A stretch of DNA of 64,000 nucleotides from an uncultured delta proteobacterium (lineage in GTDB: Bacteria > Desulfobacterota > Syntrophobacteria > BM002). The translations under genes were made by a program, and so were the position numbers. Below the pieces are notes generated by a model. The model saw only the letters and a program-made list of their open reading frames with translations. It ran no database searches and was not told the DNA's origin. This document shows, piece by piece, positions 1 through 64,000 of this stretch. The stretch spans positions 96,001 to 160,000 of the forward strand of contig CAVQGX010000031.1 of NCBI GenBank assembly GCA_963712115.1. Direction: 5' to 3'. How positions within the stretch are numbered: position 1 is the stretch's first letter; every line of letters begins with the position of its first letter.

Positions 1-138
1 GGTCCGATAGAGATTCGGTACCTCACGTGCTGTAAAAATTTTTTCGCCAAGATGAAACACGTCCGCCAGGTCATCAATCTCCATCTGACGAATTGCCACA
101 GTGCTTTTCTTCTTTTTATCTGAATCACCTACATCCAT
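1..138 (-). CDS. GNAT-family N-acetyltransferase, N-terminal part (runs off window)
   Basis: Manual translation MDVGDSDKKKKSTVAIRQMEIDDLADVFHLGEKIFTAREVPNLYRT; IRxMxxDDL start typical of GNATs; GAGGAA RBS upstream. Confidence 0.65.
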   Translation of the reverse strand, partial: MDVGDSDKKKKSTVAIRQMEIDDLADVFHLGEKIFTAREVPNLYRT

Positions 139-364
139 GATTTGCACATTCCTCGTCGATTATTTATTTGCCATCCCTATCTTCGCCTTGCAGATCGCCA
201 AGACAGGAAAAGGCTACACAGATATTATCACGCCTCTCTGTTTTAGTCGTCAACATTGCCAACCGGGCCATAGTTCACTGTTCGAGACGCTGCCAGTGCA
301 TTAGCTATGCCTAAAATTCGGCTTTAATGTAAAAAAGTCAACCCCAGAACCTACAAAATTCATC

Positions 365-388
365 TAGGGGACGTTGGTAGGTCCCCTA
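365..388. terminator. Hairpin downstream of EamA gene
   Basis: TAGGGGAC...GTCCCCTA inverted repeat 16 bp past the stop codon. Confidence 0.45.
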
Positions 389-403
389 TGCCAATCTGGT
401 GAT

Positions 404-1318
404 TCATTTGGCTGTGGTCTCAACGGTTATTTTTCTGGTGAGTGAAAACTTTGGCAGACGGTTGTTTACCCCGGCAATACTGACAAGTATCAACCCCAGT
501 GCCAGAAAAGCACTCCAGTGGAGTCTCTCGCCCAACAACAATGCACCCCAGAAGACCCCCGTTATTGGAATCAAGTAGGTTACCAGGCTGAGGCTGGTTG
601 AACCTATCCGCGGCAGTAAATAATAATAGAGTAGATAGGCCAGAGCCGTACCCAGGAGAGAAAGGCAGGTCAACGCCGCAACCGAGATAATTGACGGCGA
701 CAGTGCCCAAGGAGCATCAAAGACGATAACCATTGGCAGGGTGAGAAAAGCAGCGCAAAAGAGTTGACCGGTAGCGGAAACCAGGGGGGTAACTTCTTTC
801 AGTCGCCGCCCATATATGATTGCAACAGCATAACACAAGGCTGCGGCCATGACCGCTAGCTGAGCTAGCACATGCTTTCCCAACCCCTTCAAAGCCGCCG
901 GGCCAATGAGTGCCACAACGCCGAGAAACCCTAATAATATGCCAACAACTTTCATCCAGTTCAACCGTTCATCTCCGGTGAACAAGTGGGCCAGGAGAAC
1001 GGTAAAAAGTGGCATGAGGGCATTGACTATGGCTGCCAACCCCGAGTCTATGTGGATTTCAGCCCAGGTTATGAGCGTGTAGGGCACAGCCCCGTTGAAG
1101 AGCCCCATGAGCAGAAATGTTCCCCAAACGGGACCCCATCCCGGCATTCTTAAACCCCGTGAGCGCAATACCAAATAAAGGAGCATCGCTGCCAGAGCTG
1201 TACGTCCAAAGGCCACGGAGAATGGGGGGATGGTGGCCACAGCCACCTTGATGAAAAGAAAGGAAGCACCCCAGATGAGGCTAAGTATTAGCAGAATTAG
1301 AAAGTTCCTGAAGGACAT
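404..1318 (-). CDS. EamA/DMT-family transporter
   Basis: 304 aa, ~10 hydrophobic segments, LIWGASF and LIPITGVFWGALLLGE motifs. Confidence 0.9.
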   Translation of the reverse strand: MSFRNFLILLILSLIWGASFLFIKVAVATIPPFSVAFGRTALAAMLLYLVLRSRGLRMPGWGPVWGTFLLMGLFNGAVPYTLITWAEIHIDSGLAAIVNALMPLFTVLLAHLFTGDERLNWMKVVGILLGFLGVVALIGPAALKGLGKHVLAQLAVMAAALCYAVAIIYGRRLKEVTPLVSATGQLFCAAFLTLPMVIVFDAPWALSPSIISVAALTCLSLLGTALAYLLYYYLLPRIGSTSLSLVTYLIPITGVFWGALLLGERLHWSAFLALGLILVSIAGVNNRLPKFSLTRKITVETTAK

Positions 1319-1466
1319 CTCACTTCGCTTTCGCCAGAGAACCGAGGGGAGCCAAAAAGCCCGCAGCTGACAGCGGGGGGCAGCGAGACTAGGAACTATG
1401 CACTAGGCACCTGAAAGACTCATTTCGAAACGATATTTGTAGTGCCTAGTGCTTACTGCTTAGTGC

Positions 1467-2021
1467 CTAGTCGACAGCAGGTTTACGGCAAACGATCTGT
1501 GCCACTGCCCTGGTGGGGTTCTCCCTTATCCCCTCAAAATAATGGATTACTTCCCAGTGCTCAAATTTTTGCAGTAGTTCCCCGGGATTGAGAAGAAAAT
1601 CTGGATTACGGGGTTTGCCAAATTTGGGCTGTTCAACAGTGAAGGTCTCATATACCAACAGGCCACCATTTTTCAAAGCTTTTTTTATGCACTCCAGCAA
1701 AGGGCGATGCAAATAGCGAAAGACCAGGATTGCTCCATATGCGTCGCCAGGCAGGGGGTTCGGTCCATCTATTTCTAGGTCCACCTGCCAGATCTCGACC
1801 CTGGCATTATTTGCCTCGGCTAGTTTCTCAGCTTGGACGAGACTTTCGGGCGATATATCGCAGCAGGTTACCTGACACCCCCTCTGCGCCAGGAATATGC
1901 CGTTTTCACCATTGCCGCAGGCGAGGTCTAATACCGGTCCCGGTAGAGTCTTCTGCAGAAAAAGGTCAACATGTTCAACCAGCAATTGGGCTGGTTTCAA
2001 AGCTCTTTTCGCCAAAGTCAA
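1467..2021 (-). CDS. Class I SAM-dependent methyltransferase (TehB-like)
   Basis: VLDLACGNG motif I, LKNGGLLVYETF. Confidence 0.85.
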   Translation of the reverse strand: MTLAKRALKPAQLLVEHVDLFLQKTLPGPVLDLACGNGENGIFLAQRGCQVTCCDISPESLVQAEKLAEANNARVEIWQVDLEIDGPNPLPGDAYGAILVFRYLHRPLLECIKKALKNGGLLVYETFTVEQPKFGKPRNPDFLLNPGELLQKFEHWEVIHYFEGIRENPTRAVAQIVCRKPAVD

Positions 2022-2307
2022 TTAATCATCCCTTGCAAATTTTACTGTTATTCTGCTAATCTCAATCATATAAAAGAAGCCCTACCAACTTTCAAGCTTA
2101 CTGTTTTCGTTGCAACTTTATTTAAGGCATCTTTTGAGCGAATACAAGATTCCGAGGAGATTTCTAATTATCAAACATCGCCAGCCTATCTACTAATTTA
2201 CTAGTGCAAATCTTTTTGTAGGAGGAACGTATTCTTCACACAGGTTTTTCTTAGGTGCTGTACACCGGCTAACATTTAATTAGAACTCTTAAGACAGGAG
2301 GAAGACA

Positions 2308-3951
2308 ATGATTAGAAAAATCGGTCTAATATTGGGCGGTCTCTTATTGATCTTTGCTGTGACCGCCTGCGAGGTCAAGGAACCTGAAAAGGCGGAAGCA
2401 CCTACCCCTGCCGTCACCAAAGAAGGCGGGACCCTTATTTTTGGCCGTGGAGGGGACAGTGTGGGACTCGACCCGGCTTATGAAACGGACGGAAACTCCT
2501 TCATGATCTGCGACAATATCTACGAGGCCCTAGTCGCTTACCAGGACGAGTCCACCGCCTTGGAACCTGGATTGGCCGAGTCCTGGGAAATCGCACCAGA
2601 CGGCAAGACTTACACCTTCCACCTGAGAAAAGATGTGATGTTTCATGATGGTACACCCTTCAACGCTGATGCCGTGGTTTTCTCTATCGGCCGGATGATG
2701 AAAGAGAGAAAACTCAAATTCTTCAGCAGGGATTGGGACGTGCCACCCCAGGAGCGCCCGCCCGAATACTGGGTCTCCATGGAGATGGACGACACGGTTG
2801 AGTCCATTGAGGCAGTGGATGATTACACCGTTGTTTTCAAGCTCAAACGGGTTGAAGCACCCTTCCTGGCCAACATGGGAATGGACTTCGCCGACATTAT
2901 CAGCCCTACTGCCTTCACCAACAACCCCAAAGAGTTCTTGCGCAATCCAGTGGGGACCGGTCCATTCAAGTTCGTCGAGTGGATCAAAGATGACAGAATC
3001 GTCATGGAGAAAAACGACAATTACTGGGATAAGTCGGGAGGACCTTATCTGGATAAGCTCGTCTTTCGAACCATCCCTGAGAATTCAGTTCGTTTTCTCG
3101 AACTCAAAGCAGGTAATATCCACATCTGCCAGTTTCCCAATCCGGCGGACATTCCGCTGGCCAAGCAAGATCCCAACCTCAAGCTCGTATCACAACCTGG
3201 AATGAACATCGGTTACCTTTCTTTCAACCATACCAAAAAACTGTGGCAAAACATCCACATGCGCAGGGCCATAGCCTATGCCATCAACCGCCAAGCTATT
3301 GTGGACAACATTTACCAGGGTATGGGACAGGTGGCAAAAAATCCCATTCCGCCAACCATGTGGGGCTATAACGACGAGATCGAAGATTTTCCTTACGATC
3401 AGGAAAAGGCCAAGTTGGAACTGGCCGAGGCCGGTTACCCGGGAGCCCAGGATCTGCCGGAAATCACTCTCTGGTCCATGCCGGTTCCCCGGCCCTATAA
3501 TCCTGAAGGGTTGAAGGTTGGAGTTGCCATGATCTCCGACCTCGCCAAGGTTGGAATCAGGGCAAGGATCGTCAGCTATGATTGGGGAACCTATTTGAAA
3601 CGGCAGAGGGAGCAGCCCAAAGACATGGACTTGTTCCAGTTGGGCTGGACGGGTGACAACGGTGACCCGGACAACTTTCTGGCAGTGCTTTTTGATGGCC
3701 TTGCCTCGCCTGCCATACGAACCCAGTGGAAGAACGAGGAATACCACCAACTGATGCAAGCTGGGAAACAGACAATCGACCAGGCCAAAAGGGCCGAGAT
3801 CTACCAGAAAGCATTGCAGTTGATCCATGATGAGGTGTCAGTGATCTGCGTAGCCCACTCCACCGTGATCTGGCCTATGAGAAATAATGTGATGAACTTC
3901 AAGCTTCATCCCACAGCTTCGGTGCGGATGAAAAACGTCCGGCTTCAGTAA
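2308..3951 (+). CDS. dppA: Dipeptide/oligopeptide ABC transporter substrate-binding lipoprotein
   Basis: Lipobox VTAC, PGLAESW, FHDGTPFNADAV, PVGTGPF, RPYNP, GWTGDNGDPDNF motifs; AGGAGG RBS. Confidence 0.92.
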   Translation: MIRKIGLILGGLLLIFAVTACEVKEPEKAEAPTPAVTKEGGTLIFGRGGDSVGLDPAYETDGNSFMICDNIYEALVAYQDESTALEPGLAESWEIAPDGKTYTFHLRKDVMFHDGTPFNADAVVFSIGRMMKERKLKFFSRDWDVPPQERPPEYWVSMEMDDTVESIEAVDDYTVVFKLKRVEAPFLANMGMDFADIISPTAFTNNPKEFLRNPVGTGPFKFVEWIKDDRIVMEKNDNYWDKSGGPYLDKLVFRTIPENSVRFLELKAGNIHICQFPNPADIPLAKQDPNLKLVSQPGMNIGYLSFNHTKKLWQNIHMRRAIAYAINRQAIVDNIYQGMGQVAKNPIPPTMWGYNDEIEDFPYDQEKAKLELAEAGYPGAQDLPEITLWSMPVPRPYNPEGLKVGVAMISDLAKVGIRARIVSYDWGTYLKRQREQPKDMDLFQLGWTGDNGDPDNFLAVLFDGLASPAIRTQWKNEEYHQLMQAGKQTIDQAKRAEIYQKALQLIHDEVSVICVAHSTVIWPMRNNVMNFKLHPTASVRMKNVRLQ

Positions 3952-3975
3952 GGATAGTTTCTGTAACGGCAAGCA

Positions 3976-4009
3976 AAAGGGGAGCGGGCGATGAGCCCGC
4001 TCCCCCTTT
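3976..4009 (+). terminator. Stem-loop after dppA
   Basis: AAAGGGGAGCGGGC-GATGA-GCCCGCTCCCCCTTT. Confidence 0.75.
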
Positions 4010-4266
4010 ATCAGCCAGCAGCTGACAGCAGTCAGCGGGCAGCTTTTGCAACTAGGCAGTAGGGGCACTAGGCACGATGGATCAGCGAGACGAGGTTTAT
4101 TAAATATACCCGCCCTCCCGTCTCGCCCTACATCTCGTCTCGCAGCGCAAGGCGCTTTGCGCCTCGGGGCCAGTTGTTTGTTCATTCAGGAAAGGTTATA
4201 TCTGATGAGCTGCTTAGCTCCACTTTTACCATTGTTTAAAAGGACCGCCACCAACACAGTCTCTCC

Positions 4267-5271
4267 ATGTTAGCTCATATCATAAGACGTATACTCTTAC
4301 TTTTTCCCACCCTTTTGGGCATATCCATCATCATTTTTCTGATGATGCACATAACCCCTGGTGACCCAGCAGAACTTCTCCTGGGGGAGCGGGCCACGGA
4401 AAAGGCCCTGGAAGCGATGCGGGAGCACCTTGGTCTCAATGAGCCTCTTTACGTCCAATACGGCATGTTCTTGAAGAGATTAGCGAAAGGGGATCTGGGA
4501 GAGACCATCTGGACCCGGCAGAAGGTCTGGATTGAGGTGAAACAGCGCTTCCCCGCCACCATAGAACTGTCCGTTGCCGCCATGGTCATCAGTACCTTTT
4601 TGGGCATCATTCTCGGCATCATCTCCGCAACCAAGCAGTACTCCGTTTTCGACTACATAAGTATGCTCGGGGCCCTCGTGGGGGTCAGTATGCCCATATT
4701 CTGGCTGGGGCTGGTATTAATGTTGATCTTCTCCTTGCACCTTGGCTGGTTTCCCATGTCCGGAAGACTCAGCGTGGGTATAGACCTGCATACTATTACC
4801 AACTTCTATATTTTGGATGCTTTGTTGACCAAGAACTGGGCGGCATTCAGGGACGTCCTCTGGCACCTCACCTTGCCTGCCTTCACCCTCAGTACCATCC
4901 CCATTGCAATCGTGGCCCGGATGACTCGCTCCAGCATGCTGGAAGTTTTGCGCCAGGACTACATCAAGACCGCCAAAGCCAAGGGACTTTCCCCTCGAGT
5001 CGTTGTTCTGAAACATGCCTTGCGTAATGCGCTCATCCCAGTGATAACCGTCATTGGCCTGATGTTTGGCATTCTCTTGGCAGGTGCCATCCTCACCGAG
5101 ACAATTTTTGCCTGGCCCGGGGTGGGGAAATGGCTTTATGACGCGGTACTGCAGAGGGACTATATGGTCATTCAGGGGGGGACACTCTTTGTGGCCGGTA
5201 TATTCGTGATCATCAACGTGGTTGTCGATGTCCTTTATGCGGTAATCAACCCCAAGATTAGCGTGCAGTAG
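4267..5271 (+). CDS. dppB: Peptide ABC transporter permease
   Basis: PGDPA, RFPATIEL, RSSMLEVLRQDYIKTAKAKG (EAA loop), ETIFAWPGVG. Confidence 0.93.
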   Translation: MLAHIIRRILLLFPTLLGISIIIFLMMHITPGDPAELLLGERATEKALEAMREHLGLNEPLYVQYGMFLKRLAKGDLGETIWTRQKVWIEVKQRFPATIELSVAAMVISTFLGIILGIISATKQYSVFDYISMLGALVGVSMPIFWLGLVLMLIFSLHLGWFPMSGRLSVGIDLHTITNFYILDALLTKNWAAFRDVLWHLTLPAFTLSTIPIAIVARMTRSSMLEVLRQDYIKTAKAKGLSPRVVVLKHALRNALIPVITVIGLMFGILLAGAILTETIFAWPGVGKWLYDAVLQRDYMVIQGGTLFVAGIFVIINVVVDVLYAVINPKISVQ

Positions 5272-5276
5272 CAGAC

Positions 5277-6182
5277 ATGGTTTCTTTGTTACAGAGAAAA
5301 GAATCCGCAAGAAATCCAGAAGACCGCCACCCTTTTCTCGATCAACTGGAACAGCTCTGGCGAAACAAGACCGCAGTAGCGGGGATGATCGTCATAGCAA
5401 TATTTGTTCTGACTGCCTTGCTGGCCCCCCTTTTAAGTCCCCACGACCCTGTTGATGCAGCCCTCTATGAGCAACTCAAGCCGCCAATCTGGTCAGAGGC
5501 GGGTCGCACAAAGAACCTTCTCGGCACTGATGACCTGGGACGCGATATTCTTTCGCGGCTCATATACGGTGCCCGCGTCTCTTTGCTGGTGGCTCTTGTT
5601 ACCGTGGGTATCGGCGTGTTCTTCGGCTCCCTGCTCGGTGCCATCTCGGGCTATTATAAGGGTTTTGTGGACAACATCATCATGCGTTTTATGGACATAC
5701 TTTTGGCCTTCCCCCACATCCTTCTGGCCATAGTCATTATGGCCTATTTGGGTCCCGGCCTTAGAAACGCCATGATAGCTATCGGAATCATCTACATTCC
5801 GCGTTTTGCCCGCATAGTTCGTGCCTCAGTCCTCGAGGAATTTGAAAAAGACTATGTAACTGCCTCCAAGGCCATTGGTGCCAAGGACTGGCGGATCATT
5901 TTCGTCGCCATCCTTCCCAACTGCCTAGCACCCCTCATTGTCCAAACTACCCTCGGTTTTGCCTCAGCAATATTGGATGCAGCCGCCCTTGGCTTTCTCG
6001 GACTCGGGGCACAACCCCCTACGCCCGAATGGGGCGCAATGATAGCCATGGGCCGCTCCCACATCCTCAGGGCCTGGTGGGTGATGACCTTCCCAGGGAT
6101 CGCTATTCTCCTTGCGGTTCTGGGATTTAACCTATTCGGCGATGGGCTTAGAGACGCCTTGGACCCGAGGTTGAGGGACTAG
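5277..6182 (+). CDS. dppC: Peptide ABC transporter permease
   Basis: [37 protein letters not shown]. Confidence 0.93.
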
Positions 6183-6187
6183 ATTTT

Positions 6188-7168
6188 ATGGGTAGCAACA
6201 GCCACCTTCTGGAAATCGAAAAACTTCGCACCTACTTTTTTGTCCGTGGCCAAGTGGCCAAGGCCGTCGATGAGGTGGATCTGGCCATTGCCCCAGGGAA
6301 GACCTTGGGATTGGTGGGGGAATCAGGCTGCGGCAAGAGTGTCACCGCCCATTCCATCATTGGTCTCATCCCAGAACCGCCCGGGAAGATCGTCGGCGGC
6401 AGAATTCTCTTTGAAGGCACAAATCTTCTGAAACTGCCGGAAGCGAAAATGAGGAAGATCCGGGGTAACCAGATTTCCATGATTTTCCAGGAACCCATGA
6501 CCTCTTTGAACCCTGTCTACTCTGTTGGCGATCAGGTGGCAGAGGTTATCAAGCTCCATCAGAACTTGTCCCGGAGTGAGACTCGAAACCGAGTTATGGA
6601 GATGTTCCACTTGGTCGGTATCCCTGCTGCGGCAAGGCGACTCGGCGAGTACCCACACCAGATGAGTGGCGGTATGCGCCAACGGGTAATGATTGCCATG
6701 GCCCTAGCCTGCAATCCAAAACTCATGATTGCCGATGAACCTACGACTGCATTGGATGTGACCATTCAGGCCCAGATCCTGGATCTGATGAACAAGTTGA
6801 AGGACGAGACCGGGTCCTCCATTCTTTTTATTACCCACGACATGGGGGTGATAGCCGAGATGGCCCAACACGTGGCGGTTATGTATGCTGGTAAGGTTAT
6901 GGAATATACCGATGTTAAAAGGCTATTTGCCCAACCCAGGCATCCTTACACCGTTGGGTTGTTGCAGTCTATCCCGGTGATTGGCAGGGGACGGCGTCAT
7001 CAAAAACTGATCGCCATCAACGGAGTGGTGCCCTCTCTGCTCAACCTACCCAGCGGCTGTCTTTTCAGCGACCGTTGCCCTGATGTTTTTGCTGACTGCC
7101 GAAATGTAGAGCCGCAGATGTACGGGGTGGGCGAGAATCATCTTGTAAGGTGCTTGAAGTATGGTTAG
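6188..7168 (+). CDS. dppD: Peptide ABC transporter ATP-binding protein
   Basis: GESGCGKS Walker [17 protein letters not shown]-terminal Cys motif. Confidence 0.93.
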
Positions 7169-8144
7169 GAACCTAGTGGAAGTGAAAAATTTAGTGAAGC
7201 ACTTTCCTATTCGGGGAGGTGTCTTTCTTAAAGAGGTTGCCTCGGTCAAGGCGGTGGACAATATCAATCTTACCATACGTGAAGGTGAGACCCTGGGCTT
7301 GGTTGGGGAGTCAGGATGCGGCAAAACTACACTGGGTCGACTCATTTTGCGCCTTGAGGAGCCGTCATCGGGTAAAGTTTTCTTTCAGGAAGAAAATATC
7401 CTCTCCTTTGACAAAGAGAAGATGCGCAGTCTGAGAAAGGATATGCAGATTATCTTCCAGGATCCTTTTTCTTCTTTGAACCCACGGAAAACAGTTTCTC
7501 ACATTATAGGCGAACCCCTGTTGGTCCACGGCCTGCGAAGCAGAAGGGAAAGGGAGGAAAGAGTGCTGGAACTTCTTCGGGTGGTTGGCTTGAGACGCGA
7601 ACACATGCGCCGTTATCCGCACCAGTTTTCTGGGGGACAGCGCCAGAGAATCGCTGTGGCCAGAGCTTTGGCCCTGCACCCTAAACTAATAGTCTGTGAC
7701 GAAGCCGTATCAGCCCTGGATGTTTCTATCCAGGCCCAGGTGATCAATCTACTCAATGACTTGCAAGAAGAGTTCGGCCTCACCTACCTTTTTATCTCCC
7801 ATGATCTGGCCGTGGTGGAGCATGTGAGTGATCGACTGGCGGTAATGTACCTCGGCAAGATCGTGGAACTGGCAGACAGCTTCCAGATCTACCAGAGTCC
7901 TCTCCATCCCTACACCCAGGCCCTGCTCTCAGCATCTCCTATTCCCGATCCAGCTTTTAGAAGGGACAGGATAATACTCAAGGGAGACGTCCCCAGTCCC
8001 ATCGATCCTCCCCCAGGTTGCCGTTTTCACACTCGTTGCCTCTATGCTGAAAAAGTTTGCAGGCAACAAGAACCGCAACTCAAAGAAGTAAGGGAAAAAC
8101 ACCTGACTGCCTGCCATTTTGCCGGGTCAGTGGGCTTGCATTAG
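7161..8144 (+). CDS. dppF: Peptide ABC transporter ATP-binding protein
   Basis: [32 protein letters not shown]. Confidence 0.93.
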
Positions 8145-8155
8145 GGATTGAAGTG

Positions 8156-9313
8156 ATGAAGACGATGAAACCAATTTACCTGGATTATAATGCCACCACA
8201 CCCATTGATTCGGAAGTGGCTGAGGCCATGAGCCCCTATCTCTTTGAACGCTTCGGCAATCCCTCGAGTTCTCACTGGTATGGCGTCCAGACCAAAGAGG
8301 CTGTTGAAAAAGCCCGCGATCAGGTGGCGAATCTATTGAATTGCAGCCCAGATGAAGTTGTGTTCACCGGCGGCGGCAGCGAATCCAACAACTACGCCAT
8401 CAAGGGTGCGGCATTTGCCAACCGAGGGAAGGGTAATCACCTTGTTACCTCCTCCATAGAGCATCCCGCAGTAATCGAAGTGTGCAAATATCTGGAAGAA
8501 AAAGGCTTCCAAGTAACCTATTTGCCCGTAGACCAGTTCGGTCAGGTGGATCCACGGGCAGTATATGAGGTTATCAATTCCAGTACAGTCCTGATCTCAA
8601 TCATGCATGCCAACAACGAAGTTGGAACAATTCAGCCCATTGCTGAGATAGCAACAATTGCCAGGGACCATGGCATAGTTTTCCATACTGATGCAGCGCA
8701 ATCGGTGGGCAAGATACCAACCAGAGTTGATTATCTTGGTGTGGATCTCCTCACCATTGCTGGTCACAAGCTGTATGGACCGAAGGGAATTGGGGCCCTG
8801 TACGTTCGCCGAGGAACCCAACTCGAAAAGCTCATACACGGGGCTGACCACGAACAGGGTCGGCGGGCCGGAACCGAAAATGTTCTTGAAATTGTTGGCC
8901 TGGGTAAGGCCTGCGAAATTGCCAAACGTGATCTAAACAAGAACATGGACCACATGCAAAAGATGCGAGACCTTCTTTACCAGGAGCTGAGGGTAGAATG
9001 GGATGAGATCAAATTGAATGGCCACCCGGAGAACCGGCTTCCCAACACCCTCAGTGTGAGTTTCAAAAATATTGAAGCAAACAAGCTTCTAGCCGAAATC
9101 GACAGTGTCGCTGTCTCGGCAGGTGCGGCTTGTCATTCCGATTCTGTGAAGGTTTCTTCGGTCTTGCAGGCTATGCAGGTGGAGTTAGAGTACGCCATGG
9201 GCACTATTCGCTTTTCCACTGGCAAGATGACCACAGCAGAGGAGGTGAAGGAAACCGCAGCAATCTTTGCGGAGACCGCCCGTCGCTTGCAGGCGGAGAA
9301 GCAAAAGTGGTAA
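8156..9313 (+). CDS. Cysteine desulfurase (IscS/NifS family)
   Basis: IYLDYNATTP, GNPSS, HKLYGPKG (PLP Lys), SAGAAC catalytic Cys; start moved to ATG after dppF stop. Confidence 0.92.
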   Translation: MKTMKPIYLDYNATTPIDSEVAEAMSPYLFERFGNPSSSHWYGVQTKEAVEKARDQVANLLNCSPDEVVFTGGGSESNNYAIKGAAFANRGKGNHLVTSSIEHPAVIEVCKYLEEKGFQVTYLPVDQFGQVDPRAVYEVINSSTVLISIMHANNEVGTIQPIAEIATIARDHGIVFHTDAAQSVGKIPTRVDYLGVDLLTIAGHKLYGPKGIGALYVRRGTQLEKLIHGADHEQGRRAGTENVLEIVGLGKACEIAKRDLNKNMDHMQKMRDLLYQELRVEWDEIKLNGHPENRLPNTLSVSFKNIEANKLLAEIDSVAVSAGAACHSDSVKVSSVLQAMQVELEYAMGTIRFSTGKMTTAEEVKETAAIFAETARRLQAEKQKW

Positions 9314-9532
9314 TTTTTTACCAAAATTCTGGCTTTAATTACCCAATTCCTAATACTCCTCCTTACTCCCTCACCATATAAGTAGTTGAAATAATAACAT
9401 TTATATAATCACACCAGGTTGGCACGATCTTTTAATAATAAAAGCCATTTGCCTTGGCCTTGAATTGCACTCACTGGGCCACTCGGATGCTCAATGAGAA
9501 TGATCCTGTTTGTAGGATCACGGGTATAATTC

Positions 9533-9943
9533 ATGACGGAAAATTCCCTAGACCGCAGAAAAAAAGACGACAGGCGCTCCAAGAAAGATAGGAGGTCGGG
9601 GGCAGACAGGAGGAGTGGTACCGACAGAAGAAGTGGCAAAGACAGAAGGTCTGGCTGGGGACCAATCAAAGAACATCGCTTTCAGGGAGTTGTCAAAACA
9701 ACTGCGACACTCTCTCATTTACTCGGCCAACCTTTGACTGTAATTACCGGATATGTGGATCTCTTGTCTGCGAGCACTAAGGAGGATAACACGAAAGAAA
9801 AATTATTTATCATAAAAGGGCAACTAGAGTTGATCAATAAATATATGACAGATCTGAGAAACATTAAAGAATATAGAACCATAGAATTTGCCGGTGTTAC
9901 TTTACTGGACATTGAATCTACAAGACCAAAAGAAGACGATTGA
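9533..9943 (+). CDS. Small protein with six DRRxxx repeats and a HisKA-like H-box segment
   Basis: DRRKKD-DRRSKK-DRRSGA-DRRSGT-DRRSGK-DRRSG then LSHLLGQPLTVITGY; no ATPase domain. Confidence 0.7.
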   Translation: MTENSLDRRKKDDRRSKKDRRSGADRRSGTDRRSGKDRRSGWGPIKEHRFQGVVKTTATLSHLLGQPLTVITGYVDLLSASTKEDNTKEKLFIIKGQLELINKYMTDLRNIKEYRTIEFAGVTLLDIESTRPKEDD

Positions 9944-10085
9944 TTATAATAATTTTGTTTAACCACGCATTTTAAATAAATTAAAGACACACTCAACTAT
10001 CAAAGTTATTTCATTTGATTTATCCAGCATCTAGCATCCAGTCTATTCTCAATAGCCCTTGCCATCGATTACAACCTTGTTTTCT

Positions 10086-10101
10086 TGGTCTATTTCTTGC
10101 A
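10086..10101 (+). promoter_or_regulatory. Putative sigma54 -24/-12 promoter
   Basis: TGGTCT-ATTTC-TTGCA (GG-N10-GC) 44 bp upstream of REC-HD-GYP gene. Confidence 0.5.
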
Positions 10102-10144
10102 GTTATTTCCCCCGCCCATCTAGTCCAGATAGGACTTAGCATTT

Positions 10145-11299
10145 ATGCCTAAACCCAACTCAATTCGCATCCTTGTTGTGGACGACGAGTCGTCAATTTT
10201 GACGCTTTACCAGGAGACCCTCCGACCAAGGTGGAAGCCCAACCATTTTGAGCTAACCCTTTGCAGCCAAGCTCAAGAAGCTCTTGATTCCTTTCGCACA
10301 GCAGTGGAGCAGGAAAAGCCCTTTGCCGTTGCTTTCCTTGATTTGAGGATGCCTCCTGGCCCTGATGGAATCTGGTTGGCAGAGAGAATTCGGGCCCTGG
10401 ATCCATACACAGAGATAGTAATGGTAACCGGCTATTCAGATAACAGCACCACTCCCGATAAAATAGCCTCGCGCGTACCGCCTACCGATAAGCTTCTTTA
10501 CCTGCAGAAGCCCTTTCACAACCTCGAGATTCAACATTTCGCTGCGTCTTTGAGTACCAAGTGGCTCGGGGAGAGAGAGCTGAGGAAGATCCGTAACGAT
10601 TTGGAAGGTCGAATCGAGAAGCGGACCATAGAACTGATCAAACTTAACGAGCAGTTAAAAAAGGATATAGCCAGGCGTGAAAGGGCAGAGGCAGAGGTCC
10701 AGTCTACCCTGGTCAAATTGCGCAGTGCCATGGGCGGGGTTGTTCAAGCCATGGCCTTGACCGTGGAAAGAAGGGATCCTTACACTGCTGGCCATCAACG
10801 GCGTGTGTCTGATCTGGCCCGCGGGGTTGCGGCAGAAATGGGTCTGCCGGGCCACCAGATAGATGGAATCCGTATGGCCGGATTGATTCACGATTTGGGC
10901 AAAATCTGCGTGCCTGCAGAGATTCTCAGTAAGCCAGGAAAGTTGACCGAAATAGAACGCACCCTGATTAAGGATCATCCCCAGGTGGGATATGAGATTT
11001 TGAAGGAAATAGAATTTCCTTGGCCGGTTGCCCAAATTGTTCTTCAACATCATGAGAGGATTGACGGCTCCGGATACCCTGCGGGGTTGTCAGGTGATGA
11101 CATCATAATTGAGGCTAAGACTCTAGCCGTGGCTGACGTGGTGGAGGCCATGGCCTCACACCGACCCTACCGCCCGACCTTGGGATGTGAGATGGCTTTA
11201 GAAGAAATTAGCCAGAATCGGGGTACTCTCTATGAAACAAATGTGGTAGATGCCTGTGTCAAGCTTCTCACTGAAAAAGACTTTAACTTTAGGCAATGA
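10145..11299 (+). CDS. Response regulator with HD-GYP c-di-GMP phosphodiesterase domain
   Basis: ILVVDD...FLDLRMP receiver; RDPYTAGH, HDLGK, HHERIDGSGYP, HRPYR. Confidence 0.92.
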   Translation: MPKPNSIRILVVDDESSILTLYQETLRPRWKPNHFELTLCSQAQEALDSFRTAVEQEKPFAVAFLDLRMPPGPDGIWLAERIRALDPYTEIVMVTGYSDNSTTPDKIASRVPPTDKLLYLQKPFHNLEIQHFAASLSTKWLGERELRKIRNDLEGRIEKRTIELIKLNEQLKKDIARRERAEAEVQSTLVKLRSAMGGVVQAMALTVERRDPYTAGHQRRVSDLARGVAAEMGLPGHQIDGIRMAGLIHDLGKICVPAEILSKPGKLTEIERTLIKDHPQVGYEILKEIEFPWPVAQIVLQHHERIDGSGYPAGLSGDDIIIEAKTLAVADVVEAMASHRPYRPTLGCEMALEEISQNRGTLYETNVVDACVKLLTEKDFNFRQ

Positions 11300-11480
11300 T
11301 TTCGCACATCGCAAAGCCTCACGTCCAAAGTTTCAAGTTTGAAAATCCCCACTCACCACCCCCACACCTGCCCGGACTTATTGTTTTGCATAAACAAACA
11401 GTTTTCGTTTTAAGCAAACCAGAGTTAGTGTAAAATGGAGACTATACGTACATTTTTAACTATCACTGTGAGGAAAAAAG

Positions 11481-12083
11481 ATGAAGAGATCTCAAGACGA
11501 CATTAGTCTGGAGGTGAAAGCTCTCAAAATCGGCAGCAAAGTGAGAGAATTGCGGCAAAAAAAACATTACACCCTTCAGGATGTTGCTGCCAAAACAGGT
11601 TTGTCCAAACCATTCCTCTCACAGATAGAGAATGATCATGTGGTGCCTCCCGTGGCTACCCTACTCAAACTGGCAAGAGCCTTCGACATCGGTTTGGCTT
11701 ACTTTTTCCAGGACGAAGTAGGAATCGACAGGATTGCCATCACCCGGCGCGATGAAAGGGTTAGAGTAGAGAGAAGGCCTCACCACCGCAAGGGTGAAGT
11801 GAATTATATATACGAGGCCCTCGACACCAAGAAGACTAATAAGCACATGGAGCCCTTCCTGGTTGAATTCCCCGTCCAGGACACCAGTGAAATGATTTTC
11901 ATGAACCACGAGGGAGAGGAATTCTTGCACGTTCTCGAGGGTACCCTGGAGTTTCGCAGTATTGATCGGGTGGAAATTCTAGGGCCGGGAGACAGCATCT
12001 ATTTCGAATCAGAGCTTAGTCACAGCTTCCGTTGCCTCGGGGAAAAACCAGCGAGAGCAATCGTAGTCGTCTGGAGTGGTTGA
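11481..12083 (+). CDS. XRE-family transcriptional regulator with cupin domain
   Basis: HTH TLQDVAAKTGLSKPFLSQIEN; cupin HEGEEFLHVLEG, GDSIYF. Confidence 0.92.
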   Translation: MKRSQDDISLEVKALKIGSKVRELRQKKHYTLQDVAAKTGLSKPFLSQIENDHVVPPVATLLKLARAFDIGLAYFFQDEVGIDRIAITRRDERVRVERRPHHRKGEVNYIYEALDTKKTNKHMEPFLVEFPVQDTSEMIFMNHEGEEFLHVLEGTLEFRSIDRVEILGPGDSIYFESELSHSFRCLGEKPARAIVVVWSG

Positions 12084-12111
12084 TCTTGACCATTAGCAGC
12101 CATTCATTATC

Positions 12112-12127
12112 CGGTATGTCTTTTGCA
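12112..12127 (+). promoter_or_regulatory. Putative sigma54 -24/-12 promoter of the oxidoreductase operon
   Basis: CGGTAT-GTCTT-TTGCA, 80 bp upstream of gamma subunit. Confidence 0.5.
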
Positions 12128-12206
12128 CTTCTCATGGACCGACTTTGTCTTTTAGCTTTCATTTTGCTGCTCTCTGTGCTACTGCGGGAGGGAGGACGAA
12201 GCAAGC

Positions 12207-12800
12207 ATGGTGGAGATCCGCTTCCACGGACGAGGTGGCCAGGGTACCGTGGTGGCCACCATTCTGCTGGCAAAGGCCTTTTTCCGGGATGGCTACTACG
12301 TGCAGAGCTTTCCTCTCTTTGGGGTTGAGCGTAGAGGAGCTCCGGTAGAGGCTTATTTGCGACTCGACCGCAAAGAGATCCTTATAAGAACCAATGTTTA
12401 CACGCCCGACCATGTTGTCGTCCTTGATAAAACTCTTCTGGAATCCATTGACGTCACCTTCGGCCTCAAAACAGGGGGCTGGATTCTAGTCAATGCACCC
12501 GAACTTCCTACCCACCTGAACTCATGGCCTGGCTACAAACTCGCCCTTGTCGATGCCACTCACATTGCCCTCAATAATGGCTTAGGGACTCGCACACATC
12601 CTATTGTCAATACCCCCATGTTGGGAGGACTTGCCCGGGTTTTGGGCATGCCAAGCATGGAAGCCATCTCCAAAGCAATCCAAAGAGAGGTGCCGAGCAA
12701 GCCAAAAGCAAACATAAGGGCAGCGGAGATGGCCTATGAGCAAGTTAGGGTGTTGGAGTCTGTTGAGGAGAACGCACAAATTGAGGAATTTAGGGATTAA
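12207..12800 (+). CDS. 2-oxoacid:acceptor oxidoreductase gamma subunit
   Basis: EIRFHGRGGQG, FGVERRGAPV. Confidence 0.92.
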   Translation: MVEIRFHGRGGQGTVVATILLAKAFFRDGYYVQSFPLFGVERRGAPVEAYLRLDRKEILIRTNVYTPDHVVVLDKTLLESIDVTFGLKTGGWILVNAPELPTHLNSWPGYKLALVDATHIALNNGLGTRTHPIVNTPMLGGLARVLGMPSMEAISKAIQREVPSKPKANIRAAEMAYEQVRVLESVEENAQIEEFRD

Positions 12801-12899
12801 GGGATTAATCAATATAGCTATAGGGGAATTGTGAGACCTAATTCCTCAATCCCTCAATTCCAGAATTCCTCAATTTAATTGAAACGAGAATAGAAACAC

Positions 12900-14657
12900 A
12901 TGGCCTCACAAAAACCATTGAGCAATCGCTCTCCTCTGATCATTCCTTGTTCATATCTCACCACGGAGGGCAACAATACGGGCTCGTGGCGTTTTCTCAG
13001 GCCCAAGTATGAGGAGAAAACCGCCCCTTGCAGCGCTGCCTGCCCTAGTGGCGAGGATATAGCCCGCATTCAAATGTTAAGCGGACAAGGATCTTTTAAG
13101 GAGGCGTGGGAGACAATCTTAGTGGAAAACCCCTTCCCTGGCGTATGTGGGCGTGTTTGTTACCACCCTTGTGAGCTCCAATGCAACCGCCGGGAGTTCG
13201 ATGAACCTGTTGCCATTCACACCATAGAACGTTTTCTTGCAGACACCGCAAGTCGCTATGAACTCAAGTTTGGGCTGGATAAACTGCCGGCTAAAAAGCA
13301 AAAAGTGGCTGTAATAGGCTCAGGACCCAGTGGCTTGGCCGCTGCCTATTTTCTGGCACTCTTGGGATATCAGTCTGATGTCTTCGAAGCCCTGCCGGAG
13401 CCTGGTGGTGTCCTCCGATGGGGTATCCCACTCTATCGATTACCTCCCGCCATTCTCAATGAAGAGATATTTCGGCTCCAGGATTTCGGTGTTCGCCTTC
13501 ACTGCGGCAAGCCCACCTCTCGCAAGTTCCTCAAGGAAGCAAAAAATAACTACGACGCTATATTCCTCGGTTGTGGCCATTCCCAGACCATCCCCCTTTC
13601 AATTCCAGGCGAAGATCTGCCTGGGGTGGAAAAGGGTCTCAACTTTCTTAAGAAAATACGGAGGGGTGATATCCCCTCTCTTCGGGGAACAGCGGCAGTC
13701 ATTGGCGGCGGTAACACGGCCATAGACACGGCCCGCTCTGCGGCCCGCTTGGGTGCCAAGGTTATTCTCATATATCGCCGCAGGCAACAAGACATGCCTG
13801 CCTTCGCAGAAGAAGTGGAGATGGCTTTAGAAGAGGGTATTGAAATTCGGGAACTTGAAACTCCCGTAGAGATAGAATCGCAAAAGGGAGATCTAGTGGT
13901 AACCTTACAAGAGATGCGGGTGACGCAAGAGGATCTTCAGGGAAAAGCTCGGATCAAGCCCGCGGGCAGGAAAAGGAAAAAGATTCTTGTCCAACACCTG
14001 TTTATTTCGGTGGGCAATTCAGCTGCCGAGGATTGGTACGATCTCCCCAGTAAGAGAAGGGGCGTGACCAGGTTTAACAATTGTGTCCTGGTGCATAGGA
14101 GTGGGGAACCCGTCCTGGTTTACGGGGGCGATTTGGTTGCGAGCATCAAAAGCGTTGTCCACGCTGTCGCCTCCGGCAAAGAGGCTGCCATGGCCCTAGA
14201 CGTCCTTTTCAAAGAAGGGTTGGAGGCAATAGCAAGCAAGCTCAAATCCTGCCTGGTGGGTGACGGACCATCCCTTTCAATGGAAATCTATCTGGGAGGG
14301 CCCCGAAAGAAGCGCAACCACAGCATCGTCTCTTACGAGAACCTCAATACGGATTATTTTCGCTTTGCCCCTACCATTAGTCAACCCCGTCTATTGCGTG
14401 AAGAGCGCCTCCAGTCCTTTGCCGAAATCAATCTCAAGATCGGTGCCAGCCTTGCCATGCGCGAGGCTGAGCGCTGTTTCAACTGTGGTCTCTGCAACCA
14501 GTGCGATAACTGTCAACTTTTTTGCCCAGAAATCGCGGTCATTCGGGACCACAACCCCGAAGGTCGTCACATCAACTATGACTACTGCAAGGGTTGTGGA
14601 CTTTGCGTAGTTGAATGTCCACGCAATGCTATGGTGTTGGAGGAGGAACGGTTATGA
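12900..14657 (+). CDS. GltD-like FAD/NAD(P) oxidoreductase fused to delta-type 2[4Fe-4S] ferredoxin domain
   Basis: TGSWRFLRP delta N-terminus, PCSAACP, CGRVCYHPCE, GSGPSG, GGGNTAID, EAERCFNCGLC, YDYCKGCGLCVVECP. Confidence 0.88.
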   Translation: MASQKPLSNRSPLIIPCSYLTTEGNNTGSWRFLRPKYEEKTAPCSAACPSGEDIARIQMLSGQGSFKEAWETILVENPFPGVCGRVCYHPCELQCNRREFDEPVAIHTIERFLADTASRYELKFGLDKLPAKKQKVAVIGSGPSGLAAAYFLALLGYQSDVFEALPEPGGVLRWGIPLYRLPPAILNEEIFRLQDFGVRLHCGKPTSRKFLKEAKNNYDAIFLGCGHSQTIPLSIPGEDLPGVEKGLNFLKKIRRGDIPSLRGTAAVIGGGNTAIDTARSAARLGAKVILIYRRRQQDMPAFAEEVEMALEEGIEIRELETPVEIESQKGDLVVTLQEMRVTQEDLQGKARIKPAGRKRKKILVQHLFISVGNSAAEDWYDLPSKRRGVTRFNNCVLVHRSGEPVLVYGGDLVASIKSVVHAVASGKEAAMALDVLFKEGLEAIASKLKSCLVGDGPSLSMEIYLGGPRKKRNHSIVSYENLNTDYFRFAPTISQPRLLREERLQSFAEINLKIGASLAMREAERCFNCGLCNQCDNCQLFCPEIAVIRDHNPEGRHINYDYCKGCGLCVVECPRNAMVLEEERL

Positions 14658-15832
14658 AACAGGTCATAGAAGGAAGTCATGCTGTGGCAGAGGCTGTGAG
14701 GTTGGCCAGGACTCAGGTGATTTCCGCCTACCCTATAACCCCCCAAACCCACATCGTGGAGCGTTTGTCGGAATACTGCGCCGACTCCACTCTGGCCGCC
14801 AGGTTCCTGCGGGTGGAGAGTGAGCATTCAGCCCTGGCTGCCTTGATTGGTGCCGCCACCTGTGGAGTAAGGACCTTTACCGCCACCTCGTCGCAGGGAC
14901 TTGCCCTGATGCACGAGCTTCTCCACTGGGCCTCAGGAGCCAGACTGCCAATTGTCATGGCCAATGTAAACCGGGCTATGGCTCCTGGTTGGAATATTTG
15001 GGCCGATCAGACCGACAGTTTAGCGCAGCGCGACACCGGCTGGATCCAGCTTTACTGTGAACACAATCAAGAGGTGTTGGACACCACCATTCAGGCTTTC
15101 CGTCTGGCCGAGTGGCTGAACTTGCCGGTAATGGTAAATCTGGACGCCTTTTTCCTTTCCCATACCTATGAACCTGTTGACCTGCCAAAGCAGAGCGTTG
15201 TCGACCGCTTTTTGCCACCCTACCAGCCCAGATTTCAGCTTGATACTAAAGACCCTTGTGCTTTCAATCAATTGGCCCCACCTAATGTCTATATGGAAAT
15301 GCGCCACAACATTCAGAACGCCATGGATGACGGACTAACATACTTTGACCAAATGGAAGACGAGTTCGAGGACATTTTCGGCCGACGTTACGGCCCGCTT
15401 GAGGCGGTTCAATGTGAAGATGCCGAGGTCATTATGGTTACATCCGGGACAGTTAGCAGTACCAGCCGGCAGGTACTGGCCGAACTTCGGAAGAAGGATG
15501 AAAAGGTAGGGCTTTTAAAAATCAAACTCTTCCGCCCTTTCCCCTTGAAGGCAATCAGAGAACTCACCGCGTCCGCCAAAAAGATTGCCGTTATTGATAG
15601 AAATTTTTCTTTCGGTGCCAGCGGGATCTTTGCCCAGGAAATAAGGGCAGCCCTCTGCAACCATCCGGGCCACCCCTTGGTTTTTGGTTACGTTGCCGGG
15701 TTAGGTGGCCGTGACGTCACTACTGCAGTGATAGAAGAGATCTATTGGCTCACCAAAGGCAATGACATACCACAACAAGAATCTATTTGGGTGGGACTCC
15801 ACGAGGTGGATCATGCAGTTGGACAATCTTGA
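14654..15832 (+). CDS. 2-oxoacid:acceptor oxidoreductase alpha subunit
   Basis: AYPITPQT, ESEHSA, TATSSQGL, GLGGRD; start set at ATG with GGAGG RBS. Confidence 0.92.
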   Translation: MKQVIEGSHAVAEAVRLARTQVISAYPITPQTHIVERLSEYCADSTLAARFLRVESEHSALAALIGAATCGVRTFTATSSQGLALMHELLHWASGARLPIVMANVNRAMAPGWNIWADQTDSLAQRDTGWIQLYCEHNQEVLDTTIQAFRLAEWLNLPVMVNLDAFFLSHTYEPVDLPKQSVVDRFLPPYQPRFQLDTKDPCAFNQLAPPNVYMEMRHNIQNAMDDGLTYFDQMEDEFEDIFGRRYGPLEAVQCEDAEVIMVTSGTVSSTSRQVLAELRKKDEKVGLLKIKLFRPFPLKAIRELTASAKKIAVIDRNFSFGASGIFAQEIRAALCNHPGHPLVFGYVAGLGGRDVTTAVIEEIYWLTKGNDIPQQESIWVGLHEVDHAVGQS

Positions 15833-16703
15833 GCGTGACTACATGTTTCCGGGCCATGTGGGCTGCCCCGGGTGCGGTGCCGCCATTGCCATGCGTTTCG
15901 TTCTCAAAGCACTAGGCGAAAAGACTATTATGATCATCCCTGCCTGCTGCTGGTCTATTATTGCCGGTCCCTATCCCCAGTCGACTCTAAAAATACCCGT
16001 GCTTCATACTGCCTTTGAAACTGGCGGTGCCGCTGCCAGCGGGGTGCGGGCGGCGCTGGACGTTAAAGGAGATAGTGAAACTACGGTGGTGACCTGGGCT
16101 GGTGATGGAGGCACTTTTGACATCGGATTCCAGGCTTTGAGCGGCGCCGTAGAACGTAACGAGAATTTCATCTACGTCTGCTATGACAATGAAGCTTATA
16201 TGAACACAGGTGTGCAGCGGAGCTCTTCTACTCCTTACGGTGCCTGGACAACCACCACTCCCGGGCAGCAGTGGAAAAGATTGCGGAAGAAAAACATCGT
16301 CGAGGCCCTGGTAGCACACCGGATTACCTACGCCGCCACTGCCAGCATTGCCTACCCCGAGGACCTGATACGCAAGGTCACAAAGGCCAAATCCATTACA
16401 GGTGCCAGATTTCTCCATATTTTCTCCAGCTGCCCTACTGGTTGGGGGATTCCCTCGGAGATGTCAATCAAGATTGCCAGAATGGCGGTTCAGACCAATA
16501 TTTTCCCCCTATATGAGGTGGAAGAGGGTACCAGATACACTATTAATTTCACCCCCAAAGGCTATCTGGTGCACGAGTACTTCCGCCTCCAAGGGAGATT
16601 CAAACATCTAAGGGAGAAAGATCTTGCCCAAATCCAGGAGATGGTCGACGAGGACTGGAATTTGCTCCTTCGCAAAGCCGGGGGTGTTCCAGAAATTTCC
16701 TGA
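15813..16703 (+). CDS. 2-oxoacid:acceptor oxidoreductase beta (TPP-binding) subunit
   Basis: GHVGCPGCG, GDGGTFDIG...YDNEAYMNTG, CPTGW. Confidence 0.92.
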   Translation: MQLDNLERDYMFPGHVGCPGCGAAIAMRFVLKALGEKTIMIIPACCWSIIAGPYPQSTLKIPVLHTAFETGGAAASGVRAALDVKGDSETTVVTWAGDGGTFDIGFQALSGAVERNENFIYVCYDNEAYMNTGVQRSSSTPYGAWTTTTPGQQWKRLRKKNIVEALVAHRITYAATASIAYPEDLIRKVTKAKSITGARFLHIFSSCPTGWGIPSEMSIKIARMAVQTNIFPLYEVEEGTRYTINFTPKGYLVHEYFRLQGRFKHLREKDLAQIQEMVDEDWNLLLRKAGGVPEIS

Positions 16704-16740
16704 CAGAAAAAAATCTCTGGGACAACAAGCTAGCACGTCC

Positions 16741-16767
16741 GTCATTCCCGCGCAGGCGGGAATCCAG
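16741..16767. repeat. REP-like palindrome
   Basis: GTCATTCCCGCGCAGGCGGGAATCCAG just after operon end. Confidence 0.75.
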
Positions 16768-16891
16768 GCGGGTGCTTAATTTGAATGATCATTGAAGTGG
16801 CCGTAGGCGATTGAGCTTGCTACATGTTATTGAGCAAGTTAATATCAGTCATGAGATTTCCATTATATTGAGACTTAATAGGAATAGAGAA

Positions 16892-17356
16892 ATGAAGCTG
16901 GCTCCCTTCCTTCGTGTTTTTTTTGTGCTTCTTTTCGTCGTCGCGCTAGCAATACCCGCTCGGGCGGGAGAAGACCTTCTACACGGACCATGGGATAGTC
17001 CCAGTTACAGAGCGCTGGTGCAAAAGGAGACGGAAATTAGAAGAAACACCTCCATGTCGTCACCTTTTTTTATCTCTCTTCTTAATTTTTTTTCGAAAGT
17101 AATCTCCCCTGTTGATGGTGATCGCTGTCCTAGTTATCCCACTTGCGCCGCTTACAGCAAGGAAGCCTACCAGAAGCACGGCGCTCTCGTCGGCACCCTC
17201 ATGACAGTGGACCGACTCTTTCACGAGGCTGACGAACCCAGGTTCTCCCCAACCGTCGAGGTCCACGGTGTAGGACGCATCTATGATCCAGTCTCAGCTA
17301 ATGAGCTTTGGAAGCGAGAGGACAAGAGCCGGGCTGAGGCAAGATCTGCCAAGTAG
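16892..17356 (+). CDS. YidD-like (membrane protein insertion efficiency factor domain) protein with signal peptide
   Basis: ISPVDGDRCPSYPTCAAYSKEAYQKHG...DRL; N-terminal hydrophobic segment ending ARA. Confidence 0.75.
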   Translation: MKLAPFLRVFFVLLFVVALAIPARAGEDLLHGPWDSPSYRALVQKETEIRRNTSMSSPFFISLLNFFSKVISPVDGDRCPSYPTCAAYSKEAYQKHGALVGTLMTVDRLFHEADEPRFSPTVEVHGVGRIYDPVSANELWKREDKSRAEARSAK

Positions 17357-17651
17357 TTCCCAACTTTCCGCAGTTTTGCCAGGCGCCAAGCAGTGTCGTG
17401 GGCATAGAGCATGGAGCATAGTGTCCAAATTTCGAAATTAAGAATCCGCAATCTTCAATCCCAAATCCGCAATCCGAAACTAAAGAATTCAGTAGTCCGT
17501 GGTCATTAGCCAGTAGTTGAGAAAAACTCAATTTTGATTGCCTTTCTCCTGAATTCTGGATTCTGACTTCTGGCTCCTTACGCTCTGCGCTTTGCGCTAT
17601 GCGAACTCGGTGCCTAGTGCCTGGTGTTTAGTGCTTAGTGATTTGACTCTG

Positions 17652-17668
17652 ATGCAATTAAGTTGCAT
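17652..17668. promoter_or_regulatory. Zur-type operator upstream of znuA
   Basis: ATGCAAT-TAA-GTTGCAT dyad upstream of a znuACB-zur operon; resembles ATGCAAC-N3-GTTGCAT predicted for deltaproteobacterial Zur. Confidence 0.75.
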
Positions 17669-17715
17669 AATGTGAAGTAACTAAGCTGGCTCTGACCGAA
17701 AAAAAGTAACTGTTT

Positions 17716-18622
17716 TTGACTATAGGCAAACAAGGTGCTAGCGCTGTGAACAAGGTGTTTTTCACCGGATTCCTGCTCATACTTATTTGCTTTGCACCAG
17801 AGGCTCCAGCTCGTCCTCTCAGCGTCTTTGTGAGCATTTTGCCCCAGAAGTACTTCGTGGAGAAGATCGGCGGCGACCTTGTTGATGTCGCCGTAATGGT
17901 CGAGCCGGGAGCCAGCCCCCATACCTACGAACCAAAACCCAAGCAAATGGTGGCCCTAGCAAAGTACTAATATCTATTTCGCCATTGGCGTGCCCTTTGA
18001 GACAACCTGGCTCGAAAAGATTGCCGCCACAAATCCCAACATGCTCGTTGTGCACACGGAAGCTGACATCAAGAAAATACCTATGAAGGGACATCATCAT
18101 GAAGGACCGGAATTAGAACAGGATCAATATGTTATCAAGGATCCGCACGTGTGGCTCTCGCCTCCTCTGGTCATGATACAGGCAAGGAACATTCTTCAGG
18201 CTCTTCTAAAAGTTGATCCTGCTCATGGATCCGTGTATGAAGAAAACCATAATAGTTTTATGAAAGAACTTCAGGTGCTCGATGCAGAAATTCGAGCAGC
18301 ATTTGAGGGGAAGGGCAAGGACGTCGAGTTTATGGTTTTTCACCCTGCCTGGGGCTACTTTGCTCAAGCCTATGGAATTGAGCAAGTTCCCATTGAAATT
18401 GAAGGAAAACAACCCAAGGCGGAAGAAATGCAGTACCTCATTCAATACGCTAAAGAACGGGGTATAAAGGTAATCTTCGCCCAGCCTCAATTTTCATGGC
18501 AGGTAGCCCAAGCGATTGCAAAATCAATAGACGGCCAGATCGTTTTTGTAGACCCTCTGGCTGCTGAGTGGGATAGGAATCTGCGCCAAGTGGCCTCCAG
18601 GTTTAAATCCACTCTCAAGTGA
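17716..18622 (+). pseudogene. znuA: Zinc ABC transporter substrate-binding protein, one frameshift near 17965 (possibly sequencing error)
   Basis: SILPQKYFV, PHTYEP, DPHVWLSP, HPAWGYF; removing one T in GCAAAG-T-ACTAAT restores ALAKTNIYFAIGVPFE. Confidence 0.85.
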
Positions 18623-18630
18623 GGTGTCAG

Positions 18631-19398
18631 ATGAGAGATGCCATTATAGAGATTATAGATCTCTGGTTTTCTTTCAACTCCCTCCCGGTTCTCAAGGAAG
18701 TGAACCTTACGGTTCACAGAGGGGATTTCATCGCTCTGTTAGGGCCTAACGGGGGGGGCAAGACTACACTGCTCAAACTGATGCTTGGTCTGTTGAGGCC
18801 GGATCGTGGCAGCATTAAAGTTTTTAATGAGCCAGCGGGTAAATCCACCCACCGCATTGGTTACATGCCGCAGCATCTCCATTTTAATCAGAGTTTTCCT
18901 ATATCGGTGCTTGATGTTGTCCTCATGGGTAAGCTTCGGCCCGGCAAAGGATGGTCTCGTTATTCCCATAAAGATAAGCTTGCCGCCCAAAAGGCAATGG
19001 AACAGATGGAGATGTGGGAGTTTCGCAATCGCCGTGTAGGGGAGCTTTCGGGAGGTCAACAACAGAGAGTCTTCATTGCCAGAGCCCTGGTGGATGAACC
19101 GGAGGTGCTCTTCTTGGACGAACCTACAGCCAGCGTAGATACCAAGCACCAAACCGATCTTTTCGACATTCTCAAGGAACTCAATAAGACTGTCACCATT
19201 ATTGTGGTCAGTCATGATGTGGGGATCGTCTCCAGTCACGTAAAATCAGTCGCCTGTGTAAATCAGCAGGTCTTCCACCACGACGATTCCGAGATCACTC
19301 AAGAGATGGTGGAGATGGCCTATCAATGTTGTCCGGTGGATCTGGTTGCCCACGGCATGCCCCACAGAGTTTTGCAGGAGCACGAGGACAATGATTGA
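18631..19398 (+). CDS. znuC: Zinc ABC transporter ATP-binding protein
   Basis: GPNGGGKT, LSGGQQQR, LDEPTASVD, His/Cys tail. Confidence 0.9.
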   Translation: MRDAIIEIIDLWFSFNSLPVLKEVNLTVHRGDFIALLGPNGGGKTTLLKLMLGLLRPDRGSIKVFNEPAGKSTHRIGYMPQHLHFNQSFPISVLDVVLMGKLRPGKGWSRYSHKDKLAAQKAMEQMEMWEFRNRRVGELSGGQQQRVFIARALVDEPEVLFLDEPTASVDTKHQTDLFDILKELNKTVTIIVVSHDVGIVSSHVKSVACVNQQVFHHDDSEITQEMVEMAYQCCPVDLVAHGMPHRVLQEHEDND

Positions 19399-19451
19399 AG
19401 ATTTTAGATTGCGGATTTCGGATTTGAAAAATAGAACTTAGGACTTGAAAA

Positions 19452-20279
19452 ATGCTCGAAGCACTCCAGTTTGAATTTATGAGAAATGCTCTTTTGGCCG
19501 GCCTCCTAACAAGCGTCGCTTGTGGGGTGATCGGTACCTTCGTGGTAGTAAACCGCATTGTCTTTCTCTCCGGAGGCATTGCCCATGCTGCTTATGGCGG
19601 AATCGGCCTCGCCTTTTTCTTTGGCCTCCCTTTCGTAGTTGGAACCCTGGGCTTCGCCCTCTTGGTAGCAATGGTGATGGCAGCGGTAACCCTTAAAGCG
19701 AGACATCGCTCTGATACCATCATTGGGGTACTCTGGGCGGTAGGGATGGCTCTTGGGGTAATTCTTCTCGATCTCTCCCCTGGCTATAATGTTGACCTTA
19801 TGAGCTTTCTTTTTGGCAGCATACTGGCTGTTCCCACATCCGATCTCTGGCTCATGCTCGTTTTGAACATTCTGATCCTCTTAACTGTGGCCTATTTCTA
19901 CAATGATTTTCTTGCACTTTCTTATGATGAGGAGTTTGCTAAGGTTAGAGGAGTCCGGGTAAAGCTCCTTTATTTCATTCTCCTGGCCATGGTAGCTCTT
20001 TCTGTTGTCATGATTATTCGGATTGTCGGCCTAATCCTGGTCATCGCCTTGTTGACCATTCCGCCGTATATCGCGGAGAAGTACTCAGGTTCTCTGCGAG
20101 CCATGATGTTTCTCTCCTTCCTTCTGAGCTGCTTTTTTACCATGGTAGGGCTTTGGGTCTCTTACGTCTTCAATCTTACTTCAGGTGCCACTATCATAAT
20201 GGTGGCAGGGGTGTGTTTCTTTATTTCGCTGTTTTTTGAACTACTGAGATCACGAAGACCGTTCTCGAGTGGGAACTGA
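19452..20279 (+). CDS. znuB: Zinc ABC transporter permease
   Basis: GGIAHAAYGG, LFGSIL, VGLILVIALL. Confidence 0.9.
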   Translation: MLEALQFEFMRNALLAGLLTSVACGVIGTFVVVNRIVFLSGGIAHAAYGGIGLAFFFGLPFVVGTLGFALLVAMVMAAVTLKARHRSDTIIGVLWAVGMALGVILLDLSPGYNVDLMSFLFGSILAVPTSDLWLMLVLNILILLTVAYFYNDFLALSYDEEFAKVRGVRVKLLYFILLAMVALSVVMIIRIVGLILVIALLTIPPYIAEKYSGSLRAMMFLSFLLSCFFTMVGLWVSYVFNLTSGATIIMVAGVCFFISLFFELLRSRRPFSSGN

Positions 20280-20294
20280 AAGGGGAAATTTCAT

Positions 20295-20726
20295 ATGTGC
20301 CATCGATGTGATTATGAGCTTCTTCTTGAAGATAGCGGTTTGGGAAGGACGATTAATCGACTCCGTGCGCTGGAAATCATTGGAGAAGGGTCTCATCCCC
20401 TGAGTGCCCAGGAAATTATTGAGATACTGAACAAGACCCAAGAGGTTAACCGGGTAACAGTCTACCGCATCCTGGAGCTTTTGGTGGAAAATAAGTTGGT
20501 TGAGCGCATTAGCGCCGGCGATCGCTCATTCCGTTACGGTCTCGCTCCAAACGCCAATCATCAGCCGCACTCGCATTTTTATTGCGTCGAGTGCGGTGAA
20601 ATGGAATGCCTCAGTCCTGACCAGATAAACCTGGACACCCAGCCCCTCAAGCGTTCTTTTCTGGGGTTAATCGAAAGAGTCGAAGTCCGTTTTGACGGTA
20701 TTTGCGAGGGTTGTCGAAGGCAATAA
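20295..20726 (+). CDS. zur: Fur-family zinc uptake regulator
   Basis: VTVYRIL, HSHFYCVECG, GICEGC; last gene of znu operon. Confidence 0.82.
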   Translation: MCHRCDYELLLEDSGLGRTINRLRALEIIGEGSHPLSAQEIIEILNKTQEVNRVTVYRILELLVENKLVERISAGDRSFRYGLAPNANHQPHSHFYCVECGEMECLSPDQINLDTQPLKRSFLGLIERVEVRFDGICEGCRRQ

Positions 20727-20803
20727 AGTTGCAGACAATCTGCAACTAAGTTGCTTATGCGGACAAAGGGATTTTGATGGAATTCTTATACACCTAGGCC
20801 GTC

Positions 20804-22042
20804 CTATTCTTCTTTGTCGGGGTAACGCTGCTGGATTGACCGCATCACATCGATAGAGGATAAAAAGACTTGAATTAGTTCAGGGTCGAACTGCTGCCCT
20901 GCCCCATCTTTCATGGTCTGCAGTATGTCAGCCTCGTCCCATGCTTCCTTGTAAGCCCTCTTGGACGCAAGGGCATCATAGACATCCGCTATGGCCACAA
21001 TCCTGCCGAAGAGGGGGATCTCGTCACCTCTCTTGCCCCTCGGTTTGATTGGTTGTACGGAGAAACTAAGTCCTGGTCCAGTGGCGGCTAGATCGACATG
21101 TCCGGGATATCCCTTGCCATTCCACCACTCGTGATGAGTCATGGCAACCTGAGCCGCGGCTTCGTCGAAATCGGACTTCTTGTCAATGAACAGCCTGGCA
21201 CCAAAAAACGTGTGTTGTTTCATGATTGCATATTCTTCCTCAGTAAGCCGGGCTGGCTTCTTCAGAATCTGATCAGAGATAGCAACCTTGCCCACATCGT
21301 GGAGCATGGCTGCCATCCGCAGCAAATCGCGGTTGCTCTCGATCTCCTTGGCGGAAATAGATTTTTCCTTTGCCCATCGCTCGTATATCTCCACTGAGTA
21401 TGCGCCAACTCGATTGACATGGGCCCCAGTCTCTTTTGGATCTCGGAGCTCCGCCATTCTGATCATCCGCAAAATCAGAGTCCGGGTCATCTGCGCCCTT
21501 TCCAGTGCCATGGTGGCCATACTGGCGAAATGCACCATCATCCTCTCGTCTTCCTCTGAAAAAGGCACGATATTGCCCTGCTCGTTCTGGGCATTGATAA
21601 CCTGCAGCACTCCTATCACGTCCTCGCGCATTGTTTTGAGTGGAACCGCCAGCACCGAGTGAGTTTTGTATCCAGCCGTTTCATCAAATCTATGATCGAA
21701 GCGGTATGGGACTTCGCTCTCGAGCCTGTAGACATCCCGAATGTTAAGGGCCTGACCGGTAACGGCCGAATAACCGGCTATGCTACTTTTATCTGCTGTT
21801 ATGGTGAATATATTGTAGATTAGCTTAGCCCCTTGCGGCAGTCTCCTCTGCAGGGTTGCATTCTGGGTATAGGTAAAGCGCAGTTGATCCTTGTCTCGGA
21901 TATATATGGATCCGGCGTCGGCATTCACAACTCGCCGGGCCTCTGTAAGTATGTGCTCCATGAGAATGTCAAGGTCTTTGACCTGATTGAGCTCGGTACC
22001 CAGTGTGGTCAAAACCTCTAGTTTTTGCTTTTCTGTAAGCAC
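20804..22042 (-). CDS. GAF + HD-GYP phosphodiesterase
   Basis: GAF (ADAGSIY, FDETAGYKTHSVLAVP); ELRDPKETGAH, HDVGK, HHEWWNGKGYP; GTG start at 22042 avoids overlap. Confidence 0.88.
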   Translation of the reverse strand: MLTEKQKLEVLTTLGTELNQVKDLDILMEHILTEARRVVNADAGSIYIRDKDQLRFTYTQNATLQRRLPQGAKLIYNIFTITADKSSIAGYSAVTGQALNIRDVYRLESEVPYRFDHRFDETAGYKTHSVLAVPLKTMREDVIGVLQVINAQNEQGNIVPFSEEDERMMVHFASMATMALERAQMTRTLILRMIRMAELRDPKETGAHVNRVGAYSVEIYERWAKEKSISAKEIESNRDLLRMAAMLHDVGKVAISDQILKKPARLTEEEYAIMKQHTFFGARLFIDKKSDFDEAAAQVAMTHHEWWNGKGYPGHVDLAATGPGLSFSVQPIKPRGKRGDEIPLFGRIVAIADVYDALASKRAYKEAWDEADILQTMKDGAGQQFDPELIQVFLSSIDVMRSIQQRYPDKEE

Positions 22043-22074
22043 AGGCTTAATCCCCAAAATTAACAGTTCAGAGG

Positions 22075-22452
22075 TCAAGATTTCTTTTTGGTCCACAACA
22101 TTTCCGGCTGATTCTTGAATCTGATCTCGCCTCCATTTGCTGCAGAGTAATAAAAGGAGAACTCGAATTTTTTCCCCGACGGAAGGGTGTAGTAAATAAT
22201 GTACAAGGTTTGTCCCTCTGACTTAGTCTCTTTCACACCTGCTATGGGGTATACATCGAAGTCGAGGTACCCTAAGCCTTGTTCAAATATGACCGTGTTT
22301 TTCTTGATCTCGAAGGGATAGTCGGAATATCTGGGATTCTTCGTCACCCAAACCCCAATCAGTTCTTCTGGAACAGTAAACCGTTTTTGGCATTGCACTC
22401 CGAACATCAGTGCAAAGGTCACCAACAATACTAGAAAGGTCCTTGGTCTCAT
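22075..22452 (-). CDS. Hypothetical exported/lipoprotein
   Basis: 125 aa, hydrophobic N-terminus ending GVQC, VPEELIGVW beta-rich body. Confidence 0.7.
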   Translation of the reverse strand: MRPRTFLVLLVTFALMFGVQCQKRFTVPEELIGVWVTKNPRYSDYPFEIKKNTVIFEQGLGYLDFDVYPIAGVKETKSEGQTLYIIYYTLPSGKKFEFSFYYSAANGGEIRFKNQPEMLWTKKKS

Positions 22453-22526
22453 CTGACTCGCCCAAAAGCTCTGACTTGCTTACAAATTAGACCATTATAC
22501 CTGCGACGGGGACGCAATGCCATTCG

Positions 22527-24680
22527 CTAAGAACCGGTAGACTCAGCCGCTCTTTCTGACTGGCTTTGCAACTCCATGTCTTCTTGGGCCATGACCTCAA
22601 GAAAGGCTTTAACTACATTCGGGTCGAACTTCGTGCCCGAATCTTCTCTTATGAAACCAATTACCTTTTCCCGAGGCAAGCCGGCGCGGTATGGCCGATC
22701 CGAAATGAGAGCATCGTAGTGGTCGGCCACGGTAAATATGCGGGCCCCCAAATCAATTCCCTCGCCCTCGAGTCCATCAGGGTAACCTGAGCCATCATAA
22801 TATTCATGGTGATGCAACACCACGGGTATGACCGCACCATAGGCCTCTATGGGTTCCAGGATACGTGCTCCAATCCGCACGTGCTCACGCATTAACTGAT
22901 ATTCTTCGTCTGTCAGTTTTCCTGCCTTGTCCAGGATTTCAGGTGGTATGCCAATCTTGCCTATATCGTGGAGCAGCCCACCTCTGTGCAAGTCATCCAG
23001 TTTTTTCTGGTCCAGCCCCATATTTTGTCCGATCTTCAGGGCAACTTCCGTCACCCGCTCAGAGTGACCAGCCGTCCAGTTCGACTTGGCATCTATGGCC
23101 CTGGCCAAGGCGTAAAGTGTGCCCCAGTTCAGTTCGTCTAACTCCTCAATAAGCCTGGCATTTGAAATGGCCACTGCCACCTGATCGGCCAATTGCCGAG
23201 CCTGAACTGTATCCTCTTCATTTAGCGCGGCTCCATCTGTATAACCCAGAACTATTAGGCCCGATAATTTCTCGCTAACAAACATGGGAAAGGCTAGAAA
23301 TAGCTCTGCCTCAAGCTCCATCAGAGGAGAAAGATATTCAGGGAATTCATTTGGGACATCGAAAAGCAATTGCTCTGGGTGATCATCCAGTTTCCGAACA
23401 TCTTCAGTGCTCAGCCTAACAGGTACCAGCCAGTTTTCACCCTCGGACTGGCCGTACTGGATATGCATCAGCCCAGCATCTGAAGATTCCGCATCAAAAA
23501 GAGCCAAGGCCACGCAATCACAGGGGAAAAGTTCCCGCATCCGGTTAAGTATAGTATCCACGATCCTTCTGGTGTCCAAGGCCGACAGAATGGAGCGGTC
23601 GATCTCATTCATGGTGGTTAAGGCGTTGAATTGCTTGCCCAAGCGAGTGGCCATGGCATTGAACGATTCCGCCAGTTCCTGAAACTCGTCTCCGCTAGTG
23701 ACCTTAACCCTGCTGTTGAAATCTCTTGCGGCAATCCGCTTTGTCCCCTCTTGCAGTCTCTCCAAGGGGACCAGGTTCCTGCGGATCTGACTGATACTCA
23801 AGAGCAACACCACCCACAAGGCCAGGAGGACAACCAGGGGAAAGATTTGCTTGAACCTGGCCATGGGGGCCAGCACGTGGGCTTTGGATTCACAGAGCAC
23901 AACGACCCACTTGGGAAAATGAAACTCCTTTTCCATGTACATGGACAAATATCTTCCCACATACTCTTTCTCTCCGTGTCTCCACTCAAATTGTCCCGAG
24001 TGCGTTTTGGTCATGTTTGACACTTCCCCCTCGGGAACTGCTCTCGACCCAGAAATTGTACTGAAGAGTACCCTTCCATTATGATCCAGAACGATTAACT
24101 CGGTCATGGGCGGCAGTGGATTCTCCTCCCCTCCCCGCCAGAGGTAAAAATCACTCACCTGTCCTACGAGGAGTCCCTTGGTGGGATTTTTTTCATCAAG
24201 TAACCTCCGCATGAAGATCACTCCGGGCCGATTCGCCCTAACCTTAGCAGTTATGAGGGTTCTACCCTCCCGCAAATGCTCGGCTTCTTCTTTGGTCAAA
24301 GGTGGCGGCTCGGGCACAAAGTCTATGAGAGGTATGGTTTTTCCAGAGTCCATAACCAATGCCATTCCCTCGAATCTCTCTTTCAGCCGGTCGCTAATTT
24401 CCACTGTGGAAGCCTGCAGGCCTGATACATCATCTAGATTGGAAGTCACCATTTCCATCCCAGCCTCGAGAAACAATAACCGCTCAAAGAGGTTCATACT
24501 CATGGCCTTGGCTGCCTGCTCTAGTCGCTCCTGGCTCTGCTTGTTGAGCTGCCTAGTCACATGTCGAAAGGAGAGGACGGCGAGAACTGTTATGGGAAGG
24601 AGGGCACAGGAGATGAAGAGGAGAAAGATTCTTCTCGCTACTTTGCTGCGCAGGAATGTTTTATCAATTTTCATGGTCAA
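22527..24680 (-). CDS. Membrane sensor: periplasmic (Cache-like) - HAMP - GAF - HD-GYP
   Basis: Two TM segments, HAMP PLERLQEGTKRIAARDF...DEFQELAESFNAM, GHSERV, HDIGK, HHEYYDGSGYP, DRPYR. Confidence 0.9.
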   Translation of the reverse strand: MTMKIDKTFLRSKVARRIFLLFISCALLPITVLAVLSFRHVTRQLNKQSQERLEQAAKAMSMNLFERLLFLEAGMEMVTSNLDDVSGLQASTVEISDRLKERFEGMALVMDSGKTIPLIDFVPEPPPLTKEEAEHLREGRTLITAKVRANRPGVIFMRRLLDEKNPTKGLLVGQVSDFYLWRGGEENPLPPMTELIVLDHNGRVLFSTISGSRAVPEGEVSNMTKTHSGQFEWRHGEKEYVGRYLSMYMEKEFHFPKWVVVLCESKAHVLAPMARFKQIFPLVVLLALWVVLLLSISQIRRNLVPLERLQEGTKRIAARDFNSRVKVTSGDEFQELAESFNAMATRLGKQFNALTTMNEIDRSILSALDTRRIVDTILNRMRELFPCDCVALALFDAESSDAGLMHIQYGQSEGENWLVPVRLSTEDVRKLDDHPEQLLFDVPNEFPEYLSPLMELEAELFLAFPMFVSEKLSGLIVLGYTDGAALNEEDTVQARQLADQVAVAISNARLIEELDELNWGTLYALARAIDAKSNWTAGHSERVTEVALKIGQNMGLDQKKLDDLHRGGLLHDIGKIGIPPEILDKAGKLTDEEYQLMREHVRIGARILEPIEAYGAVIPVVLHHHEYYDGSGYPDGLEGEGIDLGARIFTVADHYDALISDRPYRAGLPREKVIGFIREDSGTKFDPNVVKAFLEVMAQEDMELQSQSERAAESTGS

Positions 24681-24687
24681 AAAATAA

Positions 24688-25224
24688 TTAGAATTTAGAT
24701 CCTTCGCCTACGTATTTTCCGTTAGCAGCTCGGACAATGTCGTCAGCTCCCGTGTTTTTTGTGATCTGGCTGTGGGTCGGTACTTCCCTATCAGGACCAA
24801 CGCTGTAAAGGTCAAAATCATAGTTGAGGGGGTTATAGCTCCGGTCCCGACGACAAAACTTGGGTTTATCTCCGGCCCACTCCCCGCTTTCGAGGTTCCT
24901 ATACTTGTAAGTAGTTCCCCACGGGTCTAGAAAATTGTCTCGACCAATCTCTTGCAGGGTCTCGAGCATGTCCGGAGGCCAGCCAGGATACCTACCTCTT
25001 TCTGTCTTAAAAAAAATTATCTCCTTTTCCAACCCCCTAATCTCCGTAGCTGCCCGGGCCACATTCGCTCTATAAATGCGATCCTGAATCGACGGCACCG
25101 CAATGGCTGTAAGAGTCCCTATTATGGCCAGGCTGATGGCTAACTCGACTATGGTAAAGCCCCCGGGTGACAATTGCTGCTTCCTCGCCCGAAAAGGAGC
25201 AATGTTCTTTAAGGTTTGCGTCAT
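24688..25224 (-). CDS. Prepilin-type N-terminal cleavage protein (GspG-like pseudopilin)
   Basis: G|FTIVELAISLAIIGTLTAIAVP class III signal; DPWG and FDLYSVGPD GspG-type motifs. Confidence 0.88.
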   Translation of the reverse strand: MTQTLKNIAPFRARKQQLSPGGFTIVELAISLAIIGTLTAIAVPSIQDRIYRANVARAATEIRGLEKEIIFFKTERGRYPGWPPDMLETLQEIGRDNFLDPWGTTYKYRNLESGEWAGDKPKFCRRDRSYNPLNYDFDLYSVGPDREVPTHSQITKNTGADDIVRAANGKYVGEGSKF

Positions 25225-25500
25225 AGAGAAACATACAGACACGGAATTTAAACCATCTTGGCCCATAGTAAGAGGGCAGCGCCAACGGAGCTGTCAGCTG
25301 TCTTCGACGAGGAGTCAATCATTGCGAACTCTCCCCCTCGCCGTCCAATTAACTCACCATTCCAGTCTGTTCGGTGCAAGAAAGCGAAAAACAGCAAGAA
25401 ACATACCATCCTGTTCAACCCCTGTCTACCCCACGAATCACCACGCTGCAGGGACAACCCTCATGTGCAACTAATTGATATCCATCAGGAAATTCCATAT

Positions 25501-25648
25501 TGCCATTCCAAGCACTTCGATTTACTCAGAGCCTGCCCTGAGCGACTCGACCCGAGCTCGACGACAGGTCCTGTCGAAGAGGTAAACTCCGCGAAGGATC
25601 TTAAGATTCTTCGTAGTCCCGCCATTCTCGGGACTCCTCAGAATGACA
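25501..25648. repeat. Composite/nested REP-like element
   Basis: Outer TGCCATTC...GAATGACA ends, GCGAAGGATCT-TA-AGATTCTTCG hairpin, internal CTTCGA...TCGAAG and GTCCCG...CGGGAC hairpins. Confidence 0.6.
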
Positions 25649-25710
25649 ACCGAAAGGTTATTTTCGGACTGGTAGTAGTGTAGATGGTATTTGTCACAGG
25701 CATGTCGAGC

Positions 25711-27054
25711 TTAGGAAAGATTTTTTTGAATATAGCTCTTTATATCGAACTTCCGCTTGCATCCATTGTAGCTCATGTACCGGATCTTCCCGAAGATCGG
25801 ACGTTCATTCCACGCCCTGTCGTGCACGCCTCCCACGCTCCAAGCTATACCCGCATAGCCGTTGCTGTCTCTGCCGTCCAGTTCATACTTGTCATTCAGA
25901 TAGATGGCGATCTCTAAGGCACCTTCTGGAGACTCGGTCCACTCCAGGATTTTTTTCGCCCAGTACATTCTCATGTAGCCGTGCATCTTCCCCCTCCGAA
26001 TCATCTCCATCTGGGCCGCATTCCAGAGATCATCATGTGTTTTAGCTTCTTCAAATTCTTCCAAAGAATAAACGTATTCTCTCTTGTCACCACGATGTTC
26101 ATTTAGTGTTTTTTGGGCCCAGGGGTGGAAGCCTTCAAACTGATCGTATTTATCGTTGTAAAAGCAGTAATTATCCGAGAGTTCTCGTCTGACAATGAGC
26201 TCTTCCAGGAAAGAGTCCTTTTTCTCCGATTTTATCTGGTGTTTCTTTACTTGCAGGACCACACGTTGAGCGGAAATTTGTCCAAAATGCAGGTAGGGGG
26301 AGAGATGGGACACGCTGTTTTCGTTGGGGTCATTCCTCTTTAGGTCATATTCCTGCAATTTGTTTTTGAGGAAATGATTTAGAGTTTTACGGGCCGCTCT
26401 CTCTCCGGGCTCAAGCCAGTCCACTTCACTGACATGCCGATTGACCTCCAAACTCTCTACTACCCTTTTCCAGTCAGTGCTTTTCACCTCACCGCTCCAG
26501 GTGAAAGGATGAATCTGCAACTTGGGGAATTCCTCCAGGAACTCTGGCAGGGAACGGTGAATTTTCGGCCTTAGGGTGTATGCCCCATATTCCTGTTTAG
26601 GCGAGGCAACCCAACAGGGCACAATGTTTCGTGTGTCCACCTCGTACAGGGGAATTTCCAGCTTATTTGCTACCTCCTCCTTCCACTCCCTTTTTATGCG
26701 CAGGGGATCAAAGTCGGTTACTAAAATGGTGACTTTACTTTCAGCCGCGAATTTGGGCATCTCTTTTTTTGGCCGTCCTCTTAAGAGGAAGAAGGGGATT
26801 TCCAGATCTTTTAGCCTATTTTCTACCTGCTCCAGTCCCCTGAGCATGAAGCCAAATTGTCTAAGGGTGGCATTGAGAAACTGGGGCACCAGGCAGAAGA
26901 CCACAGCCAAAGGTGCCTTCATTTGCAATGCCAATTCTTGGGCATATAATAGGGCCCAGTTGTCTTCCACCCTTTGGTCGCGGCTCATCCAGTAGACAAC
27001 CTGCCCCTTCTTTTTAGTTCCATCCTTTAATGTTCTCACTCTTTTGAGATTCAT
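25711..27054 (-). CDS. phrB: Class II CPD photolyase
   Basis: VVYWMSRDQRVEDNWAL, SHLSPYLHFGQIS, EELIVRREL, GKMHGYMRMYWAKKILEW, LDGRDSNGY. Confidence 0.93.
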   Translation of the reverse strand: MNLKRVRTLKDGTKKKGQVVYWMSRDQRVEDNWALLYAQELALQMKAPLAVVFCLVPQFLNATLRQFGFMLRGLEQVENRLKDLEIPFFLLRGRPKKEMPKFAAESKVTILVTDFDPLRIKREWKEEVANKLEIPLYEVDTRNIVPCWVASPKQEYGAYTLRPKIHRSLPEFLEEFPKLQIHPFTWSGEVKSTDWKRVVESLEVNRHVSEVDWLEPGERAARKTLNHFLKNKLQEYDLKRNDPNENSVSHLSPYLHFGQISAQRVVLQVKKHQIKSEKKDSFLEELIVRRELSDNYCFYNDKYDQFEGFHPWAQKTLNEHRGDKREYVYSLEEFEEAKTHDDLWNAAQMEMIRRGKMHGYMRMYWAKKILEWTESPEGALEIAIYLNDKYELDGRDSNGYAGIAWSVGGVHDRAWNERPIFGKIRYMSYNGCKRKFDIKSYIQKNLS

Positions 27055-27085
27055 TGAAATTGCAACCTCCAGCAAATACCCCTAG

Positions 27086-27246
27086 GAGTCTGTCGGAGTA
27101 CCTCTTTATTGGACACTTGGTGGTCATCGTGGCCCTAATGGGACCCTAAAACGGCGAATGGAGTGGTCAACGTTAGTCAGAATGCCAGTGCGACTGAACC
27201 TTGCGTCCCTATTTTTCCATTGAGAGCTAGCTAGTCCGACACACTC
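27086..27246. mobile_element. MITE, 161 bp, flanked by CTAG
   Basis: TIRs GAGTCTGTCGGAGTA / TAGTCCGACACACTC (13/15), CTAG at 27082-85 and 27247-50. Confidence 0.8.
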
Positions 27247-27554
27247 CTAGCCTCTTTTCTGAAGCAACCCTCGCCCCTCAAGGGGGAGGGGATTATAAGA
27301 TTACCGGACAGGGAGTGAGGGGTAACTTTGAAATAAATTGGATTATTTATTGTAATGGTAAAAAAGGTATTTTCCAAGGCATTTCACTTGTTTCAATGTC
27401 ATTTAGCACTTTTTCCTTGCCACTTTTTCTACCATCTTGTAGCCTGAAATTAGCCCCTTTTCCTCTCTTGCGACTAGGTGTTCACTTCAACTGTATTTTC
27501 GATCTCTTCCGGTCGATACTCATAGGTTCAGCGTCAGTGGGAAAGAAAATCGTG

Positions 27555-28709
27555 ATGAAGGATCAAAAAAAAAGCAGAGAACAACTGGTTGATGAATTAG
27601 CCTCTTTGCGCCAAAAGGTAGCCGAACTCGAAGAGTTGGCAGCAGAGCACGATTGGGTGGACAAAACACTGCTGGAGAGAGAAGAGAGATATCGTGCCAT
27701 AGTGGAAGCTTTTGATGGACTCGTCTATATCTGTTCTGACGACTATAGAATTGAATTTATGAACGAGGAATTAATCAAACGAACCGGCTACGACGGAACC
27801 GGAGAATTGTGTTACCGCGTGCTACACGAGCGGGATTCTGTATGTCCATGGTGCGTCAAAGAACGCGTGCTTAAAGGCGAAACTGTAAGGTGGGAGATAG
27901 AGAGTCCTAAAGACAACCGCTGGTATTATGTTGTAAATACGCCTATCTACAACGCCGATGGCACTATATCCAAACAGGCTATGATTCTGGACATCACCGA
28001 ACGTAAGGAAATGGAGAAAGCATTAGAAAAAAGTGCTGAAAAAATAAAACTTTTTGCCTATTCAGTATCACACGATCTTAAAAGCCCAGCAGCCGCTATC
28101 TATGGCCTGACAAAACGCCTGCACGACCGTTACAAAGATAGCCTCGACGAAAAGGGCAGGAGGTACTGTGATCAAATCCTCAGAGCCTCACTTCATGTTG
28201 GTGCCCTCATTGAAAAAATCAATGCCTATATAGAGGCTCAGGAAGCACCTCTTAAGGTGGAAGGTTTGGATTTAAAAGAGATTCTTCAGATCATCAAAGA
28301 CGAATTCTCCCCGCGGCTCACCATCCGTCAGATAAAATGGTTGGAACCTGATTCAATTCCAGAGTTTCAGGGAGATAAGATATCTCTTCTCAGGGTATTC
28401 AGAAATTTTGTGGATAACGCCTTGAAGTACGGAGGAGAAAATCTAAGCGAGATAAAAGTGGGATACCAAGAGTCTGACGAATTCCATATTCTCTCTGTGA
28501 GTGATAACGGTATAGGCTTACAAGGGAGGGACTACGAGAATCTTTTCGCAGCCTTTCGCAGGGATAATAGTTCCAAAGGTGTTGAGGGAGCTGGGCTGGG
28601 TCTAGCTATAGTCAGTGAAATAGCGGAACGGCACAGAGGTAAAGTCTGGGCGGAGCCTGGCAAGAACAAAGGGGTGACATTTCACATGTCCGTGTCCAAG
28701 AATCTGTGA
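27555..28709 (+). CDS. PAS-domain sensor histidine kinase
   Basis: PAS with CY...CPWC, SVSHDLKSP H-box, NFVDNALKY, DNGIG, GAGLGL; start moved to MKDQKKS. Confidence 0.9.
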   Translation: MKDQKKSREQLVDELASLRQKVAELEELAAEHDWVDKTLLEREERYRAIVEAFDGLVYICSDDYRIEFMNEELIKRTGYDGTGELCYRVLHERDSVCPWCVKERVLKGETVRWEIESPKDNRWYYVVNTPIYNADGTISKQAMILDITERKEMEKALEKSAEKIKLFAYSVSHDLKSPAAAIYGLTKRLHDRYKDSLDEKGRRYCDQILRASLHVGALIEKINAYIEAQEAPLKVEGLDLKEILQIIKDEFSPRLTIRQIKWLEPDSIPEFQGDKISLLRVFRNFVDNALKYGGENLSEIKVGYQESDEFHILSVSDNGIGLQGRDYENLFAAFRRDNSSKGVEGAGLGLAIVSEIAERHRGKVWAEPGKNKGVTFHMSVSKNL

Positions 28710-28781
28710 TCTATTTATTTCGCAGAAGTCATCCCAGGAAACAAACAATCTACAATCTCAAATCTAAAATCTAAAATGTAG

Positions 28782-29438
28782 CTACCTCGTCACCAAGCCC
28801 CTCTCCATGGCGTAGGCTGTCAAGGCCGCTGCACTGTGCAGGTCCAGCTTTTTCATCAGGTTGGCCCGGTGTTTTTCTACTGTCTTCACGCTGATGCACA
28901 GGTAGTCGGCGATCTCCTTGTTCTTGTGCCCTTCGGCAATCAACTTAAGGATTTCTCGCTCCCGCTTGGTCAGTGTTTCCCAAGGGGTAGTGGATTCAGG
29001 GGTTCGTCTGGATTCTAAATAGCCCTCGATCACAAATCTTGAAACGGATGGGCACAGATACCGCTCCCCCATGAGGACGCTTCTTATGGCCATCATCAAT
29101 TCGCTGGAGGAGGCATCCTTTGGTATATATCCATCTGCCCCGGCCTGAAGGACTTCGAGGATGAACTCCTCTGTCTTGTGAACTGTTAGGGCCAAAATTT
29201 TTGTCTGTGGAATCCGCTTCCTAATTTCTCTAATGGCCTCAACCCCGTTCATTTTCGGCATTGATAGATCCATTAGAATCAGATCGGGGGTAAGGCCTTC
29301 AACCTGCCGAACGGCCTGCCTACCATCCCCTGCTTCTCCTACCACTTCCAGATCCTCCTGTGAGGATATTAGGGCGCGCAAGCCTTCTCTGAGAATGGTA
29401 TGGTCCTCGGCAATAACAATTCTTCCTTTTTCTCTCAT
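28782..29438 (-). CDS. NarL/FixJ-family DNA-binding response regulator
   Basis: IAEDH, LMDLSMP, LTKREREIL...SVKTVEKHRANLMKKL. Confidence 0.93.
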   Translation of the reverse strand: MREKGRIVIAEDHTILREGLRALISSQEDLEVVGEAGDGRQAVRQVEGLTPDLILMDLSMPKMNGVEAIREIRKRIPQTKILALTVHKTEEFILEVLQAGADGYIPKDASSSELMMAIRSVLMGERYLCPSVSRFVIEGYLESRRTPESTTPWETLTKREREILKLIAEGHKNKEIADYLCISVKTVEKHRANLMKKLDLHSAAALTAYAMERGLVTR

Positions 29439-29510
29439 AGCACAACCAAACCACAGATTTCTTGTCAGAATACATCTTGCACGTATAACTGTAAAGCGTC
29501 TGTAATCAAA

Positions 29511-29708
29511 TTAACCCTACTGTTGCATATCTATGTCGAGGAAAAACGCGCAAGAGCGCGTCAAATTTGGCTGCGCACAGGCTCGGACAGGTCGAGGCGT
29601 ACTTGACCGTACGTGAAGTCCTGTCTGAGGCGAGCACAGCCGCAGATGGCGTGCTATGGCGCGAGCGCAGTGGTTTTTACCGGTTTAGCTATGCGACAGT
29701 AGGGTTAA
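29511..29708. mobile_element. MITE, ~198 bp, in divergent promoter region
   Basis: TIRs TTAACCCTACTGTTGCATA / TATGCGACAGTAGGGTTAA (18/19), GC-rich self-complementary interior. Confidence 0.8.
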
Positions 29709-29875
29709 GTCCCCCATCCTTTCCGTTGCTTCTGAAAAATACAGTGAAATATAACCATATCTACTGCATTCACCCCATTTTTACCTTAGGGCCGGCTGTT
29801 GTACAGTGTATTTGTTATTTTTTTCTCCAGAGATCACACTTTCTCGGTGCTACACCCGCCAAGGGGTGGAAATAT

Positions 29876-30253
29876 ATGTTGCAGATATTAATTGTCGAGG
29901 ACAATGCTCCTTTTCGACAATCCCTCAGGGAGATGCTGTGCGAGCAATTCCCTGCCATGGGTGTCGAGGAGGCTGAAGACGGCGAGGATGCCCTCGATAA
30001 AATAGAGACCCTATCCCCCCACCTAGTGTTCATGGACATTAAACTGCCAGGTCAAAGCGGCCTCGAGGTAACCAGAGAAATAAAGGCACGATATCCTGGG
30101 ATAATAGTGATAATCCTTACCAGCTATGACCTGCCTGAGTATCGGGAAGCTGCGAACCAATACGGTGCCGACTACTTTCTTTCAAAAGGTTCTTCGAGTA
30201 GAGAGGAAATTCTGACACTGGTCGATAGCATCTTAGCTGAAGGAATGGAGTGA
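29876..30253 (+). CDS. Single-domain response regulator
   Basis: ILIVEDN, FMDIKLPG, LT, FLSK; upstream extension in ORF track is MITE sequence. Confidence 0.9.
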   Translation: MLQILIVEDNAPFRQSLREMLCEQFPAMGVEEAEDGEDALDKIETLSPHLVFMDIKLPGQSGLEVTREIKARYPGIIVIILTSYDLPEYREAANQYGADYFLSKGSSSREEILTLVDSILAEGME

Positions 30254-30260
30254 TGGGCAT

Positions 30261-30355
30261 TTCAGATTGCAGGCTCGAGATTGTAGATTTTAGATTGAGT
30301 CAAATCGCAACCGAACAAATCTGCAATCTTAAATCTCAAATCTTAAATCTGAAAT
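30261..30355. repeat. Inverted heptamer tandem arrays (NNAGATT / AATCTNN)
   Basis: TCAGATT..CGAGATT GTAGATT TTAGATT followed by AATCTGC AATCTTA AATCTCA AATCTTA AATCTGA. Confidence 0.75.
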
Positions 30356-30565
30356 CAACCCTACCTGGGAGAGAGACCGCAAATACGGTATTCCTTTTCT
30401 TAAAATACGCAATTTGCCTGATTTACATTGCCCCTTATATCAGTAACCTGAGAGAAATCAATCCATGCTCCTTATCCTCGACCCTAATGAAGAGATCTAC
30501 TGGCGAAGACTAGCGTCAGTTTTGATTATTTTTCCACCTCTTACCACTGACTGAGGAGTTGAACT

Positions 30566-31816
30566 ATGTCGGCCTCCCTAAATCAGTCGTCTTTTGGTCT
30601 GGCCATTCAAGATTTATATCCAGAGTATGTTTGGGACACAGAGGAATCCCATCGGGCAGAAGAGTCTGATCTTGATCAACAACTAAGTGAGCCGGAAGAA
30701 AAGCAAGATCTCAAAGAGGAATCGGATTCCTTGGATCTTGGTCAAGACGAAGAAGAAGGACTCTTTCAATCAAATCTCGTAAGTTTGTATCTTCAGGATG
30801 TCTCTCAATTTCAGCTGCTGAGTCTTGAACGAGAGATTGAGTTGGCCCGAACCATAAAGGAAGGGCAAGAAAGGCTGGTCAATCTGGTCGTGACCCACTG
30901 CGCATCCGTAGAGATCTTTGGCAATCTGCGTCGTAAAATCGTCCGCTGGCAGAGTGAGGTGGGGACTTACCCCGGGCTGCGCGAGAAAATCGTTGAACAC
31001 ATTGTTTCCACGCTTGAATGTGTTGCCGCTGTGGAGGGAGCAGCTGAAATCTGCCAGAGACTGGTTATTGAGGCTCGACAGGTGGTTGAGCAAATCGACA
31101 TTGCCAGGGATGAGATGGTTAAGGGCAACCTGCGTTTAGTGCTGAGTATTGCCAAGCGCTACCGCGGCCGGGGCCTGAGTTTTCTTGACCTTATACAAGA
31201 GGGAAACATGGGGCTGCTCAAGGCGGTTTCCCGATATGATTATACCAAGGGTAACCGTTTCAGCACTTACGCCACTTGGTGGGTACGACAATCTATTATC
31301 CGAGCAATCTACGAAAAGACCAATACTATCCGGCTGCCTGTTCACGTAATAGAGATGAAAAGCTTCTTTCATAAGGTATTCTCCGAACTTTCCGAGGAGT
31401 TAGACCGCGAACCCATGCCCGTGGAGATTGCCGAGCGCAGCGGCTTACCCTTAGAGAAAGTTACCATGCTCGCCCAACTCTCTTGCCGCCCGGCTTCTTT
31501 GGAGGCTACGGTTGGGAGCAGGGAACAGCGGTTGGGCGACTTCATCGAGGATAAGAAGAGCAATTCACCCCTTGAAGGCATTAGCCAGTCAGAACTAGTT
31601 GCTGTCACCAGAAGAGTCTTGGCCTCTCTTTCCCCCCGGGAAGAAGGTGTGCTCAAATCCCGATTTGGCATCGATGGCAAACCTGTTCAGACCCTCAAAA
31701 CTATAGGCGGAAGGCTTGGAGTGTCAAAGGAACGCATCCGGCAGATAGAGAAGCGGGCCATCCAGAAACTGCGACACACTTCGCGCTCCGCTGAACTCAA
31801 GTCCTTTATCGAATGA
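30566..31816 (+). CDS. RNA polymerase sigma70 factor, RpoD/RpoS-like, lacking a typical region 1.1
   Basis: LYLQDV..LLSLEREIELA (1.2), NLRLVLSIAKRY, DLIQEGNMGL, FSTYATWW, VSKERIRQIE. Confidence 0.9.
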   Translation: MSASLNQSSFGLAIQDLYPEYVWDTEESHRAEESDLDQQLSEPEEKQDLKEESDSLDLGQDEEEGLFQSNLVSLYLQDVSQFQLLSLEREIELARTIKEGQERLVNLVVTHCASVEIFGNLRRKIVRWQSEVGTYPGLREKIVEHIVSTLECVAAVEGAAEICQRLVIEARQVVEQIDIARDEMVKGNLRLVLSIAKRYRGRGLSFLDLIQEGNMGLLKAVSRYDYTKGNRFSTYATWWVRQSIIRAIYEKTNTIRLPVHVIEMKSFFHKVFSELSEELDREPMPVEIAERSGLPLEKVTMLAQLSCRPASLEATVGSREQRLGDFIEDKKSNSPLEGISQSELVAVTRRVLASLSPREEGVLKSRFGIDGKPVQTLKTIGGRLGVSKERIRQIEKRAIQKLRHTSRSAELKSFIE

Positions 31817-31879
31817 CTCCCCCAAATGCACCTTGCATGTTTAGCCGGTTTAGCCAGTTTTGCCGGTTTTGCCTGTCCT

Positions 31880-31953
31880 AATTCGCAATCCGCAATCCGC
31901 AATCCGCAATCCCCAATCCTCAATCCGAAATCCGAAATCCGAAATCCTCAATC
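31880..31953. repeat. Heptamer tandem repeat (AATCCGC)n, ~10 units
   Basis: AATTCGC AATCCGC x3 AATCCCC AATCCTC AATCCGA x3 AATCCTC. Confidence 0.9.
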
Positions 31954-32314
31954 TTGTTGCTCCATCGCCCCAGGGAAGTATCCTTTTAGCCATAAGAGAT
32001 AACCCAAGTCTAGACTGTCAAGCCAACAAAAAAAGTGCCCCACCCTTGCCGGCTCCGAGCAAGGATGGGGCGAATCCAGGGAGGTTTCAATAGGATAGGG
32101 TCCATTGGGGACAATTGAAACCCTACCCGTCTGATAGTATAACCTGGATACTTTGGAGAGTAAACAGGTTGCCTGTCTCATCTTTCATTTCTAATCTCAC
32201 ATCTATAGTTGCTCGCTGAAAGATAGAAATGATAAATATGAAATTATAAATGCAAATTGATCTGGCCTTTTGAACTTTGCATTATCTGACCACAAGTAAG
32301 AGGAGGAGATAACA

Positions 32315-32650
32315 TTGGGATGGACGATTGATGACGCAGTATCAAACAGAACATTGAGGGATGCAAAAATCTTTGTCAGCGAGGTGTCTTTCCGCTTGGG
32401 CGATCTTACTCCCAAAATTAGAGTGAGGTTGTTTAGATATCCTGGGGACAGGGAAGTCTATTTTGAGCAAAGTCATTTTGTCAAAATCCCTGACCAAAGG
32501 ACCTCTGACGAAGCTTTTTTGAAATCTGACAGAGATGAAGCCTATGCCTTGACTCACGCTGTGGAGGCTCTCACTCATCCCTACGAGGCTGCCCTGGCGG
32601 AGGGACTAGAACCTTCCGATTCCTGGCTGATTCTTAACAATGATTATTGA
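32315..32650 (+). CDS. Hypothetical protein
   Basis: 111 aa, TTG start with GAGGAG RBS. Confidence 0.6.
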   Translation: MGWTIDDAVSNRTLRDAKIFVSEVSFRLGDLTPKIRVRLFRYPGDREVYFEQSHFVKIPDQRTSDEAFLKSDRDEAYALTHAVEALTHPYEAALAEGLEPSDSWLILNNDY

Positions 32651-32691
32651 GCTGTTCATTGCGGGCCGGGGGGAGAGAACCTTTAAAAAAT

Positions 32692-33708
32692 ATGAAAAAA
32701 CTAAATTTCGAGAATGATCTTCGTGAGTGCACCCTTTGTGAACACAGGTGCGGTGTTGACCGCACCTCCGGCGATCTGGGGGTATGCCGAATGGCCGGGC
32801 CCTTGGTAGCATCAAGAACTCTCCATCCTGCCCCTCCTGAAAGCTACACCATCTTCGTGGCCGGCTGTAACTTTAAGTGTTTAGGTTGCCAGAACTGGAC
32901 CATATCTCAGTTTCCCGACAACAGGATGGCGGTAGACGGCTATGTTGACCCTCGGTCCCTTGCTGTGGAATCCATTAGGATGCTCGAGTCAACTGCAGGA
33001 GTGCTCATGGGAGCTGACAGGATTTTCTTCTCTGGGGGCGAACCTACTATTCATCTGCCTTTCATTGAAAATGTCATGGCAGAGGTCAGACGCATTAGGC
33101 CTGGGCTCAAGGTCAATTATGATACTAACGGCTTCATGACCGAGGAATCTCTCCGTCGAGTACTAACCTTTACCACCTCCCTGACCTTTGACATTAAGGC
33201 CTATTATGACGACACCATGAGGGCCATAACCGGGGCACCTGTAGAACCAGTATTGCGAAATGCCGAAATAGTTGGCAGAACTGCTCGAGATAAGCTGTGG
33301 GAATATCGTATAGTTGCAATACCGGGGATCAACGAGGATGACATTGAACCTCTTTGCCGTTTCCTCGCCTGCATATCTCAAGAGCTGCCCGTTGCCTTTC
33401 TCGCCTTTAGGCCCAATTTCGTGCTGGACGAACACTGTGGAGCCCCGAGGGAGCTCATGAAGAGGTGTGTCGAGCAGGCAAAAGCAGTAGGCTTGAAAAA
33501 CGTCACTTACGCTGGCATGACCAACATACCGGGAAACATGGGATCCTTACTAGAAGAGGTAGAAGAGGCCTACGAAAGGTCAGGCGCCAGATTAGCCGCT
33601 TCCTATGCTCGCTCAAAGGGTTGCACTACCCATCCCCGGGACTGTGGTGACTGCCAGTCTGTGAGCAATTGCCCGATTAAAAAATACATACCTTTGCGGA
33701 ATTGTTAG
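32692..33708 (+). CDS. Radical SAM protein (PFL-activating-enzyme-like/PflX-like)
   Basis: GCNFKCLGCQN CX3CX2C, SGGEP, DTNG; N-terminal CTLCEHRC and C-terminal 4-Cys motif. Confidence 0.85.
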   Translation: MKKLNFENDLRECTLCEHRCGVDRTSGDLGVCRMAGPLVASRTLHPAPPESYTIFVAGCNFKCLGCQNWTISQFPDNRMAVDGYVDPRSLAVESIRMLESTAGVLMGADRIFFSGGEPTIHLPFIENVMAEVRRIRPGLKVNYDTNGFMTEESLRRVLTFTTSLTFDIKAYYDDTMRAITGAPVEPVLRNAEIVGRTARDKLWEYRIVAIPGINEDDIEPLCRFLACISQELPVAFLAFRPNFVLDEHCGAPRELMKRCVEQAKAVGLKNVTYAGMTNIPGNMGSLLEEVEEAYERSGARLAASYARSKGCTTHPRDCGDCQSVSNCPIKKYIPLRNC

Positions 33709-33721
33709 TCCTCCCAACCTA

Positions 33722-34726
33722 TTATCCGTCCCTATCGAAAGCGCATTGTGCGGCTCCCAGCAGGGCCGCCCTATCATTTAGGATGACTCTAACGGGGATT
33801 TTCTCGATAACTTTCGCGAATCTGCCTTTGTTCTTATATGCTTGGATGAAAAGTGGCTCCTGTAATTTAGGCAGGATCTTGGGCGGGATCCCCCCTCCCA
33901 AATAAACACCTCCGGTGGTCATAGCTGTCAAGGCCAGGTTTCCTGCAGCAGCTCCCAGGACGGAAACAAACACATTCAAAGCCTCCACGCACAGTGGGTG
34001 TCCATCAGCCAAGCCAACTTCACTTATTGCCGCTGCCGGCTCCATTTCCTTAAACTTCCTAGCCAGCCAAACAGGTTCGCGGTAGCGGCCTGAATCCTTA
34101 AGCCACAAATAGATATTCACCAACCCGGGACCCGATATGACCCTTTCAATGCTCACATGACCGTACTTTTCACGCAGATATTGCCACAGTTCAATCTCTG
34201 CTTTGCTATTGGGTGCAAAATCAACATGTCCCCCCTCCGAAGAAATGGGGATGTACTTGCCATCCCAATGGATGAGAAATCCTGTTCCCAGGCCTGTTCC
34301 CGGGGCCATGATGGCAAGATTTTGACCTTTTCTTGCCTTTGCTTTGTTAAGGGGAAACAGTTCTTTTCTATTAAGGAGGGGTACTGCCAGGGCCGTGGCT
34401 GTCAAGTCATTAATCAAACAAACATGGGACAACTCGAGTTGCCGCTTCATTCGAGCTTCGGAAACATCCCAAGGCAGATTGGTGGTTTTGACTCTCCCAC
34501 CGATCACTGGACCTGCAATGCCGAAGCAAGCTTTGCTGACCCGTACTTGGTGTTTCGCCAGAAAACTCTTCACTATATGTTCGAGGCTGGGGGCCTGCCG
34601 ACTGGGATAAGTCTCCGCAACCTTCAAGACAGGGCGCTTTTCCCCCCTGCGAAAGAGCCCCAGGTTAGTCTTGGTTCCCCCTATGTCTCCAGCCAGTACG
34701 AGACTGCTCTCCCTAATGTAAGTCAT
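33722..34726 (-). CDS. glk: Glucokinase
   Basis: LAGDIGGTKT, GIAGPV, TNLPW, PGTGLG, SEGGH, GGVYLGGGI. Confidence 0.93.
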   Translation of the reverse strand: MTYIRESSLVLAGDIGGTKTNLGLFRRGEKRPVLKVAETYPSRQAPSLEHIVKSFLAKHQVRVSKACFGIAGPVIGGRVKTTNLPWDVSEARMKRQLELSHVCLINDLTATALAVPLLNRKELFPLNKAKARKGQNLAIMAPGTGLGTGFLIHWDGKYIPISSEGGHVDFAPNSKAEIELWQYLREKYGHVSIERVISGPGLVNIYLWLKDSGRYREPVWLARKFKEMEPAAAISEVGLADGHPLCVEALNVFVSVLGAAAGNLALTAMTTGGVYLGGGIPPKILPKLQEPLFIQAYKNKGRFAKVIEKIPVRVILNDRAALLGAAQCAFDRDG

Positions 34727-34872
34727 CTGCTCCTTCTCCTTGCACACCATGGTAGCGCCCAATGAGTACTAACCACTGCTAATCGATAAAACATTTTAGC
34801 CTCAATAAGCCTACAAAAAAAGAGAGTTCCTTGTCTACTTCTCTCCTTTCTTATAATTGATGGATGAACTCA

Positions 34873-34900
34873 GCCCGGATGATTCATCAAATATCCGGAC
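34873..34900. mobile_element. Collapsed remnant of the 180-bp MITE
   Basis: GCCCGGAT joined directly to GATTCATCAAATATCCGGAC, i.e. both ends of the 36278/62502 element. Confidence 0.6.
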
Positions 34901-35207
34901 TCGGCTATGCTTACGATGCAGAAAAATCTTTTAGGCCGGAGTTGGTAGTTCGAGGAAATTGATAATATGGCTGGGGTGGGATAATCGATGGTTAATTTTG
35001 TTAATTTGTAGATAACTAATAGAATTATTTGATATTACAATAATTTTTTTTAACAACTTAGTCGTGATCTTGATTTATCTTACGACAGTGAGAGGGCAAA
35101 CTATTAGTATATCTTATAAAATGCAGAGTTTTTGAATTTTTGTTTTGACACTTAAAAAATTTTACGCTACAGTCACTTTATTAAATTGGGGAAAGTGTAA
35201 ACTTATT

Positions 35208-35681
35208 CTATATGTTGGCACATTTTTTCACACTATCATCTTTGACAAACACAATAGCCAGTTCTTGTTTTTCTTTAGCAACTCTCTTAATTTTACCTGA
35301 TACATTGACGATATTAATTTCCTCTCTGTCTGAAATTAATTTATTATAATACAATTTCAAATTAACCATTTCCTCTTTATTAAAATGTGTCCAATTGTCT
35401 AATTTAATAAGAGCGCCTTTTACACTTACATCGACAACAGTTCCTTCGATATTGCGTTTTGGTTTCTTGTTACTAACCACAACCCTGAAGGGTCTTGCTA
35501 TTCGGCGGTATTTTCGTTTCTCTTTGTGATAAATTTTGCACTTATCACAGGTGTCAATAGCGGCCTTGAGTTCTGAGGCCTGGATTAACTGAGGAATCAG
35601 GTAAGCTTTGTCGATGATTAACTGATCAGGGCAGCGCCGAGTACAATAATAATGACACTTTTCCCAGGTTGGCTCTTTCAT
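35208..35681 (-). CDS. PilZ-domain protein with Cys-rich N-terminus
   Basis: EKRKYRR (RxxxR) and DVSVKG (DxSxxG); CHYYCTRRC...CDKC; GGAGG RBS. Confidence 0.82.
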   Translation of the reverse strand: MKEPTWEKCHYYCTRRCPDQLIIDKAYLIPQLIQASELKAAIDTCDKCKIYHKEKRKYRRIARPFRVVVSNKKPKRNIEGTVVDVSVKGALIKLDNWTHFNKEEMVNLKLYYNKLISDREEINIVNVSGKIKRVAKEKQELAIVFVKDDSVKKCANI

Positions 35682-35954
35682 GGGCCACCTCCGCTGGGAG
35701 AGTCTAAGTTGGGTGGTCAAATTAAGAATAAAATCTTAAACTTGGAGACAAACCTGGATCACAAATATTGAGAATGCGCGACAAAACCTATTAAAGATGT
35801 ATTAAATTACGTTTTGCCCCGATTGTAAATACGAAAAATTCGTAGATTGTTTATTTTTTGTCGATTTTTTGTTAGTTTCTTGTAAAAAACTTCAAAGCGC
35901 GCATATAATTAATTTGCTTTACCACGAAGTTTCATAACTTTCGAAGAGCACAGC

Positions 35955-36278
35955 ATGGATTCATTTGAAAGAAGGAAGTATACGAGAACACTAAATAATT
36001 TCAAGATCAAGATAAAGCTTGCTCGTACATCCAAAGAAGTGGACGGAGTCACTGAGAACTTATCCCAAGGGGGAGCCTTTGTTATGAGCCGATCCTGGCC
36101 CGTCCTTCAAAAGGATGAACAGGCGGAGATGCGTCTTTTTCTACCTCCTGAGTTCACCGGACAAAACCACACTCTGACCCTCACCGGCCCGGCAGTGATC
36201 AGGAGGATTGACAAGCATAAGCAAGGCGTGGCCGTCGAGTTTTTGAAAGAGTTAAAAACCTTCAAACCCTCCCTATAG
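35955..36278 (+). CDS. Stand-alone PilZ-domain protein
   Basis: ERRKYTR, NLSQGG, GVAVEF. Confidence 0.88.
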   Translation: MDSFERRKYTRTLNNFKIKIKLARTSKEVDGVTENLSQGGAFVMSRSWPVLQKDEQAEMRLFLPPEFTGQNHTLTLTGPAVIRRIDKHKQGVAVEFLKELKTFKPSL

Positions 36279-36457
36279 CCCGGATATTTCATGAATCACC
36301 TGCTGCGATCACGGATATGGCCGTCCTCCCTGGCGTCCTCGAGTGTCGACCCCTGCGACGTACCGTTCAGGTACGCCTCGGAACCAACACTCTGCGGTTG
36401 CCAGGTGGCACGCCCATCTTCGCGGTCTCGCGACAGCAATTCATGAAATATCCGGGC
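36278..36457. mobile_element. MITE, 180 bp, TA-flanked (copy 1)
   Basis: Perfect 19-bp TIR GCCCGGATATTTCATGAAT, TA both sides; 170/180 identical to inverted copy at 62502. Confidence 0.92.
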
Positions 36458-36538
36458 TAGCCCCTACATCAATAAACTTTCTCCGCTGTGACAGCCCACC
36501 AAATCTATTCAGTTGAAATCTATCGCATTGTTACCTCT

Positions 36539-36554
36539 TGGCATCACTATTGCT
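36539..36554 (+). promoter_or_regulatory. Putative sigma54 promoter
   Basis: TGGCAT-CACTA-TTGCT upstream of secreted beta-propeller gene. Confidence 0.6.
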
Positions 36555-36717
36555 AATGAAAATTGATTACATGGGCGAGGTATAAACCAGGTGAAGAGTG
36601 AAGACAAATCAGCTCAACTCGCTCTCTGTGGTTTGGTGCACTGTTTAGACTTGTAAATGTTTTCGCTTGGCCCTGAGTAAGACCTCCTCATGGTGTGAAG
36701 AATGAAGGAGAAAACCA

Positions 36718-38100
36718 GTGGGTATGAGGCGCAAAGCTCTGCTTTTACTCAGCCTTGGACTCCTTTTTCTGCGTCAGGCGGGGGGAATCTGTTGGTCCCA
36801 GACCACTGAGCGCGTGAGTGTGGACACGGCCGGCGTCGAAGGAGACGGTCCTAGCTTTGCCCCCTCCATCACTGCCGATGGCAGATACGTAGCCTTCCAG
36901 TCTGAAGCCACCGACCTGGTGCCAGTTGGTAGCAATGGTTTAATCCAAATTTTCGTCCACGACCGGCAGACAAAACGGGCAACCACTGCACCCAGGAATC
37001 TAGAGTAGTAAACTCAGGCGGCGAACGAAGGAGACATCCGTAGCAATTCCCCCTCCATCTCTGGAGATGGCTGTTACGTGGCCTTCGAGTCCTGGGCCAC
37101 CAACCTGGTGGATATCTGGTGATGGTATATTTCCTGACATCTTTGTCCACAATCGCAGACCGGAACCACCATCAGGGTGAGTGTGGACTCGGCGGGCTAT
37201 CGAAGGAAGCGGCCACTAGCTCTTCCCCCTCCATCTCTGCCGATGGCAGATACGTGACCTTCGAGTCTGATGCCGACCTGGTGGCTACTGATAGCGGTGA
37301 TTACTATGACATCTTTGTCCACGACCGCGATGCAGATGAAAACGGGACATACGACGAACCCGCACCCGTTGGAATCTCTACTATACGCGTAAGTGTGGCC
37401 GCAGGGGGCAACGAAGCAAACGGCGAATAGCTATTCCCCCTCCATTTCTGGAGATGGCAGATACGTGGCCTTCGAGTCTGACTCCACCGACCTACTGGCA
37501 GGTGGCACCAACGGCAACGCTCACGTCTTTGTCCGCGACCTCCAGACAGGAATCACTACAATAGTGAGTGTCGACTCAGGCGGCACCGAAGGAAACGGCG
37601 ACAGTTCGGCCCCCTCAATTTCTTCTTTGGATGGCAAATTCGTGGCCTTTGAGTCCATCGCCAGCAACCTTGTGGCTGTTGATACCAATGGATTTTCTGA
37701 CATCTTCGTATACGAACGCGAGTCCCTGCCACCCAATGTCGACTCGACCAGTCCAGCCGATAGTGCCAATGGTGTGGCCGTAGGGTCTTCTATCACCGCC
37801 ACCTTCTCTGAACCAATGAATGGATCAACCATCGATACCAATACATTCACCCTGGACAACGGTGTCACCGGTACAGTCAGCTATGATGCGAACAGCATCA
37901 CAGCTAGGTTCACTCCCACGAGCAACCTCGATTACGATACCACTTATATCGCCACCATCACCAACGCCGCCGAGGACTTAGCCGGCAATCCCATGCTGGC
38001 TGACCATACCTGGTCCTTTACTACTAAGTCTGAACAAAAAAATAGTGGCGGAAGCGGTCCGTGCTTCATCGCCACCGCCGCGAGTGACCGGAGCTCTTAG
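36718..38100 (+). pseudogene. Secreted TolB/WD40-like beta-propeller + Ig-like (Big_5) protein with CFIATAA C-terminus, multiple frameshifts
   Basis: Repeats PSISADGRYVAFES...DIFVHD spread across frames; ITATFSEPM Ig domain; GGSGPCFIATAA. Confidence 0.8.
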
Positions 38101-38301
38101 TTTATCACCCACCCAAACAGCTCCAAGATTGTGCTTTTGCTTGACACCAAGCGCTTCCCTCGCCTAATCTAAAAACAGTTCGAACTCCCCGTTCCAAGAG
38201 CATTCTCAAGCGATCACATCTGAACCTCAAGTACTCGTGCCAGGCTCAATCCCACCTCATTCCATAGCTTACCTTCTCTATCCCTTAAAGGAGGTATTGG
38301 C

Positions 38302-40196
38302 ATGGCTACAGAAGAATTTAAACGCAAGCTCACCGCTATCCTCAGCGCAGATGTCAAGGGCTACAGCCGCCTCATGGGCGAAGATGAGGAAGCCACGGTC
38401 CGCACCATAACCGCCCACCGGAAGGTGATAACCTCGGTGGTCGAGAAGTACCGGGGCCGGGTGGTGGACTCGCCAGGAGACAACATACTGGCTGAGTTTG
38501 TCAGTGTGGTGGATGCAGTGCAGAGTGCGGTGGAGATTCAGGAGGTGATCCGAGCTAAGAATGCTGAACTGCCTGAAGACCGCAGGATGGAGTTTCGCAT
38601 CGGCATCAACCTCGGTGATGTGATCCAGGAGGGTGAGCGCATCTATGGTGATGGGGTCAACATCGCTGCCCGGGTGGAGGGTCTGGCCGATCCGGGAGGC
38701 ATCTGCATCTCAGGGAGCGCCTACGAGCAGATCGAGAACAAGCTGGCCTTAGGCTATGATTACATAGGCGAACACACCGTAAAAAACATCGTCAAACCCA
38801 TACGGGTATACAGGGTGCCAACAGGGCCAGAAAAACTCCAAAAGGTTACTGAAGAGAAAAAGCCCGCCCCGAATTGGCAACGAGCGTCTCTCGCAGTGGT
38901 GATTGCACTCGTTGTGGTGGCAGGCGGCGTAGCGATTTGGAAATCTTACCGACCTTCTACTCCGCCAAGGGAGGTTGCCTCCGTGGAGAAGATGGGATTT
39001 CCTTTGCCTGACAAGCCTTCCATTGCGGTACTGCCTTTTAGTAACCTGAGCGGCGACCCATCTCAAGACTATCTGAGCGACGGGACCACCGAGAACATCA
39101 TCACGGCGCTTTCCAAGATCTCAAACCTGTTTGTCATTGCCCGGAACTCGTGCTTTCACCTACAAGGGCAAGACGGTGAAGATACAGCAGGTAGCCGAGG
39201 ATCTCGGGGTGCGCTATGTGCTGGAGGGCAGCGTTCAGAAGGCTGGCGAGCGCGTGCGGATCAACGCACAGCTGGTCGACGGTCTCACGGGGCGTCACCT
39301 TTGGGCCGAGCGCTACGACCGCCAGATTAGCGACATCTTCGCCCTGCAGGATGACATTACCAACCAGGTGGTTACGGCTCTCGAGGTTAAGCTCACCGAA
39401 GGTGAAGCAGCCCGCATATCACGAAGGCAGACAGATAACAACGAAGCGTATGAACTTTTCCGGCAGGGCCTGGAGATTTTCCGGCGCTATACCAAGACTG
39501 ATAACGATCAGGCACGGCGGCTCTTTGAGAAAGCCGTTGCCTTAGACCCCGGTTTTGCAGACGCGTGGTGTTTTCTAGGGCTATACTTACCAGATAGATT
39601 GGTACTTTGGCTGGAGCGAGAATGCGGCGCAATCTCTTGAGCGGGCTACTGAACTGGCGCAGAAAGCCATAACCCTCGACGACTCCTCTCCCTACCCTTA
39701 TATGCTCTTGGAGATCATTAGCCTTTTGAGGCGGGAGTATGACAAGGCGATCGCCTACGGTGAGAAAGCAGTCGCCCTCGAGCCCAACCACGCCGAAGCC
39801 ACGTTGGAGTTGGCTCGCACGCTGACATACGCCGGGAGACCTGAGGAAACCATCGAACTGACCAAAAAGGCGATGCGTCTTAGCCCCTATTACCCCGACT
39901 GGTACTTGGGCGTTTTGGGCACTGCTTATCGTTTGGCGGGGAACTACGACGAAGCGATTGCCGCCTATGATAAGCGGCGCGAGCGCAACCCCCATTCGAC
40001 CATGCCCTATCTTGGACTGGCTCTAGTATACACGGAGGTGGGTCGAGACGAAGAAGCCCGAGCTGCGTCTGCTGAGGTACTCAAGAGAAACCCCAAGATC
40101 TCTTTGAAACAGTTGACGAATAGACTTCCCTATAAAGACCCAGCCGAGGTCGATCGGATTATTGCTGCGCTCCGCAAGGCGGGCCTGCCCGATTAG
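38302..40196 (+). pseudogene. Class III adenylate/guanylate cyclase - TM - TolB-like - TPR protein, two frameshifts (~39151, ~39579; possibly sequencing errors)
   Basis: RKLTAILSADVKGYSRLM, GDGVNIAAR, PSIAVLPFSNLS, TPRs; single-base removals restore NSAFTYKG and WCFLGYTYQ. Confidence 0.88.
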
Positions 40197-40249
40197 ATAA
40201 GAAAACTTGCAACGAATCCTGCCTCTATAAGGATAAGGAGGGAAAAGCC

Positions 40250-40807
40250 ATGATTATGTTGCCGACCGTCAAAGCGCGCCAGCGTGTTACGGGCCTTTTC
40301 TCGGCCATGTTCTTGGTTGCCTTTCTCATGTTACCTTTGGCATGTGCATCATTCGGCCAGAAGAGAAAACTCAATGAAGTCAAGGCAAAAGTTGAAGCGA
40401 CTTGGATTTTGGAGGAGTGGTATATGAAAGGGGAAGCTGTGAGCCCTCCGAAGGTGGAAGGTCGCTTCATTATCCATGACAATGCTTTCGTGTTGATCCT
40501 GCTCAATCGGGCAGGTGAGTTGCCTTGGTCGTACTATGGCTATGGGAAGTATACATTAGACGGTTCTACCTTCTCGATGAAATTTGACGAAGTCGAATTC
40601 TTCAAAGAGTCGACTTCTGGGATTACTGTTTCTCGCAAGCTTTTGTGGGACGGAAAGATGAAGTATTTTACAATTCGTACAGATAACAGCAAGTTGCACA
40701 TGCGGTGTGACGATATTGATTTTGACCTAATCGTTGATGGGGATACCCTCACACTCAAGCAAGCTGGCAAAGTAACCAGAACCTATCGGCGGGCGGGGGC
40801 CATGTGA
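40250..40807 (+). CDS. Hypothetical exported protein, possibly lipocalin-like beta barrel
   Basis: Hydrophobic leader with LAC, EATWILEEW, YYGYGKYTLDG; AGGAGG RBS. Confidence 0.65.
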   Translation: MIMLPTVKARQRVTGLFSAMFLVAFLMLPLACASFGQKRKLNEVKAKVEATWILEEWYMKGEAVSPPKVEGRFIIHDNAFVLILLNRAGELPWSYYGYGKYTLDGSTFSMKFDEVEFFKESTSGITVSRKLLWDGKMKYFTIRTDNSKLHMRCDDIDFDLIVDGDTLTLKQAGKVTRTYRRAGAM

Positions 40808-40921
40808 AGGCATCCTCATCAAGGAGCCAATAGAGTTGTCTAATAGGGGCTGCACGCGGCCTGGAATTTCTCTTTGGAGTTGCAGCTACCAAATATAGTC
40901 CTTACTCGGCAGCAAATGTGA

Positions 40922-40953
40922 AAGCCCCTGTCAGCTCGCAGTGACAGGGGCTT
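40922..40953. terminator. Bidirectional hairpin between convergent genes
   Basis: AAGCCCCTGTCA-GCTCGCAG-TGACAGGGGCTT. Confidence 0.75.
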
Positions 40954-40993
40954 GTTTTATCTCAACTATGGGGCCACTTTGAATGTAGATTTT

Positions 40994-41755
40994 TTACTCT
41001 TCAGCCTTAATCTTTTTAATTATTTTCGGAATGAAAAATGAGAAGACAAACAACCCTATGGAGAAGAAGACTTTAAAGGACAGGAGCTCTCCCCAGTTTC
41101 CGGAAACCCAGACATCCTTGAGCGTCCCTATGAAGAAGGTGAAGATAAAAGTCCCCACGATGATGCCCAACCCTGTACCAAAAAAGTAATCCCAAAAACG
41201 CACTTTGGTGAGGCCCATGCCAAAATTCATCGGGGTGAAGGGAAAATAGACGAGCCGCAGATAGAGAGTCGTGGCAAAGCCGTTCCGCTCGATGGCATCG
41301 TCATATTTTTTGAGCTTATCTCCGATCAGAGAGGCGGCAAATTCTCTTCCAAGGGTGCGACCAATCCAAAAAGCTCCACTGGCCCCGGCCATGGCCCCAA
41401 ACCAGACATAGACAAAGCCCCAATAAGCCCCGAAAATGGCAGCGCCCAGCCCGGTTAGTAAAGTTCCAGGTAGGAAAAGACAAACCCCTGCGGCATAAAC
41501 AAAGACAAAAGCCAGAGGGGCCCAAAATCCGGCCGAATTAAGAAAATTTCCCAAGGCTTCGGCATTGAGATAACCTTTGGCCGGAGTGAATTTGACCAGG
41601 CAAATAGCTATTATAATAAAAGCCACAAATATAGATGCTTTTATCATGGCTTTTTTGCGATCTACCGTTGCAGACTCTATTGCTTGTTCCATGTTCTCTT
41701 TTCGAACTTCCATTGCTGTAGTTTGCGGTTTGTTTTCTTTTTCAGTACTCTTCAT
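40994..41755 (-). CDS. TVP38/TMEM64 (DedA-superfamily) membrane protein
   Basis: FLPGTLLTGLGAAIFG, AFWIGRTLG, LRLVYFPF. Confidence 0.88.
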   Translation of the reverse strand: MKSTEKENKPQTTAMEVRKENMEQAIESATVDRKKAMIKASIFVAFIIIAICLVKFTPAKGYLNAEALGNFLNSAGFWAPLAFVFVYAAGVCLFLPGTLLTGLGAAIFGAYWGFVYVWFGAMAGASGAFWIGRTLGREFAASLIGDKLKKYDDAIERNGFATTLYLRLVYFPFTPMNFGMGLTKVRFWDYFFGTGLGIIVGTFIFTFFIGTLKDVWVSGNWGELLSFKVFFSIGLFVFSFFIPKIIKKIKAEE

Positions 41756-41804
41756 TTTCTCTTTGCTCTATGTCGTAACCACAGCAGATAGATTACATTC
41801 AAAC

Positions 41805-42717
41805 CTAGCTCTCCTTGGCAGCCACCACTGCATGCCCACCGAATTCCCGCCGAAGGGCGGCGAGAACCCTATCCTCGAAGGCATCTTCCTTCCTCGATCT
41901 GAACCTGCTGAAAAGTGAAAGAGCTATAACCGGGGCTGATACTCCGCTCTCCACAGCCTGCTGCACGGTCCAACGCCCCTCCCCAGAGTCTTCCACGTAG
42001 CCACGTATCTTGGTCAGCCTTTCGTCCTTGCCAAAGGCTGCTTCCAGCAATTCCAGGAGCCAGGATCTAATAACGCTACCCTGGTTCCAGAGGTGAGCAA
42101 CCTGAGCATAGTTTAAGAAATTCACCGTAGGGCGAGCCCTCCAAAATGGCAAATCCTTCACCATAAGCCTGCATCATGCCGTACTCGATGCCATTGTGGA
42201 CCATCTTGACAAAATGGCCGGCACCAGTGGGACCACAATAAAGATAGCCTTCCTGGGGTGCAAGTGTTTTGAAAATGGGTTCCAGATAGTCGTAGACCTG
42301 CCGGTCCCCACCGGCCATGAGGCAATAGCCCACTTTAAGACCCCAGATGCCTCCACTCACTCCAACATCCACGAACTTGATTTTTTTCTCAGCGAGGAAC
42401 TCTCCGCGACGAATGTCATCCTTATAGTAAGTGTTACCCCCGTCGATTACGATGTCGTCAGGAGCAAGGAGCTCTTTGAGTTGTTCTAGATGGTCGTCAA
42501 CAGGTTTACCTGCGGGGAGCATGAGCCATACCGCCCGTGGCGGGGTCAGTTTTTCAACCAGTTCGGCGAGGGAAAAGCTACCTGTTGCTCCCTCTTTGAC
42601 AATCTCTTCTGTTTTTTCTGGGGTTCGGTTGTAGGCCACAACCTCATGGCCCCCCTGGAGAATCCTTTTCGCCATGTTCATTCCCATACGCCCCAATCCG
42701 ATCATTCCTACTTGCAT
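41805..42717 (-). pseudogene. gnd: Decarboxylating 6-phosphogluconate dehydrogenase (short form), one frameshift near 42113 (possibly sequencing error)
   Basis: GMIGLGRMG, IDGGN, GHFVKMVHNGIEYG, DSGEGRWT, RREFGGH; removing one A from an AAA run restores GEFLNYAQ. Confidence 0.9.
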
Positions 42718-42821
42718 ATCCCTCACTCCTTATTTGCCACTAGGCAGTAGGCACAACCTCCGAATATTTGGGCCTCGCCTTGTGCCTTGCGTTCTGAGCC
42801 CTATGCCCCATGCCCTATGCG

Positions 42822-44279
42822 CTATGCCTCTTCCCCACAGGCCCTACCTTTTAGATTAAAGAAAAACTTCAACCCTTTCCTCACCCTCTCCGAGAAGATT
42901 TTAGGGGAGAAAAAATTCCCCACTACTCTCTTGTTGATCTCACCAAGTGTGGGATAGGGGTGTACTGCAGAAGCCAAAGTAGAGAGTTTCATCTTGCCGT
43001 TCAAAACCGCTACCCATTCACTCAAGAGTTCACCAGCCTGAGGCCCCAGGATTTGTACTCCTATTGGCTTTTCTTTGCCGTCGAGAATCATTTTTATCTT
43101 TCCGACTCTCTCGCCCTCCGCCAGACTTCTGTCGTTGCCTTTGAACTCTTCGGTCCAGACCGAATACTTTACCCCGGCGGCCTCTGCCAACCTTTCGTTC
43201 ATGCCGATGCTCGCCAGCTCGGGATCTGTATAGGTACACCAAGGCAGAAAGGTATAGTCCACTTTTCTTGGCAGATGAAAAATGGCATTAGTAAAGACAA
43301 CGCCACCTTCATAACCCGCTGCATGGGTAAACTGATATTGTCCGGTAACATCTCCTGCGGCATAAATATGTTTTTGTTTGGTCCTCAACCTGTTGTCCAC
43401 CTGGATACCTTTACTACTGAACTCTATCCCCAGCCCTTCTAAACCTAAACCCTCAACATTAGCTACTCTGCCAAGAGCAACCAAAATCTTTTCCCCTCTA
43501 AGCTTGGTGATCTTGTTGCTGCCATTATTGATGGTCACCTCTCTCTCGTGACCCAGATCGTCAACCCTCAATATTGAGGAGTTTAGGTAGAATGTCACTC
43601 CCTCAGACTGCAAAACCTCCATGACCATGTCGGCCATGTCCCTGTCTTCTTTAGTCAAGATCTGATTGCTGCGCTGGACCACCGAAACCTTTGATCCCAA
43701 CCGGCAGAAGGCCTGTGCCATTTCTATACCAATTGGACCCCCACCCAAAATGATTAAGGATTTGGGTAATTGTTCTAAAGAGAAAATTTCTTTATTGGTG
43801 AGATATGGGGCTTGATCAAGCCCTTCTATGGGAGGGGCGGCCGGAGAAGAGCCGGTGGACAGAACCCAATTCTTTGCGCTAATGGTCTTTCCATTTAACC
43901 GAATGGAGTGTTCATCCACAAAGGTGGGATCGCCGAATTCCACCCTGGCCCCGAGATTACAGAATCTTTCCTCGGAATCATGCTCTTGAATAGTATCGAT
44001 AACCGACTGAATTCTCTTGGCCACTTGGCGAAAATCCACTGGAGGCGGATTCACCCCGGGAAGACCATAATCCTTGGAGTTCTTCATCAAGTGATAAACA
44101 TGAGCAGTTTTGATCAGAGTTTTGCTCGGTACGCAACCATAATGGAGACAGTCCCCACCAAGATTTTTCTCTTTTTCAATTAAAATAGTCTTGGCACCGG
44201 CCTGGGCCGCCCCGGCGGTGACGGTGAGACCAGCTGCGCCTCCCCCGATTACCCCGATGTCAAAATCATAACTAGCCAT
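42822..44279 (-). CDS. Pyridine nucleotide-disulfide oxidoreductase (dihydrolipoamide dehydrogenase/mercuric reductase-like family)
   Basis: GGGAAG, GGDCLHYGCVPSK redox Cys pair, HPYPTLGE. Confidence 0.88.
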   Translation of the reverse strand: MASYDFDIGVIGGGAAGLTVTAGAAQAGAKTILIEKEKNLGGDCLHYGCVPSKTLIKTAHVYHLMKNSKDYGLPGVNPPPVDFRQVAKRIQSVIDTIQEHDSEERFCNLGARVEFGDPTFVDEHSIRLNGKTISAKNWVLSTGSSPAAPPIEGLDQAPYLTNKEIFSLEQLPKSLIILGGGPIGIEMAQAFCRLGSKVSVVQRSNQILTKEDRDMADMVMEVLQSEGVTFYLNSSILRVDDLGHEREVTINNGSNKITKLRGEKILVALGRVANVEGLGLEGLGIEFSSKGIQVDNRLRTKQKHIYAAGDVTGQYQFTHAAGYEGGVVFTNAIFHLPRKVDYTFLPWCTYTDPELASIGMNERLAEAAGVKYSVWTEEFKGNDRSLAEGERVGKIKMILDGKEKPIGVQILGPQAGELLSEWVAVLNGKMKLSTLASAVHPYPTLGEINKRVVGNFFSPKIFSERVRKGLKFFFNLKGRACGEEA

Positions 44280-44304
44280 TGAATCCCCCTTCTCCCTGGC
44301 GCGA

Positions 44305-45060
44305 TTATGCACCATTCAAGGACCAATCATAGCTAAGATAAACTATCTTTAACTTGTCCTTTTGCGCCTGCAGCTCTTTTTTGAAATCCCCCTCACCGTA
44401 TTTCAAGAAAAAGCCAACAATGTCATCGTTGAAATCCTCGGCAAACCATTTAAATATCCTGCTCGCGTACAGCTTGCTGCCCTTTAGGTAATTGCTCTTG
44501 GGATCGTTTATGAATGCTCGCGCGGCATTATCAAGTTGCCGGTTTAGAGTGCTCCCCTCGTAGGGTTCAGAAATGAGAGGAGGACAGCTTTTGGATGCAC
44601 AATTGACGGCAAAATGAACCCGGGGATCCTTAAACTGGGCCCGCAGCTTCTTGTGCTCCACATCGTCTAGAGTTATGACATCACCCTTTATCCGCACTAT
44701 CTTCTTTTCCCAGGGAGTTTTGAAAATATTCCCTAAATCCTTGATCGATTTGATTCCTGGATAAGCACCGAGGATCAGTTTTATGGTCCAGGCATTGTAG
44801 GCGTTTACGTAAAAGGCAAACTGTTCATCTCGAGACAAGCTATTTACCTCGATATTCTCCAGGGCCTCCAGGTATTGGTCTAGCAGAGGTTCATCATTTT
44901 TGAAACCCTGATAATCCACCACCCCATCTTTTACGTATTTATTGAGGAGCTCGCCGTACAAGCTGTGATCCACCGCTTCCCCGGACCAGCCTGAGGGAGC
45001 CAAGTTAAACAATATACAAAATCCCAAAATAAATACTAAAATTGACTTGATGATTCTCAT
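44305..45060 (-). CDS. DUF547-domain exported protein
   Basis: AFYVNAYNAWT, DPRVHFAVNCASKSCPPL, YDWSLN. Confidence 0.9.
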   Translation of the reverse strand: MRIIKSILVFILGFCILFNLAPSGWSGEAVDHSLYGELLNKYVKDGVVDYQGFKNDEPLLDQYLEALENIEVNSLSRDEQFAFYVNAYNAWTIKLILGAYPGIKSIKDLGNIFKTPWEKKIVRIKGDVITLDDVEHKKLRAQFKDPRVHFAVNCASKSCPPLISEPYEGSTLNRQLDNAARAFINDPKSNYLKGSKLYASRIFKWFAEDFNDDIVGFFLKYGEGDFKKELQAQKDKLKIVYLSYDWSLNGA

Positions 45061-45157
45061 TTATAGCCTCACTCTCAACACCAATCCTAATTATCTCTTT
45101 GCCAAGCAAATTAAGACCTTTATCCGAAAGATCAATGGGGAGGTCCGAATCCCGCCT

Positions 45158-45366
45158 ACGGTTGCTGCCAATTCCACAGCAATTTCTCCCGCTTTTCAGT
45201 GATGCTTGCCAGCAATGGCCTTTTCAAATATGGTGGGATTTGAGGTGACTCCCCTCAACCATTTATCTACAAGCTTTTTGAGTTCGCCGGACGCAATAAA
45301 TGATCGGCCCATATAGTCAAGCCAGGTAGACTGGCCTAAATTTGCCAGTTCTTGCAATTTCGTCAT
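45158..45366 (-). pseudogene. tal: Transaldolase remnant with large internal deletion
   Basis: Manual translation [18 protein letters not shown]...[15 protein letters not shown] then stop at codon 57; adjacent frame [10 protein letters not shown] resembles the C-terminal helix; GGAGG RBS intact. Confidence 0.85.
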
Positions 45367-45603
45367 GTCGTCCTCCCATGAAACTAAATGTAATCTTAAA
45401 GAGTATATCCAACAATCAATATTGGTAGGTTTTTAGTCGATGTTTGGACGATTTTTTTACAGGAGACCAAATAGAGGCTAAAAGTTTCTCCCACAAATAT
45501 TATTTTTGCATCGATCTTCCAAGTTCAAAGCCGAAAACTGCTTGACACTCTTAAAAATAACGCAGAAATTGAGGAGAAAAAGTTGGAATGATGGAATAAT
45601 CGT

Positions 45604-47265
45604 ATGTTTGATAACCCCGAAAAGATGAAATGGTGGGGCTGGGGTCGTGAAGGAGAAAGTTACCCTATCCCAAACCCGCAGGGATTCTGGTCTTTTCTCG
45701 AACAAAAACTGGGCCCCCTTGAGCAATCGCCACGAGTTTCCTCCCTGAACGACATTTCACTGCCACCCTCTCGACTGACCTCAAAGGACCTGGAGGACTT
45801 AAGAGAATTATTCGGTGAGAGCGGTGTTACTACCGACGACGCAGACCGGATAATGCACTCTTTTGGTAAATCCTATGTTGATCTACTGCGAATTCGTCGA
45901 GGCACGGTGGAGAGTGGACCTGATGTCGTGGTCTTTCCCCAGAGTCAGGAGGAAATTCAGGACTTGCTTGGTCTGGCCTCCCATAGGCCTTGGGCTGTTG
46001 TACCCTTCGGCGGTGGGACTTCAGTGGTAGGTGGAGTGGAGGTTACAGGAACTGGTAAACCGTCGGTAACCCTTGATCTTAGGCGGATGAATCGCGTTCT
46101 GCACATCGATCGCACTTCCCACACTGCCGTGGTCCAGAGTGGAATTCTGGGACCGGCTCTGGAGAGAGAACTCAATGCTAATGGTTTTACCCTCGGCCAC
46201 TTTCCCCAATCTTTTGAATTCTCCACCCTGGGAGGGTGGGTTGCCACCCGCTCGGCTGGGCAGAACTCAACCAAGTATGGCAAGATTGAACATATGGTGG
46301 TTAGCCTTCGCCTTGTGAGTCCAACCGGTGTGTTGGACTCTCCCATAGTGCCGGCGGATGCTGCGGGGCCTTCTTTACTTCAATGTTTGATCGGCTCCGA
46401 AGGAGCATTGGGGGTTATTACGCAGGTTGTGGTACGAATTCACCCCTTGCCCCAAAATCGGGCCTTTGCCGCCTACCTGTTTCCTGATTTCGCCACCGGC
46501 GTGGATGCTGTAAAGAAGATGCTGCAAGCAGATCTTCGCCCGGCAGTGCTGAGGCTTTCCGATCCCCAGGAAACTGCCATGGCTCTATTGCTCACTCAAT
46601 CTCCCCGGCCATCACTCAAGGAACGACTGGGCCATTTTTATGTAAGGCTCAGGGGCTTTGATCTGCAAAATAGTGCACTTCTGTTGTTGATTTTTGAGGG
46701 ACCTGACAGCCTTGTCTCAGTGGCAAAAAGAGAGGCCCATAGACATGCTCGCTCAGGGCTTCATTTGGGCAGTCTTCCTGCCCGAAACTGGATGAAGGAA
46801 CGTTTTCGCCACCCTTATCTCCGCGATGATCTTCTGGACCGCTCTATTATGGTCGACACTCTGGAGACAGCTGCTCCTTGGCAAAAGCTTCCGGAATTAT
46901 ATGCAGCCGTGCGCCAGGCGCTCTCCGATGCACTCCTCTCCACTGCCCCTGGAGCGTTGGTCTTCAGCCATCTTTCTCACGGTTACCCTGATGGCGCTTC
47001 TTTGTATTTCACCTTTATGGCCAGGCAGCAACCTGGGCAAGAATTTGAACAATGGCAGAGCGTCAAAACCGCAGCCACCGAGGCAATCCTTAAACATGGA
47101 GGAGCCCTTAGCCATCACCATGGGATCGGCACTATGCATAGACTCTGGACAGCCGCCTATCTTGGAAAGGAAGGGTTGTCACTCCTGGCCGAACTGAAAA
47201 AGAAGATTGATCCCCAGAACATTATGAACCCGGGAAAATTGTTAAATGCTTCGTTTCAAAGCTAA
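45604..47265 (+). CDS. FAD-binding oxidoreductase, alkyl-dihydroxyacetonephosphate synthase-like
   Basis: KWWGWG, PFGGGTSV, GHFPQSFEFSTLGGW, GSEGALG, DTLETA, SHHHGIG, MNPGKL. Confidence 0.85.
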   Translation: MFDNPEKMKWWGWGREGESYPIPNPQGFWSFLEQKLGPLEQSPRVSSLNDISLPPSRLTSKDLEDLRELFGESGVTTDDADRIMHSFGKSYVDLLRIRRGTVESGPDVVVFPQSQEEIQDLLGLASHRPWAVVPFGGGTSVVGGVEVTGTGKPSVTLDLRRMNRVLHIDRTSHTAVVQSGILGPALERELNANGFTLGHFPQSFEFSTLGGWVATRSAGQNSTKYGKIEHMVVSLRLVSPTGVLDSPIVPADAAGPSLLQCLIGSEGALGVITQVVVRIHPLPQNRAFAAYLFPDFATGVDAVKKMLQADLRPAVLRLSDPQETAMALLLTQSPRPSLKERLGHFYVRLRGFDLQNSALLLLIFEGPDSLVSVAKREAHRHARSGLHLGSLPARNWMKERFRHPYLRDDLLDRSIMVDTLETAAPWQKLPELYAAVRQALSDALLSTAPGALVFSHLSHGYPDGASLYFTFMARQQPGQEFEQWQSVKTAATEAILKHGGALSHHHGIGTMHRLWTAAYLGKEGLSLLAELKKKIDPQNIMNPGKLLNASFQS

Positions 47266-48922
47266 ATACTATCAGGGGTCTTTTTCCCACAGAACAAGGG
47301 CGATTAACCTCCACAGAATGCAACGGGAGGAATTTGATCTTGCCGTGATTGGCGGTGGAGTCACTGGCACTGCTATAGCTCGAGACGGTGCCTTGCGAGG
47401 CATGAAAGTAGCTCTAATTGAAAAGGGTGACTTTGCCAGCGGCACTAGCAGCAAGTCTTCCAAAATGATCCACGGCGGCTTGCGTTACTTGAAACAGTTG
47501 GACATCGGTCTGGTAAAGGAATCGCTATCCGAAAGGGAGAGACTCCTTCACCTGGCACCCCACCTGGTTCATGCAGCTCCCTATTTGATACCTATGTATT
47601 CAGGTTGGAAAGGACGGCTTGAACACCAGATTGGCCTCTTTGGCTATGACCTCTTGGCAGGCGGCAGTTCCCTTCCTCGCCATAGCGACCTGTCCAGGGA
47701 AAAAACCTTAGAAGAAGAGCCACTGTTGAGGGAAGAGAATTTATCCGGCGGATTTATCTACTACGACTGTTTGGTGAATGATGCCCGGCTCACCTTGGCC
47801 TTAATAAAGTCCGCCCACGAACACGGAGCTTTGGTGGCAAATTATACTCAAGCCATCGGATTGAACACAGACAATGAGTCCTACAAGGAAGTTCGCTTTC
47901 GAGAGGTGATCACAGGGGGAGAAGGGATCATTCGGGCCCGAGTGATAGTGGCTGCTGTGGGTCCTTGGACCAGCGAACTCTTTGAACTACACCGCCTCTC
48001 AGGCCCTACTATACGTCCAACTAAGGGTGTCCATTTGGTCTTTCCCAGAGATCGACTGCAGGTGAATAAAATTGTGGTTTTGCCCACTGCAGACAAACGT
48101 ATGATTTTCGTTGTGCCTTTGGGCCAGTTTACCTACGTTGGCACCACGGATACCGACTACTCGGGTCCACTTGATAATGTTCTGGTGGAATCTGATGACG
48201 TATCCTACCTTCTGGCTGCTTTGAACAAGTGCTTCCCATCGCTGAATCTTGGCCCAGGAGACATCTTATCCACTTGGGCCGGACTCAGACCCTTGATAAT
48301 GGAAGAGGGAGACCCCTCCAAGGTAAGCCGTGACTATTATATTGGACTGTACGACGAGGGGATCGCGGTCATAGCCGGGGGCAAACTAACTACTCATCGC
48401 ACCATGGCAGAAAGCATCATCGATCAAGTGCTGGAGCGCTATGACCATCTTTTTGACGGTGACTTCAGGCCCTGCTCCACCGGTGAAGTGCCTCTAACGG
48501 GGGGGGAGATGAAAGATTTTCCGTCCTATCTCAGGGCCCAATCTCTGGGTCTCGAAGCTGGATGGGGCCTATCTCCAACCAACGTCGAGCACCTGATCCA
48601 CAGTTACGGCAGAAATCACATGCAAATACTGGCTCTAGGCCTCCAGGACCAAAAGCTTTTAAAACCACTCGGCCCTAACTGCCGTGTGGTTAGAGCCCAG
48701 GTAATCTATGGGGTGGAGGACGAGATGGCTCTTACCCTGGAAGACTTCATGAGCAGACGAACTGACCTGCTACATTTCAACGGTGAGGCAAAGTTGGAGA
48801 AGGTGGTGGCCAAGCTTATGGCAAAACCGTTGGGGTGGAGTCGCGCCCGTCGCAGAGCTGAAATTAAAAGATATCGACAACGAGTTCATGAGATGTTCCA
48901 TTTCAGGCGAGGCTTGTCATAG
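47246..48922 (+). CDS. glpD: FAD-dependent glycerol-3-phosphate dehydrogenase/oxidase
   Basis: IGGGVTG, DFASGTSSKSSKMIHGGLRYL, GTTDT, GGKLTTHR. Confidence 0.88.
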   Translation: MLRFKAKYYQGSFSHRTRAINLHRMQREEFDLAVIGGGVTGTAIARDGALRGMKVALIEKGDFASGTSSKSSKMIHGGLRYLKQLDIGLVKESLSERERLLHLAPHLVHAAPYLIPMYSGWKGRLEHQIGLFGYDLLAGGSSLPRHSDLSREKTLEEEPLLREENLSGGFIYYDCLVNDARLTLALIKSAHEHGALVANYTQAIGLNTDNESYKEVRFREVITGGEGIIRARVIVAAVGPWTSELFELHRLSGPTIRPTKGVHLVFPRDRLQVNKIVVLPTADKRMIFVVPLGQFTYVGTTDTDYSGPLDNVLVESDDVSYLLAALNKCFPSLNLGPGDILSTWAGLRPLIMEEGDPSKVSRDYYIGLYDEGIAVIAGGKLTTHRTMAESIIDQVLERYDHLFDGDFRPCSTGEVPLTGGEMKDFPSYLRAQSLGLEAGWGLSPTNVEHLIHSYGRNHMQILALGLQDQKLLKPLGPNCRVVRAQVIYGVEDEMALTLEDFMSRRTDLLHFNGEAKLEKVVAKLMAKPLGWSRARRRAEIKRYRQRVHEMFHFRRGLS

Positions 48923-49223
48923 GTTCTACTATACAGTCTACTATATCACTTTTATCTCTCGCAGAGTTCACAGAGCCACAGAGTCTAAATCTCGAAGTAA
49001 GAGGAGACAGTGGTCGACACGGTAGGATCACTCAAAGGCTTAGTGAGAATCCCTTGTGGCTTGGAATAAGCAAATTTATCCCATTCCACAAGGGATCCCC
49101 ACAACTACCGATGCGTTCGCATCGGTAGCCCCTGCTGCGCAGGGAACTTTGATCGATTTAGGGCGCACGCTATATTATTTTTTGGGAGCTCACCGAGGAT
49201 TCTGGAGAGCACAGGGGGCACAT

Positions 49224-49601
49224 ATGGAACTGAACCAGTTGTCGTCAAAAACCATCCAAGCTGCTATAGCAGTGCATAAGGAACTTGGACCAGGTTTACT
49301 GGAGTCTGTCTATCAAGCGTGCATGCTGATAGAACTGGAGAATATGGGGATTGAAGTCGAGTCCGAAGTTTATTTACCAATTATTTACCGCGGTAAGACG
49401 ATAGAAGGCCAAGCATTCCGTTTGGATCTCGTGGTAGAGGAAAAGGTTGTCTTGGAATTAAAATCAGTAAATAAAGTGGAACCAGTACACAAGAAACAGC
49501 TTCTAACCTATTTGCGTTTAGCAAACAAGCCACTTGGGTTGTTGATAAATTTTAACGAGCCTTTGCTAAAAGAAGGGATTACAAGAATAATCAATACCTA
49601 G
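49224..49601 (+). CDS. GxxExxY protein (PD-(D/E)XK nuclease superfamily)
   Basis: LGPGLLESVYQ, RLDLVVEEKVVLELKSV, QLLTYLR, GLLINF. Confidence 0.92.
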   Translation: MELNQLSSKTIQAAIAVHKELGPGLLESVYQACMLIELENMGIEVESEVYLPIIYRGKTIEGQAFRLDLVVEEKVVLELKSVNKVEPVHKKQLLTYLRLANKPLGLLINFNEPLLKEGITRIINT

Positions 49602-49739
49602 GATTGAACCTACTAGGCGGTCATACGGTTAATATATCACTCAGAGAACTCTCTTGAACTCTGTGGGCTCTAGCGAGTGGAACGAGCGGGCGAGAGATAT
49701 ATAAATCCCAAACTAATTAAGACAGGTTGATCTAGTATT

Positions 49740-50717
49740 ATGAACAGCCGAGAAAGATTTCTGCAGACCATGCGCTATGGCAAACCCGACCGTGTGCCTT
49801 ACTTCGAGGAAGGTATTCGCAGAGAAGTTCTCAGGTCCTGGCGGAAGCAGGGTCTACCAAGGGACGCTGATATTGCCCAGATGTTTCCCTCGGACCACCG
49901 CGAAGTGATAGAATTAGACCTCGAACCCCGTCCAAAATTCAGCAAGTGGCCCACATCGCGGTCCGATTTGAAGGAACTATTTCAACGGTTGATACCCTAC
50001 GGCCGTGGCCGTTTACCCAGGGGGTGGGCAAAAAGAGTCCAAAATTGGAAAAACCGAGATCATGTGCTGATGCTAAGGATTCACCGGGGCTTTTTCCTGT
50101 CCATGGGCGTTTACGACTGGCGCAGGTTTTCAGAATTGATGGATCTGCTTCTTGATGATCCTGAATTTGTCCGCGAGGCCATGGCGATCCAAGGTAAGTT
50201 TGCAGCAGGGTTGGCGGAACGGGTGCTGAAGGATGTTGCTGTGGACGCAGTCTTGTTCAGTGAGCCCATCGGCGGCAATTACGGCCCCCTGATATCACCC
50301 CAGATGTACGAGGACATGGTACTCAGGAGCTACGAGCCGGTTCTAAATGTCCTCAATGAGTATGGGGTAGAAACCATAGTTTTTGTGACATATGCGAATG
50401 CCCGGGTGCTGGTTCCAAGTATTCTTAAGTGGGGATTTAATTGCTTGTGGGCTTGCGAGGTTAACGTTGAAACGATGGATTATCGCGATCTTCGTAAGGA
50501 GTTCGGCCGTGATTTGCGCCTGATTGGCGGTATCGATCTTGACTCCCTCAGGCGGGATAAGGAAGCAATACGGAGGGAGGTGGAGGAAAAGGTTCCACCC
50601 CTGGTTGCCGCTGGGGGCTACGTGCCCCTGGCAGACGGACGGGTCCGCTCCGATGTCCCATATGAGAATTATGTGTATTATAGGGAGCTATTGCAGAAAG
50701 TCACACATGGTCAATAG
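49740..50717 (+). CDS. Uroporphyrinogen decarboxylase/MtaA-CmuA family protein
   Basis: MNSRERF...PDRVP, LISPQMY, LRLIGGID, GGYVP, VPYENY. Confidence 0.85.
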   Translation: MNSRERFLQTMRYGKPDRVPYFEEGIRREVLRSWRKQGLPRDADIAQMFPSDHREVIELDLEPRPKFSKWPTSRSDLKELFQRLIPYGRGRLPRGWAKRVQNWKNRDHVLMLRIHRGFFLSMGVYDWRRFSELMDLLLDDPEFVREAMAIQGKFAAGLAERVLKDVAVDAVLFSEPIGGNYGPLISPQMYEDMVLRSYEPVLNVLNEYGVETIVFVTYANARVLVPSILKWGFNCLWACEVNVETMDYRDLRKEFGRDLRLIGGIDLDSLRRDKEAIRREVEEKVPPLVAAGGYVPLADGRVRSDVPYENYVYYRELLQKVTHGQ

Positions 50718-50895
50718 GTCAATACGCTGCGCTGTCACTTGTTGTCGCTAGGTCGTTATTAATGGTGATAATGAATAGCACAATTAACTACAAATGACCA
50801 TAAATGACGGGCGCAGCCCAACTGACAACGAAGCGCCCTGGCGCAAAGTGTTATGACTTTTGTCTGCTCCTCCGATTGATAAATTAGAGACCCAT

Positions 50896-51705
50896 ATGAG
50901 TACCAAAGGTAGTTTGTTGACAGAGGATTCTTATATCGTTGCGGCGGGCCGCAGGCTCAGAGTGAGGAAGCTCACACACCCTAATTCCGACGGTGAGGGC
51001 TCTCGACCCACTTTGGTATTTCTCCATGAGGGTTTGGGTTCTATTGAAATGTGGCATGACTTTCCGGCAATCCTGGCAGAGACCACTGCATGCGATTGTC
51101 TAATTTATGACCGCTGGGGCCACGGGAGATCCGACGCACTAGATGTACAAAGAACACTCCGCTATGTTCATCATGAGGCCTTGGACAGCTTGCCTGAGGT
51201 TCTTAACCACTCCAATGTAGATGACGCAATCCTTATCGGTCATAGCGATGGCGGTTCTATTGCTTTGATATTTGCAGCAGAATATCCCGAAATATTGCGA
51301 GGAATAATTACTGAAGCAGCCCATGTTTTTGTAGAAGAGATAACCTTGGAAGGTATCCGGGAAGCATTAGATATTTACAATAATACAGATCTCAAACAAA
51401 AGCTGGCCCGTTATCACGGAGACAAAACAGAAAAGATCTTCAGGGCCTGGCATGAGATCTGGATGCAGCCAGAGTTTAAGAGTTGGGATATTCAGGACTG
51501 CCTGCCGAAAATTAAGTGCCCCGTTTTGGTGATACAGGGAGAAGATGATCAATATGGAACTGCCGCCCAAGTAGAAGCGATAACCAATCAGGTAACTGGC
51601 CCGTCTAAGGTTCTGCTCATCCCAAATTGTGCTCATATACCTCATAGGGAGGCTAAAGACAGAGTTGCCCAGGAGATGACGGAGTTTATATTAGGGCTCC
51701 TGTAG
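50896..51705 (+). CDS. Alpha/beta hydrolase
   Basis: FLHEGLGS, GHSDGG nucleophile elbow, QGEDDQYG, HIPH. Confidence 0.9.
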   Translation: MSTKGSLLTEDSYIVAAGRRLRVRKLTHPNSDGEGSRPTLVFLHEGLGSIEMWHDFPAILAETTACDCLIYDRWGHGRSDALDVQRTLRYVHHEALDSLPEVLNHSNVDDAILIGHSDGGSIALIFAAEYPEILRGIITEAAHVFVEEITLEGIREALDIYNNTDLKQKLARYHGDKTEKIFRAWHEIWMQPEFKSWDIQDCLPKIKCPVLVIQGEDDQYGTAAQVEAITNQVTGPSKVLLIPNCAHIPHREAKDRVAQEMTEFILGLL

Positions 51706-51930
51706 GAATAATTCTAAACTGATTAAGACCATTGAATATCGAATGTAGAACAAGGAACCGCAGAATCATGAAGTAATCACTTCGATCCGCCTGAGGCGGA
51801 TTCGATATTCTACGGTTTAAAATAGTTTCTATAAAACCCACACTCCCCTCGGTGTTATGTGTGTGCCAAGGTCACCCGCTGGCGAGGGGATTGGGGGATT
51901 GAGTAATTGAGGGAATAAGAAGGGGAAACC

Positions 51931-52935
51931 ATGAGAAATACAAGAATTCTCGGCGTAGGAATGTATTTACCTGAGCGAGAAATCACCAACCAGAAACTCG
52001 AGGCCATGGAAGAGTTGCAAACCTCTGACGAATGGATCAGGCAGCGAACCGGCATTCTGACTCGACGCTTTGTTTCTGAAGGCCAATCAGGCACTGATCT
52101 TGCTGTGCAAGCTTCGAAGGAAGCTATCGAAAACGCTAATTTAAGCCCTGATGATATCGACTTCATCATCTATGCTACCCTCAGTCCAGACTACTTCTTC
52201 CCAGGTAATGGCTGCTTTCTGCAGGACAGGCTTTTTGGCGACCGAACAATTGGCGCTCTAGACGTCCGCACTCAATGCTCGGGCTTTATTTACAGTCTTT
52301 CCCTGGCCGACAGTTTGATCAAGACCGGCCAGTATGAACGTATACTCATTGTCGGTGCTGAGGTTCACTCCACAGCTCTGGACTTTACCTTTGCAGGTCG
52401 CGACCTAACTGTACTTTTCGGGGACGGAGCTGGGGCTGTAGTAGTGGGCCCTGCCCCCGAGGGTCACTCAGGCATTCTTGCCCACGCTCTGCATTCAGAG
52501 GGTAAGTATGCCAAGGAACTTTGGACCGAGTATCCTGCCAGCGCTCACAATCCTAGAGTCAGTCATGAAGTCCTCGATCAAGGGAGACACTATCCGCAGA
52601 TGAACGGGAGAATGGTCTTCAAACACGCGGTTACCCGCATGGTAGAGGTAAGTCACGAAGTCCTGGCTAAAGCAGGTAAAAGCATTGAGGAGGTCGATCT
52701 GTTACTTCCCCACCAGGCCAACATCCGCATCAATCAGATGGTGGCATCCCACCTGGGTATTCCCGAAGATAGGATGGTGAATACCATTTCATGGACCGGC
52801 AATACCACGGCAGCCACTATCCCCATTTGTATGTACGAAGCCCTCAGACAAGAAAAACTAAAGGACAACGATCTAGTGCTCCTCACCGCCTTCGGAGCTG
52901 GGTTTACTTGGGCAGCCTCGTTGTTGCACTGGTAG
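51931..52935 (+). CDS. fabH: Beta-ketoacyl-ACP synthase III family protein
   Basis: TSDEWIRQRTGI, QCSGF, LFGDGAGA, PHQANIRI, GNTTAATIP, FGAGFTW. Confidence 0.88.
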   Translation: MRNTRILGVGMYLPEREITNQKLEAMEELQTSDEWIRQRTGILTRRFVSEGQSGTDLAVQASKEAIENANLSPDDIDFIIYATLSPDYFFPGNGCFLQDRLFGDRTIGALDVRTQCSGFIYSLSLADSLIKTGQYERILIVGAEVHSTALDFTFAGRDLTVLFGDGAGAVVVGPAPEGHSGILAHALHSEGKYAKELWTEYPASAHNPRVSHEVLDQGRHYPQMNGRMVFKHAVTRMVEVSHEVLAKAGKSIEEVDLLLPHQANIRINQMVASHLGIPEDRMVNTISWTGNTTAATIPICMYEALRQEKLKDNDLVLLTAFGAGFTWAASLLHW

Positions 52936-53037
52936 CAATTCTTACTAGGCACTAAACACTAAGCACTAGGCACCAATAAGTACAAGAAGTAGTGCATAGT
53001 CCCTAGTGCTTAGTGCCTAGTTCACCGGAGTGACCTG

Positions 53038-55167
53038 ATGAGCGTTCGCTATAAATTTTTGATATTCTTCATGATATTTAGTCTTGCGCCTCTTGTCGTT
53101 GTTACCATAGTAGGCCAACGGGGAATTCTACGAATGGGTGAGACCATATCCGGTTTCGCAAAAAAGAACCGGACAGAAATCGTCAGCAAAGAACTTCAGC
53201 AAACGGCAACGGACTATGCCAAAATACTTGGCCGTGAGAAAGAAGTGCTGGAACTCACACTGAGAATCATTGCCAGAGATGCACAGCGCTTTTTGTCCGA
53301 ACCTCCGAAGGGTGCGGCGAAAGTCTATTTTGCTGACGACTACGACAACCCCGCAAAAGCTCCCAGAGATCTTGTCACTTCTCATAAGCATATCAGAGGT
53401 GCCGCTGGGGAGGGAACCGAACCAATGGTTGTGAGCTTCGGTCACCAGGTCTTTTTGGTCCGACCGGGAGCTGACTGGCGGCATGTGGCAACCGACATTG
53501 GTCGCCTGAGAAGGCTTCTTCCCTTGCACAGTGAGTTTGAGAGCCAATTGGACGACATCCTCTATTGGCAGTATGTCAGCCTGGAGAGCGGCGTTCACGC
53601 AGCCTACCCCGGCCATGGCGGCTATCCTACCGGCTACAACCCACAAACTCGTCCGTGGTATATCTTGGCCAGAGAAAGGGGTGAGTTGGCCTGGAGTACC
53701 CCGTACATAGATGCCTCCACACGTCAGGTCATCATGACTGCCTCTATGCCCATCCGTCACTCTGACGGTTCATTTGCAGGAGTAGCGGCCATCGATGTAC
53801 TTCTTTCAGAGGTTTTACAGGTCCATGAATTATCTTCTCAGTGGTCAACGGCCATGCGCTCCTTTCTCGTCTGGTCAGGGATAAAACAAGAGACCGGTGA
53901 ATACGGCCTCTGGATAATAGCTCGAAAAGACTATGTGGAACATGCCTCTGCCTGGAGCGGCGCGATGGGGGTGGAACGACTAGCATCTTCAGATGTGGAG
54001 ATCATGGAACTGATGGAGGGGGAAATAAAAGCCAGACAAGCCGGCTACATCGATATGCCTTATTTCGGCGTGGATTCTGTCTGGGCCTATGGTCACGCCG
54101 GTGATGACTTGAATCTTATACTCATCGTACCCAAAAGAATCATTTTGGAGGAGTTTGAACGGATACGAGAGTCCTTACATTCAATGGTTAAGGAACAGTG
54201 GCTGGTTACAGGGGTTGTCGCCATTGGAGTGATTCTTTTGCTTATTGTGGTTGGTCTGTGGTTCGCCCACGCCATGATCAGGCCTCTCTTCGTAATGGTT
54301 GAGGGGGTCAAGCGTCTGGCAAAGGGCGATTTCTCTGCACGAATCAATATAAACACAGGCGATGAACGCGATCTGCTGGCCAAGAGCTTCAATGAAATGG
54401 TTCCTCAGCTTGAAGACAGGATACAAATCCGTAAGTCTCTGGAAGTGGCCAAGGAAGTGCAACAAAATCTCCTGCCACAGGAGATACCAAACCTACGGGG
54501 CTTCGACATTGCTGCCAAGAGCGTCTATTGCGACGAGACTGGTGGGGATTACTTCGATTTTTTCCCGTGTGAGGACGAGCATTGCTCCCGCTTTGGCATT
54601 GTAGTCGGTGATGTCACAGGCCATGGAGTTGGAGCGGCCCTACTCATGGCCACTGCTAGAGCGCTCATCAGGGGCTTGGTAACCAGACCAGAGAACCTGG
54701 CCGAGTGTCTAACCCAGGTGAACCGTCTTCTCTCTGCCGATGTGAGGGATAGCGGCAGGTTCATGAGCCTCTTTTTTCTTATGATAGAGGAAGGCTCACC
54801 CACCATTAGCTGGGTGAGAGCCGGACACGATCCGGCTATACTCTTTGATCCCGCCAGGGAGAAAGTGGAGGAACTTGTGGGGCCAGGAATGGTCCTAGGA
54901 GTGGAGGAAGACTATTGTTACGAACAGGTTGACAAGGCTATAGAGACGGACGGAGCAGTTATTCTCATCGGCACCGACGGCATCTGGGAGGCCCACAACT
55001 CTGAGGGAGAGCTGTTCGGCAAAGACCGTCTGCACCAAATAATCCGTGACCATGCTGATAAGTCCGCCGCGGCAATCCAGGGAGCCGTCTTAGATGAAGT
55101 CAGCAAATTTCGCGGCAAACTACCTCAAGAGGATGACATTACAATTGTAGTGATCAAGACCGTGTAA
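53038..55167 (+). CDS. Cache-HAMP-SpoIIE/PP2C serine phosphatase (RsbU-like)
   Basis: YNPQTRPWY Cache, HAMP, GGDYFD, GDVTGHG, TDGIWE, DDITIVV. Confidence 0.9.
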   Translation: MSVRYKFLIFFMIFSLAPLVVVTIVGQRGILRMGETISGFAKKNRTEIVSKELQQTATDYAKILGREKEVLELTLRIIARDAQRFLSEPPKGAAKVYFADDYDNPAKAPRDLVTSHKHIRGAAGEGTEPMVVSFGHQVFLVRPGADWRHVATDIGRLRRLLPLHSEFESQLDDILYWQYVSLESGVHAAYPGHGGYPTGYNPQTRPWYILARERGELAWSTPYIDASTRQVIMTASMPIRHSDGSFAGVAAIDVLLSEVLQVHELSSQWSTAMRSFLVWSGIKQETGEYGLWIIARKDYVEHASAWSGAMGVERLASSDVEIMELMEGEIKARQAGYIDMPYFGVDSVWAYGHAGDDLNLILIVPKRIILEEFERIRESLHSMVKEQWLVTGVVAIGVILLLIVVGLWFAHAMIRPLFVMVEGVKRLAKGDFSARININTGDERDLLAKSFNEMVPQLEDRIQIRKSLEVAKEVQQNLLPQEIPNLRGFDIAAKSVYCDETGGDYFDFFPCEDEHCSRFGIVVGDVTGHGVGAALLMATARALIRGLVTRPENLAECLTQVNRLLSADVRDSGRFMSLFFLMIEEGSPTISWVRAGHDPAILFDPAREKVEELVGPGMVLGVEEDYCYEQVDKAIETDGAVILIGTDGIWEAHNSEGELFGKDRLHQIIRDHADKSAAAIQGAVLDEVSKFRGKLPQEDDITIVVIKTV

Positions 55168-55404
55168 AACTGCCACTTGCTTGAAATTCCCCCTACTTAG
55201 GCAAACCACGAAGACAATAAATGGACAAGAGATGTGCGAAGTGAGATGTGGGATCACACAACTTTGCCTTTTCTTGCATCTCATATCCCACATCACATAT
55301 CCCAAAATTATTGGATGACTGGTTGACTTGCATAGGTGAATTCGGGTATTCATCAGGGGATTGTGACCTCGGTCATGATTTTTTATTTGATAGGAAGAGA
55401 TACC

Positions 55405-56688
55405 ATGGATATCAGCACAGCTGCAAAAGCCGCAAAGGCGGCTGCAATTCAATTGGCCGCCAGCGGAACTGATTTAAAAAACAAGGCACTTGAGGCAATC
55501 GCGGCCGAAATGTGGGCGCACAAAGAAAAAATCCTTGAAGCCAATGACAAGGACCTTGCCTTTAGCCGGGAAAACAACCTCGCGCAACCTCTTTTGAAGA
55601 GGCTAAAATTTGACCAGACAAAGCTTGCTGAGACGATCAGCGGGATTGAGAGCCTCATCGGCTTGCCGGACCCGGTTGGCGTGAGCCTCAGCGCCCGGGA
55701 ACTGGATGAGGGACTGGAGCTTTACCAGGTAACCTGTCCAATTGGGGTGATCGGCGTGATATTTGAATCGCGGCCTGATGCCCTGGTCCAGATTTCAACT
55801 CTTTGTCTGAAGAGCGGCAATGGAGTGCTGCTCAAGGGAGGAAGTGAGGCTGCTCACACCAATCGTGCTCTGGCTGATGTCATTGTCGCAGCGAGCGAAT
55901 CGGCAGGAATACCTGTGGGCTGGCTGCAACTGCTCGAAACCCGGGAGGACGTCAAGGAAATGCTCAAGATGGACGAGAGTATTGATCTCCTAGTTCCCCG
56001 GGGGTCAAACGAGTTTGTCAAGTTTATCATGGACAATTCCAACATTCCTGTCCTTGGGCACGCCGACGGTATCTGCCACGTCTACGTGGATAAAGAAGCA
56101 GATCTGACCATGGCAAGTAACATAGTGGTGGATTCGAAATGTCAGTACGTTGCCGTCTGCAACGCCGCAGAGACACTCCTCGTCCACGAAGCAGTGGCTC
56201 GCGACTTTCTGCCCATGCTGCAGAAAGCCCTTTCCCCCTACAAAGTGGAACTAAGAGGTTGCCCGAAAACGAGGGCGATTATCAAGGTGAAGCCCGCCAC
56301 AGAGGAGGACTGGCGCACCGAATACCTTGATACCATCATGTCAGTCAAGATTGTCACTAGCACGGATGAGGCCATAGAGCACATCAACACCTATGGTTCA
56401 GCTCACACGGATGCGATCGTCACTGCCAACCAAAATACTGCAAACCACTTCACGAACCTGGTAGATTCAGGCAATGTGTTTTGGAACTGCAGTACTCGTT
56501 TTAGTGACGGCTATCGCTACGGGCTAGGCGCCGAGGTGGGCATCAGTACCAGTAAGATCCACGCCCGCGGCCCGGTGGGATTGGAAGGTCTGGTGATCTA
56601 CAAGTGGCAAATCAGGGGTTCCGGACAAATTGTTGCGGACTATGCAGACGGGAGGCGCAAATTCACTCATCGTCCCCTTAAGAAGTAG
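55405..56688 (+). CDS. proA: Gamma-glutamyl phosphate reductase
   Basis: PIGVIGVIFESRP, LKGGSEA, VCNAAETLL, GAEVGISTSKIHARGPVGL. Confidence 0.95.
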   Translation: MDISTAAKAAKAAAIQLAASGTDLKNKALEAIAAEMWAHKEKILEANDKDLAFSRENNLAQPLLKRLKFDQTKLAETISGIESLIGLPDPVGVSLSARELDEGLELYQVTCPIGVIGVIFESRPDALVQISTLCLKSGNGVLLKGGSEAAHTNRALADVIVAASESAGIPVGWLQLLETREDVKEMLKMDESIDLLVPRGSNEFVKFIMDNSNIPVLGHADGICHVYVDKEADLTMASNIVVDSKCQYVAVCNAAETLLVHEAVARDFLPMLQKALSPYKVELRGCPKTRAIIKVKPATEEDWRTEYLDTIMSVKIVTSTDEAIEHINTYGSAHTDAIVTANQNTANHFTNLVDSGNVFWNCSTRFSDGYRYGLGAEVGISTSKIHARGPVGLEGLVIYKWQIRGSGQIVADYADGRRKFTHRPLKK

Positions 56689-56694
56689 TTTGCC

Positions 56695-56733
56695 GTCCGG
56701 ATGTTTCATCAATTGAGGTCGCGAGACCATGAA
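56695..56733. mobile_element. Degenerate truncated end of the 180-bp MITE
   Basis: GTCCGGATGTTTCATCAATTGAGGTCGCGAGACCATGAA vs GCCCGGATATTTCATGAATTGCTGTTGCGAGACCGTGAA. Confidence 0.6.
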
Positions 56734-56741
56734 ATTCGGCG

Positions 56742-57014
56742 CTAATATCTGCTTCTACGCCGCGGACGTTTACCTCGTGGTTCAGCTTGGTTAACCTTTA
56801 TACTGCGACCATTCAAAACCTTACCATTCAAAGCTTTGATCGCCTGGTCAGCTTCCGAGTTGTCTGGCATTTCCACAAAGCCAAACCCCTTAGGTCGTCC
56901 TGAGAACTTATCAGTGATGATTTTAACACTTGACACTTCGCCGAACTCAGAAAAGGCATTTTTCAGATCATTCTCTGTGACGTCATAGGCCAAGTTGCCA
57001 ATATACATATTCAT
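56742..57014 (-). CDS. RRM-domain RNA-binding protein
   Basis: MYIGNL (RNP2), KGFGFVEM (RNP1), Arg-rich tail. Confidence 0.93.
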   Translation of the reverse strand: MNMYIGNLAYDVTENDLKNAFSEFGEVSSVKIITDKFSGRPKGFGFVEMPDNSEADQAIKALNGKVLNGRSIKVNQAEPRGKRPRRRSRY

Positions 57015-57085
57015 AGATGCAATCCTCCATTAACACCCGTTGATTTAATTTGCACTATCAAATAATCAACGGCCCAAAAGGGAAA

Positions 57086-57116
57086 GGGCATCTCGTCTAA
57101 TCTCGGCGAGATGCCC
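57086..57116 (-). terminator. Hairpin after csp gene
   Basis: GGGCATCTCG...CGAGATGCCC followed by TTT on minus strand. Confidence 0.65.
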
Positions 57117-57138
57117 CCATTAAGCGTCTTACCGCCAA

Positions 57139-57339
57139 CTAAATCTTGGTGACGTTCACGGCAGCAGGACCTTTTTGGCCCTGCTCCACATTAAAAGTCA
57201 CACTGTCGCCTTCACTGAGAGATTTGAAACCCGTTGCGTTGATCCCCGAATGGTGAACGAATACATCCGGGCCATCTTCCTGCTCTATGAAGCCGTAGCC
57301 TTTGTGGTCATTAAACCACTTGACAATTCCATTAGCCAT
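57139..57339 (-). CDS. Cold-shock protein
   Basis: [30 protein letters not shown]. Confidence 0.95.
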
Positions 57340-57594
57340 AGTGACACCCTCCTTTCTAAAAAATTCTCATGGTCCCAAACTTGAGGTTGCCACTTTTGAC
57401 AGATGGATCTTCCCCCAGAACGAAACCGGGCCGCCAATAAAGACGGCCCTTTATTGATTGCTTGACGATAACCTACTTCTTCGATGGAAGTCAAATCATT
57501 TATTACTATTTCCTTCTGGAGGTAGCCATGGAAGGAGTTAATTCAGAAGTGCAGTGAGTGAGGAGAACTGGAAATTCAGTTCGATCATTGTGGG

Positions 57595-57695
57595 AGTTTA
57601 TATCCCTTAATCCACACTTCATTCCCCAAAAACCTGGCGCAACATGTAGTGCATTTCTCCAAATAGCAAGAAGTGTAGATTAAAGTATGTAATCT
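57595..57695. repeat. 101-bp inverted-arm element, copy A
   Basis: Left AGTTTATATCCCTTAATCCACACTT, centre CGCAACATGTAGTG, right AAGTGTAGATTAAAGTATGTAATCT. Confidence 0.9.
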
Positions 57696-58016
57696 TCAGT
57701 CCGAGGGCCGATTAAGGCCTTAGATACTACCGACCTAAAAGGTAGTCATCCGAGTGTACATATGACGAGCATATGTCGAATATTCACGGATGATCAAGAC
57801 TTAACCTAAATAGCAGATATTGGAAGTCATAGATCGTAAGACTCATATACAAGAGTTAGAAATGATGGATCTAGATCTGATGAACGGAAATGGTATGGTG
57901 GGGCATTTTAAAATAATACACTGTATGTAATAGAAAAGCTGTTATCATTGGTTGCGCCACTTCTGGATCTCATTCGAATAAACACGCTAGGCTAAGTAGT
58001 AGCTGTCTGCCATCTA

Positions 58017-58814
58017 CTATTTGTATATGTCCGACAAAGGTCGCCGTCGCCTGCCACCCATGATAAGCCCCACGATCCAGCCAAACGTCATAACCCCAGC
58101 ACCGTAGAGAAACCAACGCATATTGCTGGAGGATTGCAGCTTGTCGTAAGTACTCTGCGCTTCCGCGAGCTTCGTCTTCAACTCGGGTAGCTCTGAAGCG
58201 AGCTTTTCTTGAGCTTTCTGCAGTCCCAAGTAATTTGCAGCGCCCTTTTTGAGAGCCTCGTACTTCTTGCTAGTTGCCTCTAGATTCTGCTTGAGTGAGG
58301 CCAACTCTTTCTCGATCCTTTCATTCTCTTGCCCGAGTTCTCGACTACTAGTCTCAATTTCGCTTATTTGTAACTCGAGCCGTTCTTTTTCCTTTGCTAG
58401 TTTTTCGGCAGTGAATTTCCAGGGAGGCCTGTCAGAGATATACCTCTCAAGGGTCCAACCAGTTCGACCATCAGGTAGGCTTACCTGCGCCCAACCGTTC
58501 TCTATTCCGATCATGGTTACCGTTGTACCTATTGGCAATGCAGCTATAATACGATGACTGACATCCGGCCCACTTCGAAGGATAACCTCCAGGGTGGTAT
58601 CTGAGACATAAAGTGTCTCGGCCCAGGCTTTGACGCTGAACAACCATACAGTGAGTAATACTACATGGGCAACAAGTTGAATCGCTTTTCTCAATAGTCG
58701 TCTTTTTCGATGTGTTGTCATTACCCTCTCACATTTCGATGACATCGCAGGCAGCACTATCCAATGACAGAACTTGATCCATTTGGAGTATGACCATAAC
58801 TCTGTAAATCGCAC
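58017..58814 (-). CDS. SH3-domain/coiled-coil membrane protein (TIGR04211/YgiM-like); start uncertain
   Basis: AWAETLYVSD..LRSGP, GWAQV...GW, coiled coil, WFLYGAGV C-terminal TM, RRRR. Confidence 0.88.
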   Translation of the reverse strand: MRFTELWSYSKWIKFCHWIVLPAMSSKCERVMTTHRKRRLLRKAIQLVAHVVLLTVWLFSVKAWAETLYVSDTTLEVILRSGPDVSHRIIAALPIGTTVTMIGIENGWAQVSLPDGRTGWTLERYISDRPPWKFTAEKLAKEKERLELQISEIETSSRELGQENERIEKELASLKQNLEATSKKYEALKKGAANYLGLQKAQEKLASELPELKTKLAEAQSTYDKLQSSSNMRWFLYGAGVMTFGWIVGLIMGGRRRRPLSDIYK

Positions 58815-58947
58815 TATGTCAATAGCTTTAAGGATAGCGAATGAAAATCTTAAACCTTTTGTATTTCACTAATTCCTACGTTTACTTATCTTTTTGAGTC
58901 TTGACCTCATGGGTGGGCAGCATGGAGGGGTGGTGGATGCGGACTTT

Positions 58948-59048
58948 TTATTACATCCCTTAATTCACATTTACAGTTCTAGGGAGCATAGTACTACATC
59001 TTGCGACGGGTCAAAACGGGCGTGAGTGTGGATTAAAGTAATTACTTC
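58948..59048. repeat. 101-bp inverted-arm element, copy B
   Basis: Left TTATTACATCCCTTAATTCACATTT, centre TACTACATCTTGCG, right GAGTGTGGATTAAAGTAATTACTTC. Confidence 0.88.
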
Positions 59049-59227
59049 TTGGAGGGCGGTGCGACTTTAGAGATTGTGGGAAAGTTATTACGCTAGGTAC
59101 ATCATAGTAGGTTTAGTCTTCAGAGATATGGGATACTTCAACCTCCCTTTCCTCTTTATCAGAGATGCAACATTTGCTTTGGCCGACCCATGATTAACTT
59201 GTCATCTACGCAAAACTAGTAAGAACC

Positions 59228-59863
59228 TTATTTATTGATTAGTAGGATAAGCTGATCAGCCAAATCTGGGTCAAGATCTCTTAAAATTTTATATTCTTCC
59301 AGCGCTGATGCCCGGTCACCCTTCCTCAAGTAACACAGCGCCAGAGCATGGCGCGCCTGAGCAAATCCAGGGTTGATAAAGACCGCCTTCTTTAGCACCT
59401 CCATAGCCTTATCGTTAAAGCCAAGTATATTGTATGCTATTCCTAGTCCCAGGTAACCTTGTGCAGAGGTGGGACTTAACTCGATCGTTTTCTTAAAGTA
59501 CGTCAGTGCTTCCTCCCAGTTTTCGAGCCGGGCATAGATAACACCTAAAAAAAAATGGGGCGCTGAAAAATTTGGTTTGATTGCAATAGCATCACTGAAA
59601 GCAACGATAGCTTCCTGCCAACGCCCGAGACTATAATATTTCAATCCCTGATCAACATTTATTGAGGCGAGATAAGGCAGCGTGGGAACTTCCTGCTTGG
59701 CAATCTCATGCTTTTCGCGGATCTTATGGCGTTCGGGATGAGGCGCTATAGCCTCGCAAAATGCTTCTGTAATTGAGGACTGCCAAGTAAAAAGGACAAT
59801 TAAGAGCAATAAAACTGTCTTTGTAACCCCTAAACGCGATGTTATTTGCTTTCCTGGTAACAT
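59228..59863 (-). CDS. Exported tetratricopeptide-repeat protein
   Basis: N-terminal hydrophobic segment, ~4 TPRs, ALEEYKILRDLDP. Confidence 0.85.
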   Translation of the reverse strand: MLPGKQITSRLGVTKTVLLLLIVLFTWQSSITEAFCEAIAPHPERHKIREKHEIAKQEVPTLPYLASINVDQGLKYYSLGRWQEAIVAFSDAIAIKPNFSAPHFFLGVIYARLENWEEALTYFKKTIELSPTSAQGYLGLGIAYNILGFNDKAMEVLKKAVFINPGFAQARHALALCYLRKGDRASALEEYKILRDLDPDLADQLILLINK

Positions 59864-60174
59864 TAGACCTTCTAGATTAAAACGGTGATATCACTCTTCT
59901 TGATTAGACAAAAACCATACCAATTCAAGACCGCGAATAAATTACTTGTTTTCTCCTATACTTAAGAATAATTAGGATGGCAAAAGGGTCTCAAAACCAA
60001 AGTAACTAAGTTCATAGATTTGGCATATTAGTTCCAACATTTAGAAATTTTAGGGATAGGACAGAGCAGGAAAGCTTGGACTGGCACAGGAGGGTACTCG
60101 CTAAGAATAAGAGTGGAAGAGATAGCAAATAAAGGTCATAAATGGAAACCTTATCTCACCCACTTAAAAACTGA

Positions 60175-60275
60175 AGATTACATCCCTTAATTCACACTAT
60201 TGGCTCTAAAGACCCTAGCACAGAATGTGGTACGTGCCCCCGAAGGGGCAAAGTGTAGATTAAAGTATGTTATAT
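60175..60275. repeat. 101-bp inverted-arm element, copy C
   Basis: Left AGATTACATCCCTTAATTCACACTA, centre CACAGAATGTGGTA, right AAGTGTAGATTAAAGTATGTTATAT. Confidence 0.9.
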
Positions 60276-60299
60276 GAAGTCCCACTGGAATCGTAGGAG

Positions 60300-60414
60300 A
60301 GTTTACATTATAACGCTGAAACTTGAATCCAAGGTAAGCTGGTCCATAGCGAGAGAATACAATATGTAGTAGTAAGGTCTCGGACGCTAAAGTTTAGATT
60401 AAAGTATGTAATGT
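60300..60414. repeat. Inverted-arm element, copy D (degenerate left arm)
   Basis: Left AGTTTACATTATAACGCTGAAACTT, centre TACAATATGTAGTA, right AAGTTTAGATTAAAGTATGTAATGT. Confidence 0.8.
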
Positions 60415-60451
60415 TCACTCACCACTGAAAAACCAACGAAGTTGTTAACCC

Positions 60452-60477
60452 CGTCCGACTGCAGCGAGTTGTTGGGC
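60452..60477 (-). other. Truncated integron attC-like half-site
   Basis: Minus strand GCCCAAC-AACTC-GCTGCAG-TCGGACG (RYYYAAC start) ~150 bp downstream of the DUF2254 gene. Confidence 0.55.
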
Positions 60478-60625
60478 GCCAATCTACATGGCACGAATAA
60501 ATTGCGTTTTTTTATCGCTAGTTCTCAGCATGTCGTGCGTATGCTTTCTCAATAATTCAAACAAGGATGTTCCCTACCGCTTACTTACGGCAGCACGACA
60601 CTTCTAATCGCGCGAACTCATTCTG

Positions 60626-61888
60626 CTAAACAGAACTGGCGAATTTCGCCAACTTTCGCACAACCTCCAGGTCTTCAGGAATTTCTAGCACATTTTCTGC
60701 TCTAGCAAGTGCCAAGCGGGAATGGTGTATCGCGGCGTTCCGCATCTCGGCATCTCCGATCGCTGCCAGCGACTCAAACGCCTTTTGTAGCCGCCCCGCG
60801 ACTTCAATGGCACCAGCCCCGTCACGAGCAATCGCTGTGAAGGCATCATCAAACATGTCCCGCAAAGATATTTTGGGCACCTCCACGCGATCACATTCAG
60901 AAATTCGTGTGTCGCCTTCTTCGATAGGCTCACTCCAGAGCGCAAAAAGTCGCACGAACGTTCCAATAATGACGATTGCCGTACCGGGATCATTGACAGC
61001 AGGTGACAACGCTCGACTTGCGATTTCAGAAAGAACGATAAGACCGAATCGAGGATCTTCGTCGAATTGTCTGTCATTACCGAGCACAAATGCCTGTGCT
61101 ATCTGACTTGCATCGATATCAGAAAAATCACCTGAGTCTGCGGTCACATAGGCAAGAGCCCGGCCCGGCGCAGAAAAAGTACCGGGCAAGGCTGCTACCG
61201 TGATTCGTACCCGCGATTTTTCCGCATACGTCTGTAGCGCAGTGACATCTACGCGCTGTACATATCCGATCGACCCGCTGTAAATGGCGTGACCCCTATT
61301 CTGACGCCACCCCGCAGGGACGCCGCAAAGGGTAGGTGCGCATCGCCTTCGCTGTAAAGCAGCAGCAGTCGCTGCCTCAACCTTATCGATGGTTCCCCTG
61401 AGGCGCCCAAGGCGTGCGATGCGATCCACCCAACTCACGAACGTAATAATAACCATGGCAAGAATCATTAACGTTAGAGCAAATAACGCGAAACGGCCTG
61501 CTCTATCGTAATAGCCATTCTTTAAGGCGATAAGCGCGACGATGCTGAAGATGAAGGCACCAATAAAGGTCGAGAGAGCGTTCTGGGAAACGTCGTCGGA
61601 GATGACCAGAGAAAAAGAGCGCGGCGTTGCGGTGCTGCTGGCCGAAGCATAGGCGGAAACCATCGATGCGACAGCAAAGGTGGCGATCACCAACATGCTT
61701 GCGGAAATAATGGTAAGCAGGGTCTCTATTGAGTCTGGAGTAATCGCCGGAACAAGCTGACCGATTTCGGTATTGTCCACCGTCTTCGCAAGGAACACTA
61801 AGCCCGTTGACAGCACGCACATCGCGAGAGGCCTGACCCATAGCCGCTCTCTGATGCGGTTTAGAAGGAACCTCAATCGATCACCCAT
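60626..61888 (-). CDS. DUF2254 membrane protein
   Basis: ASSTATPR, LSTFIGAFIFS, DPRFGLIVLSEIASRALSPAVNDPGTA, IARDGAG; ATG with GGAG RBS. Confidence 0.9.
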   Translation of the reverse strand: MGDRLRFLLNRIRERLWVRPLAMCVLSTGLVFLAKTVDNTEIGQLVPAITPDSIETLLTIISASMLVIATFAVASMVSAYASASSTATPRSFSLVISDDVSQNALSTFIGAFIFSIVALIALKNGYYDRAGRFALFALTLMILAMVIITFVSWVDRIARLGRLRGTIDKVEAATAAALQRRRCAPTLCGVPAGWRQNRGHAIYSGSIGYVQRVDVTALQTYAEKSRVRITVAALPGTFSAPGRALAYVTADSGDFSDIDASQIAQAFVLGNDRQFDEDPRFGLIVLSEIASRALSPAVNDPGTAIVIIGTFVRLFALWSEPIEEGDTRISECDRVEVPKISLRDMFDDAFTAIARDGAGAIEVAGRLQKAFESLAAIGDAEMRNAAIHHSRLALARAENVLEIPEDLEVVRKLAKFASSV

Positions 61889-62255
61889 TACTCCACTTCC
61901 CGTAGTTCGGTATGACGGTCCGCTACAGATCTCTTTTCCGGTGGTCAAATTAGTCGGCAGGAATCCTTTTCGCATGTAGAGTTCTACAGTGCATGTTGAT
62001 TATTACTAACATCTGTTTAGGTAGAAAGCAAACGTTTACCACTCTTGACGCCCAACCTTGAATTATACGGCGTATTATCCGCTTTATAATGCGGAAAGTC
62101 TCATACGCATATCGTAAATTGTGAAAAAATACAGCTACTTGTTTGATAACACTCACGATATTGAAAACGAAAAATATCGAAACCGACATCCGCTCTGATC
62201 ACAACCAAAAATACCCGGACAGACTTCCGCAAGAAAAGGGCCATTGCAAAACTAT

Positions 62256-62361
62256 AAATTACATCCCTTAATTCCCACTCCCGGCGTTGACGAGTCTAGC
62301 ACGAAATATGGGGGTCGTTCAACAAGGGGCCCACTTACGTGTGGATCGAGTTATATAAAGT
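62256..62361. repeat. Inverted-arm element, copy E
   Basis: Left AAATTACATCCCTTAATTCCCACTC, centre CACGAAATATGGGG, right ACGTGTGGATCGAGTTATATAAAGT. Confidence 0.8.
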
Positions 62362-62385
62362 TTCCTATTGGTTTGCTAGGAGTAA

Positions 62386-62487
62386 ACATAACATCCCTTA
62401 ATTTAAACTTGACCGGAGGTTCATTCTACACAATATGTTGAGAGTAGTAATGTCCGGACACTTTAGGGGGATTAACTGCTGATTTAA
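62386..62487. repeat. Inverted-arm element, copy F (degenerate right arm)
   Basis: Left ACATAACATCCCTTAATTTAAACTT, centre CACAATATGTTGAG, right residual GGGGATTAA. Confidence 0.75.
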
Positions 62488-62501
62488 TAAATATGTACTT
62501 A

Positions 62502-62681
62502 GCCCGGATATTTCATGAATTGCTGTTGCGAGACCGTGAAGATGGGCGTGCCACCTGGCAACCGCAGCGTGTTGGTTCCGAGGCGTACCTGAAAGGTACG
62601 TCGCAGGGACCGACACCCGAGGACGCCAGGAAGGACGGCCATATCCGCGGTCGCAGCAGGTGATTCATGAAATATCCGGGC
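62502..62681. mobile_element. MITE, 180 bp, TA-flanked (copy 2, inverted relative to copy 1)
   Basis: Same perfect 19-bp TIRs, 10 substitutions vs 36278-36457. Confidence 0.92.
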
Positions 62682-62740
62682 TAGTGTTTAGTGCCAGGTT
62701 GAAATAGCTGCCCGCTGTCTGCTGCCTGCTGGGTGAGTGC

Positions 62741-63337
62741 CTAGTGTTCTCCAAACCCCGCCCTTTGCACCAACGCACTTACCACGGACTCATACAGCTC
62801 TCTGCTGCCAGTGAGAAGCTGTTCTAGTCTGTCTTGATACTCATTCCTCTCGGGAGATGCTTCCATGAGACTGAGATTGGCTTGAGCAATTCGATGAGCA
62901 CCACTTATCGTGGCCCTTAGGAGCTCACAGACAACCAAAAGATCTGAAAGTAGATGGCCCTTACAGTGCACCCCCGCCCTGGCCACGAAATTGACGGCTT
63001 CATTGGCCTCTTCCATTATGCTAATGGGGCATTCGATTGCCTGCTGCAGCGCCTCCAAGACCTCTGTCTTGCCTTTTCCGAAGGTCTTGGCCTGGGCAAA
63101 ACGCGCATAGGCCCTGCCGTCTTCATCACGGAGATGGAGAAGAGTACTCAATGATTTTTTCACCTCCTGGAGCAAATTCCTCCATTCAGCTTCAGAGGAG
63201 TCGCGGCTACGCTGAAGTTCCACCTGAACGATTTTTTCTAGCAGCGCCAAACCCACACATGCCCCATGGGCTGCTGCGGCACCGCCTCCGGGCACAGGAT
63301 ACGGTCTGGCAAGAGCGTCTATGAACGAATCAACCAT
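62741..63337 (-). CDS. Formiminotetrahydrofolate cyclodeaminase/cyclohydrolase family protein
   Basis: FIDALARPYPVPGGGAAAA, DEDGRAY, LLSDL. Confidence 0.82.
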   Translation of the reverse strand: MVDSFIDALARPYPVPGGGAAAAHGACVGLALLEKIVQVELQRSRDSSEAEWRNLLQEVKKSLSTLLHLRDEDGRAYARFAQAKTFGKGKTEVLEALQQAIECPISIMEEANEAVNFVARAGVHCKGHLLSDLLVVCELLRATISGAHRIAQANLSLMEASPERNEYQDRLEQLLTGSRELYESVVSALVQRAGFGEH

Positions 63338-63505
63338 AATTTCCTTCCCGGGCCATCACCTATGATGTTTGACTGCATTGTTGTTAATGCTTATCAGAGA
63401 TTAACTTATGGATACAGCAAAATATTAATTATTGGTGATTCTCTTTGATTGCCAGAGAATACAAAATACCGGGTAAAATATCATATCGAAAAAGGAGTCT
63501 CGAAT

Positions 63506-64000
63506 ATGAAAGCCTTAGCAATCAACGAGTTCGGCGGACTAGATAAATTGCAACTCATGGATCTACCCGTGCCGGAAATCAGACCAGGGGAGATTTTAGT
63601 TAAAGTGAGAGCGGCCGGGGTCAATCCTGTAGACTGGAAGATTCGGGAGGGCTATCTCAAAGATCTTTTTAGCCATCAGTTTCCCGTTATTCTGGGGTGG
63701 GATGCGGCTGGCGTTGTGGAAGGGGTAGGCAAGAACGTAACGAGATTTAAGTCAGGGGATGAGATTTTTGCCTACTGCCGCAAGCCCATTGTCCACGGGG
63801 GAGCATACGCGGAATACATTTTGCTGGAAGAAGAGCATGCCGCTATAAAACCGAAAAATATTACCTTTGAGGAGGCAGCCTCAATTCCACTTGCTGCACT
63901 AACTGCTTACCAGTCACTATTCGATGCGGCAAATCTCCAGCCAGGAGAAACCATTTTAATCCATGCTGCTGCAGGAGGAGTAGGAGGCTTCGGGGTACAG
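63506..64000 (+). CDS. NADP-dependent quinone oxidoreductase (MDR family), runs off window
   Basis: Manual translation MKALAINEFGG...AAGVNPVDWKIREG...ILGWDAAG...LTAYQ...HAAAGGVGG; AAGGAG RBS. Confidence 0.9.
   Translation, partial: MKALAINEFGGLDKLQLMDLPVPEIRPGEILVKVRAAGVNPVDWKIREGYLKDLFSHQFPVILGWDAAGVVEGVGKNVTRFKSGDEIFAYCRKPIVHGGAYAEYILLEEEHAAIKPKNITFEEAASIPLAALTAYQSLFDAANLQPGETILIHAAAGGVGGFGVQ

What the first reader, a model, noticed from the sequence alone, without database searches (positions are those of the whole stretch)
57595..62487. Array of six ~101-bp fixed-geometry inverted-arm elements punctuating single cargo genes: candidate novel gene-cassette recombination system
Seen: six related elements, A 57595-57695, B 58948-59048, C 60175-60275 (each exactly 101 bp), D 60300-60414, E 62256-62361 and F 62386-~62487, all in the same orientation. 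Left arm consensus ATTACATCCCTTAATTCACACT, right arm AGTGTAGATTAAAGTATGTAAT, and a central 14-bp dyad 50-51 bp from the well-preserved ends. The sequence between these boxes is alignable but much more diverged. The elements alternate with single co-oriented cargo genes (SH3 protein between A and B, TPR protein between B and C, DUF2254 between D and E), and I found no complete copy elsewhere in the 64 kb. Inference: conserved boxes and spacing with a drifting interior, one-gene spacing and uniform polarity are the layout of integron cassette arrays or pdif modules, but the sequence matches neither attC (RYYYAAC...GTTRRRY) nor canonical 28-bp dif. This may be an undescribed site family for capturing and shuffling genes. 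No recombinase gene is in the window, so the enzyme would act in trans.
Basis: partly seen in the sequence, partly recalled or inferred. Interest (0 to 1): 0.92.

Follow-up and report, generated by a model that had tools for sequence, protein, structure and literature searches.

The report
Recombination-site arrays bounding single-gene cassettes
The six repeats belong to a genus-wide family of recombinase-type DNA sites that bound swappable single-gene modules, resembling an integron but apparently served by a different, small Xer-like enzyme.

Summary
The repeats are real. A, B and C are complete 101-bp elements. D is only a right end, E has a decayed right arm, and F is a left arm only.

They belong to a family of about 170 half-sites in this genome, found in all 18 genomes searched of the genus and in one sister genus. 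89% of sites are clustered and 121 of 123 adjacent pairs are co-oriented. Single genes lie between them, mostly on the opposite strand.

Each arm is a tyrosine-recombinase-type core: an 11-bp outer arm, a near-invariant 7-bp spacer and an 11-bp inner arm.

In 18 site pairs, DNA on one side of the core is at least 90% identical while the other side is unrelated. The break maps to the outer-arm/spacer border.

In relatives, the window locus holds one gene, or two other genes, in place of this 6-kb island.

The genome has a true integron integrase, but its neighbouring attC sites are a different, canonical family. A half of one such attC lies next to D.

In relatives, a 262-278-aa Xer-like recombinase gene sits inside a left-core/right-core element, which makes it the candidate enzyme.

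No excision or circle was observed.

The parts
57595..57700 (+). Element A, complete class-1 element. Left core: spacer TATCCCT 57601-57607, inner arm 57608-57618. Right core: inner arm 57672-57682, spacer AAGTATG 57683-57689, outer arm 57690-57700.
   Evidence: (E 5.1e-21)
58948..59048 (+). Element B, complete class-1 element. Left spacer CATCCCT 58954-58960. Right inner arm 59025-59035, with a variant right spacer AAGTAAT.
   Evidence: E 2.5e-23
60175..60280 (+). Element C, complete class-1 element. Left spacer 60181-60187, right spacer 60263-60269. From ACATCCC to AAGTATGT it reads the same as the copy at C28:12239 apart from the few bases next to each cut point, while both flanks differ.
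   Evidence: (E 2.9e-26)
60300..60419 (+). Element D, a right end only. Right inner arm 60391-60401, spacer 60402-60408. Positions 60311-60332 match 21 of 22 nt a stretch about 100 nt downstream of the recombinase gene of G012:C325.
60417..60476 (+). Right half of a canonical integron attC (..CTGTTAACCCCGTCCGACTGCAGCGAGTTGTTGG), fused directly after D. The same composite occurs at 5 other places in the genome.
62256..62361 (+). Element E. Good left core (spacer 62262-62268), decayed right arm.
   Evidence: E 2.9e-22
62386..62444 (+). Element F, a left-core-only site. Spacer 62392-62398, inner arm 62399-62409, conserved accessory motif about 62425-62444. In G007 a left-core-only site lies at the equivalent position next to the same flanking gene.
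58017..58814 (-). Cassette gene, SH3_3-domain protein. Paralogues and homologues sit in other site arrays (C9, C66, G005, G006, G007, G011, G012).
59228..59863 (-). Cassette gene, TPR protein. A homologue in G006:C197 is again bounded by a left core.
60626..61975 (-). Cassette gene, DUF2254 membrane protein, followed on its own strand by the attC half and then D and C.
56742..57339 (-). RRM gene (56742-57014) and cold-shock gene (57139-57339). They are part of the same variable island. The csp flank up to the outer arm of A is conserved in G005, G015 and G010, and different DNA follows the core in each.

Best explanation
The elements are copies of a genus-specific family of tyrosine-recombinase core-type sites that bound exchangeable DNA modules.

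Each arm is a 29-bp core. It has a weakly conserved 11-bp outer arm (consensus about AGTGTGAATTA), a near-invariant 7-bp spacer and a conserved 11-bp inner arm (TAATTCACACT) that is the inverted repeat of the outer one. The spacer is CATCCCT at left cores. At right cores it is the imperfect inverse, AAGTATG.

DNA on either side of a core is inherited separately, with the break at the outer-arm/spacer border (ATTA|CAT). Two kinds of segment therefore behave as modules:
- single-gene segments, each with its own terminator;
- the short core-to-core segments of about 97 or 153 bp.

This produces integron-like, co-oriented arrays.

The likely enzyme is a 262-278-aa Xer-like tyrosine recombinase. 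In relatives its gene lies inside such an element, between a left and a right core. For this window it would act in trans; the copy in this genome is at contig C3:1094-1930.

Shown: the family, its geometry, clustering, polarity, mosaic junctions at the core, variability of the locus among relatives, and the recombinase gene sitting inside an element.

Inferred: that this recombinase cuts these cores, and that cassettes move by excision and re-integration.
For: Family and geometry
- 172 half-sites (101 left, 71 right; nhmmer E<0.05) lie on 35 of 70 contigs.
- 153 of 172 have a neighbour within 5 kb, against about 30% expected at random. 121 of 123 adjacent pairs share orientation.
- The spacer is CATCCCT in 90 of 96 left cores and AAGTATG in 50 of 51 right cores.
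- Of 97 left cores, 28 have a right-core spacer motif within 40-260 nt. The spacer-to-spacer distances fall mainly into two size classes: 81-83 bp (14 elements, 2 more at 76-77) and 137-140 bp (7 elements). The other 5 are scattered from 96 to 246 bp.

Cassette layout
- In 71 of 87 inter-site intervals the longest ORF is on the strand opposite the site (30,531 versus 7,101 aa). The median interval is 1.5 kb.
- Array genes are diverse single genes: response regulator, PilZ (two), GNAT, OmpA, PKD and others.

Exchange at the core
- Of all pairs among 144 anchored sites, 18 pairs are at least 90% identical on one side and at most 45% on the other. Nine share the inner side and nine share the outer side.
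- In two pairs the same outer module joins a left core in one place and a right core in another. Identity ends after ATTA+CAT.
- Contig C4 switches from C3-like to C2-like sequence at AAGTATGT, where the two parent sequences share only about 8 nt.
- After removing insertion-sequence hits, 55 of 222 ends of paralogous blocks lie within 60 nt of a site, against 4.8% for random points.

Locus comparison
- G016 and G006 have 433 bp with one other gene between the flanking aldehyde dehydrogenase and FTCD_C genes.
- G007 has two other genes plus one left core.
- G000 has the 6-kb island.
- The csp flank is conserved up to the outer arm of A in 4 genomes, and each has different DNA beyond the core.

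Enzyme
- The recombinase gene has a left core 130-185 nt upstream in both close-type copies that have upstream sequence and are not the decayed type (G005:C209, G006:C123).
- A right core lies 60-185 nt downstream in 5 of 7 copies with downstream sequence (G005:C209, G005:C536, G006:C123, G018, G011).
- The alignment keeps a motif that I read as the catalytic R..HxxR..H..Y signature (motif recalled).
- The closest solved relative is XerA, 4A8E.
- Sites occur in 18 of 18 genomes of genus g1 (G000 and its 17 relatives) and in the one g2 genome, but integron integrase occurs in only 4 of the 18 g1 genomes.
Against: - The recombinase was found (E<=1e-20) in only 7 of 18 g1 genomes plus G018. Only 5 of these are the close type, at 67% identity or more.
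- This genome's own copy has no recognisable left core and only a decayed right one.
- No excised circle, empty site or inversion was seen. The public runs are kept as short contigs, and their joints at the elements have sides of 22-44 nt, which repeats can explain. Short hypothetical junction motifs gave 0 hits in the genome.
- The outer arms show no covariation either within an element or across a gene: 6.4 and 6.3 of 11 against a background of 6.5.
- Homology of duplicated cassettes often stops 30-130 nt short of the site at the gene's 3' side. Block ends lie at sites for 20 of 116 3'-side ends, against 35 of 106 5'-side ends.
- 69 of 97 left cores lack a right partner. The role of the right core is therefore unclear.
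- The genome is a metagenome bin with 6% contamination, so some of the duplicates may be strain variants.
Confidence: 0.55

Rival explanations
1. This is a MITE-like family. The 101-bp and about 160-bp elements would be internally deleted, non-autonomous copies of a roughly 1.1-kb mobile unit (left core, recombinase gene, right core). They insert into permissive intergenic DNA, including integron cassette arrays. Under this view the genes between them are not mobilised by them.
For: - An autonomous-looking unit exists with the same ends.
- There are two discrete short size classes.
- Element C and C28:12239 read the same from ACATCCC to AAGTATGT, with unrelated flanks on both sides.
- D carries a 21 of 22 nt match to the 3' region of a recombinase unit.
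- Recombinase paralogues in other Desulfobacterota share about 0.85-1.1 kb units, and one pair shares 1.85 kb.
Against: - No target-site duplication is seen (by reading).
- 89% of sites are clustered, with 121 of 123 adjacent pairs co-oriented and a strong gene-strand bias.
- 69 of 97 left cores are solo yet keep about 75 conserved nt.
- Gene segments also swap at the cores: nine pairs share the outer side only.
- Inverted ends do not fit simple excision by a tyrosine recombinase (established knowledge, not tested).
Confidence: 0.2
2. These are divergent attC sites used by the genome's integron integrase, so the window array is an ordinary cluster of attC sites lacking an integrase (CALIN).
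For: - A bona fide IntI is present: TIGR02249 at 487 bits against a cut-off of 265.
- The core geometry (arm, 7 bp, arm) and the crossover position parallel AA|C-N5-G|TT (the attC geometry is recalled).
- Canonical attC halves are fused, co-oriented, to the elements at 6 places.
- The one-gene polarity matches integron cassettes.
Against: - The triplet is TAC in 64 of 96 left cores and AAC in only 13 of 96. It is GTT in 6 of 51 right cores.
- The abstract of PMC2811028 reports a drastic loss of IntI1 recombination when both partner sites carry the same mutation of the second or third base.
- No extrahelical bases appear in the consensus hairpin.
- 69 of 97 sites have no second half and so cannot fold.
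- The four attC sites next to intI are a different family.
- Sites occur in 18 of 18 g1 genomes, IntI in 4 of 18. These are incomplete bins, so absence is not proven.
Confidence: 0.12
3. These are cis-regulatory or structural repeats with no recombination role, such as operators, terminators or a small RNA.
For: - Many left cores follow a terminator hairpin on the gene strand.
- The conserved accessory motif overlaps a promoter-like TTGAGA-18-GATAAT upstream of the recombinase gene.
- Four of six single-strand folds have z-scores of -2.2 or below.
Against: - No Rfam family matches the elements.
- The distance from an element to the next start codon is not fixed: 134, 256, 281 and 312 nt.
- Promoter and terminator scans of the window are at or below shuffle expectation.
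- One fold is no better than shuffles (B, minus strand, z +0.64).
- This view does not explain the mosaic junctions at the core.
Confidence: 0.05

Closest known systems
Integron cassette arrays / attC sites (including CALIN clusters)
   Same: - Arrays of co-oriented imperfect-palindrome sites, each following a single co-oriented gene.
- Two 'simple sites' per full element.
- A crossover at the border of a 7-bp central region.
- Insertion by an IS110-family element into the sites, as is known for IS1111-attC elements (recalled).
   Different: - The arm sequence is ATTA|C...G|TAAT, not RYYYAA|C...G|TTRRRY.
- There are no extrahelical bases.
- Most sites are single cores.
- The sites do not track IntI across the genus.
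- The candidate enzyme is a small Xer-like protein encoded inside some of the sites.
pdif / dif modules of Acinetobacter plasmids (Xer-dependent)
   Same: - Modules of one or a few genes bounded by short Xer-type sites, with neighbouring sites inverted.
- Modules shuffle between contexts.
- Insertion sequences target the sites (abstracts of PMC6449649 and PMC10132070, as shown in a search listing).
   Different: - The layout here is 11-7-11 with near-identical arms, which implies a single recombinase. pdif sites are 11-6-11 with distinct XerC and XerD arms.
- Most arrays here are direct repeats on the chromosome.
- The recombinase appears to be element-encoded, not the host XerC/D.
Shufflon sfx sites (Rci) and Mycoplasma Xer1 vpma/vsp loci
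   Same: - A 7-bp spacer with one conserved and one poorly conserved arm (sfx).
- Arrays of single genes, each carrying a conserved recombination site, with a small Xer-like recombinase nearby (vpma).
- Both comparisons are recalled, not tested.
   Different: - Those systems invert DNA to switch expression and have genes in both orientations.
- Here 121 of 123 neighbouring sites are co-oriented and gene content differs between species.
MITEs such as Neisseria Correia elements
   Same: - Size classes of about 100 and 160 bp.
- Terminal inverted repeats.
- Intergenic location and many copies.
   Different: - No target-site duplication.
- Strong clustering and polarity.
- A partner element that carries a tyrosine recombinase, not a DDE transposase.
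- Solo ends predominate.

Membership tests
Integron attC | Conserved R'' RYYYAAC and R' GTTRRRY boxes | tested here: not met
   At the matching positions, AAC occurs in 13 of 96 left cores and TAC in 64 of 96. GTT occurs in 6 of 51 right cores and GTA in 25 of 51.
Integron attC | Two halves that fold into a hairpin with extrahelical bases and an unpaired central spacer | tested here: not met
   69 of 97 left cores have no right half. In full elements the consensus arms pair without bulges and only the spacer has 2 mismatches. A minority carry a 5-nt deletion in the right arm.
Integron attC | Array adjacent to, or co-occurring with, an IntI gene | tested here: inconclusive
   IntI lies at C27:2356-3300, and the four attC sites beside it are a different family. 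IntI is found in 4 of 18 genus genomes against sites in 18 of 18, but the genomes are incomplete bins.
Integron attC | One mostly promoterless gene per cassette, co-oriented, with the site at its 3' end | tested here: met
   In 71 of 87 intervals the longest ORF is opposite to the site orientation. The left core follows the gene's terminator.
pdif/dif modules | 28-bp site: XerC arm 11, spacer 6, XerD arm 11 | tested here: not met
   The spacer is 7 bp and the two arms are inverted copies of one motif. The dif layout is recalled.
pdif/dif modules | Modules bounded by sites in inverted orientation | tested here: inconclusive
   This holds where a right core is present (28 of 97 elements). Most neighbouring cores are direct repeats.
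MITE | Terminal inverted repeats plus a target-site duplication | tested here: not met
   Inverted repeats are present. No direct repeat flanks any of the 36 full elements I read or the junction pairs.
MITE | An autonomous partner with the same ends | tested here: met
   The arrangement left core, recombinase gene, right core occurs in G006:C123 and G005:C209. A right core lies after the gene in G005:C536, G018 and G011.
REP/BIME with RAYT | A Y1 (HUH) transposase gene flanked by the repeats | tested here: not met
   There are four PF01797 hits (C56, C64, C48, C20). None lies next to a site. Only C48:16547-16906 is inside an array region, more than 2 kb from the nearest site.
Rfam RNA families | Match to a curated covariance model | tested here: not met
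   The only hit in 56500-64000 is a weak cspA thermoregulator match at 57083-57452 (29 bits, gathering score 78). It is not in the elements.

The most novel reading that the evidence does not exclude
These sites and their small Xer-like recombinase would form a previously undescribed, IntI-independent gene-cassette system. A minimal mobile unit of about 1.1 kb (core, recombinase gene, core) spawns solo cores and short empty modules. Single genes are captured and shuffled at these, building integron-like arrays. Relatives of the recombinase at about 50-55% identity occur in many other Desulfobacterota genome bins and are multicopy in several. They may run lineage-specific versions of the same system.
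Probability: 0.35. Interest if true: 0.9.

Novelty: new variant of a known kind. Interest (0 to 1): 0.78.

Why it matters
Integrons are the textbook way in which bacteria stockpile and shuffle single genes. A second system with a similar layout would show that this strategy evolved, or diversified, more than once. Its distinguishing features are a different site sequence, mostly single double-strand-type cores, and a small Xer-like enzyme carried inside some of the sites.

Such a system would also mean that tools keyed to IntI and the attC consensus probably miss cassette pools in sediment bacteria. I did not test this.

The system is compact: a 29-bp core and a recombinase of about 265 aa. 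That makes it directly testable in a two-plasmid assay and possibly useful as a recombination tool.

Tried and rejected
- Rfam scan of 56500-64000: nothing in the elements.
- Outer-arm covariation, within an element and across a gene: no signal above background.
- Short inverted-repeat search around 50 distant recombinase homologues with enough flanking sequence: only one clear 26-nt pair (L062). The method also missed the known cores of L052, so it is too insensitive to say more.
- Repeat search in one distant locus (L116): uninformative.
- Public runs. All four runs laid are short contigs. Joints between elements (57603>62395, 57695/57700>60177, 58972>60389/60391, 60198>60403) have sides of 22-44 nt. 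I treat them as repeat cross-matches, not as excision products. A part without cover is no finding.
- Search of the genome for short hypothetical circle or head-to-head junction motifs: 0 hits.
- A mini-ORF reading into the left core, and a conserved 45-nt left flank. My anchored count covered only 48 sites and found 0 in-frame ORFs, so I dropped the idea.
- A sigma-54 promoter reading of GGCACAAGAT.TTG, an IHF-site reading of the same motif, and likeness to E. coli dif. These were judged by eye against recalled consensus sequences only. They were not tested and are not used as evidence.
- REP/RAYT: rejected.
- Literature. Searches returned integron, pdif and general MITE papers. I saw listings and abstracts only, plus the outline and abstract of PMC2811028. 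None of the listed titles or abstracts describes this site family or a small Xer-like recombinase inside cassette sites. These six searches do not prove that it is unpublished. Supplementary files were not opened.

Full report
**What is in the window.**
Reading 57000-63000 and running a repeat search confirmed co-oriented repeats at the six stated places.
- A, B and C are complete. In all three the left arm and the right-arm block are 77 nt apart.
- D has only the right arm, E has a decayed right arm, and F is a left arm plus about 35 nt.
An RRM gene and a cold-shock gene lie to the left, and an FTCD_C (cyclodeaminase-type) gene to the right.
- No Rfam family matches the elements.

**The family in the genome.**
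The window is C31:96001-160000 of a 4.9-Mb, 70-contig bin that is 94% complete with 6% contamination.
- A profile built from A-F finds the six at E = 1e-14 to 1e-26, plus many more copies elsewhere.
- Separate profiles for the left half (LH) and right half (RH) give 101 LH and 71 RH sites (E<0.05) on 35 contigs.
- 153 of the 172 sites have a neighbour within 5 kb, against about 30% expected at random. 121 of 123 adjacent pairs share orientation.
- The largest arrays hold 22, 17, 11 and 9 sites. The window array has 8 half-sites.
- Of 97 anchored left cores, only 28 have a right-core motif within 40-260 nt. The distances fall mainly into two size classes: 81-83 bp spacer to spacer (14, plus 2 at 76-77) and 137-140 bp (7). 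The other 5 are scattered. The remaining 69 left cores are left-only.
- Left-only sites still keep about 75 conserved nt: the core, about 20 nt, then GGCACAAGAT.TTGAGA. On the gene strand they usually follow a terminator hairpin or a gene end.

**Anatomy.**
Aligned copies show that each arm is a 29-bp core.
- The outer arm is about AGTGTGAATTA and is weakly conserved.
- The spacer is 7 bp: CATCCCT in 90 of 96 left cores and AAGTATG in 50 of 51 right cores.
- The inner arm is TAATTCACACT at left cores and AGTGTGGATTA at right cores. It is the inverted repeat of the outer arm.
- The left and right spacers are imperfect inverses of each other, matching at 5 of 7 positions.
- This arm-7-arm layout is that of a tyrosine-recombinase core site. 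It also parallels the AA|C-N5-G|TT geometry of integron boxes (recalled). However, the triplet is TAC/GTA in most copies: AAC occurs in 13 of 96 left cores and GTT in 6 of 51 right cores.

**Layout as cassettes.**
- In 71 of 87 inter-site intervals the longest ORF lies on the strand opposite to the site orientation (30,531 versus 7,101 aa). The median interval is 1.5 kb.
- Ten genes sampled from the C3 array are unrelated single genes: a response regulator, two PilZ, AMIN, OmpA, PKD, GNAT, GATase, a LuxR-type regulator and one unknown.

**Evidence that DNA is exchanged at the cores.**
- A self-comparison of the array regions shows many duplicated segments in different contexts.
- After removing three insertion-sequence families, 55 of 222 block ends fall within 60 nt of a site centre, against 4.8% of random points. 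The figure is 35 of 106 on the gene's 5' side and 20 of 116 on its 3' side.
- Among all pairs of 144 anchored sites, 18 pairs are at least 90% identical on one side of the core and at most 45% on the other. Nine share the inner side and nine the outer side.
- When the inner side is shared, identity reaches outward to the last base of the outer arm in 5 of 9 pairs.
- In two pairs the same outer module is attached to a right core in one place and to a left core in another. Identity stops after ATTA+CAT, the three bases common to both spacers. This places the exchange at the outer-arm/spacer border.
- Element C of the window and the copy at C28:12239 read the same from ACATCCC to AAGTATGT, apart from the few bases next to each cut point, and both flanks are unrelated.
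- Contig C4 switches from C3-like to C2-like sequence at AAGTATGT. There the two parent sequences share only about 8 nt, which is too little for an assembly chimera.
- No target-site duplication is visible.
- The outer arms fit a loose consensus and show no pair-specific complementarity.

**The locus in relatives.**
- The 18-nt core motif (up to 2 mismatches) occurs 85 times in this genome. It occurs in 17 of 17 other genomes of the genus and in the single genome of one sister genus. It occurs in 0 of the 42 genomes of other genera searched. The reversed-pattern control gave 0-1 hits.
- The flanking aldehyde-dehydrogenase and FTCD_C genes are conserved. Between them G016 and G006 have 433 bp holding one J-domain-like gene (my reading of its translation; no family search was run) and no detectable site.
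- G007 has two other genes and one left-only core beside the FTCD_C gene, in the position of F.
- This genome has the 6-kb island.
- The csp flank is conserved up to the outer arm of A in G005, G015 and G010. A different sequence follows the core in each, and G010 has no recognisable core.
- Homologues of the SH3 and TPR genes sit in other contexts in several genomes. For G005 (SH3) and G006 (SH3 and TPR) sites were again found beside them.

**Relation to the integron.**
- The genome has a full-length integron integrase at C27:2356-3300 (487 bits against a cut-off of 265).
- The four sites beside it are canonical attC (CTAAC...GTTAGG, about 118 bp) and are unrelated in sequence to A-F.
- Only 10 such attC hits exist. 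Six are right halves fused directly after a right core, in the same orientation. One of these is in the window, at 60417-60476 after D.
- I cannot explain how this composite arose.
- IntI was found in 4 of 18 genus genomes, while the sites occur in all 18. The bins are incomplete, so this weakens a dependence on IntI but does not exclude it.
- The abstract of PMC2811028 says IntI1 tolerates a change at the second or third base of GTT in one partner site. It also says recombination drops drastically when both partners carry the change.

**A candidate enzyme.**
- A 278-aa tyrosine recombinase lies at C3:1094-1930, 2.7 kb from an array. Its best NCBIfam match is XerA-type at 119 bits, below the cut-off, and it carries Pfam Phage_integrase.
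- Relatives occur in 7 of 18 genus genomes plus G018.
- In G006:C123 and G005:C209 a left core lies about 185 nt upstream of the start codon, and a right core begins about 60-70 nt after the stop.
- G005:C536 (upstream sequence missing), G018 and G011 also have a right core 60-185 nt downstream.
- The copies in this genome and in G012 have only decayed remnants.
- The gene runs in the element's plus direction, opposite to the cassette genes.
- A promoter-like TTGAGA-18-GATAAT with an upstream TG overlaps the conserved accessory motif.
- The alignment keeps a motif that I read as the catalytic R..HxxR..H..Y signature (motif recalled). The nearest solved structures are XerA and XerD.
- D's left part matches 21 of 22 nt a stretch about 100 nt downstream of the G012 copy, so D may be a remnant of such a unit.
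- The protein family is large: 2,674 clusters at E<=1e-20, named only 'integrase', 'XerD' or 'site-specific integrase'.
- It is multicopy in other Desulfobacterota bins. There, paralogues share about 0.85-1.1 kb around the gene, and one pair shares 1.85 kb. The LH and RH profiles hit only the closest relatives.

**What was not obtained.**
- Public runs from marine-sediment and estuary metagenomes hold 25-62% of the locus words, but they are kept as short contigs. The only solid joint is the absence of the 182-bp repeat at 62499-62680 in 4 of 4 runs.
- No circle or inversion junction was found.

**Verdict.**

The best reading is a site-specific recombination system with an integron-like layout, its own core sequence and probably its own small Xer-like recombinase. 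Exchange at the cores is shown by mosaic junctions. The enzyme and the excision/integration cycle are inferred.

The rivals are a MITE-like family (0.2), divergent attC sites for IntI (0.12) and purely regulatory repeats (0.05).

Noticed in passing
window 62499-62680: A 182-bp repeat with perfect 21-nt terminal inverted repeats (62500-62520 and 62663-62683), flanked by TTAG and CTAG. Contigs lacking it join 62498 to 62681 in 4 of 4 metagenome runs. Its depth is hundreds of times that of the neighbouring DNA. There are 20 full-length copies in this genome, and copies at about 91-97% identity occur in most of the genus genomes listed. It is a separate, active-looking MITE.
   Followed up: partly
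G000 contig C27:1-3300: A true integron: intI at 2356-3300 (+), with four canonical attC sites and small minus-strand genes upstream. The contig starts inside an attC, so the array continues beyond the assembly.
   Followed up: partly
G000 C42:17052-18362, C41:2009-3329, C36:18372-19682, C48:12583-13884: A roughly 1.3-kb IS110-family insertion sequence (Pfam Transposase_20 and DEDD_Tnp_IS110) is inserted at the same point of the arm motif (TAATTCACAC^) in four different sites. This implies sequence-specific targeting of the cores.
   Followed up: partly
G000 C5:19154-20500, C11:77437-78802, C58:11428-12776: A second insertion sequence of about 1.35 kb, with 21-bp terminal repeats and 8-bp duplications. 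It sits inside a core in 2 of its 3 copies. Its ORF is broken, and I did not test its family.
   Followed up: no
window 57083-57452 (- strand): A weak match to the cspA thermoregulator RNA family (29 bits, gathering score 78) over the cold-shock gene and its leader. This csp unit is multicopy in the genome and in the genus, at 79-91% identity.
   Followed up: no
window 60417-60476 and five other places (C54:12876, C54:16755, C42:183916, C60:7134, C27:118283): A right core is followed after about 20 nt by the right half of a canonical attC, always in the same orientation. No left attC half is found anywhere outside the intI array. The origin of this composite is unexplained.
   Followed up: partly
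G000 C34:2175-3618 = C5:10562-12005: A 1,444-bp insert, 100% identical at two places, with a 438-aa ORF that looks like an rve/IS3-type transposase (not tested). It interrupts a cassette that is intact in C3.
   Followed up: no

Follow-up and report, generated by a model that had tools for sequence, protein, structure and literature searches.

Two types of inverted, core-like site bound gene cassettes in an uncultured delta proteobacterium and may serve double-stranded cassette exchange

Towards its end, the window (the whole 64,000-nucleotide stretch of DNA that was analysed) holds genes separated by repeated elements with inverted arms. The question raised by this locus is what kind of site these arms represent and which enzyme, if any, acts on them. 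The arm sequences quoted in the initial annotation were recovered where it had placed them: the right-arm pattern gave three matches and the left-arm pattern four at up to 3 mismatches, with 0 expected from 100 shuffles, and a 14-nt degenerate core pattern matched nine times compared with 0.42 expected. The reported division of the cores was exact in the window, the five left arms (elements A, B, C, E and F) carrying TAAGGG and the four right arms (A, B, C and D) TAAAGT.

Sites and cassettes of the array

Element A comprises a site of the first kind (G-type) on the minus strand (57590–57618, corresponding to site positions 1–29, with the centre at about 57601–57607) and a site of the second kind (A-type) on the plus strand (57672–57700, centre at about 57683–57689), separated by a 53-nt loop. 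A cassette ORF for an SH3-domain/coiled-coil protein (58017–58814, minus strand) lies between elements A and B. Element B consists of a G-type site (58943–58971, minus strand) and an A-type site with a divergent outer half (59025–59053, plus strand), and a TPR-repeat protein is encoded between elements B and C (59228–59863, minus strand). The G-type site of element C is found at 60170–60198 (minus strand) and its A-type site at 60252–60280 (plus strand); the loop of this element is almost identical to that of the element at C28:12247-12347, with the flanks diverging from arm position 20 on. In element D, an A-type site (60391–60419, plus strand) is accompanied by a degenerate G-like site whose central part is lost (60295–60323, minus strand; read directly), and the outer side of the A-type site is joined directly to the 5' half (R''-L'' side) of a canonical attC site, designated family 1 (60417–60476, minus strand). 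An ORF for a DUF2254 membrane protein (60626–61975, minus strand) separates elements D and E. Element E combines a G-type site (62251–62279, minus strand) with a degenerate A-like site that has kept its inner half and changed its centre (62338–62366, plus strand; also read directly), and element F has a G-type site (62381–62409, minus strand), its partner region being broken by a 182-nt inverted-repeat insert. A comparison of window positions 55000–64000 with Rfam returned no match to the repeats. The G-type site of element A is the last of the array and faces a csp gene; Rfam gave a sub-threshold hit to the cspA thermoregulator at 57083–57452 (29.2 bits, with a gathering score of 78).

Throughout the genome, 184 arms were counted at a threshold of at least 13 bits. 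Positions 13 and 15 read G..G in 104 of them (G-type), A..T in 60 (A-type) and otherwise in 20; at 14 bits, 175 arms were obtained, compared with 5 in the reversed-sequence control. When the loci fetched from other genomes were included, 448 arms were available, with 276 G..G, 140 A..T, 5 A..G and 1 G..T, and 16 of the genus's 17 other genomes contain the G-type 21-mer. The division into two arm types is genuine and holds generally. Arms that face each other are of unlike type in 24 of 25 pairs from this genome and in 57 of 63 pairs from all loci; all 53 unique pairs are mismatched at positions 13 and 15, and position 7 is a third type-specific difference, at which partners agree in 7 of the 53. 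The spacing of facing pairs falls into two classes of 99–102 nt (42 pairs) and 155–159 nt (21 pairs). Of 100 G sites, about 70 lack a complementary arm at a distance of up to 230 nt; these are referred to as solo sites. Orientation is uniform, with all G sites pointing one way and all A sites the opposite way, in 31 of 33 multi-site regions.

Each arm had been described as a 9-6-9 dyad, a register that the symmetry did not bear out. In both types, the axis of the dyad is shifted outwards by 2.5 nt, to position 15.0: the symmetry score was 0.84 (G) and 0.81 (A) at the axis of the 9-6-9 register (12.5), 3.33 and 3.91 at position 15.0 (column-shuffle P 0.046 and 0.006), and 0.4 and 1.73 at 15.5. 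Since the axis falls on a base, the centre would be of odd length. The best register is 11-7-11 (AGTGTGRATTA, ARGKATG, TAATnTnnAnT), for which the half-sites agree on average at 6.7–6.8 of 11 positions, compared with 4.0 of 9 in the former register. The 7-bp centre takes the form AGGGATG in G sites and AAGTATG in A sites.

Crossovers within the sites and the candidate recombinase

Mosaic copies were found for both site types. Among G sites, seven pairs are alike on the inner side only and five on the outer side only; among A sites, four pairs are alike on the outer (ORF) side only, and 16 pairs exceed the threshold for loop-only sharing, about five of them clearly, with many of the others representing similar long-class loops. 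The genome from which these pairs were drawn is a 70-contig draft with 6% contamination, and near-identical copies may partly stem from different strains. The pairs show crossovers inside both site types. Their breaks fall between 11|12 and 19|20 and thus span the central 7 bp, an interval that depends on a small number of informative positions (position 11 in one pair, position 20 in four to six) and that did not become narrower when loci of other genomes were added. No breakpoint lies outside positions 0–19, although the conserved block extends over about 60 nt. In one pair (C32/C53), a rare C at position 20 is common to both copies despite unlike downstream sides. Loop and upstream ORF are unlinked. 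Logan contigs from two runs connect the G sites of elements A and F, the outer flank of the former running into the inner side of the latter, at a modest depth (6.1 and 3.9) that could also reflect another strain's own arrangement; most Logan joints, connecting arms with sides of 22–24 nt, were disregarded as repeat artefacts.

The explanation that we favour, with a probability of roughly 55%, is that the arms are double-stranded, heterospecific cassette-exchange sites for a tyrosine recombinase, closest to the dif modules of Acinetobacter. Each arm would be a duplex core-type site, made up of two inverted half-sites of about 11 bp (AGTGTGRATTA and TAATnTnnAnT) and the asymmetric 7-bp centre. 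Sites of like type would recombine (G with G, A with A), and G would not recombine with A. Both the cleavage positions and this incompatibility are what we infer from the alignments, the latter because the centres differ at 2 of 7 positions and because hybrid centres (A..G or G..T) are nearly absent (6 of 448 arms). Given that the G sites all point one way and the A sites all the opposite way, a cassette is bounded either by a G site and an inverted A site, which would make it exchangeable but not open to excision or inversion, or by two direct G sites, which would allow it to leave as a circle. The loop that runs from an A site to the following G site, 51 or 107 bp long, would itself be a tiny module.

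One of the two options left by the initial annotation was that the elements pair core sites which are incompatible with each other and serve a Xer-like recombinase, and this part of its interpretation agrees with the data. The A and G sites are inverted to each other, their differences lie in or beside the inferred crossover region, cassettes and loops swap independently, and two site-bearing genomes, each a single contig, yielded no tyrosine recombinases other than XerC and XerD (G002 and G013, each with two matches to PF00589, one XerD-like and one XerC-like). Serine recombinases (PF00239) were found in none of five genomes. The XerD arm of the dif site of the genus fitted best at site positions 19–29, in the correct orientation, with 11.7 bits (P 0.008) for G sites and 10.2 bits (P 0.027) for A sites; the P values refer to shuffled arms, their significance is moderate, and the G and A tests are not independent. 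The suggested resemblance of the outer half-sites to XerD arms therefore holds moderately. It does not extend to the XerC arm (P 0.20 and 0.41) or to the whole 28-nt dif site (P 0.28 and 0.38), neither of which gave a significant match, and the apparently odd-length centre departs from the 6-bp spacer of dif. About 16 of 28 identities to dif were counted by hand at one register, a figure that was set aside in view of the non-significant alignment of the whole site.

A dedicated integrase was also considered. A gene for a 417-aa tyrosine recombinase lies divergently beside the first G site on contig C39, with a broken homologue on C11; it was dropped because relatives occur in only 3 of the 17 other genomes, neither single-contig array genome among them. 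The integron integrase IntI was rejected as the enzyme, since a different attC family lies beside it and the numbers of sites are independent of its presence. The likeliest enzyme, named here tentatively, would be the XerC/XerD pair of the host, encoded on contigs C30 and C62, with the outer half-site occupied by XerD.

Hairpin, integron, signal and transposon readings

According to the other option of the initial annotation, the elements are folded single-strand substrates such as attC or the attP site of CTX phage. An A site, loop and G site would then form a hairpin, with the strand marked by conserved mismatches at three positions (7, 13 and 15), and the hairpin would be recombined as single-stranded DNA by IntI or XerCD. 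The inverted arms and the invariable mismatches at positions 13 and 15 would suit such a structure, as would the folding of elements A and C, which is better than that of shuffled sequences (z -3.3). The elements come in two fixed lengths (about 101 and 157 nt), reminiscent of chromosomal integrons with their attC sites of homogeneous length, and the arrays resemble cassette arrays; in 57 of 71 cassettes, the longest ORF runs in the direction of the G site. The hairpin is nevertheless improbable, and this half of the earlier interpretation did not find support. The majority of G sites are solo, and a complement score of at least 11 was reached by 25 of 100 G sites, compared with 7 and 2 of 100 in controls. 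Element B forms no hairpin (-3 kcal/mol, z +1.4), and the other elements fold at only -10 to -15 kcal/mol, with symmetric internal loops in place of bulges. Variable positions do not covary between partner arms (941 matched positions, compared with 939.6 ± 6.4 after partner shuffling); of the pattern that the initial annotation had proposed to look for in a larger set of copies, the asymmetry of the core was maintained and the covariation of paired arms was missing. Crossovers in the A arm are not predicted by the attC mechanism, in which there is one crossover in R'.

For similar reasons, it is hard to regard the elements as divergent attC sites, or as integrase-less attC clusters, on which the genome's integron integrase acts. 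This possibility has in its favour a genuine IntI encoded on contig C27 of the genome (TIGR02249, 486.9 bits at a cut-off of 265) and six elements of the G/A kind (family 2), including the one in the window, that are joined to 5' halves of canonical attC sites. A lack of IntI would by itself be no argument against it, given the known integrase-less attC clusters, of which about half sit in genomes without IntI (excerpts of PMC4889954). However, four of the genus's 18 genomes have an IntI above the cut-off, and in all four, here and in 3 of 3 others, it adjoins cassettes of canonical family 1, with family-2 arms absent from the three fetched loci. The abundance of sites is independent of IntI, genomes without it carrying as many as 56 (G005) and 32 (G009). 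The same excerpts (PMC4889954) describe attC sites by a conserved AAC/GTT triplet in the R boxes and by two arms that pair (R''-L'' to L'-R'), with bases left extrahelical and the central spacer unpaired. Of 100 G sites and 60 A sites of family 2, 61 and 28, respectively, have GTA as the triplet at positions 18–20, 12 and 7 have GTT, and 2 and 3 have AAC in the mirrored part. The second arm is missing from most sites, and mismatches are symmetric where it is present. The cassettes have a long 5' non-coding part (median 331 nt), and many end with a terminator of their own. An ORF and a whole attC would move together after a single crossover in R', whereas loop and ORF move separately here. The family-2 sites are not the attC sites of this genome, and their cassette system appears to be separate from the classical integron in the same genome.

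The sites might also be no recombination sites at all, but protein-binding or transcript-end or -start signals (a terminator and an operator-like dyad), with the mosaics produced by homologous recombination or gene conversion. Most solo G sites are indeed located 40–60 nt past a terminator-like hairpin and have a further conserved block, CCATATCTTGTGCCAGATTAAATTCCAGC, in common; the sites are kept in genomes without an extra recombinase, the resolution of the breakpoints is limited, and homologous recombination within the conserved 25–60 nt could yield similar mosaics. We consider this explanation unlikely, because the sites are grouped in arrays whose genes vary and are unrelated, and not upstream of a regulon, the same cassettes recur in different neighbourhoods with breaks at the sites, and the strict inversion of G and A sites and their two discrete spacings have no obvious regulatory reason. 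The confinement of the breaks to positions 0–19 of the longer conserved block is a further point against it. An inspection of the conserved G block by eye yielded no convincing -35/-10 pair. Very little speaks for non-autonomous transposable elements, whether a MITE whose left and right ends differ or REP doublets mobilised by a transposase of the Y1 (RAYT) type. With a length of about 100 nt, inverted ends and many copies, the units would suit such elements, and a Y1_Tnp-domain gene was present in 5 of 5 genomes searched. Among 25 elements, though, target-site duplications did not emerge at any assumed end (a 3-mer in at most 4, four or more bases in at most 1), breaks lie inside the arms and not at the outer ends of the repeats, and 70% of the G arms stand alone. 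No arms flank the Y1 gene in G002, where one weak match (11.4 bits) lies 1.4 kb upstream, or in G013, where no match of at least 7 bits was found within ± 4 kb. Element C had no match in plasmid and phage collections.

Comparison with known systems and distribution of the arrays

Integrons are the textbook route by which bacteria stockpile and shuffle single-gene cassettes. The dif modules are, to our knowledge, a recent second example of cassette shuffling, so far from Acinetobacter only. Similar to the present arrays, they are bounded by short sites in which a short spacer separates two half-sites that differ, enclose one or a few genes and have no dedicated recombinase nearby. In excerpts of PMC13141974, C and D modules are said to alternate, with partners chosen by spacer identity; either the inner or the outer half-sites face in at both ends, and some modules have no ORF. 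Here, the XerD-like halves face into the cassettes and the other halves into the loops. The sites are likewise inverted, and a like-spacer rule as in those excerpts (PMC13141974) would apply to them by deduction. Multi-module dif islands are recorded on plasmids and chromosomes (PMC13141974; PMC12907356). The arrays described here differ in that they belong to a different phylum, are chromosomal and comprise about 100 or more sites per genome. They have only two spacer versions, each bound to one orientation, and most of their sites stand in direct repeat (solo G), whereas standard modules alternate. Moreover, the inner half-site is unlike the XerC arm of the host dif and the centre appears to be 7 bp long instead of 6, and the Xer proteins are putative agents here.

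With integron arrays, the present ones share the long, one-directional series of single-gene cassettes and units of about 100 nt with inverted ends, in a genome that also has a true integron. Stokes et al. in 1997 reportedly treated each end of attC as a 'simple site' of two inverted binding boxes. In contrast to attC, the sites show no AAC/GTT triplet and no bulges, usually lack the second arm, recombine in both arms, are associated with long leaders and separate terminators, and are not linked to IntI. In heterospecific lox or FRT cassette exchange, sites with the same arms and different spacers are used; like sites recombine, and the cassette is swapped and neither lost nor flipped. That system is man-made and driven by Cre or Flp, whereas the arrangement proposed here would be natural. 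As with the CTX, TLC and VGJ elements, host XerCD would be hijacked at dif-like sites by elements without an integrase of their own; those elements integrate at the dif site of the chromosome, whereas the present sites occupy many loci away from dif and have ordinary cellular genes in their arrays. A literature search, with supplementary files outside its scope, returned no paper on such arrays but only Acinetobacter dif modules, integrons and Xer-exploiting elements.

What emerges is a whole genus of uncultured Desulfobacterota from marine and estuarine sediments with large cassette arrays that are neither attC nor plain dif, and the only site-specific recombinases of the array genomes appear to be XerC and XerD. 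A bolder proposal, possible yet rather doubtful at present, is that these arrays represent an integrase-free form of cassette exchange on a chromosomal scale, in which the housekeeping XerC/XerD proteins would act on two heterospecific sites and swap cassettes among arrays, sister chromosomes and incoming DNA. This exchange would coexist with a classical integron, and the fusions to attC halves suggest that the two occasionally recombine. If true, bacteria would have a second way of shuffling genes as integrons do, independent of the first. Were XerCD to drive the arrays, Xer-based shuffling would be phylogenetically widespread and reach the scale of integrons, and the two-spacer design would parallel, in nature, the heterospecific cassette exchange that has been engineered. 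For genome annotation, we expect that integron finders based on attC structure probably miss such arrays.

The single-contig genome G002 has an 8.6-kb array amid ordinary genes, and G013, also a single contig, bears sites as well; in G016 and G006, the orthologous locus is without any site. Three genomes of other orders (loci L036, L078 and L027) carry one or two G sites each, one of these sites lying beside a run of N.

Two types of inverted arm in the window and across the genus

Six short elements, A to F, are located at window positions 57590-62410, where they separate genes for an SH3/coiled-coil protein, a TPR protein and a DUF2254 membrane protein, all on the minus strand. In an intact element, an arm on the minus strand has the core TAAGGG (G site) and is followed, 51-53 nt rightward, by a plus-strand arm with the core TAAAGT (A site). 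The arm sequences quoted in the initial annotation were present as described, and so was the reported split of the cores (TAAGGG in 5/5 left arms, TAAAGT in 4/4 right arms). The arm patterns (≤3 mismatches) gave 3 and 4 matches in the window and none in shuffles, and a 14-nt degenerate core pattern gave 9 matches in the window vs. 0.42 expected.

The 4.9-Mb draft genome (70 contigs, with the window on C31) was searched for arms with a position matrix blind to both type-specific positions, yielding 175 arms of ≥14 bits as opposed to 5 in the reversed genome. Among its 184 arms of ≥13 bits, positions 13 and 15 (of 29, counted along the arm) read G..G in 104 and A..T in 60. When loci fetched from other genomes were included, the 448 arms comprised 276 of the G type, 140 of the A type and only 6 cross-combinations. 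Position 7 represents a third fixed difference, where G sites have A and A sites have G or C. Facing pairs combine a G with an A site (24/25 in the window's genome, 57/63 overall) and fall into two sharp size classes of 99-102 nt (n = 42) and 155-159 nt (n = 21), the longer of which contains a terminator-like hairpin. The arms are grouped in 48 regions of the genome, many of them at contig ends, and in 31 of the 33 multi-site regions every G site has the same direction and every A site the reverse. The rule is broken in 2/33 regions; on contig C28, the switch of orientation coincides with a cassette that has an A site at either end, in inverted orientation (C28:12247-14320), as expected if an A x A inversion had left the array in this state. 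The G-site 21-mer was detected in 16 of the 17 further members of the genus and in the sole genome of a sister genus, and it was not found in 23 searched genomes of other genera or families; matching public contigs are labelled as uncultured Desulfobacterota, Syntrophobacteria or similar bins. The occurrence of two arm types is real, and its extent is much greater than was visible from the window. The orthologous locus contains one degenerate G site in one relative (G007) and neither site nor cassettes in two others (G016 and G006), which argues that arrays arise at new loci.

Element F is interrupted by a 182-nt element (window 62499-62680) with terminal inverted repeats of ~21 nt (TAGCCCGGATATTTCATGAAT...). 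Contigs from 4/4 runs carried the allele without it (joint 62498>62681), and its depth in sediment metagenomes was 100-500x that of its surroundings, with numerous different flanks. It has the appearance of a small mobile element of very high abundance. Directly past the last G site of the array lies a csp gene (window 57083-57537), whose leader gave a cspA thermoregulator-like match below threshold (29.2 bits vs. a gathering score of 78). The window's genome and its relatives contain many further copies of the 450-nt csp unit, at 70-91% identity.

Symmetry of the sites and position of the crossovers

The symmetry of the arms was assessed with an information-weighted measure. The axis of the initially proposed 9-6-9 dyad (between positions 12 and 13) scored 0.84 for G and 0.81 for A sites, whereas the best axis of both types was position 15 (3.33 and 3.91; column-shuffle P = 0.046 and 0.006), with runner-up centres at 1.94 and 2.53. 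Per site, 6.7-6.8 of 11 half-site positions agreed in the position-15 register, compared to 4.0 of 9 in the former one. The site is therefore best written AGTGTGRATTA | ARGKATG | TAATnTnnAnT (11-7-11). Its left half is strongly conserved, its right half at TAAT, A27 and T29, and the type differences at positions 13 and 15 both lie within the central 7 bp. Inverted half-sites with the core differences inside the centre, as originally described, were thus retained, while the register had to be shifted.

Copies of many cassettes, 90-100% identical, are present on other contigs in different surroundings. Among mosaics at G sites, 7 pairs have only the inner side in common and 5 pairs only the outer side, and the copies begin to differ at position 20 or 23 in one direction and at -2 or -1 in the other. 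For A sites, the common part is confined to the upstream-gene side in 4 pairs; 16 pairs sharing only the loop (the DNA between the two arms of an element) exceeded the threshold, of which about five read as clear, many of the others being similar long-class loops. One clear loop-only pair is formed by element C and C28:12247-12347. Breaks in A sites fall after position 11 and before position 20, and a three-way mosaic element on contig C4 has its junction within AAGTATGT. We infer a crossover interval of positions 12-19, covering the centre of the 11-7-11 dyad, at a resolution limited by the few arm positions that vary. In a Logan contig from two sediment runs, the outer flank of element A's G site is connected to the inner side of that of element F, with the junction inside ATCCCTTAAT and at low depth. 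Loss of the whole array by G x G deletion would be expected to give this joint, which may also simply be the arrangement of another strain.

The arms had been proposed to act either as a folded single-strand substrate or as mutually incompatible core sites for a Xer-like recombinase. Among 100 G sites with enough flank, an A arm was recognisable upstream of 26, and a complement of the site's own sequence scoring ≥11 was present in 25 (vs. 7/100 and 2/100 in two control regions), leaving seventy solo sites by both criteria. The proposed covariation analysis, performed on 53 unique A-G pairs, gave no arm-pairing signal at variable positions (941 matches vs. 939.6 ± 6.4 after partner shuffling, P = 0.43); position 4 alone had a weak excess of partner matches (47 vs. 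43.5, P = 0.01). DNA folding yielded -10 to -15 kcal/mol for elements A and C (z = -1.9 to -3.3) and -3 kcal/mol for element B (z = +1.4), the unpaired places being symmetric internal loops without bulges. Given the solo sites, the missing covariation, the modest folding and the crossovers in both arms, the folded-substrate proposal was not borne out. Since crossovers map to both G and A arms, the loop, the upstream cassette and the downstream cassette constitute three pieces, each exchangeable separately, and an attC-type mechanism, with its one crossover, does not predict this behaviour. Two site types, their inverted arrangement and crossovers in the site centres are best fitted by the second proposal, that of mutually incompatible core sites acted on by a Xer-like enzyme. 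Engineered cassette exchange uses heterospecific spacer variants, and the G...A arrangement functionally resembles it.

Solo G sites are preceded by a variable terminator hairpin and then a conserved block. The block, CCATATCTTGTGCCAGATTAAATTCCAGC, lies between the hairpin and the site and occurs genome-wide (e.g. C42:2237 and C53:18761). It includes a second GATTAAA-like motif ~23 nt upstream of the one in the G site and could be a candidate accessory binding site.

Relation to the integron

A genuine integron integrase is encoded on contig C27 (486.9 bits vs. a cut-off of 265). The repeat in the adjoining cassettes is a different one and has canonical CCTAAC...GTTAGG ends (family 1); its 3 full copies in the genome all lie beside this integrase. 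IntI exceeded the cut-off in 4/18 genomes of the genus, and the DNA flanking it in the other three positive genomes contained family-1 attC sites and no arm of the G/A type (family 2). The family-1 pattern was found in 4/4 IntI-positive genomes and, at 1-5 copies, in 5/14 others. The numbers of family-2 sites do not follow IntI, with 56 and 32 in two genomes without it (G005, G009) and 10, 10 and 7 in three genomes with it (G004, G014, G012). The AAC/GTT triplet described as conserved in attC sites (PMC4889954) is not present in family 2, with GTA in 61/100, GTT in 12/100 and AAC in 2/100 G sites. Family-2 cassettes also differ from integron cassettes by their leaders (median 331 nt) and trailers (median 179 nt) and by their own terminators, which many possess; in 57/71 of them, the longest ORF runs in the same direction as the G site.

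Six family-2 elements are fused at one common point, the outer side of the A site, to the 5' half of a family-1 attC site: element D (window 60417-60476, minus strand) and those at C27:118283, C42:183916, C54:12876, C54:16755 and C60:7135. Because the genes upstream of the six fusions are unrelated, the two systems appear to have met repeatedly. On reading, the family-1 loop gave the impression of a weak likeness to the A site.

Related systems and candidate enzymes

The closest known system is the dif modules of Acinetobacter plasmids and chromosomes. Their sites consist of two unlike half-sites around a 6-bp spacer, and the modules, some of them without a gene, alternate between XerC sides and XerD sides facing inward; which sites recombine with one another is governed by the identity of the spacer, and multi-module dif islands exist as well (PMC13141974; PMC12907356). 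Similarly, the present cassettes have XerD-like halves inward and the loops the other halves. However, the present arrays occur in another phylum and at a far larger scale, their sites exist in exactly two central-region versions, each bound to one orientation, many sites are in direct repeat, and their inner half is not dif-like.

Two related tyrosine recombinases of ~415 aa with an N-terminal cysteine motif (C39:10724-11977, 417 aa; C11:84757-85995, with an internal stop) have their transcription directed away from the G site that comes first in the respective array. The C39 protein was dropped as the array enzyme, with relatives in only 3/17 other genomes of the genus. Two site-carrying genomes of the genus are single-contig assemblies (G002 and G013), and each contains only two Phage_integrase matches, corresponding in size and score to XerD and XerC. 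The array of G002 (8.6 kb, 10 arms) is surrounded by ordinary genes (BON-domain protein, multihaem cytochrome, cupin, response regulator). In the window's genome, the XerD and XerC candidates exceed the curated cut-offs, and a search of 5 genomes revealed no serine recombinase of the resolvase type. A Y1 transposase-domain gene was present and was rejected as it is not flanked by arms. It encodes a 335-aa protein with an N-terminal Y1 domain (G002:C1:614713-615720; locus L159, 3714-4721), which is conserved in the genus in one or a few copies; family-2 arms do not occur near the G002 gene.

The dif site of the genus was identified as TAGTCTGATAA-TGTATA-TTATGTAAACT, with one copy carrying the TGTATA spacer in each of 16/18 genomes. 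Against the site matrix, the XerD arm of dif gave its best fit at positions 19-29, correctly oriented (11.7 bits for G, 10.2 bits for A; P = 0.008 and 0.027); on A sites, the initially proposed register (start at position 14) came second with 9.0 bits. No position of the matrix fitted the XerC arm (P = 0.20 and 0.41), nor did the dif site align as a whole (P = 0.28 and 0.38). The suggested resemblance of the outer half-sites to XerD arms was thus moderately upheld and did not extend to the rest of dif. Because other enzymes were excluded and one half-site shows this moderate likeness, XerCD is regarded as the leading candidate, and as nothing more. A second dif-like site with the same arms and the spacer TTAATC is present in three genomes, at C49:23179 in the window's genome, G002:C1:280948 (8.6 kb from dif, inverted) and G016:C48:5156.
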